The position numbers were made by a program, and so were the translations under genes. A stretch of 63,441 bases of DNA, the filler included, from Klebsormidium nitens (Eukaryota > Plantae > Klebsormidiophyceae), in assembly GCA_000708835.1 (NCBI GenBank). It is 6 parts of 6 records of this genome, joined end to end, with 100 filler letters (N's around TTAATTAATTAA, not from the genome) between each part and the next. Parts side by side here need not be neighbours in the genome. Positions count along the whole stretch, not along the records: positions 52,573 to 59,478 come from DF238421.1; 5 more parts are not named here. One strand, 5' to 3'. The notes beneath the pieces are model-generated. The model searched no databases. It saw only the letters and a list, made by a program, of their open reading frames with translations, and was not told the DNA's origin. Positions 1 through 63,441 of this stretch are shown one piece after another. The number at the start of each line of letters is the position of its first letter. Position 1 is the stretch's first letter.

Positions 1-31
1 GGTTGCTCGATAGTCGGAATTGCAAGCACCA

Positions 32-81
32 GGTGCGTCGTTAGTCCGACTTCAAATCCGAAGTCGGACTAACGACGCACC
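32..81. repeat. Perfect 22-bp inverted repeat with 6-nt loop, probably part of an interspersed element end
   Basis: GGTGCGTCGTTAGTCCGACTTC (32-53) and its exact reverse complement GAAGTCGGACTAACGACGCACC (60-81), loop AAATCC. Confidence 0.85.
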
Positions 82-427
82 ACAGAGCTGCATTCGACCC
101 CGGCCTGCGGCCGCTCGCCGTACGGGGGTCCAATGTAATGGAGGTCTAAGAAAGTGTTAAAGGCTTCACAGCTCTACCTCAGGATTGACAGGTAGGTACT
201 TCAAAAGGAGGAAGACAAGTCCCCTGGGCCGGAGGCTGAGCTTGACAGGGGCGACGATTGAGAGACATCATGTCTGACATGCAGAGTAGGTTGGTGAAGC
301 ATTAATTTGGTGGTGAAGCTTGAAACCCCACGCTGAGTGTGCTCATCCTGGGTCTAGCACTGGCAGCAGTGGAAGGAGATTGCTGCAACTAAGCTTCTAC
401 AAGTTTCAAACGGAAGATCCCTACATC

Positions 428-3400
428 ATGGCAGCTGTCCTGGAGGGCAAGGGCAATGCCCTGTATCTTGCTGCGGACTATGATGCAGCTTTGAAGTGCT
501 ACACCCAGGGGTTGGAAATGGAACCCAGCAATGCAAGCCTTCATACCAGCCGGGCGGGAGCGCATCTGATGCTGGGAGACTTAACTGGTAAGCATTGCGC
601 ACAGATAGCTGTAATCTAGCTCTACCAGCCTGAAGCTTCTGAACAAACCACGAGGTCCGAGGAGGAGTTTCAGAAGCGGCATGTATCTTGTCTGACACAC
701 TGTTGCATCGTCAATCACACGCGCCTTCAATCTGTGACACAGATGGACACTTTTGAAGCATGACAAGATGAGTTGTACTTCCTGTTCGCTTACTTTTGGC
801 CCTTCTTTTATGTTGGTGCACAGGCATGGTCCTGCTCCCCTTGTGGTGCTCCAGTAACGTGCTAAGAAGAGGCCAAGATCACCAGCAATTTTTGTACTTT
901 GCAGCTGCTATCATGGATGCAAACAAGGCCATCGAAATTGACCCCAGCATGAGTTTGGCGTACCTAAGAAAAGGGTGAGATATCGCGACTGGCATCGTAC
1001 TTGACTACCTATTCTGGCTCTGGGCTGGAGTAAATATATCCTTGGTGTTCTGAGGCTTTTGAATGTCCTCAGGGGAGTTCTCTGGATTGGTTTGTCAACT
1101 TCATTGCGGTCGTCTTGCAAATTAAGAACAGACAGGTCCTTTAATTACAAAGCCCGGTCCAGGCATCAGACGCATTCCCCACGTTTTGAACGTTCGTACT
1201 GCTTGAAGATGGGGAAATTTTGAGCGGTTTTCCTGAAGTATTCTGAGTCCTTTCAAATCCAGAAGTTAATGGGCAATGTTACCCTTGTTGAACGGCAGCA
1301 ATACAAGTCACAGCCTGCTAGACTTGCAATGAGAGCTGAAGCGATACCACGTCTTCCAACAATGATGCGATGCTTCTGATTGGTTGCGCAGAATGGCGTA
1401 TTTCTCGCTTGAGGACTGCCAGACTGCCAAGGCAACCTTCGAGGATGCGCTCAAGCTCCAAGTGAACCATCCCCAGTATGAGACATGGATTCGCAAGTGC
1501 GAATTGAAGCTGACAGGTAATGCTCTTCACATTGTGGCATTCCTCTTGCGCACAAAATGCGTACAAAATGTACAGACAAGCTTTCTCCTCCGTTGTCAGT
1601 CTTTCATCATCATCATTTCAAAACGACAAAGATTCATTTGCGAATTGACTCTTATCTGGAAGACGGTATGCACAGACGGCATATGCAGACTGATGAGACA
1701 TTGATGCTTAAGAGGCTTTGAAGAGAAATGGAGCTTATATCTATGGTTGAAATCGCTTTATCCCAGATGCTCGCTGCCCCAGACTCTTCTAAAAGCTGTG
1801 GAAAAGACCACCTGGGAACAGTAGGCGAATCAGCATGCTGCGGAGTATGTTTTTCTTCCTGTTCACTGTTCAACGTCATCTTTAAATTGCACCGCCCTAC
1901 ATTTGGTAAGCTTTTTGCAAACTCCGCTGTGTTCCTCGGGCAGACCCTGTATGGGGCCAACTCTAGAACTGTGCGAACGGTGTACTCTGCTAGCATGTAA
2001 CGTTCCTGACAACCTCTGCTTCTCTCTTCAGGTCCTGCTATTTCAACAACCGGAGGATCCGGTGCCAGTGGCAGTGGGCAACTGTCTAGAAATCGTAGTG
2101 AGTATGCTTTCTGAATTCGTCCCCGTCTGCCATCATTGTTGAGTCAGCATTGTTGAGTGGCCCTAAGTAATTCCAAAGTGCCCATCTAAGTAGTTGTGGT
2201 TTGTGCACTTAATCTTCAAGTTATTTCCAGCGCCGCGCTGCAGTTGTGCTGGGAAGCACAAAGTGCGCCAGCAATTCATTCCCAGTCGCTCTGGTCCTAA
2301 TGTATTGGTTGTATAGGTTCAAAGTGGATCATTGGGACGGTGTTTCTGTGATACCTATGGACTGTCTTCTTTGCACTGCGTTTATGCTACTTACCCAGAT
2401 CTTCAGTGCACCTTTGCCTCTGTGTACATGTGGCTGTGTCATCTCTGTGTTATTCAAGTAGAGGGGACTCATTGAGCAGGTTGCTTGCAATGTCCTGGTA
2501 TTTGAGAAATGGACGTCCTTATTGGCCGTGTGAAGCTCTGCTGCTCATCGCTGAGCACCAAGAAAAAGTTTGCAAGGTTCTGTACACCTCTTTGAACACC
2601 TCTTTCAGGGTCCAGCGACGATGAGGCTTGGAGTGCCGAGATTGAGCAAGCGGTGGAGGGGGTTACTGCGCACGCGTTCACGGAACTGGATGAGCAGGGG
2701 GTGCTGCATCAAGAGATTTGGGAGCACCCCCAGGCTCGCATAAAGAACCTTGGGATCCCAAAGTACGGGACGCAGCCAAGCCTCCTCCTCCATAAACTTC
2801 CAGAACGAGGCGAGCGGGGAATTAGCAAAGCAAACGAGCTTAAAGCCACGTGCGACGGTCTCCAAAGTGGGGTTGGGCCGCTCGGTCGCACGGTCCTCGG
2901 ACTGGGCCCCTCGGGGGTGGGGAAGACGCGCACGCTCCACGAGCTGTTGTGTGAGCTGTATGGTTTCTATGGCAGCCTCAGCGCGGCGGGGGAACCGGGG
3001 TCACGCGTTTTTGAGGCGGCTTTGATGCGCTTTCACGAGCAGTTTGGGCCAGACTTCGACCAAGCTGCGCGACATCCCAATCCCGACCTCTTAGCCAGCT
3101 TCCGCGGACAACGTTCGAAGGACGCCATCAAGTTCCTCGTCCGCATCTTGCTGGCGTACGCTCTGGGCCTGCTCGCATTCCTCAAGCGCTTTGGAGAGGC
3201 AGCGACGCCCAAAAAATACCTCCTGTTCCAGCTCATTGGGGCAGGCAAGCAAGCGGTGAGTCTCTTGTGTTCGATCCCATCAGGCGAGTGTCATGACCTG
3301 GGGTCGCAGCTTTAAAAATTGTGCATGACAAACTGCGCAATCAGTTGAGGTGTGCATTTGCATTAGTCTTCAGATTGCTCATCAAACCGCTTGAACGACT

Positions 3401-5893
3401 AGAGGGAATGTCGCTGACCACTGGACCAGTGGTGTGACCTTCTTACCAGCTGAAGCAGGCGGCTGGCTTGGAATGTTCTGGGGACTCTCAGCAGCCGCAG
3501 TCGGAGTCTTCTTTGGACGCAATCTCGCATGAGTTGCTTACTTTGCAACTAGACAACTTTGCATCTAGAGAATCTTAGTGAGTGCATTCTTTTTCTTGCA
3601 GGACTGGGTACTGCAGATCTGGGAACTGCTGCTTCCTCTCTCCTACGAGTCGGTTGTAAGCAAGCTGCGTGTCATCACCGACGAGCTCCTAGAGCGGACG
3701 GGCCAGGTCTACTTTCCAGCCGCCGTTGATGAGGCTCAAGTCGGGCTGAGAACGCCGGGGTGGTTCGAGGGCACCACGGAGGGGACCGGACGCCCACTCT
3801 TAAGTGCCTTGATCCGACAGTTGGGAGACTCCGTGTTCGAGGGCTACATGTTCCCCTTCACCGGTGAGGGCAGCTTCTTCTGGCATTACACAGGGCAGGG
3901 CGTCTCAGTCTCTAAACTGCTGTCATGCCGTGACCTATGATGATGATCAATAGCTCCATGTAAGCTTCCCCGGATTTCCTGTCAAAAGTAAAGGAAGTCT
4001 TGCGTGACTTGTGCCGACGATGATAGATTCTCTGGGCTAGGATCACCCTTGTCTTTCCGATTCCCTTTATGTTTGTGGCCACCAGAGCACCTGCTCCAAG
4101 CGTTGCGAGTTGGGTTTCATGGCTGGCAGTGACCGCAGTTGTGTATCAGGGCGCATGAAACCGGGTTACCAGACGGTCTCGGACTATCGAAAACTTGGCT
4201 TCAGATAAACCGGCAAAGCCACAATTGACCTTCCCCACAGACCACAACTTTCTGCTTTCTGCTGCGCTACTTTTTGAAGAGAGCTGCCTTTTGGGCAATC
4301 GAGTGTTCCTTGTTATCGGCTCCGCGAGGCATGCGGTTTGGCATCACCAATTTTGCTCTAACCCAAGAATGACCATAGATAAGATGAAGGGACTTGTCTT
4401 CGTTAGTCAACCTTATCGTCTTCAACAACGGTTTCCCTCGGGCATGGTAAGGTCGCCCTCGCCCTGCCAGAATATCCTTGTTGCTTCAGTCCGCTGCCAA
4501 ACAATCGTTTGCATCGTCGTTTGCAGGCACCGGGTTTGCGATTGCTTCTACCACCGTGCTTGAGACGGGTCTTGCAAAGCAAGGCAGGCATGTGATCTTT
4601 CACGATTATGGCGCCTTCACGGGAGAGTCCGCCAAGGCTTTCGCTAAAGAGTACCTGGGGCGGATGCCCAGCGGGGTCGAGGAGCTGTGGGGAAAGCTGG
4701 TCGCGGGTCGTTATAGATTCACGGTCCAGCTTGTTAACTACATGCTGGAGGAGCCCAATATGCGGCTAGAGCGGGCATTTCAGGAGCTGCGGAGCGAGCA
4801 CACGAATCTGGCTGGGGAGCCCACCTCCAAGACGCTCATGGGCAAATTGCGGCTGTTGAAAGCGAACCTGGTAAATGCTGACCCGAAGAAGTATAACCAC
4901 TTTACGATGCAGCTGAGGGAACTTTTGACGGACCGTTATTTGCTTGGGAGCGGCACCGTGCTAGCGCTGCAGGACGTGGACCTGATTGAGCTCGGTTTCT
5001 GCTTCCTGAGGACTCTGGGCAACCGGCAGACGATGCAGAATCTGTGGGCGATCCTTCAGGAGCCGCTCCCAGCAATCGTAGCAAGAGAGTTTCTGGAGTC
5101 GGAGGGCCTCTGGAACGTGGAGCAAGCGGCCCGCGGCCTCATGTTGAGCCTGCCCTCTGAGCCCTCGGTCTTGGGCCTTGCGTGGGAATGGTTCATTCCC
5201 CTCGCACAGCGGGCTTTCCTCAATCAGGCGAACTTCTCAAGCCACCCCCTCATTAAAAAGATCAGCAACCCCCCTTCCTGCTTCCGCCGCAAGTCGCGCA
5301 TCGTCAGTCTCCCCGGCAAGCGCACGAGCTCCATCGGCATCGGAGACAACTACCTAGTACGGCATGCAGATGAGGATTACGGACTGATCGAATTCGCCTG
5401 TGACCCCGGAGGTCTGACCTTCCTGTTTCCGGAGATCTGGGCTGGCCCGGATCTTGCAAACTTCGCCTACTTTGGGCCGGAGCTCTGGTTCGTTATGCTG
5501 CAGAGCCGGCTGCGTAATGAATTACGCAACAAAATGCAGGCGTTGAACACTGTCCGGCTAAGAACCATGTGGGGGGGGCGTGCAGACAAGGAAGAGAAGC
5601 GGGAGGCGCTGGTGAAGGCGCTGCAGAACCGGAACGTGAAGGGCATCTTGCGAATGATTGTCCTTTACCCGGGGGAGACAAGCTTGAATTGCTACGTGGA
5701 GACCGAGCTGCGTACATCGGGGCGGCTAGAGAAATCGCATGCGTTTGAGGAGGTCCAGATAGTCATTGATGCTACAAATGCACACGAGTACTTCCGTGCG
5801 GAGGACCTTAGCTTTGTAGACTGCCTAAAGAACCGGCCGGCGCTTGGAGCGAGCATGGTCGGGGGGCTAGAACAAGATGCCATGGAGTCGTGA
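428..5893 (+). CDS. Chimeric protein: SGT1-like TPR domain + Crinkler/RHS-type P-loop NTPase + REase-fold C-terminal domain (898 aa, 7 exons)
   Basis: Exons 428-587, 905-974, 1392-1516, 2032-2097, 2609-3255, 3602-3863, 4527-5893. All junctions are GT-AG with compatible phases (1,2,1,1,0,1); total 2697 nt, no internal stop. TPR: MAAVLEGKGNALY...AAIMDANKAIEIDPSMSLAYLRKG...WIRKCELKL. Walker A GPSGVGKT, Walker B AAVDEAQ, RPLLSALIR, FTGTGF across a splice junction, GRYRFT, and REase-like LAWEWF...FPEIWAGPDL...MLQSR. Confidence 0.75.
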
Positions 5894-6767
5894 GGGGACG
5901 ATAGCCAAGGGGCCGAGACTTGATTGACCGCATGAGACTCCATTGAGGACATCGGAGGAACGTTTCGCTGGAATGACGCTAGACTGTCTTGATGAAGTGT
6001 CTGCGGGTCTGCTTGAGCTGTGAGATGTATGCACTGGTGGATGAACTGTATCTTTTCACTAAATCCAATCTGGCAAGTTCAGCGACTATGTTGAGGAGCA
6101 ACTTAATGCTGCCTTCTTTAGCCATGCTCCTCATTGCTTCTTTCGCTACGGTCCTGTGTGGGGTAATGATTGAGGTAGAGGCAGCACGATACACTTCAAG
6201 GACTAAATGATGCTTGGGTGCCATAATCAGGTTACTAAGCTACTAGTATTGCATGCCCGGACGCCATGGCTGATTCGGTCATTTAGTATCGATGCATCTA
6301 TTGGCATGTCCATCTTATTATAAGTCGGATCGGGTTGGCATACCGTACCGGTATGTAGCAAGCGCTCTGGACTTGCGTACGTACATGCAAGATTTGAGAA
6401 AAAGACTATGGCCGCTCAAATTCTGCACATACGTTGAGTTTGTCAAGCAAGGCCCGGTACTCGTTTGAGCCCTACTTAGATGATCTAGCACGTTCCCCGT
6501 ATATTTGTTGCAAGGCTTGCACATTCAAGGGTCGGCGCTCATCATTAATACTTCAGCTCTATAGAAACTGATTATTGGAAAAGGGTATACCTTACCTAAT
6601 TGAGGTTTAGGCCGGCGCTTGGACTTTGCGCCCGCCGGGGGGATCCCCTGGAGACTGTGGCTCAACCATGGACCGGGTGTCGTGACGGGGTCCGACGTGA
6701 CCGACGGCGACGCCGCAACGGTCTTTGCGGCCTTGATTTTACGAACAAGGGTTTAGGTACCTACATC

Positions 6768-7000
6768 CGAATCACAAACCAAACCCCACATGGATTCCGT
6801 ATGGGAACCATGCGAATTCCACTTGCATGGAAGCCACCAACTTAGGCTATCTTTTGGCCCCGCATCGTCCACGGGCAGACTTCCGAATGGAGGCCATATG
6901 GGATCCATGCACATGGATGCCGCATGGGAACCATGCTGTGCGGAATTAATGCAATTACCATGCTGTGTCCATGCGGATTCCATGCGGAACCCACTCGGTT
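6768..7000. repeat. Left subterminal repeat array (CATGGATTCC/CCATGCGG motifs)
   Basis: Repeated catggattcc, gcatgggaacc, ggatccatgc, ggattccatgcgg within ~230 bp. Confidence 0.65.
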
Positions 7001-7726
7001 CATAGCTTATGCATACGGTACTGACGGCGCTTATATGCAAACTCGCCGGCATGCTTGCGGCACCCATTGTGGCATTCAATGCATCATTCAATCCTCGTCG
7101 GTATTCCACCCGAATATTGCAAAGCACGATCAGTCTGCTTGACTCCTACGGGTTCAACAATCGCAACTTGTTCAGTAGAAAGAAATCAAAGACAATCAGT
7201 CGGTTCACCTCTGTGCGCGCCTCAGTATCTCTACATACTCTGTGACTTAAAAGCTGTAGTTTGGAATCAACGAGCTGTTGACGGACACCTTAATCTGCTT
7301 GGACTGTCAGCCTACCTCTGGGTTCCAACTCTTACCCGACTTGAGTGCGGATTGATCTCGTGTATGCAGCACTTTGCACCGGAAGGCCTTCTCAAGAGGT
7401 GACTACACTCCTCCGTGATCGAAACTTGCGGTGCGCCGGCGCTGATGATGAACTGCAGGAGCGACAAGAAGCAAACGGCAGGGTTAGCATTCTGCGTTCT
7501 CGAAACCGTTACGAAGTTACGAAACCCGATGCGATCGAAACCCGTAGCACCACAACAACTGCTGATAACCAATCAGGGACTAGTCTCGCCTCTGCGGTTC
7601 ACCGTTCACCTTCGCATGTCTTCGTTTTGCGGAGGCGACTCCAGAAAGCTCTCAGGTACTAGTCGCTCAGCCTGAAAAAAGTCGTGGGTATAAGCAGGCG
7701 GCTCACTTCCACCGCGCGTCATTTCT

Positions 7727-8250
7727 AGAACAGACCCAAACTTCAGACCGGAAGAGCGCCTAAACCAATCTGAAACCCCTCACCTCGGCGTTGTCGAGCA
7801 ACCGCTCCACCATTGCCCTCCTTCCAGTCCAGCATACTCTCAAGCTTTCCCAGCACGTCGTTTGGGAAAGGGGGAGCATATCAAACAGACCCAAAACTCA
7901 ACCCGTCTTTGAACCCAAACTCAGAACCCTCACCTCGAAGTCGTCCAGCAATCGCTCCACGACGTTTGCAGCCCAGTCCACCATACTAGACAGTAATAAA
8001 AGCAAACACCTGGTCAAAAGCTGACCCGAAAGCGGACCCCGTAGAACCCAAGATACAAACCCTCACCTCGGCGTCGCCTAGCAGTCGCTCAACGTCGCCG
8101 ACGTTTCACTGTCCAGCTTACTCTCCAGATTCCTTAGTGCGTGGTTTGCAGAAGACGAAGCATCTCAGAGCAAACGCAAACCCAAATTCCGTCTCAGACA
8201 CAACTTCGAATGCCTCACCTCGACGTCTATCAGCACTCGCTCCCCGACCC
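7727..8250 (-). repeat. Four degenerate tandem units (133-152 bp), each ending on the minus strand in a short xERLLxDxE-like coding stretch followed by a GAG|GTGAGG donor
   Basis: Core CCTCACCTCG on + with minus-strand donor G at 7783, 7933, 8066, 8218. Minus-strand peptides VERLLDNAE, VERLLDDFE, VERLLGDAE, GERVLIDVE. Confidence 0.7.
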
Positions 8251-8366
8251 CCTCCCCTCGGTCCAATATCATCATCAACTTCTAGAGCGCTTCAATTTCA
8301 AATTCGTAAGCTTCTCAAATTAAAACCACAGGCGGAGAATGAAAGGTCTTTTTCATAGCTTCAAAG

Positions 8367-11300
8367 TCACGTACTTTTAGGCGTCCTCAGGAAGCACCCC
8401 GTCGTCTTCCGCCCCATCTCGCGGCACACGTCCTCGTCCGGCCCTCCGAGGCGGAAGGTGAGGATCAGGTTCTCGTCGCCGGCCGGGGGCGGCTTGTGGC
8501 GGGGCACGACCTCGAACTTGTCGTTCGGCAGGCGGCCGTCCAGATGGAGCTGCCAGATGTGCCGGGCCAGGTCTTCGATCTTTGTTGCGGTCCTGATGGA
8601 CGTTCGTACCGTACTGCTGAGCGTCTTGTCCAAGAAGGCGAGGTCGCCCTGAAAGGATGCGACCAGATGTCAGCAATAAAGCCGGCAGGTAAGAGCAAGC
8701 TCGTAGAGTCGCTGAGAGGAGACCTGAGCCAGTATCGGCCAATCTGCTGTTGCACAGGTACATCGTCGTCTTGATTTCCACTAAGAAAGCGGTGACCTGC
8801 AGAAATGTATGGTCAAGTTTGCAGGCTCGGCAGAATTTCTTTTCAGAACACAAAACATGGTCGAGAGACAGGAGAGCACGTCAACATATTGTCATTTTGA
8901 AGCAACGTTCCTGGACGGGGTGCGGAAAAGGACCTTGCGGAAAGCTTTCAAAAGACACCCAAATTCATCTTGAGAGAGAACACTGAAGCACATGGCGTAC
9001 ATTCAAAAGATGGTATCGAACGTTGCTGGCAGACCTGTAGGGCCTGAAGTGGCCCAGACCACGCCAAAGTCTGCAAGAGAGTTCCGACATATGAAAGGCC
9101 AAAAATGCACGGAAGTTGAGCAACAGTGTGGATCAGGCTCTGCCGCACCCTGTGTTGAGACTTGGAAAAAACCTTCTCTCAATTTCGTTCCAATTCTGCG
9201 GCGGAGACAATTGAAAGTTTTTCTTAGGACAAAAGTACGGCCATGACAGCGAGGTCGACCAACAGTGCACTTCAGCAGCTGCAATCTGGTCTGGAAGCAG
9301 ACTCTCAATCGGGTTAAAGAACGGTTCAGCCGTTGAGCGTAACAAACGGCGAATCCTACCCGTTTTCGGGAAAGCATCTATCAAGCGTCTGAAATCAGGG
9401 CCAAAATTTTCCACGGTCTGCCGTGTCCCCAACTGCTATTTCCTTTTCAACGAAGCTTGGAAACTCACACGTGGGTGATGAACGCCAGCATGTCGGTCCG
9501 GAAGCGGAGCGGCTCGGCGAGCAAAGCGTTCTCGCCGCTCAACGCAACAGCAGCCGCCTTGTAGAACCCGTCACCCTTCTAGCCTTCGGTCACGCAAGTT
9601 CAATCGCCACGCAGCCACGTTTTGCCTGCAGAAGCCAAGAGCTTTCACCAGATTCATGTCGCCAACGACCATCGAACATATCAAGTTGGCCCGTGCATGG
9701 GCTAGACCAGAAGATAAATAAGCCGAAAGGCTCTTTGAGTCCAAGAATGGAAATTTGGTCTAATTACATAGTGATGTCAAGGTGACCAGACAAGAAGCTG
9801 ACTGGGCCGGAGATTTACATAACCAGATCAAGGTGCACAACGCTCATGAAAACCCTTTCAAGCGCCGTGTGTATGGCAGCTTCCAAAACTCTCTACATGC
9901 GTGACCAATTTTCTCCATGCAGCGAACAACTAGAGACGGACGTCAGAAAATGCGGGCTGGCAATTTTGAGGCGCAACTTATGAAGTTGAGATCTAATGAA
10001 ATTTTCATAGGACTGGCGCTGCCCCTCAGAAGCATATGGCCGAGGAGCTGCGCAGCAGGCCAAAAGGTAAATAGACCAGAGATATTTTAAGGAAGCTCTG
10101 CAAAACTCCTTCAGTACCTTGAGCAGAAATGAGCAGGCCCTAAAAGAAGCCCTAAACTATTGGAGTCTCCTGGAGATGGCAGGAACATGTAGAAAAAAGA
10201 GGCTCTTTCAATACTCACATTGATGACTTTTGGGGTTAAGAACTGAGCCATGAGATATTCATGTGCCTTGAGCAGCACCTGCTCTTGCTTGTCGTGCGCT
10301 GCATTCTTCAGATGCGCCATGCGCATATTCACTTCTTCGTTTTGCCGCATGGGCTGTCGCAGTGCCAGAAGCTGGTCTGCATTGTGCGGCCGGTCTGCAA
10401 GATATAACAAACGCATCATGTTGCAGAAGATGACTATAGTTGGCCGGCTACTAGGTCAATGGACTCACTGTGTGCAGATTGCAGACAGGAGTCAACAACA
10501 ATCAGCCTCCTGCACAAACCAACCTTCTCACAGATATACTCTCTGATCAAAGATGTTCCTAACAATCTACCACTGGCTGCCCTGAATAAAGCTTGGGAAT
10601 GACTAATGTCTCATGTAAGCTTTCAACTCAAGCGTTATGCGCAATCGGATTGAATCTGGCAAAAAACACTTGTTTGAATGTCCCCTTGCAATTGCAATGA
10701 ATCACAATCACCTGGCAGCACATCAAGCTGCATCTGACACACCCGTGTACTTAGAATTCATGTGTTTCCAATCGCTCAAGCTCTTCACAGTCTTCCGTGC
10801 GCCTACCTATTGCAGCAGGTTGGGACTAAATCACTCTTGCACTTGGAACAGATCCTTCATTTGGAAGCATGGACTCCTGGCATGGCATATCGTTGACCAT
10901 CTATGGCAAACACAAGGTCCTTTTGCATACAGCCTAAGCAGGCAACTACCACTGAAGAATAGAAGCTAGATGATACTAATCCATTTCACCTTCCAATGTC
11001 AATGCCTCCGTTGCATCACTCAATCAATGAATATATAAATTCCGAAAATGCTTGTGTGAATACAGGAGTCGAATGCACAAAGCTGATTAAAATCGTGACT
11101 AAACGGATGCAAAGAAGATGAAGTTACTTTCAGCTATAGCGACTTCTCTTGACCTTTTAAAAGCAGACTTGCAGGTGGACTTAGCAGGGGTTTGATACTC
11201 ACCAGTCTGTGCAGTGCAGCCATTTGCTCTGCCAGTGCTTGGCGCTCTCCCACCATCGTGCTCTGCAGCGGCTTGCTGATCGCCTGATCCAGTCCTTGGT

Positions 11301-11590
11301 GCTGTCACTCTCACTGGAGAAAGCAGTGTACGGTGCCCTTTATTCATTGGAGCATGCAGATGCTTGAGCTGCTTCATCATGCGCTGCTCATAGGTCGACA
11401 ATCCTGGAGCAGTTTTTGGATCCATGTCTGGCGCGCTAGCGTCCTTTTCTGAGGGCGGATCCTCACAACTAGAACCTGCATTCTCCTTCTCTGCAAGTGA
11501 ACCCCCAGCTGGATCTGTGTCGACATCATCTGCCACGCGCTTCAATCGCTTCAGAGGAGCCCTTGCCTCATTCCTCGTCTTTCTCGGCAT
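8367..11590 (-). pseudogene. Multi-exon accessory gene of the transposon, unknown function, probably decayed
   Basis: Exon-like 11590-11128 (MPRKTRNEARAPLKRLKR..., basic NLS-like start, donor GTAACT), ~10419-10120 (helical ORF), and 8648-8375 (CAG acceptor, GC-rich, GDLAFLDKTL...). Intermediate exons were not resolved. Confidence 0.4.
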
Positions 11591-12419
11591 TCAATGAGGA
11601 TGCCGACTTTGAGACGTAGACCTGCTCGCCTACTCATGCCATTCCCCTTGAGCATGCTTGTCGCAAATGGTTGCCTTGCTGCAGCTTTAACAAACGGCTT
11701 TCGAACAGAGCGCAGACCCGGGCGCAGACCCTCCTTTTTGGTGCTGAGTGGATCCATTCTTCAACTTGTGGAAACCTGGAAGATAGTTGCTTTGAGCTCA
11801 CTGCAAGGCAATGCTTTCACATGCTACTCCCCTCAGGCTGCCCCTGGTCAACCTGCTCTTGAAGTGATCGAGGGCTTCTTCCACTTCCAGCTTCTTCCAA
11901 CATGGTCAGGAATACCGTATTCCAGGGACGGGATTTGACAGTGAAATCCACTTTTTAACAAATCCAACCCCTTATTCGCATGAAAGCCGTCTACCTACCT
12001 ATAAGATGCCGTATTAAAAGCCTTTTTGCGCGTTTTACCTGCTAATGTCTGAATCGTCGCGCGGATCGTCTGCTACCGTTTACTTGAACGGTGCTGCCAT
12101 TAAACAATATACGGTACCTACTCTGAAGGCTCTGTGGATTGTCATGCAGAATGATCAACAGCACTTGGCAGCAGTGCAGAAGAGATGCCATTTCAAGCAC
12201 AGGTCTTTTTCCAGCAAGAGGAGGACGGAGAAGTGGAAAGCTTCCCAACCTTAGGCTTTACAACCTTAGGTACCTACAATACTTTGCACAACTACTTTGC
12301 ATTTTTGGCGGCAGGCTGTCCGAATGGAAGAGGTGTAAGTGCACTGTAACTGCGTGGTCAGAGGCTTTTCAGGATCAGTCTCACAGAAGCCCGCACAGAA
12401 GCTGCCTCGGAATACCTTT

Positions 12420-15075
12420 TCGTGTCCTGATCCTATACAGCGACCAGACTTTGCTGTCAAACAATTGGCGGACAAGCGGATGGCCTCTGGTCATGACATT
12501 GACCAGCATTGCTTTTAATCGGCGCAACGAGAGAGGGGGCCATGTCCCGTTGGCAGTGTTGCCACTCCTGCATCCGGTTGCAGATTGTCCAGGTATGCTT
12601 TCTGACCTCTAGCTGAGTGGTCTGATCTGAGTCTGGCGGTGTATTCTGGTGTTTGCAACTCGAGAAGGTTGATTTCAATCTGATCATAGGGCCCAACTTG
12701 CCTATCCTGAACCCAAACCCATTGCTTTCCAACAGAGTCTCTTAATTGTCGCAAAGCCTGGTAGAGCTCCATCAATGTGCATGCAATTCACTTATGGTTC
12801 ATAGGAGATGTTCCAGCTCCCCTCACTTAATCCAGCACAATGACTTCTGCAATGCAGCTTTCAGGCATGGTCGGCAAACTTACTTTCCTCGCAAGCTCCA
12901 ATTCTTCCATGACTGCCTGGAGAGTGTTGCAGCCCCTCAAGGACGCCAGTTGAGTGAGTCTCCAATGTACTAACAGTGTCATATTTTACTGGGAAGAGTT
13001 GAAAACACTGGTCGCTTGCAATATCCTGGTTCTTTTACAATAGAGGGTTTGCTTATTGGGAGTGCCGAGCTGCTTCAAGCGGAGCTTTGGTTGGTGGAAG
13101 CTGGTGCTGGCTTGCATGCCATTCGAGCTCGCCAGTCTGCAAGAACGAAATGCAGAAGCACCGAACGTTTGTTCTTAGTGCATATATGCTTAAGGTTCAT
13201 CTGACGAGTTGTGTCTTGTTGCAGTGGTCTGTTGGCCACAGACCCCCTTGGAGTTGAGAATATTTTCTTCCCTCTGCTCTATTGAAACGTATGCGACAAC
13301 CCGGAAGGGTGCGCGGTGAGCTTTGCCACACTTTCCCTTGATTTTTGGTCGGTGATCTGAGAAATTGAGGGAGAGGGTGAGCGCTCAAAACCCTTCGGAC
13401 TTTAGTAGGCAGTTCTGTGGATAACCATTCGATCATCAGACTGTCACAATCGCTTTTGGATATGCTAGGTCCATTCTTAATGGAATAAAGTCTTGTTTGA
13501 TTGGAGTCGCCCTTTCCGGATTGGTCCTTCAACTTACAAACTGTCCTGCATGTGTTTCTCTAAGCCGTTTTCAGTGGGCCCAAGTCCTTGATGGGCCTAG
13601 AATTGACCCATTTTCACATTTCTGGTGGAGCAATGCCAAGATATATTGGAATGGTTCTTCAGGGCCATCCCTTTCGACCTTTTCGCAATTGACTTTCACC
13701 AAGGACAGCAAGCAGACGTCATCCTCATGCAGTATGTGCATGTGCCCAGCGGAGGACCTGCATGATGTCAGCAAGCATTACCAAATATTGGACCCCTGCC
13801 CTCATGCAGCAGTGGCTGAAGGAAATGGACGAGGCTGAAGAATTGGCGGAAAAGGAGGCCATCTCGAATGCCTTCTCCATACATTCAGAGAAGGTGAGGA
13901 CCATTGATTTCGAATTAGGTGTTCCTTCTTGGCAAACTTCAGCGCTGGGCCCGTGAAGCCTTCTCCTTAGAAGCAGACGAGCCACAAATTCCCTCACTGT
14001 ACTTTTGCTCTTGGATATAATCTTGGTGTTCAGTGTCTTGAACCGCGAAGGTTAAACGTGGTAAGAGTTCAGAATCGATTCGTTTACAAAGCTTCCCAAC
14101 TAGGGGGTGCCCTTGCCTCTGGAAAGTGATTCTAGCTAGCCCTCCAATTTTAGAGAGGAGGTGCCGTCTCGCTTTCGCAATCGCCCCAATTCATGGTGGG
14201 ATAACGTCGGGTATGCCACCTTTGAACGGGTAGCACTGAGGAATCTGTTGGGATTTGCGCCAGTCTGCGTGTATGTTAGGGACATTGCCCGTCTGTTCCG
14301 GAGCTGTCGTTCTCATCTCCTCTTTGGCGTCCGATAGCTCTTGCTGGGTCCATAAAAGTAGAATACGAAAGTTGACATAATGATTTTCGGTGGCACTCGT
14401 CCAGCGACGAAAGCTCTATCATACTTTGAGGAGGGGTTTGGTAACTAGAGGCGTGGAAAATGTGCTAATGCAAAAACGTTTGCGTCCCTTCCATTTTGTC
14501 CGCGAAGGTCTTTGAATTGTTTGAAAAGCCGCTCTGCCCAGTCGCTCAACCAACCCGAGTTCAGCTCCCGTAGTTGACTAGTCAAAGCACCCAAGTTTTG
14601 TGTCCATACTTTTTAAGGTATCAAACTCGACTTCAATCTCTCCATCCAGGTGACCGTACACACCGCGCTCGGCCTGCCCGTCGGCGACAGCGAGCGCTTC
14701 GGCAGCCGGCCGATGTACGCGCGCGCAACCACGGACTTCCACAAGCGTCCGTGGTTCAGCAACGTGGCGGTGCAAGGCGAGGACCCCGGCCAGCCGCCGG
14801 TGGACCTGTACGCCCACGTGCGGATGTTCCTCAGTGTCTGGGTCGTTGACCCGGTGACAAGGGCCCGGACCCGCCGCGAGGTGGCGGTGGTGCGCTACCA
14901 CAGGGAGTTGGGCAGCCGTGACGTCCCCAAGTGCAAGCAGCTGCGGTGGGACAGGCCCGAGTGCGTGCTCAAGCTGGTCGACACCGCCAACATCCGCCGG
15001 GCGGTGCACATCGTCCCCAAGTTCAACACGAAGGGCGCATACTATGTGAACCGGTTCCTCTTCCACTACTCGTAG
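12420..15075 (+). pseudogene. Plavaka-type transposase, disrupted
   Basis: ILYSDQT...GWPLVMTL...RRNERGGHVPLAVLP (12430-12570); FFHDCLES then frameshift to LQPLKDAS (~12925); GLLATDPLGVENIFFPLLY*NVCDNPEGCA with in-frame TGA 13283-13285; CSMCMCPAEDLHDVS with a further frameshift (~13730-13790); intact terminal exon 14650-15075 (RATTDFHKRPWFSNVAV...IRRAVHIVPKF...YYVNRF). The middle of the protein was not found. Confidence 0.7.
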
Positions 15076-15416
15076 GGCGACCCGGACTTGTCAGGTTAGT
15101 CGCAGGGCTTTCTGCCTGATGCGGAGCCTTGAAAGATTTGCATGTACGAGTTCCTTTGGTCTTTTGAAATATCTAAGATGTCGACGCTGTTGGTGCGGCG
15201 GAAGTTAAAAGGCTAAATCATCCGACTAACGGATTCACGTCAACGGTAGAAGACAGTCGAGCAAAGCCGTGCAAAGCCGAAGCTTTGATTGGTGTGCGCT
15301 GAAGCTTTCTCATGTTGTCCTTGTGAAAGCAGGTCTACTACTTGTGGACCTTCGACCGTTGCGCAGGATTGCTAAGGCTTCGATGCCGAGACGGTCCAAC
15401 TCCAAAGGACCTTCGC

Positions 15417-16646
15417 TGACGTCATCATGTTTCTTTGCTTCAGCTCGGACATTATCGAAGTCGCAGCCAGGACAGAACGTCGGACACGCGGCACTGCGCG
15501 ACGTTCGCTGCTGATGCTTGGAAGGGTGCCCCTTGAAGCGAAGGCCTTGGCCGGGGGCCTATAAGCTGCCACAGAACGGACGCATGTAAGGCAGCTGCTT
15601 TGGTCTGCAATGAGCTTCAAGGGCTCTCCGCGAATATCATTGGCTCCGTCCTATTTGCTGATTGGCAGCGGTCGGTTTCAATCGAAGCGTTCTACTAAGA
15701 AAAGGTTGTTGGGTATCTAAAAGGGCTTCTCATTCTGGCATCATAGCCTGTTCCGTAGGGCTTTGATAAATCGGACTTCTGAACTTGCTTTGTTCCGTTC
15801 TGCTCTTGGGCTGCACTTTCGTATGATCCTTCCTCAATCCAGATTCAAATCGGCTGAGTCGCTTGACGTTTACAGTCTGCTGACGTCACCATCGATGACA
15901 TTCTAGAGAGTATGACATCAGCAATCGTTCATGGAGGCCAGCTCATCAGTTCCTTTCTCGACCGATACTTCGGAACAAAACCGTTTTGACAAGCTCAGTC
16001 TTGAGCTTCTTTCTTCCTTATCGCCACACGAAACTGATTGCGCTTAAGCTTCACGTCTGCCGTTACCGTCACCGGCTGTGTCACGGTAAATCGATTGCAG
16101 GCCCGTGGGAACGGTCACAGATTCGCGCCCGCAGTTTTGAACTTTGCCTTACACTAAATGATAGGCTCGCGTGTCGTGTGGACCGTGCATTTCGCTGACG
16201 TCGTTCAATTCCTTCCCGCCGTCAGGTGTTGGCATCACCGAAGTCGCTTACTATGCCGAACAACGGAAACTCAGCAATTCGGTGGCGCTCGCTAGTGATG
16301 ACGTCACAAGAAGGGTGCCGTGGTGGAGAGTAAAACCGCGCCCGGCTGTGTGCTGCAACGGAGTGGATGCAGGCAAGCGGCCACTTTAAGTCGTGGTGTT
16401 GTTTTGAGTGTGTGCTTCTGTATGGCTCTGGCCCATTCACGAGTCACCTCGAGATGCTGTCTTGTACGTGGCTAGTCATATCTCTGGGTCTTTGACAACC
16501 CGAATCAATCGTCTGGTGCATTCAAGAATGTTTCTTCAGAGAAGCGGGCATGTAATCTCTTTTTCTCTTTGTTGATCCGCTATTGAATCTTCTACTCATG
16601 GGGGTTCCGCATTCAAGTCGCTGAACATTCCCAGTTGCTGACGTCA
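15417..16646. promoter_or_regulatory. Cluster of four TGACGTCA (CRE/as-1-type bZIP) palindromes
   Basis: Exact TGACGTCA at 15417, 15881, 16299, 16639. Confidence 0.35.
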
Positions 16647-18339
16647 CGTTTCCATGAGGCACATATAACGTAAAGGAACACTGGGAAGTGCATCGACAAA
16701 GCCCTCCTGACCGTGTAAAGTTGAGAGCTCTAAAGATATTTTTTCCTGCAGTTTGCTGGGGACCGCTCTCGTCTTCTTGGCACCTATTATGGGAGCTTTG
16801 GCGTCAGGGTCAGGTCGCGCCGCTCGTCAACACGGCCTGAACGGCCGTGACACAGACGCATGTAAGGTAGTCCTGTCTAACTATTTTCGTCGAGTTCATT
16901 GCGTTCCTTCAGAAAGAGTGAACATTGCTGTCTCACACGCTCGTCGGATCCGACTAATTGTTTGGGTCGCCCTTCCTGTCTGCTGAAGGGTTGTGTCTTT
17001 CGAGGACTAAGTCCGTCAAACAATCTGGACAATGTTTCGGCTTTTCCAAGGAGAATGGCTTTCAAGCCGCCTGGACGCACGAAGGGCCCTCATTCCCAAG
17101 ATTGCTTGTTTGGCAACCATTTCGGTCATTTTCGCGAATTTGGCGCCAACTTTGCTAGTCACAAATGTCAGACTGAATCCTTATGTCTGTGAGTCTTTCA
17201 TCCCCGAGAAACCCTCAGGCTTTAAATAAAATTCTGGCTTGTGTTGGCCCCGAAGTCCAAGCGCCTTGTACCGACCTCCTATTCATCCGGCCCCAGGTCT
17301 GACAGAGCCGTTCGCGGGGTCGACCTGTCCGCAACAAGCTGCTCCTTTCCAACTCTCACACGCGGCCGCAACTCCCGCCGCTTCCGCTTGCCAATACCCA
17401 GAGTTCTGGCGTGCCACGTGGTCTGGTCGATGCCAACAAGCTGGGACGATCGATGGAGAAAGGCGTCTGTAAGACTGCCACGCTGAGCTGCGCCGTTGCA
17501 AAGCCAAGGTACGGAACTGCCGCAACGACAACTCTTCTTGAATTTAATAGACCGACGAGGCTCCGTGTTTTTCGAGTCTCAGCTCGAACCGTGCCGTGCC
17601 CCGGTTTGTAGGTTCTTTTAGAGATTCTTCTGAGAGGATCCGCCGTTCTTAATCAACTTTTCAAGCATGGCAGCTTCCCGGTCGTCTGACGGTGGGAGGC
17701 AAATCGGTTGAGAAGGCTGCAGAGTTCGAGAAAGCCCACGCAACGTTGATCGGTTGTTCTTCGACTGATCACCCTCGTCACTGATCTGCGATGCGACTCA
17801 ATGCCGCTGGTCAGAAGCGGACTTTTCTAAGCCTGTAAGTTGTGCTTGGAGGCCGACTAAAGCTGCATTTGCTTCAATCAAGTACAACCCAACCACTGTA
17901 CCCGACTTGCTCGGGGCTGTCGCTTTACTGATGCTTGCAAATAACAACCTTCTTTTTCTGTTGCAGGTCCGTGTTGTGTCTGAACGTCTTGAAGTCCCCA
18001 ATACGCATCGCAACGTTGCCGCGACCTGCCATCAATCACAAGTCCCAACAGCCGGATGGGGTTTGGCTGCCAAGAGTTGCACAGACTGGTCAACGCTGTT
18101 GAACAGATTCGTGTTGTAGTACAACCAAGACCCGTTTCAAGTTACCGAACGGCACCGTGGTGCTCACGTATGTTTCAGAAAGAGTCGGCAGCAGCAACGA
18201 CGATGGATCTTGTCTGGTTACTCAATGTGCAAAATGTGCACGAGATGCCATGACTGACTGCATATTGGCACACGGATTGCTATGCAAGCATTGCGCCTTT
18301 ATTACGCCAGCGTTCACGGACTTAGCGTTATATGCTGCC

Positions 18340-18641
18340 TCCGCATGGATTCCAAACGGACCCCATGCGGCCCCCATGATGGATTCCACGTGGCAACCGC
18401 TCTCGCTTCCGCATGGGATCCAACGCGGCTTTCCACATGGATTCCGTATTGGCCCCACTCATAAGGGTCCCGTATGGAGTCCAAGGCTTGGATTCCATGC
18501 GGGGCCCACACATATGGGCTCCATACGAGATTCATGTGGGCGCCACGTGGACAGTTATACTGGACTCCATACGGGAGTCTCGCACATGGATCTCGCTTGG
18601 TTCCCATACGGGGCCCATGGGGGGTCAGGTTTGTGATGTCG
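18340..18641. repeat. Right subterminal repeat array, inverted counterpart of 6768-7000
   Basis: ccgcatggattcc, ccgcatgggatcc, catggattccg, ggattccatgcgg, ggactccatacgg, ggttcccatacgg. Confidence 0.65.
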
Positions 18642-20680
18642 CCGAGTGATGTCTTACCTACAAGGGTACCGTCATTTTGTAACCGCTACCCCCCCATATT
18701 TGTATCGACCATTTTTGAAGGGGGTTTTTTCCCCAGGGGGGGGCCTTGGCTTCGCCGAGGGGTCCCAAGCCCCGCCTCCCCCCCGTCCCACCCGGCGGCA
18801 TAAGCTGGGCCGGGTCGTACGTACAGCCTGAAGTGAACGCAAATCTCTCGCAAGGGCTTTGATGGGGCTTAATTAATAAAGCCGCATATACCGGTACGAT
18901 ACGGGTATATCTCGGGTTTGGCCCGAAGGGCCGCTTTTGAGCATATTCGGCCCTGTTTTAACGATTTTTGGGGCAGACTTTGTACGAATAGGTTCAAGAG
19001 AAGTGGACAATGTTTGGTTATGAGGGGCTAAAGGGGGTCTGCCTCATGGGGACCCAGGTGGTACCCCCAGGGATCCTCACGCTCATGCAAGAAACTGCGC
19101 TGGGTCCTTCCCCCCCCCCACTTGGGTTCCGAATTAAACACGGTACGTTCATACCTATGATACCAAGAAAAGTACGAACTCAAGTTCACCAAGGCCCTAT
19201 AATTAAACGTTTGTACGTCGTCATCGCTCGGGCTTTTGAGAAGTCAACATCGCTTTACCCGGCAGGGGAACAGATTTCCTTGGCACATCTTATCCCGCCC
19301 GCTCTAAGAATTTCGTCAAGCTAGAGTCCTAGAGAATTTTCTTGGATGTTTCAAATCTCTTGGCTTAAAGTTACACGAGGCTTCGTCGCAGATTCTTGGG
19401 CTCCAGAACTTGAAGAGGCACACATGTTCACTGAGCACTTCTCTTGGCCACTTCTCTAGGCCAGGTGGAGGACGCATATAGATGGTCGCCTTCAATCTTC
19501 AAAAGTTGAGTATCCAGCATATGAAGGAGGCCAGCCAAGGGACCTCAGCAGCTCATGTCAACAGGTCCCTTAGGGGCGCTCACTCGAGTGGCGCTCACTC
19601 GCTGTGAGCAGACATTGCCGTAGAGACAACTTATCTTCAGGCGACAGCCCAAAACAAGTAGCACAGGCTGAAGCACTTGGCTCAACCTTGCTTGCAAGGA
19701 GAAGCTCCGAATATTCCACGTCGATCTGAAGCTGCTGGCGGCGCTGCTGTATGACATCAGCTAGCTAGCAGCAGCACATTGCTGCTTGAGATGTGGCCAG
19801 AAGTGTATAGCAATACCGAGGGTGCCTGGCCGCTCAACCAAGGTAAAGGCCACACATTATAAACCACATCCTGCTTGAATAGATTAATTCCTGGGTGCAC
19901 ACAGGTGGGGTGGAGCACTCACTGCCCGCACTGAATGCACTTGTAGGTGGCGAGACGTTTGTCTGGACATGCATGATGATAAAAACAGCGAATGTTGTGT
20001 GAGGCATTATCATGGCTTTTGCATTGCTTTCGAATGTCTTTGAAGGGTATGGGGCACTCTGCGTGCGTGCTGTGGGCCTCTGACTTGGGGGCCCTGGAGT
20101 ATTGCATGAAAGCAAGTTTTAAGGTTGTTGAGCCGAGTTTGTAGCTTTCAGCATTTTTATTTTCACCCCATCAGCCTGGAAGAAATTTCAATACATTGCA
20201 TGTACGTCAAAGGCTTATCTGAAAAGGGGGGAGAGGGAGTGCCCTCCATAAATTAAGAGCATTCAACGTTCTTGGCATGGGGCTTTGTCAACCCTTGGCA
20301 TGGGGCATAATTGTTGTTCTCGCACTACGGTTTGGCATTGGCATTGTAAGTTTTGGCAGTGGCATTGTAAGTTTTGGCATTGGCTTGTAACTTTCATGGC
20401 TTGTAACTTTCAGGATGGGGCACTGGCAACTCCTAAGACAGTAAGCACCTCATATCCCATGCCCTGGGTTCTTGGTCGCTGTACTCCACATAGATGCAGT
20501 TCAGACTGAGTAGACTTTGAGCAGACCGAGGCGGCTGCATCAGCGGGAACATGGCAACATGGCAGTTGTCGATATGTCAGGTAACATACACCTTTTATAT
20601 TGGAGAGGTGGGGGGTCCAGAGAACGTTGTGACTATTATAAATCGTTTCTCTGAAGCAGCTTCTGAATCTCCTTGACCAG

Positions 20681-23600
20681 ATACAACAATGCCGGAGAAG
20701 GACACAGTGCGCTGCTTCCTGGAGGAGCTCCTCAAACACATCCATGACTTCGACTCCCCCGACGGTCCCACTGTCCTGAAGGGCATCTTCTTCCCCGACA
20801 AAGAGAACGTCAAAGGGGACCCGTTTCCAACCGACCCCAACGACACGGAGGCCATCGAGAGGATGAGCCTGCTCATCCGCAATGCGATGGACGTGGAGCG
20901 CCTGCCGGAGTCCCTCAAGGGGCGGCGCATCCACAGTGTGCAACAGATCGGCACAGTCCTAGAGATTCTCCTCCTGCGCGACGACTTTGACCCCGCAGCG
21001 AAGACGGAGCAGACGGTCGACGCGATGCGGATCATTTTCAAGAACCAGGCTCAGATCGGGTGGCTGAAAATCTCGGACTGGGAAAAGTACCCCGCGGCGT
21101 ATACATGCCGGGAACGGCGCGGACCAGGGTGTCTGCACTAATGGCGTGCGACAATGAGAAGGACCCGGGGGAGGGGCACCTGCTGGCTCTCATCGACGGC
21201 CTGGCAAGGATCAACTAGGCGCAAATCCTGGTCCGGCAGCGGACGCTTCAAGCAAGCGACGGGGGTTTGGGTCCGAGAAATGGTTTTTGCTGCGTACGGA
21301 CGGGGCTACGATCCAATAAACGCGCCGTGGAAGTGGGGTCCGGATATAAGGTGGACACCCTCCTGGGGTGGGGGGGCAAGGCGCTGACGGGGCCGGAGTT
21401 CAGTGGACCGCTCGCACGTGCTGTGAATCAGGTGTGGTGCATACTTGTCCAGGTGCTCGACTCCGAGTACGGCTTTGACGGGATCGGAGCTCGCATTAAG
21501 GGGCATCTGTGCGGGATCCTCCGGGCCGCGCAGCGGGACGTGTGCCAAGTGCGGGAGCGCCGCAATGGCCGGTATTGGGACTTCATGCGACGCATGGCCA
21601 AGTACGTCAGCAGCACTGCTTATTCGGGTTTGGCATTTCATTTTTGAGCCAAACTTGTTTGTTTGCCACGAGTCTCTGGGCACTTCCCAGTCCATGGTTT
21701 TTCTGCTTTTGAAAAGTCTTGAAGGTTGTGCTTGTGTTCAGGCGAGCTTTCTGTTGCTCGCTGCTGAACTATTTTCACGGGTCAAGTAAATGCATTGGGT
21801 CCTTCTTTGCTTGGCTGTTGCTTTAACCATTGAGTATAAAGACTAAGTTGAATCTTGAGTGTTGGAATGTAACCCAAGTTGCTCACACCTACGAGCCGCT
21901 CCAAAAAGTTCCTGGCATTGATCTCATTGCTTTGTTTTTCGCCAGGTTGTTAGGAATAACAAGGCTTCAGGACCTGCAGCACCCTGAGAATCTCCATCTT
22001 CTGCCCATCTTCCTCGCGGTGGTGTACCAGTTTCTCCTCGACTCCCGGTTCCAGGACAAAGAGTGAGCACCTTTCACCTTCATCTGTGGACTTTGGGGCG
22101 CTGTGTTAAATAATCAGAGGTCTGGGACTTTGTTGGGTCATCCGATTCCTAGCCAATTCAAGACTTTGTGAATCAAGCATGCTCGCTAACTAGGGCTTCA
22201 CCAGAACGTAATCCAGCCCGGTTAGTGGAATTGACCTAGACATACCGGTCCGCTGATTAGCCTTTTGGGCACGAACCATATCTGAGAACCGGCAGACTTG
22301 CGGGCACTAAGCATATCTGAGAACAGCCAGATTATTGTGGACTAGGGTCTAATTTTGGGGCATGGAATCTGGTCGGGCCTCAACCAGATTGCAGCTCATT
22401 AGCCAGGACTCTTGACAGGGTTTCAATTCTTGACTAGCGAGACTTCTTTTTACTCAACCACACTGTGCCTTTCGCACGACATTTCTACAGCCCTTGTAAG
22501 AAAGCAAAGAAGCTATTGTCTCCTCTTAATGATCGCACAAGGACGCAACCTTGACATGTTGTTTTGTGCTTGGTGCTTGTAGTTATAATGTCATGACGGC
22601 CAACATCGGCAAGAAGGCGGCGGCGTCCGCCAGCTACGTTGTTGCGTACCAGCAACCAGACCACGTGTTGAATGGGCGCGTAAGTGTGAAAGCGATGGGC
22701 ATTCGGGCTAGGTAGTGACCAGAAAGAAGATCGTGGATACAATGGACTGTTTCTTTCTTCCCCTTGAATGTGTCTACCTTTTTCAACGGACTTCTAGCAT
22801 TTTCATCCGGCTATCTAGCTTCTGTGTCGGTTTCTCCCGTGGATGTGGATGCTAATGCTTCGTATGGTCAGCCAAATTCCAGCCAAGGATGTTTGTTGAC
22901 TGCAGGTGGATTTTCGTCCTTCCCTTTGCGTACTTTCCACACGCTCTCAGCAGATTCCAATAAGCCAATAGCATCGTTATAACATGCTGAACACGTCAGG
23001 CAACCAAGGCGAGATTAAGCTTTGGTAAGGGTTTCGATGAGTCTTCCTTATCAATGGTCAGGCTTGACTTTTGAGTTGTCTTTGCAGCCCGAAAACGACC
23101 CGGGGAACGTCCACCTCAAGGCCCACGTCCACGTGGACGTTATTGCGAGCGACCCCCAGGAGTGGAGAGAGATTCAATCGGAGATGGGCATCAGAAAGCT
23201 AGGGGAGCCCCTCAAGAAGCCCGGATTGACAAGGGGGCGCCTTGGGGCAATGGCACACGGGTTCGTGAGCTGTGGGGAAAACGGCGACTTGCAACTGTAC
23301 GATTCGCAAAGTGTTCCGGGGCCAAAGCAGCAGAGGGTTAGGCAGCCTGAGTATGGCGCGGACGGAAAGAGGGTCGACCGGCCCTATGACATTCACGGAG
23401 GCAAAAACGACAAGCGGAAGCGGGACATTGGTGACGGGTTGTACGCCCTTGCCGAGTCAGACGGCTCCCGAGGCCCCGGGAGGCAAATGTACGAGTGTTG
23501 TATGTCGTACCTGGGGTTCTCGGAGGAGGACCTACTGCCGGGGAAGCGGGTGGAGCTGAATGCAAAGCGGAAGGCAGAGCGGCCCGGGCCGGAGGAGCTG

Positions 23601-25619
23601 GCGGCGGCGGCGCAGGAGAGGAAGCGGGCCAAGCGGCAGAGGTTAAAGGAACAGAAGAAAGGTAAGGAGAGCGAGTGTGTCGTTCTCACATGCAAGCTGG
23701 CATTCTTGAGAAAGTTTTTTCATCAAGCGCACTAGGAGTGATCCTGTTGTTGTTGCTTGCTTGCCTGACTATGCTTTAAGAGGCTTTCAGAACGAGTCGG
23801 ACGATCTGCTCCGAGCGGATCCTGGACCTCGATCTCATAATAACATCCACTTCGAAAGAAGCTTCCGCCTCTTCCGACTTGTTCCGGTCGCCGCTTTCCC
23901 TCTCGACCATGAAATGTCCAAAATGATTGGCTTGCTTGGCTTTGGATTGCTAGCTCAATCAAGGCCTTGTCTTGTCTTGTCTTGTCTTGTCTACACGACT
24001 GCTGTGTTCACTTGAATGCGTTGAAGCGTTGAGTAGTAGACTTAGATTCGCTTCTTGTCCAGGACGAGTTGGCAGCGCAGGTGGCGAGACGCCCTGCGAG
24101 AGGACGGCGCCTCATTCTTCTCCCGTCCTTTGGGACGACGACATGGAGGTGAGCAAGGGCAGACTGCGCTTCCCTTTTGTGCCTCCGTTGGGCGCTTTCA
24201 TGTGAGGCCGATCGAAATGCTCTCGTGGGGCCTTCTAGTAACATCTCGCTCTAGTCAAAACCCTTGTGAACGTACTCGTACACGCTTGTGTCTGCAAACG
24301 CTCGTACATAGTATCAACACGAAGACTATTAAAATGTGTTCTGCTCCAAGCGTGCTGTCGTTCTTGACTTCGCTTTCACGTGGTACGAAGAAAAGAGCCT
24401 CTTCGACTCGTTTGTGTGTTCTAGTGGCCTGGTTTCTGGCCTGCCCATACAAATTTTACTCTCCTTCTAATGAATCTGAAGCGCATATACTCCAATCCTC
24501 TCGTGTTACATCGTATGCAGAACGTACCTTTGTCAACTCTTTCAACCGCTTTGGCCTCTGCACCCGCTCCGTCTGCCCCCGGTCTGCCACCACCAGTCTG
24601 CTCCCAGTCTGCCCCTAGTCTGCCCCAACCTCTGCCACCTCTGATGCATCAACCGGAGACCCCCGCGGCGCCGGCAGCCGAGCTCGTCAGCCAGCGGGTG
24701 CGGATCTGGGTGCCGATGCTGAAAAGTGAGTAACAATTGTCTCCTTGAGCAAACATGTCACCAAGTGATTGGGCTTGTGTCAATCAGCAAACGCTGGTTT
24801 AAGGCTTTCTGGAGGCATTCTGTAAAGCAAAGCTTTACGCTACATGCTGCAGTATCATTGGAGAGGCGCAATCTGAGTCCTGTGCACAAACGCGCATAAT
24901 TTGACCATCTTTTCCGTTTGCAATATGTATCTACGACAATGACATTCGGGGGGGAATCTGCTCTATCCAAGATTCCGTTATACTGATTGGGGTGCTTATG
25001 AGGGATTTTGAGATACTTGACATAAGTCCAACTTTGCTCGCAGGTACGAGGCGGGGCGGGTGGTGCGTTACACTCGGTGGAACGGCCAACATCAGGTACA
25101 AACTTATCCAGAAGGCCACGTAATAGTTTGAAATGATTGTCGCAGATGTCTTGAGCAACCTTGGAGTCGGCGGTTTCATATTCTGGTTTCCATTCCTGAT
25201 ATGGACTCCTAAGTTGGTGGTCTTTGGATTGATAGACGAAGCGAATGTAACTTTTGCACCTTAGGAACGCGTATATGACTGCATTCTGGTCGGATGTGCA
25301 ATTGGAGATCATTCCTTAGGGAGTATTCTTCACGAAGATCCACGCCTACCAAGAGCTCGTCTATGGTTCCTACCGCTTTGGAAACCAAGACGTTGCGCGC
25401 TGACATCGATTTCCATTGAGACAACAATTTCCCAACTTTCCAACAAACTTGCAGATTCTGTACGACAACGGCATCAGGAAGTTCGTCAACTTGACCAAGG
25501 ACCGGTGGCACGTGTTGGACGACGACGACAGCCTAGAAGGGGGCGGGGCCGCAGGAGATAAGACCGGTGACCACGACGAAGAGGGATGCGTGTTGGTGAG
25601 AACCTTGACCAACTTTTAG
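20681..25619 (+). pseudogene. Multi-exon gene of unknown N-terminal family with a basic region, Pro-rich linker and C-terminal Tudor domain (MSH6/PDS5-like); damaged
   Basis: Exon-like blocks 20681-~21600 (frameshift ~21100, in-frame TAG 21216-21218), 21946-22062, 23088-23661, 24063-24148, 24521-24725, 25044-25095, 25455-25619. The last three give ELVSQRVRIWVPMLK-(K)YEAGRVVRYTRWNGQHQ-ILYDNGIRKFVNLTKDRWHVL, requiring one extra A in the run at 24722-24725. Confidence 0.5.
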
Positions 25620-26570
25620 GCGTAACGGTTTTAGGGTCTAGGGTTTTCGGACTGCTGACACTTTACTTTAGCATGTTCTCTCGGATTATCCAACTTCAGA
25701 CAGTGGTGCCCGAGAGATTTTGCGAGGCGGATGCGGGGGGCCTTCTTTCTTGTTGCTTGTGATGCTTTAGTATGCATCCCAACTGCTTCTTGTACCCAAA
25801 GACGCTTACTATGCCAATGCGTGTCCTGAGTATTGAGCTCGCTCTAAGCGAGAAGGCGTTTCCCACATGTGTATGAGAACAGGCAGATCTTGTCAAGCAT
25901 TCTCGGGGCACACAGTGACGTAGCTTCTGCGCACACCTCAACAAGCTTTGCAAGGCAGGTGGTGCAGTCTCCCCCCAGATGCTTGGACCATGCCCTATGG
26001 GTGATCTCTGCAAACGACTTTGTCCCAGCTGCTTCCTTGCCCTTACTTGCATTTGCGCAGGCCCCTCGACGCGCTCCCACTGGGTCCAGACGGAAGCCGT
26101 CGAAGGCTCTTGCCATGCCGTGAGGAGCCGGTGCCGTAACACGTTGTGCGCACGCGGCAGCGGTCTGGCAGTGTAAGGCGGGTGGCTGACAGGTGTCATC
26201 CACGCGGAGGCTTCGAGGTTTCCGAGGCTCCGGTGGCCTGTCGAGTCCGCACGAGGGCAATCCCCCACCGTAGAATGATAGCCAGTGACGAGGCTAGGAC
26301 ACACGAGTAAGACCACATGCTAGGGTTGACAGTAGTTGACTCCCGGTCGGTAGCTAGGCCTCCGGCCGAGTGTAGATCTTGGACCGGGAGACACCATCTC
26401 CGGCCTAGTGGTAGTGCTAGTATAATTACTTGCTTCTAGAGTAGTGGGACTCACTTCTCAAGTTGCAAGTTCTCCTCGAGCTTCCTTGTAAGGACAATGG
26501 CGCCCGAGCATGTGAGAAGGACCCGAGCATTCAGCCGTGGTACATTGGTGTGGAGCTTCGTCTCCGGTGA

Positions 26571-27338
26571 NNNNNNNNNNNNNNNNNNNNNNNNNNNNNN
26601 NNNNNNNNNNNNNNNNNNNNNNNNNNNNNNNNNNNNNNNNNNNNNNNNNNNNNNNNNNNNNNNNNNNNNNNNNNNNNNNNNNNNNNNNNNNNNNNNNNNN
26701 NNNNNNNNNNNNNNNNNNNNNNNNNNNNNNNNNNNNNNNNNNNNNNNNNNNNNNNNNNNNNNNNNNNNNNNNNNNNNNNNNNNNNNNNNNNNNNNNNNNN
26801 NNNNNNNNNNNNNNNNNNNNNNNNNNNNNNNNNNNNNNNNNNNNNNNNNNNNNNNNNNNNNNNNNNNNNNNNNNNNNNNNNNNNNNNNNNNNNNNNNNNN
26901 NNNNNNNNNNNNNNNNNNNNNNNNNNNNNNNNNNNNNNNNNNNNNNNNNNNNNNNNNNNNNNNNNNNNNNNNNNNNNNNNNNNNNNNNNNNNNNNNNNNN
27001 NNNNNNNNNNNNNNNNNNNNNNNNNNNNNNNNNNNNNNNNNNNNNNNNNNNNNNNNNNNNNNNNNNNNNNNNNNNNNNNNNNNNNNNNNNNNNNNNNNNN
27101 NNNNNNNNNNNNNNNNNNNNNNNNNNNNNNNNNNNNNNNNNNNNNNNNNNNNNNNNNNNNNNNNNNNNNNNNNNNNNNNNNNNNNNNNNNNNNNNNNNNN
27201 NNNNNNNNNNNNNNNNNNNNNNNNNNNNNNNNNNNNNNNNNNNNNNNNNNNNNNNNNNNNNNNNNNNNNNNNNNNNNNNNNNNNNNNNNNNNNNNNNNNN
27301 NNNNNNNNNNNNNNNNNNNNNNNNNNNNNNNNNNNNNN
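26571..27338. other. Assembly gap; other gaps at 28195-28295, 52473-52572, 54429-55031, 56291-57086, 59479-59578, 60640-60739, 62096-62195
   Basis: Runs of N. The ~100-nt gaps contain an artificial TTAATTAATTAA spacer. Confidence 0.97.
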
Positions 27339-28699
27339 GGTTCTACCTAGGCTCGTAGTAGGTGCTACCTAGGCTAGTAGTACCATAAAAGTCACCGGGC
27401 AGCTGAATTGGCTGTGTCTGCAGGCGATGTTACGCTGAATTAGTGACCGGGGACTCACAGCCTGACGGGACCGGCGGTCCTATACCAACCCACGTGGTAT
27501 ATGTACCACCCCTGTTTCATTGGCCAGTTCAATTCCGTACATTTGACGTGGCCCCGCTGGATGAACAGCCCCGTTTCTTGCGGGCCCCGGGCAAATCGTA
27601 GTGCGCTTTTTGACAACCGGCCGGACAATGTAGTGGTGGGTTGCACGTGCTATTATGTTGTATCTATCCATGACTATTCCTTGAGCAAGCACCAATCTGT
27701 TGAGCCATGTCGTGGCATTTACTTGCAACTTGAGAAGTGCTTGCTTGGTGGTCATTAGATCAGAGCAAGGGCTTGTTAATTGAGGGGAGGTGTAGCTAAA
27801 AGAAAGCACGCCTGCCTCTGCAGTTATAAGTGGGTTTCTGTTGCGTTGGTTTTGCGCTTCGGGAGCTGTTCGCAGTGATTTGAGCTGCGGGGTGACGGAT
27901 CAAGAACCTCTGGTTCTTTTGCCAAGTGCTCAGCCCGCTGATCAGGGTCCCTCGGGGCTCCGGCAGTGGGTCAGCAGTCACCGGTGAGCAACTTCTAAGA
28001 CAGGGGCACCTGATTGGTGTTCTTGCATTGCTTGTCCTGAGCTTGGATTTAGCTCAGAAGAGTCAGCAAGCTTGAAGTGTCTCAGGAAGGGGCACCAGAG
28101 TTGCTGACTGATTGCCTAGGGCCCAGGAAAGGGTGCCGGAGGTGGGTTTCTTAGCACCGGCGTGTGTTTGGGATAGGGGGTATAGCTATATTGCNNNNNN
28201 NNNNNNNNNNNNNNNNNNNNNNNNNNNNNNNNNNNNNNTTAATTAATTAANNNNNNNNNNNNNNNNNNNNNNNNNNNNNNNNNNNNNNNNNNNNACCCGC
28301 TTTTAAAGGGTTAATGGACCTAGTGGCCGAAGGTCTGCCAATAGGTGGTCGAATGAAGACTTGTTCGGACTTATCCGAACCTTTACACAACCTTTGCAAC
28401 TTGCAGTGATGCTCGCATCCATGCTGCAACGTTTCATCATAAAACAATAATTGCAACTCACCTCTCGTCCGGCCACACAACGGCATAAAAGGCGTGACCT
28501 GAAGTGCAATAATATAGCGTTGCAACCCTTGGACAATCGCACTCGATGTATTTTAGTACTACACCATTTCAGAATCAAATGATGTACGATTCGTATGACG
28601 ATCTGATTGAAAGTCACCACTTAAGTAGACGAACAATCTTCAGAGTAAGTGACAGCAGTGGCTTTAAACCACATTGCCAGGCACGGCTTAAAGAAATGA

Positions 28700-30260
28700 A
28701 CGTGTCATTGCAATTGCTGATTCAGCTCCTTGCAGAATAGACACGATATTGATGCTATTGGCCGCCCGCAAAGGAGCGCAATGCACTGGCAGTGATGCCC
28801 TTACATTCAACACTGCAGGGTTCGTGTTCAAACAATTTGGAGTAGGCTCATGGCCTGTCCCGCCCATCTTATCCTCATGAAGATTGGCTCTTTCAATTGA
28901 TCAATAAACGGAAGCATCGTCCTGTGGTCTTAGTCGAGTATTGCCTCCTTGTAATTTGCGCTACCAGGTTATGTAGAGCCATAGGCCATAGCCAATTGCC
29001 AAGGCGTAACCAATAAAGAGCGGGAGGACCCACTTCTCTGAAGGGTGCGGTCTGTCCATGATGCTCACCCACTCCCGCTTAAAGAGACATAAAACCGCAG
29101 TGTTGGAGGTGGCTAGCAATAGGATCTGACTAAACCATTAAGATTGCAACGATGTCAGGATAAGGACCAGCTGAAGTTCTAAACCCCAAGGCAGAACATG
29201 CACCATAGCAATCGGCCGACAGCCTAATGTTTCGTTCCACTAGTGAAGGCGTGTTGCAGGAGGTGATTTAACTTCTAGTAGCTGCTTCGTCAGATGAAGT
29301 AAAGCATTTGATTTCGGCATCATGATCAGCGCCATCTTCGGAGTGCCAAGCTAATGAACAGCAATGCGGGTCACGTAGCGGCTAGTTATGATCTGGTTTG
29401 TAGCAATTGAAGAAGACAATATGATCTACGAATTTCCCACAAGAAGCAAACTTTTTACTAGGCTCACCTCGTCGCTTTTGGATTCCTCATCTGGAGACTC
29501 TGTCTTATTCAAAGAAGCCTTCTGCTTCAAATCCGTCTTCACACCAGACCGTTGACTACTTTCCTCCAATGGCCTTGGATGGGCGCACGCAGCAAGATCA
29601 CCTGGATTCAATCGGGGATGTGCAGGGTGATATGGGATGACAGCCTGGCGTCATCATGCTTGAAGACGTCTCTAGAGCTGAAGAACTGAAGGCTTGAGCA
29701 GTACTTCATGTTAACAACCTGCTTCAAGAGTCATGTACGGAGCCGAATCTCTATTGGACTTACATGGTGGCGTCCCTCCACAGAAGTTACAGTTTTGGTT
29801 GCAATTTAACTTCTGGCAGGTCTTGCGGTCGTGGAGGTTGGGTTGGCGCACTTTCTTTTTTGCCTGCATTTGCGTTATTCAATAGAATCATAAGATGATT
29901 TGTCTGGTGGACAAATAGTAGGATCCGAACAAACTATCATTTAATCCATTTTTTTCAACCGGGTTCCAAAAGCTGAACTTCCTTGTAGACGTAACAAGCA
30001 CGTGGCAAGTCTTCTTCTGCTTGAAAGGCTCAGTATGCACTTTTCCTACGTCCTTGGTTGCTCAGTCTCTTTCAAAAGTTCTGCGGCAGAGAACGAGCAC
30101 CTTTTTCTGCTTGACCGCCTTGCTCTTGGCCGCTTTGTGGCCGTTTTTGCTACACCGGATCCTGAGAAGCTGCAATAGATCAAAAACCAGCTGAGAAACA
30201 GATGATCGACAATTGAGGACAAAGGTAGGCTCCGAATCATGAAGCCGTTTAACACATCAC
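28700..30260 (-). pseudogene. Heavily decayed multi-exon remnant, possibly MULE-type transposase
   Basis: Minus-strand fragments HDRKTCQKLNCNQNCNFCGG (~29830-29770, followed by a GTAAG donor) and PLFMVTPWQLAMA...LD*DHRT (~29030-28920) with multiple stops. Confidence 0.25.
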
Positions 30261-31139
30261 GACGCGGGTTGCACCGCTTTTCCCCCAGTACGAAGTGGCA
30301 GTATTTCGAAAGCACTCCTACAATATGATCATTCTGCCCTAAGCAACGGAACCAATGGCAGTGACGTCAACTTCCTAATATTATCCTGTCTTGGCTGAGC
30401 GGGCCAATTGAGCCAATCAGAGATCATTCGTTAATGTTAAATTCTGTCATGGGTTCTTGGGATGCACAATATCACCGCTTCTCAAAGGTTTCTAGGTTTT
30501 GTGATCATGAAGTGGAGGCCCTAGTTGATTAGTGCAGGTACAAGCAAGTGTCTGCCACATCAGCCTCGCAAAAGTGGGATGGTCTTCTAGCAATCGTTAA
30601 TTACGTTGAAAGTCGAAGACCCGTCGAAGAGACTCCACCTCCTGCACCTCGACCGACTTTCAGTAATCATCGCTGCGTGCATATATTTCGCTATAAGACT
30701 GGCCGGGCTGATGGCGCCACCATATGCACACATGTTGCAGGTGCCCTTCCGTCAGCTGCACAAGCGAAGGACCCGGACTGGCAGGGCCACCGTGAATGGA
30801 TTGCACATGTGTGTGCGATGCAGTTCGAATATTGGCGTCAGCCTGGACATATGGACAGTTGAAGACTGGTGAGAATGCTCGCGCCGCGAGCGCCTGGAGC
30901 CCCGCGGCCGCGCCGAAAGCGGCCGTGCGGTCAGAAGTTTGCCCGTCAGGGTTTCGGGTTTTGGCCCACGGCGCAACAGTTACTTTGGGAGAAGAAGCAG
31001 CAAAGTTTCGAAAAGCGCTGGCCGTCTCATTGCACTATACAGCAAGTATTACAGCAAGTGCAATGGTGCCTGCCAGGTGAAGGCGGTATAGCAACGCCCC
31101 TGCCTTTGCTCTGACGTTTGTAGAGGTGGTTTGACAGCG

Positions 31140-34100
31140 ATGGCGTCCGCTGTACAGTCGTCCCTGACGCAGCGGTGGCAAACCTTTGCACCTCGCGGAT
31201 CCGCGCAGACACAGCATCTTCGGGCGAGCTCTAACCTTGCATGCATACGTGCAATCAGCACCCCGGCAGTTTCACCCCGCAAATGCAGATCCCTAGCCTC
31301 TGCTTTCAGAGGGCTCACATCCCCCATCCCCTCTAGTCTTGCATTCAACCCCCTGCGGCGGGAGGAGCTGATTCATCAAAAGAAATCTGTTCTGAAGAGG
31401 GGGCTAGTGAAGGCAGCAGCTGCAGCTGAGCTCGAAGCAAAGGCCACCCCCCCAGCGTGGGAGGGCGCCGCAATCCTCCCTTCATTTATCTCCATTGCGC
31501 TTGGCTTAGCGGTGTGGAAGGCGCCCAAGCCCGCCGCCATTTCGCAGCAAGCGTGGCAGCTTCTCGCCATTTTCCTCTCCACCATTACCGGCCTAGTCCT
31601 CAGCCCTCTCCCCGTAGGAGCCTGGGCCTTCCTTGGGTTAACAGTGACCGTTCTCACCAAAACCCTAACCTTCCAGGCAGCATTCAGTGCGTTCACCAAC
31701 GATGTGATCTGGCTCATCGTGATCTCGTTCTTCTTTGCGCGCGGCTTCGTGAAAACAGGGTTAGGAGACCGAGTTGCCACCTACTTTGTGAAGTGGTTAG
31801 GGAAGAGCACGTTGGGATTAAGTTACGGGTTAACTGTGGCTGAAGCGTTGATTGCACCCGCAATGCCGAGCACCACCGCTAGGGCAGGAGGCGTGTTTTT
31901 GCCAATCATTAAGTCGCTGTCACTGGCCGGTGGAAGCAAGCCGGAGGATGGGACGCAGAAGAAGCTGGGGGCGTATCTTATTCAGAATCAGTTCCAGGTC
32001 AGTTGATGGACACTGCTGTTGATGGATCTATTCCTGCATTGGCTTTGTTGTGGAGCTTTTCAGAAGCATCCATATCTCACAGGCCCCTTCAAATGCTATG
32101 ATCTAAGATCTGTGCGTATAGGAAAGACCGGGTCTCTGAGAGCTGTAAAACTCTGACGGCATCAGGGAGTGGCAGCATTAAGGTTTCGGATGGTGGCTGG
32201 TGAGATTAGGGTTTTGGCGAGTTGCCAATTTTGGAGGCGTTCAGATTGGTTAAGAAGTGTCTTTGTCACATATTTGTCAATTCTGAGAACCGGTACTGAG
32301 TGCGCTCCTTCTCACCGCTGCTAGTTGCCTGCCATGGTGGCCAGCAAATTAATGCATCAATCAAGAAGGATCTTGATTTGCAATCAAGCATCAACTTGAA
32401 GGCCCCGCTTTCCCTCCACTTCAGAGGGGGGTTCGCTTCTTGAGCCCCCTGTTCCTTATGATGGCCAATTCCTCAGTTTCCTCCTGGACTTGTTGAAAGA
32501 AGGGGAAAAGAGCAGTTTTGAGTACACATCATTGACCTACTATAGACGCTTTGTTTCCGCAGGCTGCTGGCAACTCGAGTGCGCTCTTCCTGACCGCTGC
32601 CGCCCAGAACCTGCTGTGCATAAAGCTTGCGGGAGAACTCGGCGTGAAGGTCCCCGGCCCATGGCTCACCTGGTTCAAGGTCGCCAGCGTGCCCGCTCTA
32701 GTTGCGCTCCTCACGGGGCCCCTGATCCTGTACAAAATCTTCCCCCCTGAAAGCAAGAACACGCCCGAGGCGCCTGGAATTGCCACAAAGCGGCTAGAGG
32801 TAAGAGATTGGGGAAGTGTGATTTATCGGCGGTGCAATGGAGGGGGCTGCTGAGGTGGGGCTGCTGAGGTGGGGCTGCTGAGATTCTGGAAGGCCTTCAG
32901 AGTGCTGAGTCTCTAGGTGAACGGAAATAGAGCATTCTGAGAGAGCGCAGATTGCTTGCATATGGAGTCCTAGCAGTATCTGTTGGACATATGTTGGCAT
33001 CCCTGCTCGCGCACTTCAGAAATTACAGGCAATGACGCTCCCCTGGCAGGGTCATCTCCAACAAGCAGACATTGATTGGTCTGGACGCTCATGTGCACCG
33101 CTGTCTGCTTGAATCAAATTGACACTCAGCAAGATGATCTTCAAGTGACTCTCTGTTGATAGCCTTCAATCAATTACAATACGCTCAACCCTTCTCCATT
33201 GATCTCCTGCCCACTCATGTGGCTCCAAGGACCCGCCCGACACTTGAAGACATCACTGCCCGACACTTGATGACGTCACTCCTGCAGGCGACCGGCCCAT
33301 GTCGAAGAACAAGTGGGATGTAGTGGGCACTAGCCTGCTGGCAGTCTTGCCGTGGAATCTTGTCGAAATTCTACACATCTCCAACCCAAATTGAAACCCA
33401 GATCGAAGGCGTCAAGTTACAGAGCGCCGAACTGCAGAGTTCTTCTTGCAGGCAATGGGTCCTGTGACGAAGAACGAGTGGGTGATGCTCGGCTCTCGGC
33501 AGTCTTCTTGCCATCGTTTTTGGTTGGCAAAGCTAGCATCAACAACCGAGTAGGAGATGCGGAAGCTTATGATGACCTCAAACTGCGGATTTTTCTTGCA
33601 GGCAATGGGTCCTGTGACGAAGAATGAGTGGGTTATGATCGGCACGATGCTTCTGGCGGTGACGCTGTGGATCTTCGGAGAGCAACTAGGCGTGGCGAGC
33701 GTTGTTGCTGCCATGCTGGGCCTGTGCGTGCTGCTCGTGTTTGGGGTGCTCAAGTGGGACGACTGCCTCACTGAGAAATCTGCGTGGGATACGCTCCTGT
33801 GGTTCGCCGTGCTGGTGAGTGCCTCCAGCACTTCCTAAATTGTTCAAGTCATTGAACTTTTGGAGATGAGTCGTTGAGCCTGAAAATGGAAGAGCAAGAC
33901 GAGGACGACTGCCTCACCGAGAAGAACGCTTGGGATATGCTCCTTTGGTTTGCTGTACTGGTAAACTTCTTCTTTACCACTTCGAACGCCAAGGACTTTT
34001 CGGACCCCCGAATAAGGGCGCTGACACCCTCGCAATCAGAGTCAGCGCCTCCAGGAAGATTGCACTTAGAGAGGCTCTGGAACTTAGGCGAACGGTCTCT

Positions 34101-36736
34101 GGATCCGTCGTTGTTCTAGACCCAGTTTGAGTCGCGAACACCGATTGCGTCACCAAAGGATTCCGGCCTGGGATGCACTTCTCGGCTTTTCCGTCCTCGT
34201 GAAACTCTTTCTTTGACCCCAATTCGCTACGATGTGAAAAACCCTTCGACAGTGAGCCGCAAAATTTCGATAGAAAAGCAGGACCCTGCCTCAACGAGAC
34301 CTCAATCTGTAGAACGTTGCTCGAAACTGCACTTCTCGGAGGAGCGACCCAAAGAGGTTCACAATCCCACTTCCTCGATGCATATAGAAGCATCTGATTT
34401 GTCGGAAAAGGAACTGCCTCTTTGTAAAGATCGCCAACTTCCCCCGGAGCATATTTATTTCTTTCGTAAGGTTCAAATTTGAAGACCGTCGAACGTGGGA
34501 ACTCGAACCTTAAGACCGTCGAATGTGAGTTTCGACGAAGTAAAAGTTGTAAGCGTGATCTGTGGAAGACAAGGACTGGAGCTTGAAGAGTCTTAAACAA
34601 GGGGCGAGACTGGCCGAGAATGCAGGTTTTGTCTACAGTCGTATGCTATTCGGGCCGACCTCTCTCAGTTTCTTTGAAAAGGTAATAACATGTCTGTAGT
34701 GTCGTTGATGTTATACCACGAATGTGTGCGAGAATCCACAATGCGAGAGTTTGAACCCAGTCTGGAGCTTTAAGGCTTAGGACACTATCGAAACCGCCAG
34801 AGCAAGGCAAGCCTTCTGCCATCCTCAAGAAGACGAAATGAAAGCACAGACCATCCATCTGCAACTAACTATGTTCACCAATCCGAAAGGACCTCCGTAC
34901 GCTCCATCGCATGTTTGAATATTCCAAGCGCATGCTCCTTTGACTTCAGCGAGATGGCGCCACGCACCTCGGCATTCGCGTCCGTTTTCTCTCCCTTCGA
35001 CAGGTGCAATCTGACACGGCCCGGTGTTTCAACGCAGGTGGGCATGTCGGGTCAGCTCAACAACCTCGGCCTGGTCAAGTATATGTCCGACTCCGTAGCA
35101 CAGACGCTCGCCAACGCCAGATTGAGCTGGCAGGCCTCCTTCGGTTTGCTCCAGGTAAGCTTCACCCTTTGCCCCTTTTTGAACATCGCCTCTCTCCTAT
35201 GTTCCATCCCCGTCGACGAAGATCAACTAGAATCCGTTGAGCGATCCGCCTTTCGCTGCCTCTAGCTTTGGTAAGAATCGCCTCTTTCAATATCTTTGAC
35301 TACTATTGACCTCGTCTGCCCTACTTAGATTCGAGGACCTGAGGTTGAGCCTTGCGCGGCTTTTGGAAGAAGCCCTCGTGGCAGGAAAGAACTTTTGAAT
35401 GTCAAATCAGATTCATCGAAGGCCCTGTATGAACCTTGCCGGGATGAAAGCATGTGTTTCACAGCGGAGATGGGGAGTCAGTCTGAAAACACCATTAATA
35501 GGTTCGAAAGTTTCCTCAGCCCACGCTGTTACGTGCCGAACCTGCGTGCGCAGAAACTTCGTTCAATCGAAGCCCGTTCGCTCCGACTGCGTCCTGAAAC
35601 TTCAGAATCCCTTCATTTCTTCGTAACCATATTCTGTACTAACCACGCTTTACAGGTCGTCTACTTCACGGTGCACTACCTGTTCGCCAGCCAAACCGCC
35701 CACGTGGGTGCGCTCTACTCCGCCTTCCTGGCCATGAACCTCGCCGCGGGCGTGCCCCCCCTCCTCGCCGTGCTCGCGCTGGGTTACAGCACCAACCTCT
35801 TCGGGGCGCTCACGCACTACAGCAGCGGGCAGGCCGCCGTCTACTTCGGAGGTAGGCTTTCTTGGTTCTTTCTTGTCCGTAGGAATGCGTGGCTCCGGGC
35901 TTCAATTTCGGGTCGTACATTTGGAAATAGGTTGCTTCGTTCGGGGCAGCAACGCACCACAGCAGCGGGCAGGCCGCCGTTGCTTTTGAAGGTGATATTC
36001 TGGCGTCTTTTACGATTTGAAGAAGCGTTGCATTGGCGTCTGTGAACAGGTCTTGCTGCCTTGGAATTGGGTTGCTTTGTTGGGGCGATCATGTATTACA
36101 GCGAGCAGACCGCCATTTACCATGGTAGTGCGGGGTTCTTCTTGTTCTTTTGAGTATCGGAGGTTGTCGGGTTTACTTGCGTGCTGTACGTGAGAACGCC
36201 ACGCGGCCATTCTTACTGGCCAGTACAGAGTGCAAAGATATCGGATGGACCAGAACGGCTGTCGAGTACATGCTTGTCGAGAAAAACGAGGATGGGCAGG
36301 AAAGCGTGAAGATGTAGTGGGCGCGCTTCTTTAGACGGCTCGCTTTTGACGTTCACTCGTCCATCGTACATCCTTTGGTCGAGAGGCTTGTCAAAGTTAC
36401 GACTCTTGGGGACCATACACGAAGAGGTCTTGTGCACAACCTCTGGCAAGAGCGGCTTCTTGGTGCGGTTAGAAATCCTGAGGGGTTCTTCTGTAGAGGC
36501 TCTTTGCCTACTCATCCTCGGTAAACCTGCCTGTCGGCCCTTCACTTCCCACTCCTTTTCGACCAGCCACCTTGCTCAGGATTCGGTTGCTCATGTCATC
36601 CCTCCGTCACTCCTCTGCAGCTGGATATACGACTCTGCCCGAGACCTTCAAGCTGGGTTTCATCATGGCGATCTGGAACGCTCTGGTTTGGACTGTTGTG
36701 GGTGGGGTGTGGTGGAAGTTCCTGGGACTGTACTAG
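31140..36736 (+). CDS. DiT2: Plastid dicarboxylate (glutamate/malate) translocator, DASS family (578 aa, 6 exons)
   Basis: Exons 31140-31997, 32563-32799, 33602-33814, 35038-35154, 35656-35851, 36621-36736 (1737 nt, all GT-AG, phases fit). Ser/Ala-rich transit peptide. DiT2-type rather than DiT1-type motifs: GLVLSPLPVGAWAF, GLGDRVATYFVKWLGKSTLGLSYG, APAMPSTTARAGG, GNSSALFLTAAAQN, LTHYSSGQAAVY, WWKFLGLY. Confidence 0.95.
33288..33500 (+). repeat. Two intronic echo copies of DiT2 exon-3 acceptor plus exon start
   Basis: TTCTTGCAG|GCAATGGGTCCTGTGACGAAGAA repeated with exon-like start at 33452 (about 49/53 identical to the real junction at 33602); older copy CTGCAG|GCGACCGGCCCATGTCGAAGAACAAGTGG at 33288. 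Confidence 0.9.
33901..33966 (+). repeat. Intronic echo of DiT2 exon-3 end plus donor
   Basis: Encodes DDCLTEKNAWDMLLWFAVL|GTAAAC versus the real DDCLTEKSAWDTLLWFAVL|GTGAGT, 146 bp upstream. Confidence 0.9.
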
Positions 36737-38125
36737 AGCGCCACTTGTCGAGTTGTGAGTATGAGAGCACTCAGGACACTTTTCGACGATTTGGGGGGGA
36801 TGTGTTTGGTGTTGGGTGCGGGCAAAGTCAGGGCTTCAGTTTTTGATCGCCTAGAACTTAAGCAGAGCGGAAAGGTGAATGGGAAAGGGATTCTGGGGTC
36901 AGAAGGTCATTCTTTTGGAGGTGGCAGAAACTTGGTCAGGCAGTCGTCATTTAAGATCGATCAGACATCGGTCGGTTTCATATCCATGTCGCTCTTGCTA
37001 GCTCTATAAGCAGACTAAAGGTCAGTCTAAGCGGCGGAGATCAATGAACTTCAGTTCAATGTTGCGCTTGCTAGTTTTATAATCAATTAAGGATAGGCAG
37101 GTCAACCTTTCTTCTCAGGACTTGGACAGCTATCGTGTCAAAGCATTCCGGTATGGTCGAGGATATCATAGTTCGAGAGCGTGCCAAGCTCCGCCATCCA
37201 GCGTGCATAATAGCCGGACGGAATTTAAAGCTGCGAGTCTGGGTCCTTTGAAGAATTTGGTGAGTCGTGCCTTCGTGCCTACACCGGGTCTTAGGGATTG
37301 CGAATTTCATTGTGTTCTAAATTTCTAACTTAATAATACGTGCGTGATTCCACAATCGTTTCATTAACTGAGTAGGGTGGATTGTGCATGTAACCTTCCT
37401 GATCCACTGGCAATGCAGTGCAGCGCCGAACGACCATCTTTGAGGCATCTGGCACATCTAGATGCCAGCTACATGATTGCCATCATTGGAGCATGCAGCT
37501 CTGTCATACATATGCATGGCGCCGCGCGACGGTGCGCTGAGCTATTATACTACCATGTACAAATTGCATGGCGGCTTATACATATGTATGCATGCGAACT
37601 GTGTTGCATATATTATGACGGGAAGCGGTCCGGGTAAAGGAATCACTACCAACTTTCAATGACCATATATGGTCAAGTGCACTGATTCAGGCCTAGGCAT
37701 TATGCCTAGCTAGGTATATATATGGGCCTGCTGAGGATCAACATGGAACTTTCGGAAATGCACAGGCGCCCGCTTCAATTCATGAATTGAGCCTAGCTCA
37801 GTTCGGGCCCGGTCGAACCTGGCCGCCCGGTCTGCCGCAGCGACCGTCAGAGCCGAGCTGTCACTAGCTAGGATGTGGCTAGGATCGACAAAAGTGATTT
37901 CACAATTACCGTACGGCACATAAGGCAAGGATTCCTGTCGTGTATGCCATGATGGACTCAAAGGCCCCTAGATCTGCTCAATCTGGATTCTGCCGGCCGA
38001 GACCTTACTCATTAACCTGTGATGTCAGTGTCTAAGCTCTGAGCAAAGAAGCAAAAGGACTTGAGCGCCGCTTGTCCGTAGAATCAGTATCAATGTTTGC
38101 TGTATTGTCGTTTTACCTTCAGTCC

Positions 38126-41100
38126 TCACAATATTTTCTTCCCGCCAACACTAATCCGCCGTCGAAAAGGCCAGAGCTTCTTGACCATCAAAATTAGCCA
38201 CCGCAAGATCCGCTGTATCCACGACCCTCGCTCCTCCTCCGGCTGTGGCTTGAACATCTCTTTGTACATCTTCTTCTGCTTCTCGCTCACCGCCTTTTCA
38301 TTCTCAACCGCTATTCTAAGCTCCCGAGCGATTTCTTTATCTCCTGGAGCAAGTTTCAGAGCTCGTTTAAAGTCGTTGATTGCATCTTCGCTCTGGCCGA
38401 GCGCCACTTTGGCTCGCGCCCGCCGGAAGAGCGCCTTCACGTTTTTCTGGTCGTCCGCCAAAACCTGCGTGGACATGCAGCCAATGAGCAACCATGTGCG
38501 CACTCGTCGTCCGGAAGTATCGAAATAATCTTTTCTCATTCGAATCTTTAGAGCGCCCCTTACTTTCTTTACGTCTTTCTGCTAATAGTAGAAAGCCCGT
38601 TGATTCTGCTTGCGAAAGACTGCGCTTTGACAGGCTTTTTCAACCTGAAATGAAAAGCCTTTGAGCCAACCGCAGGTGTACGTGTTTGCAACTGCTGACA
38701 GGGAGCCTCATCTCACGATTCTACCACGTTCGCATGAACGCATTGTCATAGTTCGTATCGTAGAACGTAGCCGCCTGACTAAGCGTCGAAGCGGAGGTCA
38801 CAAAAGTCGAAGACCTCGATAAGTGTGAGAGGATAAATACGGCTCGAAGCCCCTCATCTCAGTGACTCAGCTTGATTCCGTCCTCTGAAAAGCCGGACAA
38901 AGACGTCACGATCAGTGCAAAAACTCTGAAGTGGTCAGAGACTGGCCGACAGCATAATATACTTCGGTTCGGAGCAACCGTCTGGACAACTTTCCGGACA
39001 CCGTGGCTCCTATCTGCGTACGGACCAATCGACCTTGGACAAGTTCCATTGCCGAGCCCCACTTCGAGATCTTAGACCGCCTCAGATTACAAGCAGAAAA
39101 GCGAAAAACGAAAGGAGCACGCAGACGACGCCACCTTCATTTCAACGGGGAAAACGGGTGTTAATGCAAACAATGAAACTTACCGCGTTACAGTTCGCGA
39201 TTGCCTCGTTATACCGCTTCAGCCTGAGCATGCATGCCGCGATGTTGAGCAGGCAGGGTATCCGCACGGCGTCTGCGTCTTCGCGGTAGCGCCCCTCCAG
39301 CTGAAACATGAAGTCGTCCCCCATGAACGTCAGCCCCTGCGTCAAAACGACACACAGCGTGACGTCAGTCTCGTGGGCACGTGCTCGTTGCTTTTTGAGA
39401 TTCGCGCTTTTCTTCTGTTGATGCTAAGACTCTCCACTTGTCATTGTTGTATCGTCCTGGCGGCGGCAGTCGACAGGGTCGGTTTTGCGCCTCGATCGAT
39501 CCGCTCGACTACTTTTCTTGTTTTTGCACTCCCATGAAAACCGCACAGCAGCCCTTTGAGTTACGCCATCCGGCCCATATCCAGCCACTGGAAGCTACGG
39601 CGACCTGTAATGATTGCGTTTCGGACGACAGCGGTCAATGACATTTGAAGCGGAGGAAAGAGAAGCGCCAACGCCCGTTCGAATTGCGTAACCGTATGAC
39701 GAGTCTGACCTGGTTCGCCTCACACCGGTCAAAAATATCAAAGTTATAGATTTCTCGAGTACCTTTTTGACAGAAGTAGATGGTAGTCGACCCTATCCTC
39801 GGAAGGGCGAGCAATGTGCTGCTAATGCTGATTGCAAAGGGAGGATTGAAGACAAGCTTCGCCACTTGGAAAGGGGTGGAGGCGCTTCTCGCGGTCAGAA
39901 CAGACGCGTCCCGAGATGGTCGAAGAATGGGTGGACGTTACCAATAAGTGTTTCAATCCATCCGAGCTTCCATAAAGTGCTTGAAGATCGTCTTGTGTCG
40001 AGAACACGCAGACGGACTCAGCAAAACCGGACAGGCAATTCACAAAATCCACAGATTAGTTATGAAGAGCGACCTTTTCGTCGCACAGCATTTTCAAGGT
40101 AAGTCTCTTGCCGAACCTTTCTTCACCGACTCGGAGCGCTTTTCGGAGAAGCGAATCGGCATTCAGCAGAATCCACAAAATGATTGGGCAAGCGACCCTC
40201 GCACAGCCTTCTTCGAGTACGTCCGAAAATACTTCGTGCTGCTTCCTGGGAAAGCGGAACAGTCACGTCAACAGGAAACACGAGTGGCTTAAGCGACCCT
40301 CACGCAGCCTTTGCCAAATTCTTCTCGTGCTGGCCGGTCTCACCATTTCGTACTGCTTAAGTGCTTCCTCTGTTTGCCCCCCCTTGAAGAGGTCGTTCCC
40401 GTCCACCCGTCGTCGGTCCGCCGCCGCAATGCGCTCTTCCACGGTCATCTCGGACCGTGGTCGGCCCTGTAACAAATTCCTCAAGGTTGAGCAGCCAAAA
40501 AATCAAAGCGTGAGGATGGTGGTTCGGCTCACCAGATTGATGAAACGTGGACACGAACAGTCGTCAAACGTCAGTGGAAGGTTGCGACCGTGAGGGGTCA
40601 AGGAGTGAAACGTGTTTGCAGTTCACCGGGGCTGAAAAACCAGATTCAAAGGAACACGGGATGCCTACAAATACTTGACAGCGATGAGAGCAGGGGCGGA
40701 GGATTGTACGGCCTAGTCATAATACAAGACGGGATAGAGGACACTGATCATCGCGTCCCTTATACTGGCTTGAAAAGACCATATGCAGAAGTTAGAACGT
40801 TTCTTCTCAACGAAAAGACCACAAGCTTCATCAAAGACCGACCTCGTTTGCTGGCTCGAACCCTTTCAACTCCACTTCGTATAGGAGGTCTGCCTTTGGG
40901 GGTACGGTCGGGAAAGAGAAGCAGCCCTCCTTTCCGTACCCTTGCTGCCATGCCACGTGCACCAGGCTCTTCTCCCCCGCTTGCATGCTCGTGAGCGCCA
41001 GCCCCAACCCCTTCAAACCTTGCTGCTCTGGATAATGATGAAGAATTGGTCATTGGGAGGGTGGAATCTTGGGGTTACGTATTTAGGAGAAGCGTTATGG

Positions 41101-42759
41101 ATCAAGAGCAAAGCATAATGAAACACTGTGAGGCCAGCCTCAAACCTTGCTGCTCTGAAGAGCGATGAAAAGAACAGTGATCAGAGGCTTCGAGTATCAA
41201 GCCCCAGTCTTTTCAATCCTGCGGCTCTCAGAGTAAGCGAAGAGATGGAGATTGTGAGCGGGGGAAGCTGGATTTTTGATGCAAATTGTGTTGATCAGGG
41301 GCTTTTTCGCTGGTCGGACGCAGCCACAGGTTTTTCAGATCTTGCTGCTCTGGGAGGGTCTTCGGTGTTCAAGCGGAAGAATCTCTGGAGTTCGAAAGCG
41401 TTTCACATATCCCCAGAGTTGAGAATGCGCCCTTGACATAAGAAGCGTTGAGACTCTGGCCGAAAAATGCTGGAGAATGATGATCTAAACAGGCTACTAC
41501 TGCAAAGCCAAATCCTGCTCAGATGTCAGTCACAATCAGAATCTGCACAGTGACCTCCGATCTGGAAAACACCTATCCAGTTCCCTTAGAGAGAGGCAGC
41601 CATTATTGGCAGGAGAGATCGTCGGGAGGGTGGATTCTGAGTCCAAGTGCAACCCCAAACACTGTGAGGCATGTGAAAGAAGCTATGGTTCGCAAATGTC
41701 AAAGGATGTTACCTCAGGACCCCCCGAAAGGGCCCGAATTTATCTGCTACAGTGCAAGTAAAAGTAGAGATGTTTCCCAATTATGAGACACGAAAGAATG
41801 TAACACCCTTTGAAATGGAGACCGCAAAGGCAAGGAGTGACCCGCACCATGGCCAATGACAACTTCCGCCGCCTGGCCCTCCTCCCAGGTGTCGTAGAAC
41901 TTGTCCCCAGTTGCCTTGATCCAACCCCGGTAGTGCACTGCAGGTGTCAAGACAGTGCTTGAGAATCAGTAGTTGCTGTAGGACTGGTTGTGGAAAGAAA
42001 ACTTGCCTCGTTTGCGGAGAAAGCGATGTTGAATGTTGTTCTAGACAGGGCCGACGTAGCGGGGGTTTATTTCCGGATCTCTGATGTTAACATTGTCTGC
42101 ACTCGAAAAGCATCATTGAATGTAGTTTGGATTCAAAAAACGGCGTTTCATTACTGGCGGTGTGGCCGGAAGCAGGCGTCTTTGTGAATGAACTTTCTAC
42201 AGAGAACTACAAATCTGGTTTCATTCCGTTCAAGCAATATAATTTTTGAAGTACGTGGTGGCACTAAGTTCTGAAAATTCGTTCAAAAAACAATCAGCCC
42301 TCGTTCAAAAAACACGTGCCACATTGTGCATCTCATCTTCGAAACGCAAGTATCTTCAATCGGATTGTGACAGAAGCTATGGCGCCTGGGCGTTAGGGAG
42401 CTGCATTGCATTCTCTTCCTAGGATTCACAAACACATACTGACCACAACAGCAACTTCCAGACTGATGGTCTGCACGATGCGGTGTGACAATTAACCACC
42501 TACCAAAACACGTGGCGTGCTTCTTGGGACTGTCGCCTGTTCCTGCCCTCAAAACCTGCTTTTCAACACCGTCCCCAACCTTAAGCATTTCAGACGTCGC
42601 CTCCGGAACCGGCAATGCAGTACTTTCTTGCTGCACAGCAGTCTGCTTGAGGACTAGCGACTCTCCCTTCTCGTTCTTGACGTCTCCGGTGCCATTGATC
42701 AGCGCGTCAATTTCCTGTGAGGTCATCACAACCTCCTCGAAGTCACCCCCGTCGCTCAT
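38126..42759 (-). CDS. TWD1: FKBP42 / TWISTED DWARF1-type immunophilin: FKBP domain, TPRs, C-terminal membrane anchor (381 aa, 6 exons)
   Basis: Exons 42759-42504, 41937-41848, 41027-40843, 40466-40344, 39336-39184, 38464-38126 (1146 nt, phases fit). Motifs ATCFVHYRGW, GYGKEGCFSFPTVPPKADLLYEVEL, RSEMTVEERIAAADRRR, FMGDDFMFQL, KALFRR. Confidence 0.93.
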
Positions 42760-43076
42760 TGTGAGCGCAACCAATGGAGCCCCTTAAAAGGCCTCTGGAA
42801 CGAAAGCTGGCTGACCCGATGACCGCCCTTCCCTTCCCAAATGTGTGACTTTTCACAATTTTGTGGCAACTCTGGAAGCAATGCGCCAATATTGCCAATG
42901 GCGGCGACGCGCGCTTCTGCCCGCGAGCAGGCTAGGGTGGACAGCGTGCCGACTAGCGGAAGGACGGAACGCTGACGAACGGAACGGCCGGAACGCTGTT
43001 TCTTCACTTTCTTCAGATTTAGTAGGTAAGCAAGCACAATTTTAATATTTTAATCCTCCGCCAAAGGAACGACCCA
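42760..43076. promoter_or_regulatory. Likely bidirectional promoter between TWD1 and the CreA-like gene
   Basis: 317 bp between two divergent ATGs; CCAAT motifs near 42886, 42896 and 43074. Confidence 0.5.
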
Positions 43077-44024
43077 ATGGCGTCCTCTGCTTGCTGTGCC
43101 GCAGGCCTGGGCTTCCTCGCATCTGCATTGAACAACTTACATTGCACGACAGAGCCCCAATGCCACCAGATTCGAGGCAGCGGCGACGCTTCCACATCGT
43201 ACTCTAGATGCGCGCTTGGCGCACCGGGCCATGCTAAACTCCCTCTGAAAGCATTGAGAGGTCTGCAAAGGGTTGGCTTGCAAGGAACACCGGGGGTTGC
43301 AATGAAGGGCAGGAAAAGTGCTTGCAGCACTTATCTGATGCATGCAGCGGCACAGTCTAAGACTTCGGCATTGGAATCTTTGAGGGCAGAAACCCCTGCT
43401 CCAAAGGACACAGAACCATGGGCAACGGAAGAAAGTAGACTGGACGAAAGTGCAGAATCCGATGGCCCTGCTGGCACCAGTAGATGGATCGCTCGGGCGC
43501 TGTCAATTGTTGCAGGCGCCTTGCTTGCGCTGCAAGGGCCTCAGATGGCATTAGCGGGCGTGCAGAAGGTTGGCGAGTTCACCGGCAGTGGGTTCATCTT
43601 CAAGGACTCCATCGAAGTGATGTCAATCGACGACCCCAAGGTCTCAGGAGTCACTATCTTTGTGTCGGACTTCCAACGATCATTGACTGACCGCCTATCG
43701 AAGGACTTCTTCAATGAGCCAAGCCAAGCCTCGATTACGTGTGCGCAGACCAGCCCCCTCAGAATTGTTGGGAAGATCGCTGGGAAGGAGGGTGAGGAGA
43801 TCTTCCAAGAGACCAAGAACTTCCTGGCGTTCAAGACGCTTCATGTGAGGAGGATCTTTGACGAGAAGAAGAATGCGCTGGTGTACGTTGCTTACAGCAC
43901 GCGCTTTCAATCAGACAATGACAAGGTGTCTGCTGGACGCTATCGGACGTCCATTTGCACAGTCCCACTCTTTAACGCAGTTGTACAGAATGATGCTGGA
44001 GCGCCAGGGGATGGGTCAGGATGA
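43077..44024 (+). CDS. CreA-family protein with putative bipartite plastid/thylakoid-lumen targeting peptide (315 aa, intronless)
   Basis: The C-terminal half (KDSIEVMSIDDPKVSGVTIFVS...EPSQASITCAQT...GEEIFQE...FKTLHVRRIFDEKKNALVYVAYS...RTSICTVPL) fits my recollection of bacterial CreA. The N-terminus is Ser/Ala-rich, followed by a hydrophobic stretch ending ALA. Confidence 0.75.
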   Translation: MASSACCAAGLGFLASALNNLHCTTEPQCHQIRGSGDASTSYSRCALGAPGHAKLPLKALRGLQRVGLQGTPGVAMKGRKSACSTYLMHAAAQSKTSALESLRAETPAPKDTEPWATEESRLDESAESDGPAGTSRWIARALSIVAGALLALQGPQMALAGVQKVGEFTGSGFIFKDSIEVMSIDDPKVSGVTIFVSDFQRSLTDRLSKDFFNEPSQASITCAQTSPLRIVGKIAGKEGEEIFQETKNFLAFKTLHVRRIFDEKKNALVYVAYSTRFQSDNDKVSAGRYRTSICTVPLFNAVVQNDAGAPGDGSG

Positions 44025-45557
44025 GCGATGCAACTGAGAGAGGCCCAATCCATGTAACGTGTATCGTCGTCAGGTTAGGGGTGCTTCTAGAGGTATTTGC
44101 GGCTCCAAAATTATGGAGTTTGTGTTGAGTGTCCAATAGTCCAGAAGGGCAATTCGAGGTCTGCCAGCAATAAGCTGTCAGTTATTGGCAACTGAGGATC
44201 ATTGTAAAACCGCTACGTTGCAGTGCCCAGAGTATGGTCTTGAGGATGAAGACTATAAATAACGGACCATAGACTGCTTGTACACTGACAGGCTTGTTCA
44301 CAGCTCCAGGCTGGCCTTTTTGACCGCAAAATAAGCGAACATCAACTCCGAGGACTGCTTTTAATAAGACTATAATCAAGAAGAGTCCGAGTTAACTTGT
44401 GTCCGAGCCTCGAGGTGGCTTTCCTTCAGCTCACAAAACGTCGTGCCCAAAGTGCAAATTGCAAGGTTGATGCCCTTGAGCTCTGCAGGCCGCAATGATA
44501 TGCACTGTACCTTGATTCGATTCATTTACGATGAGTCTGAGCTGGATTTCTTCAAGTTCAAGTCTTTTCAGTGCCAGCATCGTGGCGGCCGCCATACTAA
44601 TCTGAAACTACTGTGTTATATATACCCCACAAGTAGCTTTTGTGGGGTGAAGTGGTGCATGGATCTTCACAATGCATGGTGCAGTCCCATTGCACGTGAA
44701 GCTCGTCGCCATCATGTGGCCGCAGCTGAACGGAAGGCTCACGAGCTCCGTCGATGAACTCTTCAGCTTTTTGAGGTCCATGATTCATATACAATTTCTA
44801 GCTAGCTTATTGTATGCACGTTGCGCGGCATTAATCATGGCGGTATATATAGCCTATGACAGCTCTCAGAGCTATTCTTTTATGTATGCACATGAGAAAT
44901 TGCACAGCCGTGCCCGGCCCAGCGAGACGAACATGGATTTTCATGCCTGGCGGCATTAGCGGGCCGGCACAGACGGCAAGCTGCCGCATATCCGACGAAT
45001 TGGCCCGATGGTATCGTGTCTGCCGTCGTTGGATTGTAAGATCTCTGCACGTCAACTTCGACATGAATTCAATCATTATTCGCTTGGTTTTAGCAACTCG
45101 ACATTGTACGTCCCAAGATGCTACTTGAAACTAGCTGCAATGATTTGAGTTAATCATAACGGAAAGAATGCATGACACGTACGTACACACTACGCACTCT
45201 GCAAGCACTGACCGTCTCGTAGCCATGACGTTTCTGCAGCCTAATTCTGGCGACGATGCAACCCGGCTACGACAACATCTCATTGAACTTGCAGACCCAG
45301 CTGTTGATTAACAGTTGCACAAATGTTTGAGCTCTGCACACCTGACGGCATACAAGAAAGCATGACAGCCCTTGAAGAGAGGCCTCCTTCTCTTTATTAG
45401 TCTGATCCAAGAGAAACTAGAATAAGGACACAAGGGTGCATTATGAAAGCCGTGTTGAACAGCCGGTTTCGTCAACATGTCATGCTGAGGCTTACACCCG
45501 AAGCCACTCGCCGCTGTCGAGTCACTTTCCTAGCAGGTGTGTATTGGCAAACGGATG

Positions 45558-51323
<5,766 letters not shown>

Positions 51324-52576
51324 TGCTTCACCCTGGTCATGACAAGACAGGCTTTGTTCAGGATGCGGTGTTGGCTTTGAGGGCTAGGTATCTAGATTCC
51401 AACAGCGACAGGAGTTGGAATTGTCCAAGAGGGAGGAAACCGAGAAGAAAGCGACGGTGGATGTTCTAAGAGGCTGGACAAACGCAACGCAGCTGAGGCA
51501 AAAGGGCACCCTAGTGGAGCCAACTACATCCACAGTGTCGATGATAAGGTGGTGAGCCTCATGCAGGAATCAGAGAGGAAACTGACGGCGATGAGCACAA
51601 CCCTGGAAAGACCCCAATCATAAAAGGCACTTGCAAATACTATACCCTTTGCATGGATTTCCCCATGCCATAAAACATTGGGGGTTCTCCTGCCATGTCC
51701 TCTTGAAGACACAATATGTTATGAAACGAATGTCAAGCGTTCCTTACCTTGGATTCCCTCCTGTTCTCCCTCCTCTTCTGCAGCCTCATCAACCGCTGCC
51801 CCAGTTCATCACTGCATGATCAAGTTCATCTTAAGTCACCATAGTGACCAAGAGACTCGCTGTCATGCTTACACTGCACAGAGTGCTGATCCTAGAAGTT
51901 CACATACTCGCTTTCAAAGCCACGACAAGAGAGTTCAAGTCCGGACCTTCACAACTGTCGTTGAGCTACATAGGGGACAGCAAATCCTTGTAGCAGATCA
52001 AATGCCGACAGCAAGCGATTGACATTGATTCTGGACCCTTGATGCGCTTTGCTTGAGGAGCTGTCAAGGGCCCCACTTACCTGAGGTCCACTCTAGTGAA
52101 GAAGCAAGGGGCCGCTGGCGCGCTCCTCTCTTCCATTGGCATTGGCTCAAAACACGAGTGCCAAACCTTCAGCACTCCGTTTGCATTTGCGCCAGACGCA
52201 TGAATCACCTTGGTAGCACCAGCAGCATTGACCAGCAAGTAAGCGCTGGTGGCGGTCAGGATCTCCAAGGGTGCCCCAATTGCTCCAAAAACAGCGCTAC
52301 CAACTGCTCTCTTACCAGAGCTTTGCACAGCACCAGACCTGTTGGGCGATGTTGGTATGTGTGGATCAGGGTGCCTTGTCTGTGCTCCAAATTCAGAACT
52401 TTTAGGGCTGCGCCTGGCTGCGCCACCTCTCTCAATCCGCCCCGACTCGTGTGACTTGGCTTCTAGCCTCTANNNNNNNNNNNNNNNNNNNNNNNNNNNN
52501 NNNNNNNNNNNNNNNNTTAATTAATTAANNNNNNNNNNNNNNNNNNNNNNNNNNNNNNNNNNNNNNNNNNNNGACC

Positions 52577-53515
52577 TTGGTCATAGTCCACAAGGAGGTG
52601 CTGCTGACTCAGTGGGAGGAGCGCATCAACACCTTTGCCCCAAGGGCGAGAATTGGCCGGATTCAGGGGTCTACAGTCATCACGGATGGCTGCCATTTCG
52701 TCATAGGAATGTTGCAGTCGCTGAGTATGAGAGGCTATAATAGAGCAATTCTTGACGAGTTTGATCTGGTGGTTGTCGACGAGTGTCACCATGTTGCCGC
52801 CAAGGTCTTCAGCAGAGCTTTGCGCTGCCTGTGCACTCCCTACCGCCTCGGTCTCAGTGCTTATGTTGACAGAAAGGACGGCCTGACGGACGTTATCAAG
52901 TGGCACTTGGGAGACGTCTGCTTCCTGGTCGAGCGGAAGGGCGACTCCGGCCTGACCGTTGAGACCATCCGTTACGAGCAGCCTGCTTACAAGGAGCCCG
53001 CCCCATTATTCAGGAATGGGCAGCTCGCGCTCTGTAAGATGATCGACGTGCTCTGCAATGACCCGCGCCGGAACAAGCTGATTGTCAACATGGTGCGCGA
53101 GCTCGCGCAGAGTGGGCGGTGCATATTGGTCCTGTCCGACCGGAGGGACCACTGCAGTGCGTTGCAGAAGGCGTTGGTAGAAAAGGGCCTCGCCGCAGGG
53201 CTCTTCTTGGGCGGTACGCGTAGGGAGAGCCTAGACGCCGTTGCAGAGAGCTCACAGGTCATAATAGGGACATATGCAATAGCTTCAGAGGGCTTAGACA
53301 TTCCCCGCTTAAACACACTCGTCATGGCGACGCCCAAGAGCGATATCCGCCAGACCGTTGGGCGCATCACAAGGGGAAGCAGTTCAGCAAGCAACCCCTT
53401 GGTCATAGACATCTGCGACAAGTGGGGCCCTCTGATTGCTCAGGCAAGGAAGAGAGACGCCTTCTATCGGTCGTCCGGTTTCGCAAGAAACGTGCAGAGT
53501 GATCGCGGTGTGTGA
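52577..53515 (+). CDS. Superfamily II helicase, NCLDV A18-like; 5' part lost in gap
   Basis: Intronless. VIVHKEVLLTQWEERI, IGMLQSLSMR, VVVDECHHV (motif II), GLSAY...RKDGL (III), ASEGLDIPRLNTL (V), QTVGRITR (VI), PLVIDICD...RKRDAFY. Walker A is not visible. Confidence 0.8.
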   Translation: MVIVHKEVLLTQWEERINTFAPRARIGRIQGSTVITDGCHFVIGMLQSLSMRGYNRAILDEFDLVVVDECHHVAAKVFSRALRCLCTPYRLGLSAYVDRKDGLTDVIKWHLGDVCFLVERKGDSGLTVETIRYEQPAYKEPAPLFRNGQLALCKMIDVLCNDPRRNKLIVNMVRELAQSGRCILVLSDRRDHCSALQKALVEKGLAAGLFLGGTRRESLDAVAESSQVIIGTYAIASEGLDIPRLNTLVMATPKSDIRQTVGRITRGSSSASNPLVIDICDKWGPLIAQARKRDAFYRSSGFARNVQSDRGV

Positions 53516-53801
53516 TAGAGGGTGCGGAGGGCGGCCGCGCGCGGGGTTTTGTACCGGGGTTTTCCGGACGTCGGACGCTCAGGGACATCGTTGTCGCAAT
53601 CCGCGTCAGAAGGGCTAACAATGATTGAGCTGAAAAATGACAGGACAAGATGGAGCAGAGTGCATGAACAGATGGCCTCATGGTGAACAAACTGAGCAGG
53701 GCTCCATTGTACGACAAGAGGGCAGTTTTAGGTGGCCTCATGGCACAAGGGATCGAAGAAAAAAGGGTAAGGGGGGAAGAACTGCCAATCTTTAGAGCGC
53801 G

Positions 53802-54128
53802 ATGGCGGTCCAGGGTTTCAAAAGTGACAAAGCAAGCCAACGGAAGGAAAGCACTGCAGTGCAGAATGTATGCAAGTTTCTTCAGGATGTCAGATTGAAA
53901 TCAGAAGAGGAAGAAGAAGTTGCAAGGCGTGGCCTGGATAACATGCTTTTCTGCTGTCAGCGTCCAGAACAGATAAAGCAAAAAGATTACGAGGCGGTAT
54001 CCTTGTACATGGAAGGGCAGCAGAGGCAGGCAATGGGCGCGTTTCGGGAGGCGCAGTATTACTTCGACTCTGCTCTTGAGAAGATTTGCGAGTGCTATTC
54101 GATGATGGAGCAAAGGCATCGGCTTTAG
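53802..54128 (+). CDS. Hypothetical helical protein
   Basis: 108-aa ORF in the virus-like block; no recognisable motif. Confidence 0.25.
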   Translation: MAVQGFKSDKASQRKESTAVQNVCKFLQDVRLKSEEEEEVARRGLDNMLFCCQRPEQIKQKDYEAVSLYMEGQQRQAMGAFREAQYYFDSALEKICECYSMMEQRHRL

Positions 54129-54272
54129 CGAGGTGCAAAATGGTGTTGACTCAGCACAGGCATGCAGTGACAGAGATTATAAGTAGGAGAGTCAATCTGC
54201 CACAGACACCGTAAATAAGGATGGTTGTACCAAGTTTAGTACAGAGTAAGATAAGCTCGCAAACGCCCGCAG

Positions 54273-55345
54273 TCAAACCTTATGCTTATTACAATTGTCT
54301 TTGCTGGACTGGCCGCTTGTTTTTATCAACTGTGTTTTGTCGTTGGCCCCTGCTTTACTTGCTTCTTTGCCTTGCACTTGGACCCAATTGCTGCTGCGAC
54401 CCCGGCCGCCCCCCTGCAATGGGAGACANNNNNNNNNNNNNNNNNNNNNNNNNNNNNNNNNNNNNNNNNNNNNNNNNNNNNNNNNNNNNNNNNNNNNNNN
54501 NNNNNNNNNNNNNNNNNNNNNNNNNNNNNNNNNNNNNNNNNNNNNNNNNNNNNNNNNNNNNNNNNNNNNNNNNNNNNNNNNNNNNNNNNNNNNNNNNNNN
54601 NNNNNNNNNNNNNNNNNNNNNNNNNNNNNNNNNNNNNNNNNNNNNNNNNNNNNNNNNNNNNNNNNNNNNNNNNNNNNNNNNNNNNNNNNNNNNNNNNNNN
54701 NNNNNNNNNNNNNNNNNNNNNNNNNNNNNNNNNNNNNNNNNNNNNNNNNNNNNNNNNNNNNNNNNNNNNNNNNNNNNNNNNNNNNNNNNNNNNNNNNNNN
54801 NNNNNNNNNNNNNNNNNNNNNNNNNNNNNNNNNNNNNNNNNNNNNNNNNNNNNNNNNNNNNNNNNNNNNNNNNNNNNNNNNNNNNNNNNNNNNNNNNNNN
54901 NNNNNNNNNNNNNNNNNNNNNNNNNNNNNNNNNNNNNNNNNNNNNNNNNNNNNNNNNNNNNNNNNNNNNNNNNNNNNNNNNNNNNNNNNNNNNNNNNNNN
55001 NNNNNNNNNNNNNNNNNNNNNNNNNNNNNNNAGCCGGTATTTCGCAGGGCCACCCTGTTTGGTGCATTGGTTGCAGATGCAGATTTTCGGGTCAAAGGGC
55101 CAGGGCAGGGCAAGCGCCTCTCCACAGCCATGGCAACGCTTCCGCTTGTTTCCAGCAATGCTTGCAGCCATGCCTCGGGTGCGTGCCTGTCCCCTGACAA
55201 AATCCCCTCTGCAGAAGGCTTCATGCCGGAGAGACCAGAATTCTTTGCAGTATGCTCTGTGTTCCTTGGAGAGCATCCCGACATAGAGCATGACAGAGGG
55301 GTCGCTTGCAGACAAGGGCTCCAGGATGTCCAGGAGAACCCCCAT
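54273..55345 (-). CDS. Hypothetical protein with CxxC...CxxC zinc finger (XPA-like spacing), interrupted by a gap
   Basis: ATG 55345; KRKRCHGCGEALALPWPFDPKICICNQC. Continuity across the gap 54429-55031 cannot be verified. Confidence 0.4.
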
Positions 55346-55543
55346 GGCTAGCTGGTGAGTGGTTTAAAGTCTGAAGCATTTCTTCCTGCATTCTTTGTCA
55401 ATCTGCCAAGCCAATCGCGCCATTCCGTGCCAACTCAGGGCCACCCTCCTGCCAGTCCACCGCCATTTATCGCCACGCTGCCTTTGATACTTGAGTCTGT
55501 CCTGTCCGATGGTTCAGGCATTCCCATTCAATCTGCTTTCACC

Positions 55544-58500
55544 ATGGAGGTTGTCAAGCGCAACGGTCTTCGTGAGCCAGTCTCCTTTGACAAGATCAGC
55601 CAGCGCCTTTCGAATTTGTGCAAGAACGTGCATCAGCCGTATGCTGAGGGCAAGGCTTATGGGCATTGGAGGCGTTCAAGGCGGGTGAAGGACATGTCTC
55701 TGCAGGTCACTGGTGGACCGCTCCTCAACGCAGATCCCGTCAAGATCGTTCAGAGGGTCAGTGTGTCGATTTATGACGGAGTGTCCACCGAGGAGATTGA
55801 CGTTCTGACCGCAGAGGTTGCAGAGACCCTGAAGACCTCCCATCCAGAGTATGGGATTCTGGCTGCGCGCATCGTGATCTCTAACCTGCACAAGAGCACC
55901 CCTGCAACCCTGCGCGGGTCGGTGGAGCTTCTCGGCCCTGGCCGCTGGGACGAGGCGCTGTACGAGCGCATCACAAAGGACGACGCGCTCTGTGATGCCC
56001 TGGAGGGAGCGATAGACCACGCCAGGTCCTATGGGCTCGACTACTTTGGGGCCAAGACCATGATCAAGGGCTACTTGCTGTGCAAGGAAGGGCGGCCTGC
56101 CGAGCGCCCCCAGTACATGTGGATGCGGGTCGCGCTGCACCTGCACGGGCCCGACAGGCTGGACCGCGTCCTGGAGACCTACGAGCTGCTGTCCTGCGGC
56201 TACTTCACGCATGCATCGCCGACCCTCTTCAACGCTGGCACGTGCCACCCCCAGGACAGGTATGGTATCTTTCTTGTACAGATAGAACCCNNNNNNNNNN
56301 NNNNNNNNNNNNNNNNNNNNNNNNNNNNNNNNNNNNNNNNNNNNNNNNNNNNNNNNNNNNNNNNNNNNNNNNNNNNNNNNNNNNNNNNNNNNNNNNNNNN
56401 NNNNNNNNNNNNNNNNNNNNNNNNNNNNNNNNNNNNNNNNNNNNNNNNNNNNNNNNNNNNNNNNNNNNNNNNNNNNNNNNNNNNNNNNNNNNNNNNNNNN
56501 NNNNNNNNNNNNNNNNNNNNNNNNNNNNNNNNNNNNNNNNNNNNNNNNNNNNNNNNNNNNNNNNNNNNNNNNNNNNNNNNNNNNNNNNNNNNNNNNNNNN
56601 NNNNNNNNNNNNNNNNNNNNNNNNNNNNNNNNNNNNNNNNNNNNNNNNNNNNNNNNNNNNNNNNNNNNNNNNNNNNNNNNNNNNNNNNNNNNNNNNNNNN
56701 NNNNNNNNNNNNNNNNNNNNNNNNNNNNNNNNNNNNNNNNNNNNNNNNNNNNNNNNNNNNNNNNNNNNNNNNNNNNNNNNNNNNNNNNNNNNNNNNNNNN
56801 NNNNNNNNNNNNNNNNNNNNNNNNNNNNNNNNNNNNNNNNNNNNNNNNNNNNNNNNNNNNNNNNNNNNNNNNNNNNNNNNNNNNNNNNNNNNNNNNNNNN
56901 NNNNNNNNNNNNNNNNNNNNNNNNNNNNNNNNNNNNNNNNNNNNNNNNNNNNNNNNNNNNNNNNNNNNNNNNNNNNNNNNNNNNNNNNNNNNNNNNNNNN
57001 NNNNNNNNNNNNNNNNNNNNNNNNNNNNNNNNNNNNNNNNNNNNNNNNNNNNNNNNNNNNNNNNNNNNNNNNNNNNNNNNNNNNNNACATCTTCAGGAAC
57101 AACGTCTGTCATCAGACTGCTGTTGCTTTGCCATGGTTCAACAAAGTCCATTCGGCCAACCTCTTCCGGAAGGACAAGTCTGTGTTGAACAAGACTCTCG
57201 CGCAACTTTGCCACTGTTAGCGCCCCTGCAGCTAAAGGATAGAGTATGACATGCTTAACACCTTCAGGAAGTGCAATTGTGATGTGGCGGTGCGTTGTGC
57301 ATACCAGAGGTGTTGCTGCAGCCTCTAAAGGTGCTTTAAACCCGCTGTCTGGTCTGATGCCATAGGCGTGCAGCCATGATTCAAGTTCAGTTGCGGGCAT
57401 TCTGACCCCCTTCGTGTGCAGGAAGAGGTCAGAGATCTGGCCAACTGTGAAGCCGACGTTCTGTTGCACCTTTTTGAAATGCTCACGAAGCCAGCATACA
57501 CCTCGCTTGGTACCGTCCATGGCTTTGAGAGGCATATCTACAAATACAAGGGTATTGTTCGGCTGAACAATACGCATTCCCCGCCTTCTCCTCTGCAGTA
57601 GCTGCTTCCTCTACGGCATGGGAGACGACCAGGACTCGATCGAGGGCATCTTTGACACGCTCAAAAAGTGTGCCCTGATCAGCAAGTGGGGTGGGGGCCT
57701 GGGCATACACGTCCACTCGATCCGCTCCAACGGAGCGGACATCAGGGGCACCGCAGGGAAGGCCACCGGCATCGTGCCCATGCTGCGCAACTTTGACGCC
57801 CTGGCCCGCTACGTCAACCAGGTTCGCCTCACTCTTTGAGATTCTGATATTGCCAAGAGTAAAGGATGGGTGTCGATCTCCGCCTCCGCCTGCACCGCTT
57901 CAGGTGTCTGCCCTTCTTGCACCACCTCTCGCTGGAGGCCAAGAGCCGTGATGGCCGGGAGACGGTTGTTATGGAGCATTTCCCCGAGCTTGACCCCGCG
58001 AATACGGACCCCCGTGTGCTGTCGCTTGTTGGTGTCAAGTTATTGAGCGATCCAAACCCCGAATTTGAGATCGTCTTCGAGGCTCACCCCGACCATACAA
58101 TCGAGACGCTTGCGCGCTTTTCGAGAAGCCGGCCCAGAAGATACTTCCTGTTCGTAAACGACTGCAGGACCCACAGCTTTGCAGTAATCAAGCACGCAAT
58201 GATGCCGCCCCCTGACATCGAGCCGATCAGGCGGGCAAGACCATCGTTGCAAGTGAAAGACGGTGTTGATTTCTGGAGGTTTGGACATTAAAGTTCTGTC
58301 TCTGCAGGGCGGCAAGCGCAAGGGATCAATTGCCATCTACTTGGAGCCCTGGCATGCGGACGTCTTTGACTTCCTGGAGCTGCGCAAGAACAGCGGGAAT
58401 GAGGAGATGCGGTGCCGCGACCTGTTTACGGCTCTGTGGGTGCCCGACCTATTCATCAGGCGCGTCGAGCAGGACGGGGTGTGGACCCTTTTTGACCCCG

Positions 58501-59478
58501 ACAAGGCCAGGGGCCTGTCCTATTGCTACGGAGAGGCCTTTGACGAGCTGTACGAGAGGTACGAGGCCACGCCCGGGCTTGCAAGCCGCGTGGTCCGCGC
58601 CAAGGCTGTCTGGAGCGCCATGCTGACCGCCCAGGTGGAGGGCGGCACGCCCTACGTGCTCTACAAGGACGCCGTCAACCGCAAGAGCAACCAGAAGCAC
58701 CTGGGGACCATCAAGAGCTCGAACCTCTGTGCTGGTAAGTGTTAGGCTTCGGGTGTCTGGGGTAGTGAGTCGGATGAGGCATCGTGAAAGACGGGAGATT
58801 CTACATCAAAGTGGGCCTTGGCACTGTCTTGCATGCAGGACAGCTTCGCTGCCAGCTTGTCCGGTTGAGTGAGGAACCTTTCCTTCTTCCTTTGCCTTGC
58901 GACAATGCAGCAGGCTGCTATCGCAGCGGCCAGTATCAGGTTGAGGGCCACGACTGCCAACTCGACCAAGAGAGCAAGCTCTCTCTCCATACAGAGATCA
59001 CGGAGTTTACCGCCAAGGATGAGGTGGCGGTCTGCTCCCTGGCCTCCCTTGCGCTGCCCCAGTTTGTCACCCTGGACTCGGACAACAAGCCGTTCTTTGA
59101 CATGAAGATGCTGCGCGAGGTCACCAAGGTGGCGATCCGCAACCTGGACCTGGTCGTGGACCGCACCTTCTACCCCGTGCCGGAGGCCCGCCGCTCCAAC
59201 ATGCTGCATCGCCCCCTCGGGCTGGGAGTCCAGGGCTTGGCGGACGTTTTTATGATGCTGCGCATGCCCTTCAGCTCGCCCGCGGCGAGGGCGCTCAACC
59301 GGGGCATCTTCCAGAGCATCTACTTTGCCGCTGTCGAGGCCTCGGTGGACCTCGCGGCTGAGCTGGGGCCTTACCCGAGCTTCCAGGGCTCCCCCGCCTC
59401 CCAAGGTTTCCTTCAGTTTGACCTGTGGGGCGTCAAGCCGTCCGAGATGGGCTACGACTGGGCCGGCCTCAAGGCGCG
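55544..59478 (+). CDS. RNR1: Ribonucleotide reductase class Ia large subunit, NCLDV-like, intron-containing, 3' end lost in gap
   Basis: Exons 55544-56259 (possible 78-nt in-frame intron 55628-55705), 57599-57821, 58308-58734, 58995->59478, phases 2,0,1 fit. ATP cone [82 protein letters not shown] and EEMRCRDLF resemble viral rather than plant RNR1, as I recall the families. Confidence 0.9.
57087..57577 (-). CDS. Hypothetical ORF nested antisense in RNR intron 56260-57598, running into a gap
   Basis: At least 163 open codons from ATG 57577 ([18 protein letters not shown]...), starting 21 nt from the RNR acceptor. Confidence 0.4.
57866..58291 (+). CDS. ORF nested in RNR intron 57822-58307; possible permuted papain-like (PPPDE/LRAT-type) peptidase
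   Basis: 141 aa filling 426 of 486 intron nt; His in FLHHLSLE precedes [12 protein letters not shown] (candidate catalytic Cys). Confidence 0.45.
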
Positions 59479-59578
59479 NNNNNNNNNNNNNNNNNNNNNN
59501 NNNNNNNNNNNNNNNNNNNNNNTTAATTAATTAANNNNNNNNNNNNNNNNNNNNNNNNNNNNNNNNNNNNNNNNNNNN

Positions 59579-60639
59579 CAACTCAAATTGGCGCATAAGT
59601 CAATCAGCCTGTGACGAAGCAACGCAAACCACTGCTGACAGCGACGTACCCCAGCCTGGAACGAAGCAAGGAACGCTAACAAAACACTGACAACGTTGCA
59701 ACTAGCTGTGCCCACTGTGGCGCAGCGCTAAACAATCTGTCAATGAAGCAAACCAGCTGTGCACCCTGTGGCGCAGCTCAAAACACCCCGGGCAACGATA
59801 ACAATCAGCTGCGCACTCTGCAGCGCACTCCCAAATCAGGCTGCTAACGATGCAAACCAGCCTGCAAGCGAGTCGAAACCACAAAACCTGACGTACAAGC
59901 CTGTCAGCATGCAAATCAGCCTGGGGCGACGCAATCAGCGCTCCTAAAATTCTGCCAGTACTGCAATCAGCGTCTCTGACGCACAATTAGTCTCCCAGTA
60001 AGCTGCCGCTGACATTAACCTGCCACGTACTCTGTGGCGCAACGCCAACACAACCTGACAGCAAATTGACCTGGTAACTATGCACAAAAGCTGACGACCT
60101 GCTAATCCTGGTCCCAACAGCCTGATACAAGAGCAAATCAGCTGGCAGTCCTGACGCCCACCTATTCTCTGAGCTGGCGTAAATCAATCAGCCTGCCTAT
60201 GGGCCACACAATGCCAACTTGCCCACAATGTCACACTGCAGCGGTAAGGCTACGCAAGCAACGTCCTGCACTGACAATGCTATGCAAGCTGATCAATGCA
60301 ATACAAAGCTATACAAGCAATGTCCTGGGGAGCAGGCCTCCAAGACCTGCTCCTCCCTTTCTGTCCTTGGGCCTAGGGCCCTAGTAGTACCGTAGTCTGA
60401 AGCACTTTCCTTGGGCCTCAGCCGCCTCGGCCGAGCCTAGCCTTACAGTGTATACACTTAAGTACACCTCAAATCAGCTCGGTGAGTCAAACCGCATTCA
60501 CCCCAATATACACTTAATTCCAGAGTCAAACAATCACCGTAAGACTCACAATACACACAAATTCACACAATTCACTCCAAATCACCGCACTGCAACCCGA
60601 GTGTATAAGTTCAGGGGGGTGTCGTACCCTGGCCTCTGG
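59579..60639 (+). mobile_element. Possible 3' part of an LTR retrotransposon: degenerate low-complexity region, polypurine tract and LTR start
   Basis: Recurrent CAA(A/T/C)CAGC motifs 59600-60190; AGGGGGG (60613-60619) followed directly by TGTCGTACC and then a gap. No gag/pol seen. Confidence 0.3.
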
Positions 60640-60789
60640 NNNNNNNNNNNNNNNNNNNNNNNNNNNNNNNNNNNNNNNNNNNNTTAATTAATTAANNNNN
60701 NNNNNNNNNNNNNNNNNNNNNNNNNNNNNNNNNNNNNNNCTACATTCCAGCGATAGAGTCGCCACACTCTTGACACTGTCCTAACTCAG

Positions 60790-63441
60790 CCAGTATTACC
60801 ATCGACTTCACGCTCCACTACTCGTTTCAGCCTGTGCCAAGCTTTCTTGTACTCGCGCGGGATCATGGATGATGTGTGTATGCCGTATGAGTGACCTGGA
60901 ATGATCTATCATTTTCATTTTCGCCGTTAGCCTGAGCGTCTCAGTCTATTCACCGACATGATATCGCAACGACATAAGACCGCATGACAGCATGCTCGCG
61001 GTTAGGAACACCCAGAATGTGCTGCCAAAACCTCGCTTGCGCTTAATTCTCGACCAAGTCCATCAATTGGATACACTTGCGGACAAGGTTTAAGAGAGAG
61101 TCTAAGGGAAGTTTATCCGATGTGACAAACTCTACATTCTCCTGATACCTATCCAGTCGCCGCACCGCATTACCTTCAGTGCTATTCTCCAACCACTTCC
61201 ACGCGTCCTCCAACGGAACGGGGAACGTGTACCATTATCGTGGAACACTCCCACGAATACTGCGCCGAGTCTGTCTATCATAGTCGGATCAAATCCTTGT
61301 GAAACCCTGTCAAGAATAGCAGGCGTGATGATCTGTTGGCTTGCAGCTCCTGCAATCCGTATAACTGGCTCACGTCCAACCTTGGCAACAGCTTGTCTTC
61401 ATCTTACTGAAACCTGCCATTCTGACCCGAATGCATGTCCCTATGGTCTCTTCTTATACGAATAGGAAGGGGTGTGCTTGACCACATATAAGGGGGCGCA
61501 TAACACATGCGGCATTAGTGGCTGGCCTCTAAACAACCTAACCGGCAATTCTAATTCTGACAAGACCTTTGTAATATGGTAGATTCCCGTATATATGCAC
61601 GGGAACCATACCCTCATGAATAGACCTTGTGACAAACATCTCCTACTCTTCTAAATGGGGCTATCCAATAGATCCAACAGATTTGACACGGTCTCTCGCA
61701 ACTTCGACCGAAGCCTGACGGACAAGCTCGGATCCATGATTGCTGGACTTTTCGATTGTCCGGGCAACACGTACCCCGTTCCATTCCAAGAAGCGTGGGG
61801 TGGCCCGAGTACAAAAGTAAGGCGAGAGCTTTGAGACGTTTGGATGAGTATGTGGAGAATGAGAATTGCACCAAATACGTTGTCTTTACCACAGATGCAG
61901 CACACGCTCATTTGTACTTACCTCACCACAGATTGCTACATACCTGCCCGTGCGCGGCCTTCGGATGCCACTGGTACACAGCCGGTGGGACAGCAAGCAA
62001 CAGTAGGGATAACATGAAGCTAGGCTGCTCCTCGTACCCGCCCGTGTGTGCCCATGCTGCAACTCAATCAAAATTGCGTGGTCAGCAAGATCAGTNNNNN
62101 NNNNNNNNNNNNNNNNNNNNNNNNNNNNNNNNNNNNNNNTTAATTAATTAANNNNNNNNNNNNNNNNNNNNNNNNNNNNNNNNNNNNNNNNNNNNCCAGA
62201 CATCTTTGTGGGTTTTCACGCATACCGTGCACTTGGAATGCGACGAGGATCAACACTCTGCGAGTCAAAGAAGCTCATGGAGCTCTTCCAGGATGCCAGC
62301 AACTGTCCGCCGGTGCAGCTCAGATTCAACCCAGACAGCGGTGGATCGAAATACCAGCAACTGAATTCTCTTTGCTCATTATTTTAAAGCTTCTCATCCT
62401 CTAAGAGCACCCAAGCTGCTTCAAGTACAGCAAGCTTGGTTCAGGGAGCTTGGTTCAGGGACCAGGCCATCTGGAAAGCCAGAATGAACGCTTACCTTGA
62501 GCGCCTGACGTACCATCTGATGCACATGCCCAATCGCGAAGTCATCATTGAGCACTTCTTCTATGATGAATGAGGAAGGCAACTTAAAGGCTCACCTCTT
62601 CGTGACGACCGGAGGCGTGTAGGTGAGCTTGGCGGCCTTGCAGATGTGACGGCACTTCTCCGCCCCTCTGCACAGCTGACAGGCCCAGGTATCGTCCGCT
62701 TTCTTCCCACACAGGACCCACTTCTTCTCCCCTTTCAGCTGGACCGCCCAGTAATCACCAGCTGCCTTGAAACCCAATTCGGACAGCGGCTTTGCCTTAT
62801 CTTGCTTCCCTTCCGGCTCGGACTGCTGCTGTTTCTTGGCTTTTCCCTTTTCCGATTTTGCCTCGGGCGGCAGTTCCCTCTCGCTGACGGGGGCTGTGAG
62901 CCCTTTCACGTCCACGAGCTGTTGCAGCACGCAGACATGAATGCAGGTGGCGCCCGAGCAGGAGGGACACCTCAGGATCCCGAGCCCATTGGTTGTTGTT
63001 GCGCACCCCAGGATCACGGCTTTGGGGAATTGCCTCTTCTCAAGGCTTGGTTCGACGAGCTGGAATCCGTTGTCCCCCTCCTTAAAGTCGGGCAGGAAGA
63101 AGAGAAAGTCCCCCGGCAAGGCCTTGCTGGTGAAGAGGCCCCGCTCCTTGATTGTTGCTGCCAGCTGCTGATAGTTCTCTGCCCGGCGGGCATCGTCATC
63201 GACAGCCGGCATGGGAGGGGCGATTAGCAGGGACGTAGCAAGGCAGGGGCGTTTGTCAGGCTGGGTTTTGAGGGCTGTCTCCGGTTTGCGTTTGGGTTTC
63301 TGGGGTTTCTGGGGTTTCTGGGCTTTGGTGTCATTGTAGAGGGTTTTGGGGCAGCTGCTCAGGCAGTCGCGCATCTTCGGGTTGGTCCCCGACGTGCTGC
63401 AGTGCCAGCAGCTGATGGGGTTCTGAGCCCAGGATCCGTCC
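60790..63441 (-). mobile_element. Multi-exon, partly decayed transposase-like gene with two SWIM-like zinc fingers (KDZ or MULE type, uncertain)
   Basis: Open frame from the window end to a donor near 62595, with CPSCSGATCIH and CQLCRGAEKCRH. Further minus-strand exon-like pieces near 62560-62495, 61900-61410 (with stops) and 60897-60797 (GHSYGIHTSSMIPREYKKAWHRLK). Confidence 0.4.

Follow-up and report, generated by a model that had tools for sequence, protein, structure and literature searches.

Gene-bearing introns, probably spliceosomal, at or near intein sites of a viral ribonucleotide reductase gene likely resident in the genome of Klebsormidium nitens

The origin and placement of new spliceosomal introns is a long-standing question. 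Inteins and group I introns favour conserved sites and spliceosomal introns do not, endonuclease sites span 12-40 bp, and introns without an endonuclease can spread by collaborative homing (PMC2814812, available text). Five inteinic LAGLIDADG genes are described from an algal endogenous giant virus (10.1101/2024.09.03.611062, available text). In mirusviruses, more than 2,000 genes are nested in spliceosomal introns (PMC12768974, available text), a precedent that takes away the novelty of the new kind of mobile cassette proposed in an initial annotation of the DNA described here.

This DNA, the window, is a stretch of 63,441 nucleotides of K. nitens (GCA_000708835.1) composed of six parts joined with filler, and the piece of interest, 52573-59478 (from DF238421.1), is flanked by assembly linkers on each side. 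It was taken as viral because of its SF2 helicase, which we take to be A18-like and whose best viral relative (49%) is found in locus L153, beside Pox_A22, DUF5767 and DUF5901. The same viral DNA occurs in X5, from another sample and another study of the same species, and a viral ribonucleotide reductase (RNR) gene is likely resident in the algal genome. As nucleocytovirus markers, the helicase and the RNR are the sole viral genes in view and the relative of the helicase adjoins Pox_A22; the virus carrying the RNR is likely a nucleocytovirus, and may alternatively be a mirusvirus. The closest uninterrupted viral RNR is 55% alike, and a tree of 82 RNR sequences, in which duplicates were merged and 54 of 152 loci were excluded for want of one long alignment, shows the window RNR as a long branch beside a phage contig and is uninformative. 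Removal of the introns gives a stop-free RNR R1 model of 590 aa, in which the Pfam barrel profile is unbroken across the exons (Table 1).

Table 1. Features of the viral piece, with coordinates in the window.
Feature	Coordinates	Strand	Remarks
SF2 helicase	52574-53515	+	Pfam ResIII/Helicase_C; 5' end lost at assembly linker
RNR R1 exon 1	55544-55627	+	start of ATP cone
78-nt GT-AG intron (likely)	55628-55705	+	phase 0, in frame, cargo-free; DNA present in X7
RNR R1 exon 2	55706-56259	+	PF03477, PF00317
Cargo intron 1	56260-57598	+	phase 2; skipped exactly in X9, X10; true length 625 nt
Cargo 1 gene	57087-57577	-	readable for 163 aa; inferred stop lies within the 82-nt gap, for a total of 164-190 aa
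RNR R1 exon 3	57599-57821	+	PF02867, positions 1-72
Cargo intron 2	57822-58307	+	phase 0; skipped exactly in X9; present in X6
Cargo 2 gene	57866-58291	+	141 aa; conserved His20, Asn98-x-Cys100
RNR R1 exon 4	58308-58734	+	PF02867, positions 72-213
Cargo intron 3	58735-58994	+	phase 1, in catalytic Glu codon; skipped exactly in X9; in X6 at about 89%
Cargo 3 gene (likely)	58742-58990	-	82 aa ATG-to-stop ORF; fills 249/260 nt
RNR R1 exon 5	58995-59478	+	PF02867, positions 213-370; 3' end missing at assembly linker

All four introns show U2-type ends (GT donor, pyrimidine tract, YAG acceptor), and the printed ends bear out the GT...pyrimidine-CAG reported at first for introns 1, 2 and 3. A loose branch-point pattern matches introns 1 and 3, at 32-35 nt before the acceptor, and has no match in intron 2 or in the 78-nt intron. 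A contig of run X9, from a relative about 90% alike, is without all three gene-bearing inserts exactly at GT..AG (486 and 260 nt are skipped at introns 2 and 3), and intron 1 is skipped exactly in X10 too; X9 is RNA by guess only and X10 is of unassigned kind, and either could be an intron-less DNA allele. Among the best-supported exon variants listed (best 40 of 510 and best 40 of 93, a choice biased toward shared variants), X9 has 25/28 in common with X7 and 25/25 with X6; both X6 and X7 carry intron DNA, which is compatible with X9 being a spliced transcript from a lineage that has the introns. The introns are conserved at 84-91% in other runs, and an X1 paralog shows no intron 1 and has an insert of equal length at the intron-2 site. 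Judging from these ends and junctions, the three GT-AG inserts are likely removed by the host spliceosome, and their exact removal in relatives agrees with the initial description of gene-sized inserts with spliceosomal ends. X9 shows zero cover over the cargo genes and is uninformative on their expression.

The boundaries first given for intron 1 (56260-57598) stand, but its length does not: the 796-N gap at 56291-57086, marked in the initial annotation for closing, corresponds to 82 bases in a contig from what is likely the source sample, which makes this intron 625 nt long and not 1339 nt. The in-frame 78-nt intron suggested at the same time (55628-55705) has GT-AG ends as expected, and without it the ATP-cone spacing falls from 57 to 31 residues; the spacing is 25-31 in all 43 viral RNRs in which it was scored, out of 152 loci. 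No contig skipping the 78-nt segment was seen.

Each gene-bearing intron has a different cargo. Cargo 1 is the antisense frame of at least 163 aa recognised initially, starting at 57577, 21 nt from the acceptor, and its length was reached by 3/2000 dinucleotide shuffles. A full HMMER scan found four relatives (66, 42, 43 and 35%), and a word search over proteins of 89-286 aa found none. Its structure model (pLDDT 74.9) resembles RFX5 (Z 7.0, rmsd 3.2, 75 aligned), which points to a predicted RFX-type winged helix followed by a small beta-grasp-like C-terminal part; the best Atlas match, 0.78, is a lead only. In P0017, the one relative of four with readable DNA context, the head of the protein matches the antisense of the acceptor plus the RNR exon; since its frame enters the same RNR exon, the intron-1 site is common to this relative.

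Cargo 2, the 141-aa sense frame, fills intron 2 as first described (426/486 nt, ending 16 nt from the acceptor), and its length was reached by 11/2000 shuffles. It has 10 relatives at 62-79%, of which one, P0003, has readable DNA context; the tail of P0003 corresponds to an out-of-frame reading of the RNR exon, and as this frame enters the same exon, the intron-2 site is common to the relative. The longest contig is 3718 nt for both P0003 and P0017. Among the rows listed (12 of 16), X6 indels in intron 2 are located only in the spacers (57827-57853 and 58290) and none lies between the cargo-2 ATG and the last sense codon. A pattern combining the acceptor and the site-2 exon had 0 matches in viral and metagenome contigs. 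His20 and Cys100 are kept in each row of the alignment that covers them, and the residue preceding Cys is Asp in 10/11 rows. What we take to be the permuted papain-like (PPPDE/H-NC) motif is a His box followed by Y-x-L-x3-N-C. The permuted papain-like peptidase first suggested thus keeps its His...[D/N]-Cys motif and is weakened by the fold scores: the model (pLDDT 64) matches TseH (Z 3.4, rmsd 6.7) and a deSUMOylase (Z 3.2, rmsd 7.5), both ranking below or level with unrelated folds, and the Atlas lead, IcsB_M, is on 14% of one cluster. Cargo 2 is a possible enzyme of this type, and the match is a lead only.

For intron 3, the open sense frame noted initially is present (72 codons, 58778-58993) but is on the wrong strand as cargo: at least 70 codons were reached in 140/2000 shuffles, versus 1/2000 for the antisense ORF, and a 10-nt loose end in X6 also favours the antisense frame. 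This 82-aa ORF is likely the cargo gene of intron 3. It shows one N-terminal transmembrane helix (hydropathy 2.72) followed by a basic patch, and none of 15 candidates from a word search (45-144 aa) is a relative.

The three cargos are mutually unrelated, lie on both strands and show a GC3 of 0.48-0.69, versus 0.80-0.89 in the RNR exons. Cargos 1 and 2 are conserved small genes held at the same RNR sites in relatives, and these homologs answer the objection, anticipated in the initial annotation, that the nested frames are chance ORFs; target-site specificity (P0003, P0017 and X6 share cargo and site with the window RNR) extends to close relatives only. No cargo matched a nuclease family in Pfam, NCBIfam or PHROGs, searches that divergent nucleases can escape and that cover cargo 1 save at most 27 residues, which agrees with the lack of LAGLIDADG and HNH motifs first noted. 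Fold searches with cargos 1 and 2 gave no nuclease with a clear score, and the PDB, searched by sequence, had a single chance match. The search for group I/II cores proposed at the outset, run with Rfam over 55400-59480 (82 nt of intron 1 lie outside), returned no intron family and two chance rows (E 9-10). Intein identity was considered for the inserts and rejected, as they have phases 2, 0 and 1, in-frame stops or a frameshift, and no Cys start. No introner signs were seen in the window: it has no second copy of the introns, and just inside their ends terminal repeats are lacking. No cargo-gene locus was found elsewhere in viral contigs, metagenome contigs, prokaryote genomes or phage records, and the punuivirus late-promoter motif is absent upstream of the cargos at up to 2 mismatches.

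The positions of the three introns relative to three intein hotspots of viral RNRs are -4, 0 and +7 nt. The first hotspot precedes the first catalytic Cys (xxSS followed by C), with intron 1 placed 4 nt upstream of that hotspot; intron 2 is exactly at the site between NQ and GG, and intron 3 is 7 nt downstream of the site between SNL and C. Intein-type inserts occur in scored viral RNR loci at site 1 (4/139), site 2 (18/101) and site 3 (20/140), and 43/45 alignment breaks in viral RNRs are at these three sites. One S3 row (L145) and the S4 rows of the pattern scan were discarded as mis-paired. The 78-nt intron is 558 nt from the nearest of them. Three of the four introns thus fall within +/-7 nt of intein sites, with a chance of about 1e-4, a rough figure as the window of +/-7 nt was set after the data were seen and the loci are redundant. 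All three gene-bearing introns are on intein sites, although spliceosomal introns are reported to be unbiased (PMC2814812, available text). The initial annotation had overlooked the coincidence with these hotspots.

Our preferred reading, with a probability of roughly 0.45, is that these are host-spliced GT-AG introns with likely viral accessory genes that arose by capture of gene-sized DNA at cuts made by intein endonucleases. An intein-borne homing endonuclease would cut the RNR at its target site, and repair would capture gene-sized DNA; because the site motifs carry catalytic and specificity residues, only spliceable inserts would survive. The insert would break the target, the resistant allele could be copied into cut empty alleles in co-infection with no need of its own nuclease, and the cargo genes, each with transcripts of its own, would be carried along rather than drive the process. 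Against this stand the distance between the intein-bearing RNRs and the window RNR, the lack in this virus lineage of any endonuclease found for the three sites, and the argument that invariant motifs could collect inteins and introns independently of each other. Nor is a clear repair scar visible: the repeats at the insert ends (3-4 nt at sites 1 and 2, CAG) match the ordinary consensus for splicing, and the repeat at site 3 is 1 nt long.

It is rather unlikely that the introns are self-mobile elements of the shintron or MING-1 type, in which every cargo protein helps its own intron to spread or to be spliced. A single cargo family at each site, a site shared with relatives, presence and absence among paralogs as in MING-1, and a predicted winged helix in cargo 1 that could bind DNA all fit that idea, but it would demand that three unrelated cargos, one of them a small membrane protein, all act as mobility factors, and Pfam, NCBIfam and PHROGs show no nuclease among them. 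Also unlikely is a filter on persistence, by which insertions were intronised widely and kept in invariant motifs since imprecise loss kills the enzyme, endonucleases being uninvolved. Such a filter was raised for inteins and group I introns (PMC2814812, available text), and CAG, a natural proto-splice site, precedes sites 1 and 2; but the same source shows spliceosomal introns without this bias, and RNR motifs are many, yet the cargo introns chose the intein sites 3/3 and the plain intron is elsewhere. Quite improbable is the conversion of inteins, including ones interrupted by a nested gene, through flanking splice sites that let RNA splicing replace protein splicing, with exchange of cargo. 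Intron 2 is on its intein site to the base and the site-2 inteins of viral contigs are stop-broken, several with a 296-aa nested ORF, but sites 1 and 3 are displaced and not in phase 0, and no intein-like sequence is left in the inserts (Pfam; ends inspected). Decay after integration, with host introns or junk in a dead viral relic and ORFs by chance, is very improbable and largely refuted already for introns 1 and 2: endogenous giant virus introns were at first taken for erosion (10.64898/2026.10.09.758095, available text) and cargo 3 has no homologs, but there are 10 + 4 protein relatives, an intact RNR frame, 84-91% intron conservation and shuffle counts of 1-11/2000.

A broader proposal is tentative and on the doubtful side: in giant viruses that use the nucleus, gene-carrying spliceosomal introns would be born at homing-endonuclease targets, and a captured spliced gene would vaccinate the RNR against inteins and spread via the invader's nuclease. 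If true, conflict with endonucleases would be one way in which new spliceosomal introns originate, and introns of this kind would be a stage preceding shintrons. Having alleles with and without inserts, the locus makes a compact test, for which capture, immunity and self-mobility predict differently. It also shows a hazard for annotation, since intron-aware pipelines lose nested genes and prokaryotic callers split the RNR.

The literature searched, which excludes three large mirusvirus tables, the punuivirus intron tables and a 2020 Nature article about endogenous viruses of algae, describes no cargo introns in the RNR of a virus. Algal endogenous giant viruses such as punuivirus likewise have host-type GT-AG introns with pyrimidine-rich 3' ends (10.64898/2026.10.09.758095; PMC9693826; available text of both), and the plain 78-nt intron fits this type; punuivirus introns have a mean of 176 bp, and the main text, intron tables aside, is silent on nested, homing and ribonucleotide reductase (10.64898/2026.10.09.758095). 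Viral RNR inteins occupy the same three positions, beside catalytic cysteines and loop 2, but are excised from the protein and start with Cys, whereas the inserts here show a frame break or stops and RNA splice sites. Shintrons share the spliceosomal ends, the nested gene and the target-site specificity, but encode HNH, GIY-YIG, VSR or PD-(D/E)XK nucleases, none of which was detected in these cargos (PMC12768974, available text). MING-1 is alike in its GT-AG intron, non-nuclease gene, fixed site in a conserved viral gene and lack of a group I/II core; it forms a single family, found in the terminase genes of mirusvirus orders that are rich in introns and mostly lack RNR (PMC12768974, available text). 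Its location in the terminase nuclease region differs from that of the introns here, whose host gene is RNR R1, and three unrelated cargos in one gene, on both strands and at intein hotspots, set this locus apart by description. What is new is the RNR host gene, the likely nucleocytovirus, the non-nuclease cargo and the intein sites, which extend gene-bearing spliceosomal introns from mirusvirus virion genes to the RNR of this algal virus.

The viral gene encoding the ribonucleotide reductase large subunit (RNR R1) shows three inserts, 56260-57598, 57822-58307 and 58735-58994 (introns 1, 2 and 3), whose exact, spliceosomal-type ends, GT and pyrimidine-CAG, are as the initial annotation described them and lie in phases 2, 0 and 1. 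When the exons are joined they encode a stop-free protein with an unbroken Pfam barrel profile. The inserts are precisely absent in relatives: a 1339-nt contig of sequencing run X9, which is about 90% alike in its exons and is RNA by the tool's guess only, skips all three to the base, and a contig of run X10 skips intron 1 exactly as X9 does. Of the exon variants listed, X9 has 25 of 28 in common with run X7, which contains pieces of the gene inside intron 1, and 25 of 25 with run X6, whose contigs bridge exon and intron at the second and third inserts; since the listed variants are the best-supported ones only, the shared variants and the intron DNA of X6 and X7 are suggestive of splicing and not proof of it. 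Removal of the inserts would fall to host splicing, and no group I or II core was found with Rfam. The 78-nt segment 55628-55705 is likely a fourth, empty intron: the ATP cone spacing is 57 residues with it and 31 without it, against 25-31 across 43 scored viral RNRs, and no contig skipping it was seen.

The 796 N of intron 1 (56291-57086) correspond to 82 letters in a contig of X1, the likely source sample, so the true length of this intron is 625 nt. This N-run overstates its gap about tenfold, and the long N-runs 54429-55031 and 26571-27338 may do likewise; window and X1 contig disagree at 55693 as well.

The introns and the genes inside the first two (cargos 1 and 2) are very probably real. 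Cargo 2 has 10 relatives at 62-79%, from 29 candidates, and in the tail of one of them, P0003, the RNR exon is read out of frame, which places its gene in the same intron: the cargo is conserved at a fixed site. The label of permuted papain-like peptidase serves as a lead for it: His20, Asn98 and Cys100 are kept in the alignment, a pattern which we take to be that of permuted papain-like enzymes, but the structure model is of middling quality (pLDDT 64) and matches to known folds are weak. Cargo 1 has four relatives among 1.84 billion representatives, and the head of one, P0017, corresponds to the acceptor and next exon in antisense. On manual reading, the cargo 1 frame is extended ten codons into the gap by an X7 loose end, which continues it in a way that resembles the tails of the relatives P0018 and P0019; the stop would lie within the 82 bases unread in the window, for a length of 164-190 aa. 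An RFX-type winged helix is predicted for residues 19-96 (Z 7.0, rmsd 3.2, 75 aligned; common arrangements also score in this range), and the C-terminal part shows weak beta-grasp-like fold matches only. No nuclease profile matches any of the three cargos.

In intron 3, the sense frame noted initially does not exceed chance (140 of 2000 shuffles). On the antisense strand, an 82-aa ORF running from ATG to stop (cargo 3; 1 of 2000 shuffles) occupies 96% of the intron; its product has a single hydrophobic helix plus a basic patch, and no database relative was found. A 10-nt loose end of X6, a very small sample compared by hand, shows four differences from the window: read antisense, three of them fall silently on third codon positions, and all four touched codons are altered in the sense frame. 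Both antisense cargo genes begin at the acceptor end (58980-58994 and 57577-57598), cargo 3 with codons that are the polypyrimidine tract in reverse complement, so any promoter would sit in the downstream RNR exon.

Positions and strands of cargo genes, neighbouring genes and one intein insert (window positions, except the last row)
Feature	Position	Strand
TPR pieces, host-type	317-616 and 38129-38581	
Split sodium:sulfate symporter, host-type	31092-36042	+
CreA, host-type	43026-44021	+
RNA cap methyltransferase piece, host-type	46082-46396	-
Long low-complexity ORF with WW domain, host-type	48600-50714	-
108-aa ORF between helicase and RNR	53802-54128	+
Cargo 1	from 57577 downwards	- (antisense)
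Cargo 2, 141 aa	57866-58291	+ (sense)
Site-2 intein insert of viral RNR locus L018	420-1880	

The window consists of contigs strung together by N-flanked linkers and, up to about 52.4 kb, contains eukaryote-type genes in exon-sized pieces, which we read as algal. Piece 52573-59478 contains an SF2 helicase, a 108-aa orphan without family match at curated cut-offs, and RNR R1, and shows no visible virus/host junction. The best viral relative of the helicase (49%) adjoins Pox_A22, DUF5767 and DUF5901 genes, gene families associated with nucleocytoviruses, and this neighbourhood points to a nucleocytovirus; a mirusvirus may also be the source. The best IMG/VR relative of the RNR is distant (55%). 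Run X5, drawn from a separate sample and study under the same species label, has cover in 30 of 30 bins. With C>T or G>A making up 175 of its 202 listed changes on 57089-59478, it resembles a bisulfite library made from the same DNA, which suggests that this species carries the element as a resident; its raw reads would yield the methylation state of the element.

The three cargo introns coincide with intein sites of viral RNRs, xxSS|C, NQ|GG and SNL|C (sites 1, 2 and 3), at offsets of -4, 0 and +7 nt; the empty intron is 558 nt off. Among 152 viral RNR loci surveyed, many of them near-duplicates, inserts are present in 4 of 139, 18 of 101 and 20 of 140 loci scored for each site, respectively, all intein-like with a Cys start; the three sites also account for 43 of 45 alignment breaks. 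The chance of three of four introns at hotspots is 6e-5 to 3e-4 (3 to 5 hotspots, 15-nt window set after the fact). At NQ|GG, the inteins of 14 loci (L008, L010, L011, L015, L018, L019, L021, L022, L024, L030, L031, L033, L034 and L038) are stop-broken with Gly after them; seven show a 296-aa ORF between the intein halves, in L018 a DUF7487 protein (E 9.5e-19), and the other seven look like the same element after losing it. Sample X1 has further viral-type RNR copies with differing insert combinations at sites 1-3: one lacks intron 1 and carries an insert of similar length at site 2, and another has a diverged insert at site 3. Inserts therefore come and go among related RNR copies.

We favour, at a probability of about 0.45, an origin in endonuclease cuts repaired with viral gene capture. 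An endonuclease would cut its RNR target site, repair would capture a viral gene, host splicing would make the insert removable, and it would persist because it lies inside the 12-40 bp target and imprecise loss is not tolerated; spread via collaborative homing is possible. The accessible text of PMC2814812 gives targets of 12-40 bp and mentions collaborative homing for endonuclease-less group I introns; inteinic endonucleases are present in algal endogenous giant viruses, but in polymerase genes (10.1101/2024.09.03.611062, accessible text). That the introns are self-mobile, like the MING-1 introns of mirusviruses, is doubtful, a persistence filter slightly more so, and conversion of inteins improbable. 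Decay is very improbable.

Gene-bearing spliceosomal introns as a kind are recently described: according to the accessible text of PMC12768974, those of mirusviruses contain more than 2,000 genes, lie mostly in virion genes, and include shintrons, with nested endonucleases, as well as MING-1, a family whose genes are not nucleases. In the punuivirus preprint (10.64898/2026.10.09.758095), 61 genes are reported to carry introns, 176 bp long on average, and the main text, as accessible, makes no mention of nested genes. A published set of such introns in viral RNR on intein sites was not found in our literature searches, which reached the sources in part. Shintrons bear endonucleases (PMC12768974, accessible text), and no nuclease profile was detected in the RNR cargo introns; these work like MING-1 introns and are set apart from them by their location.
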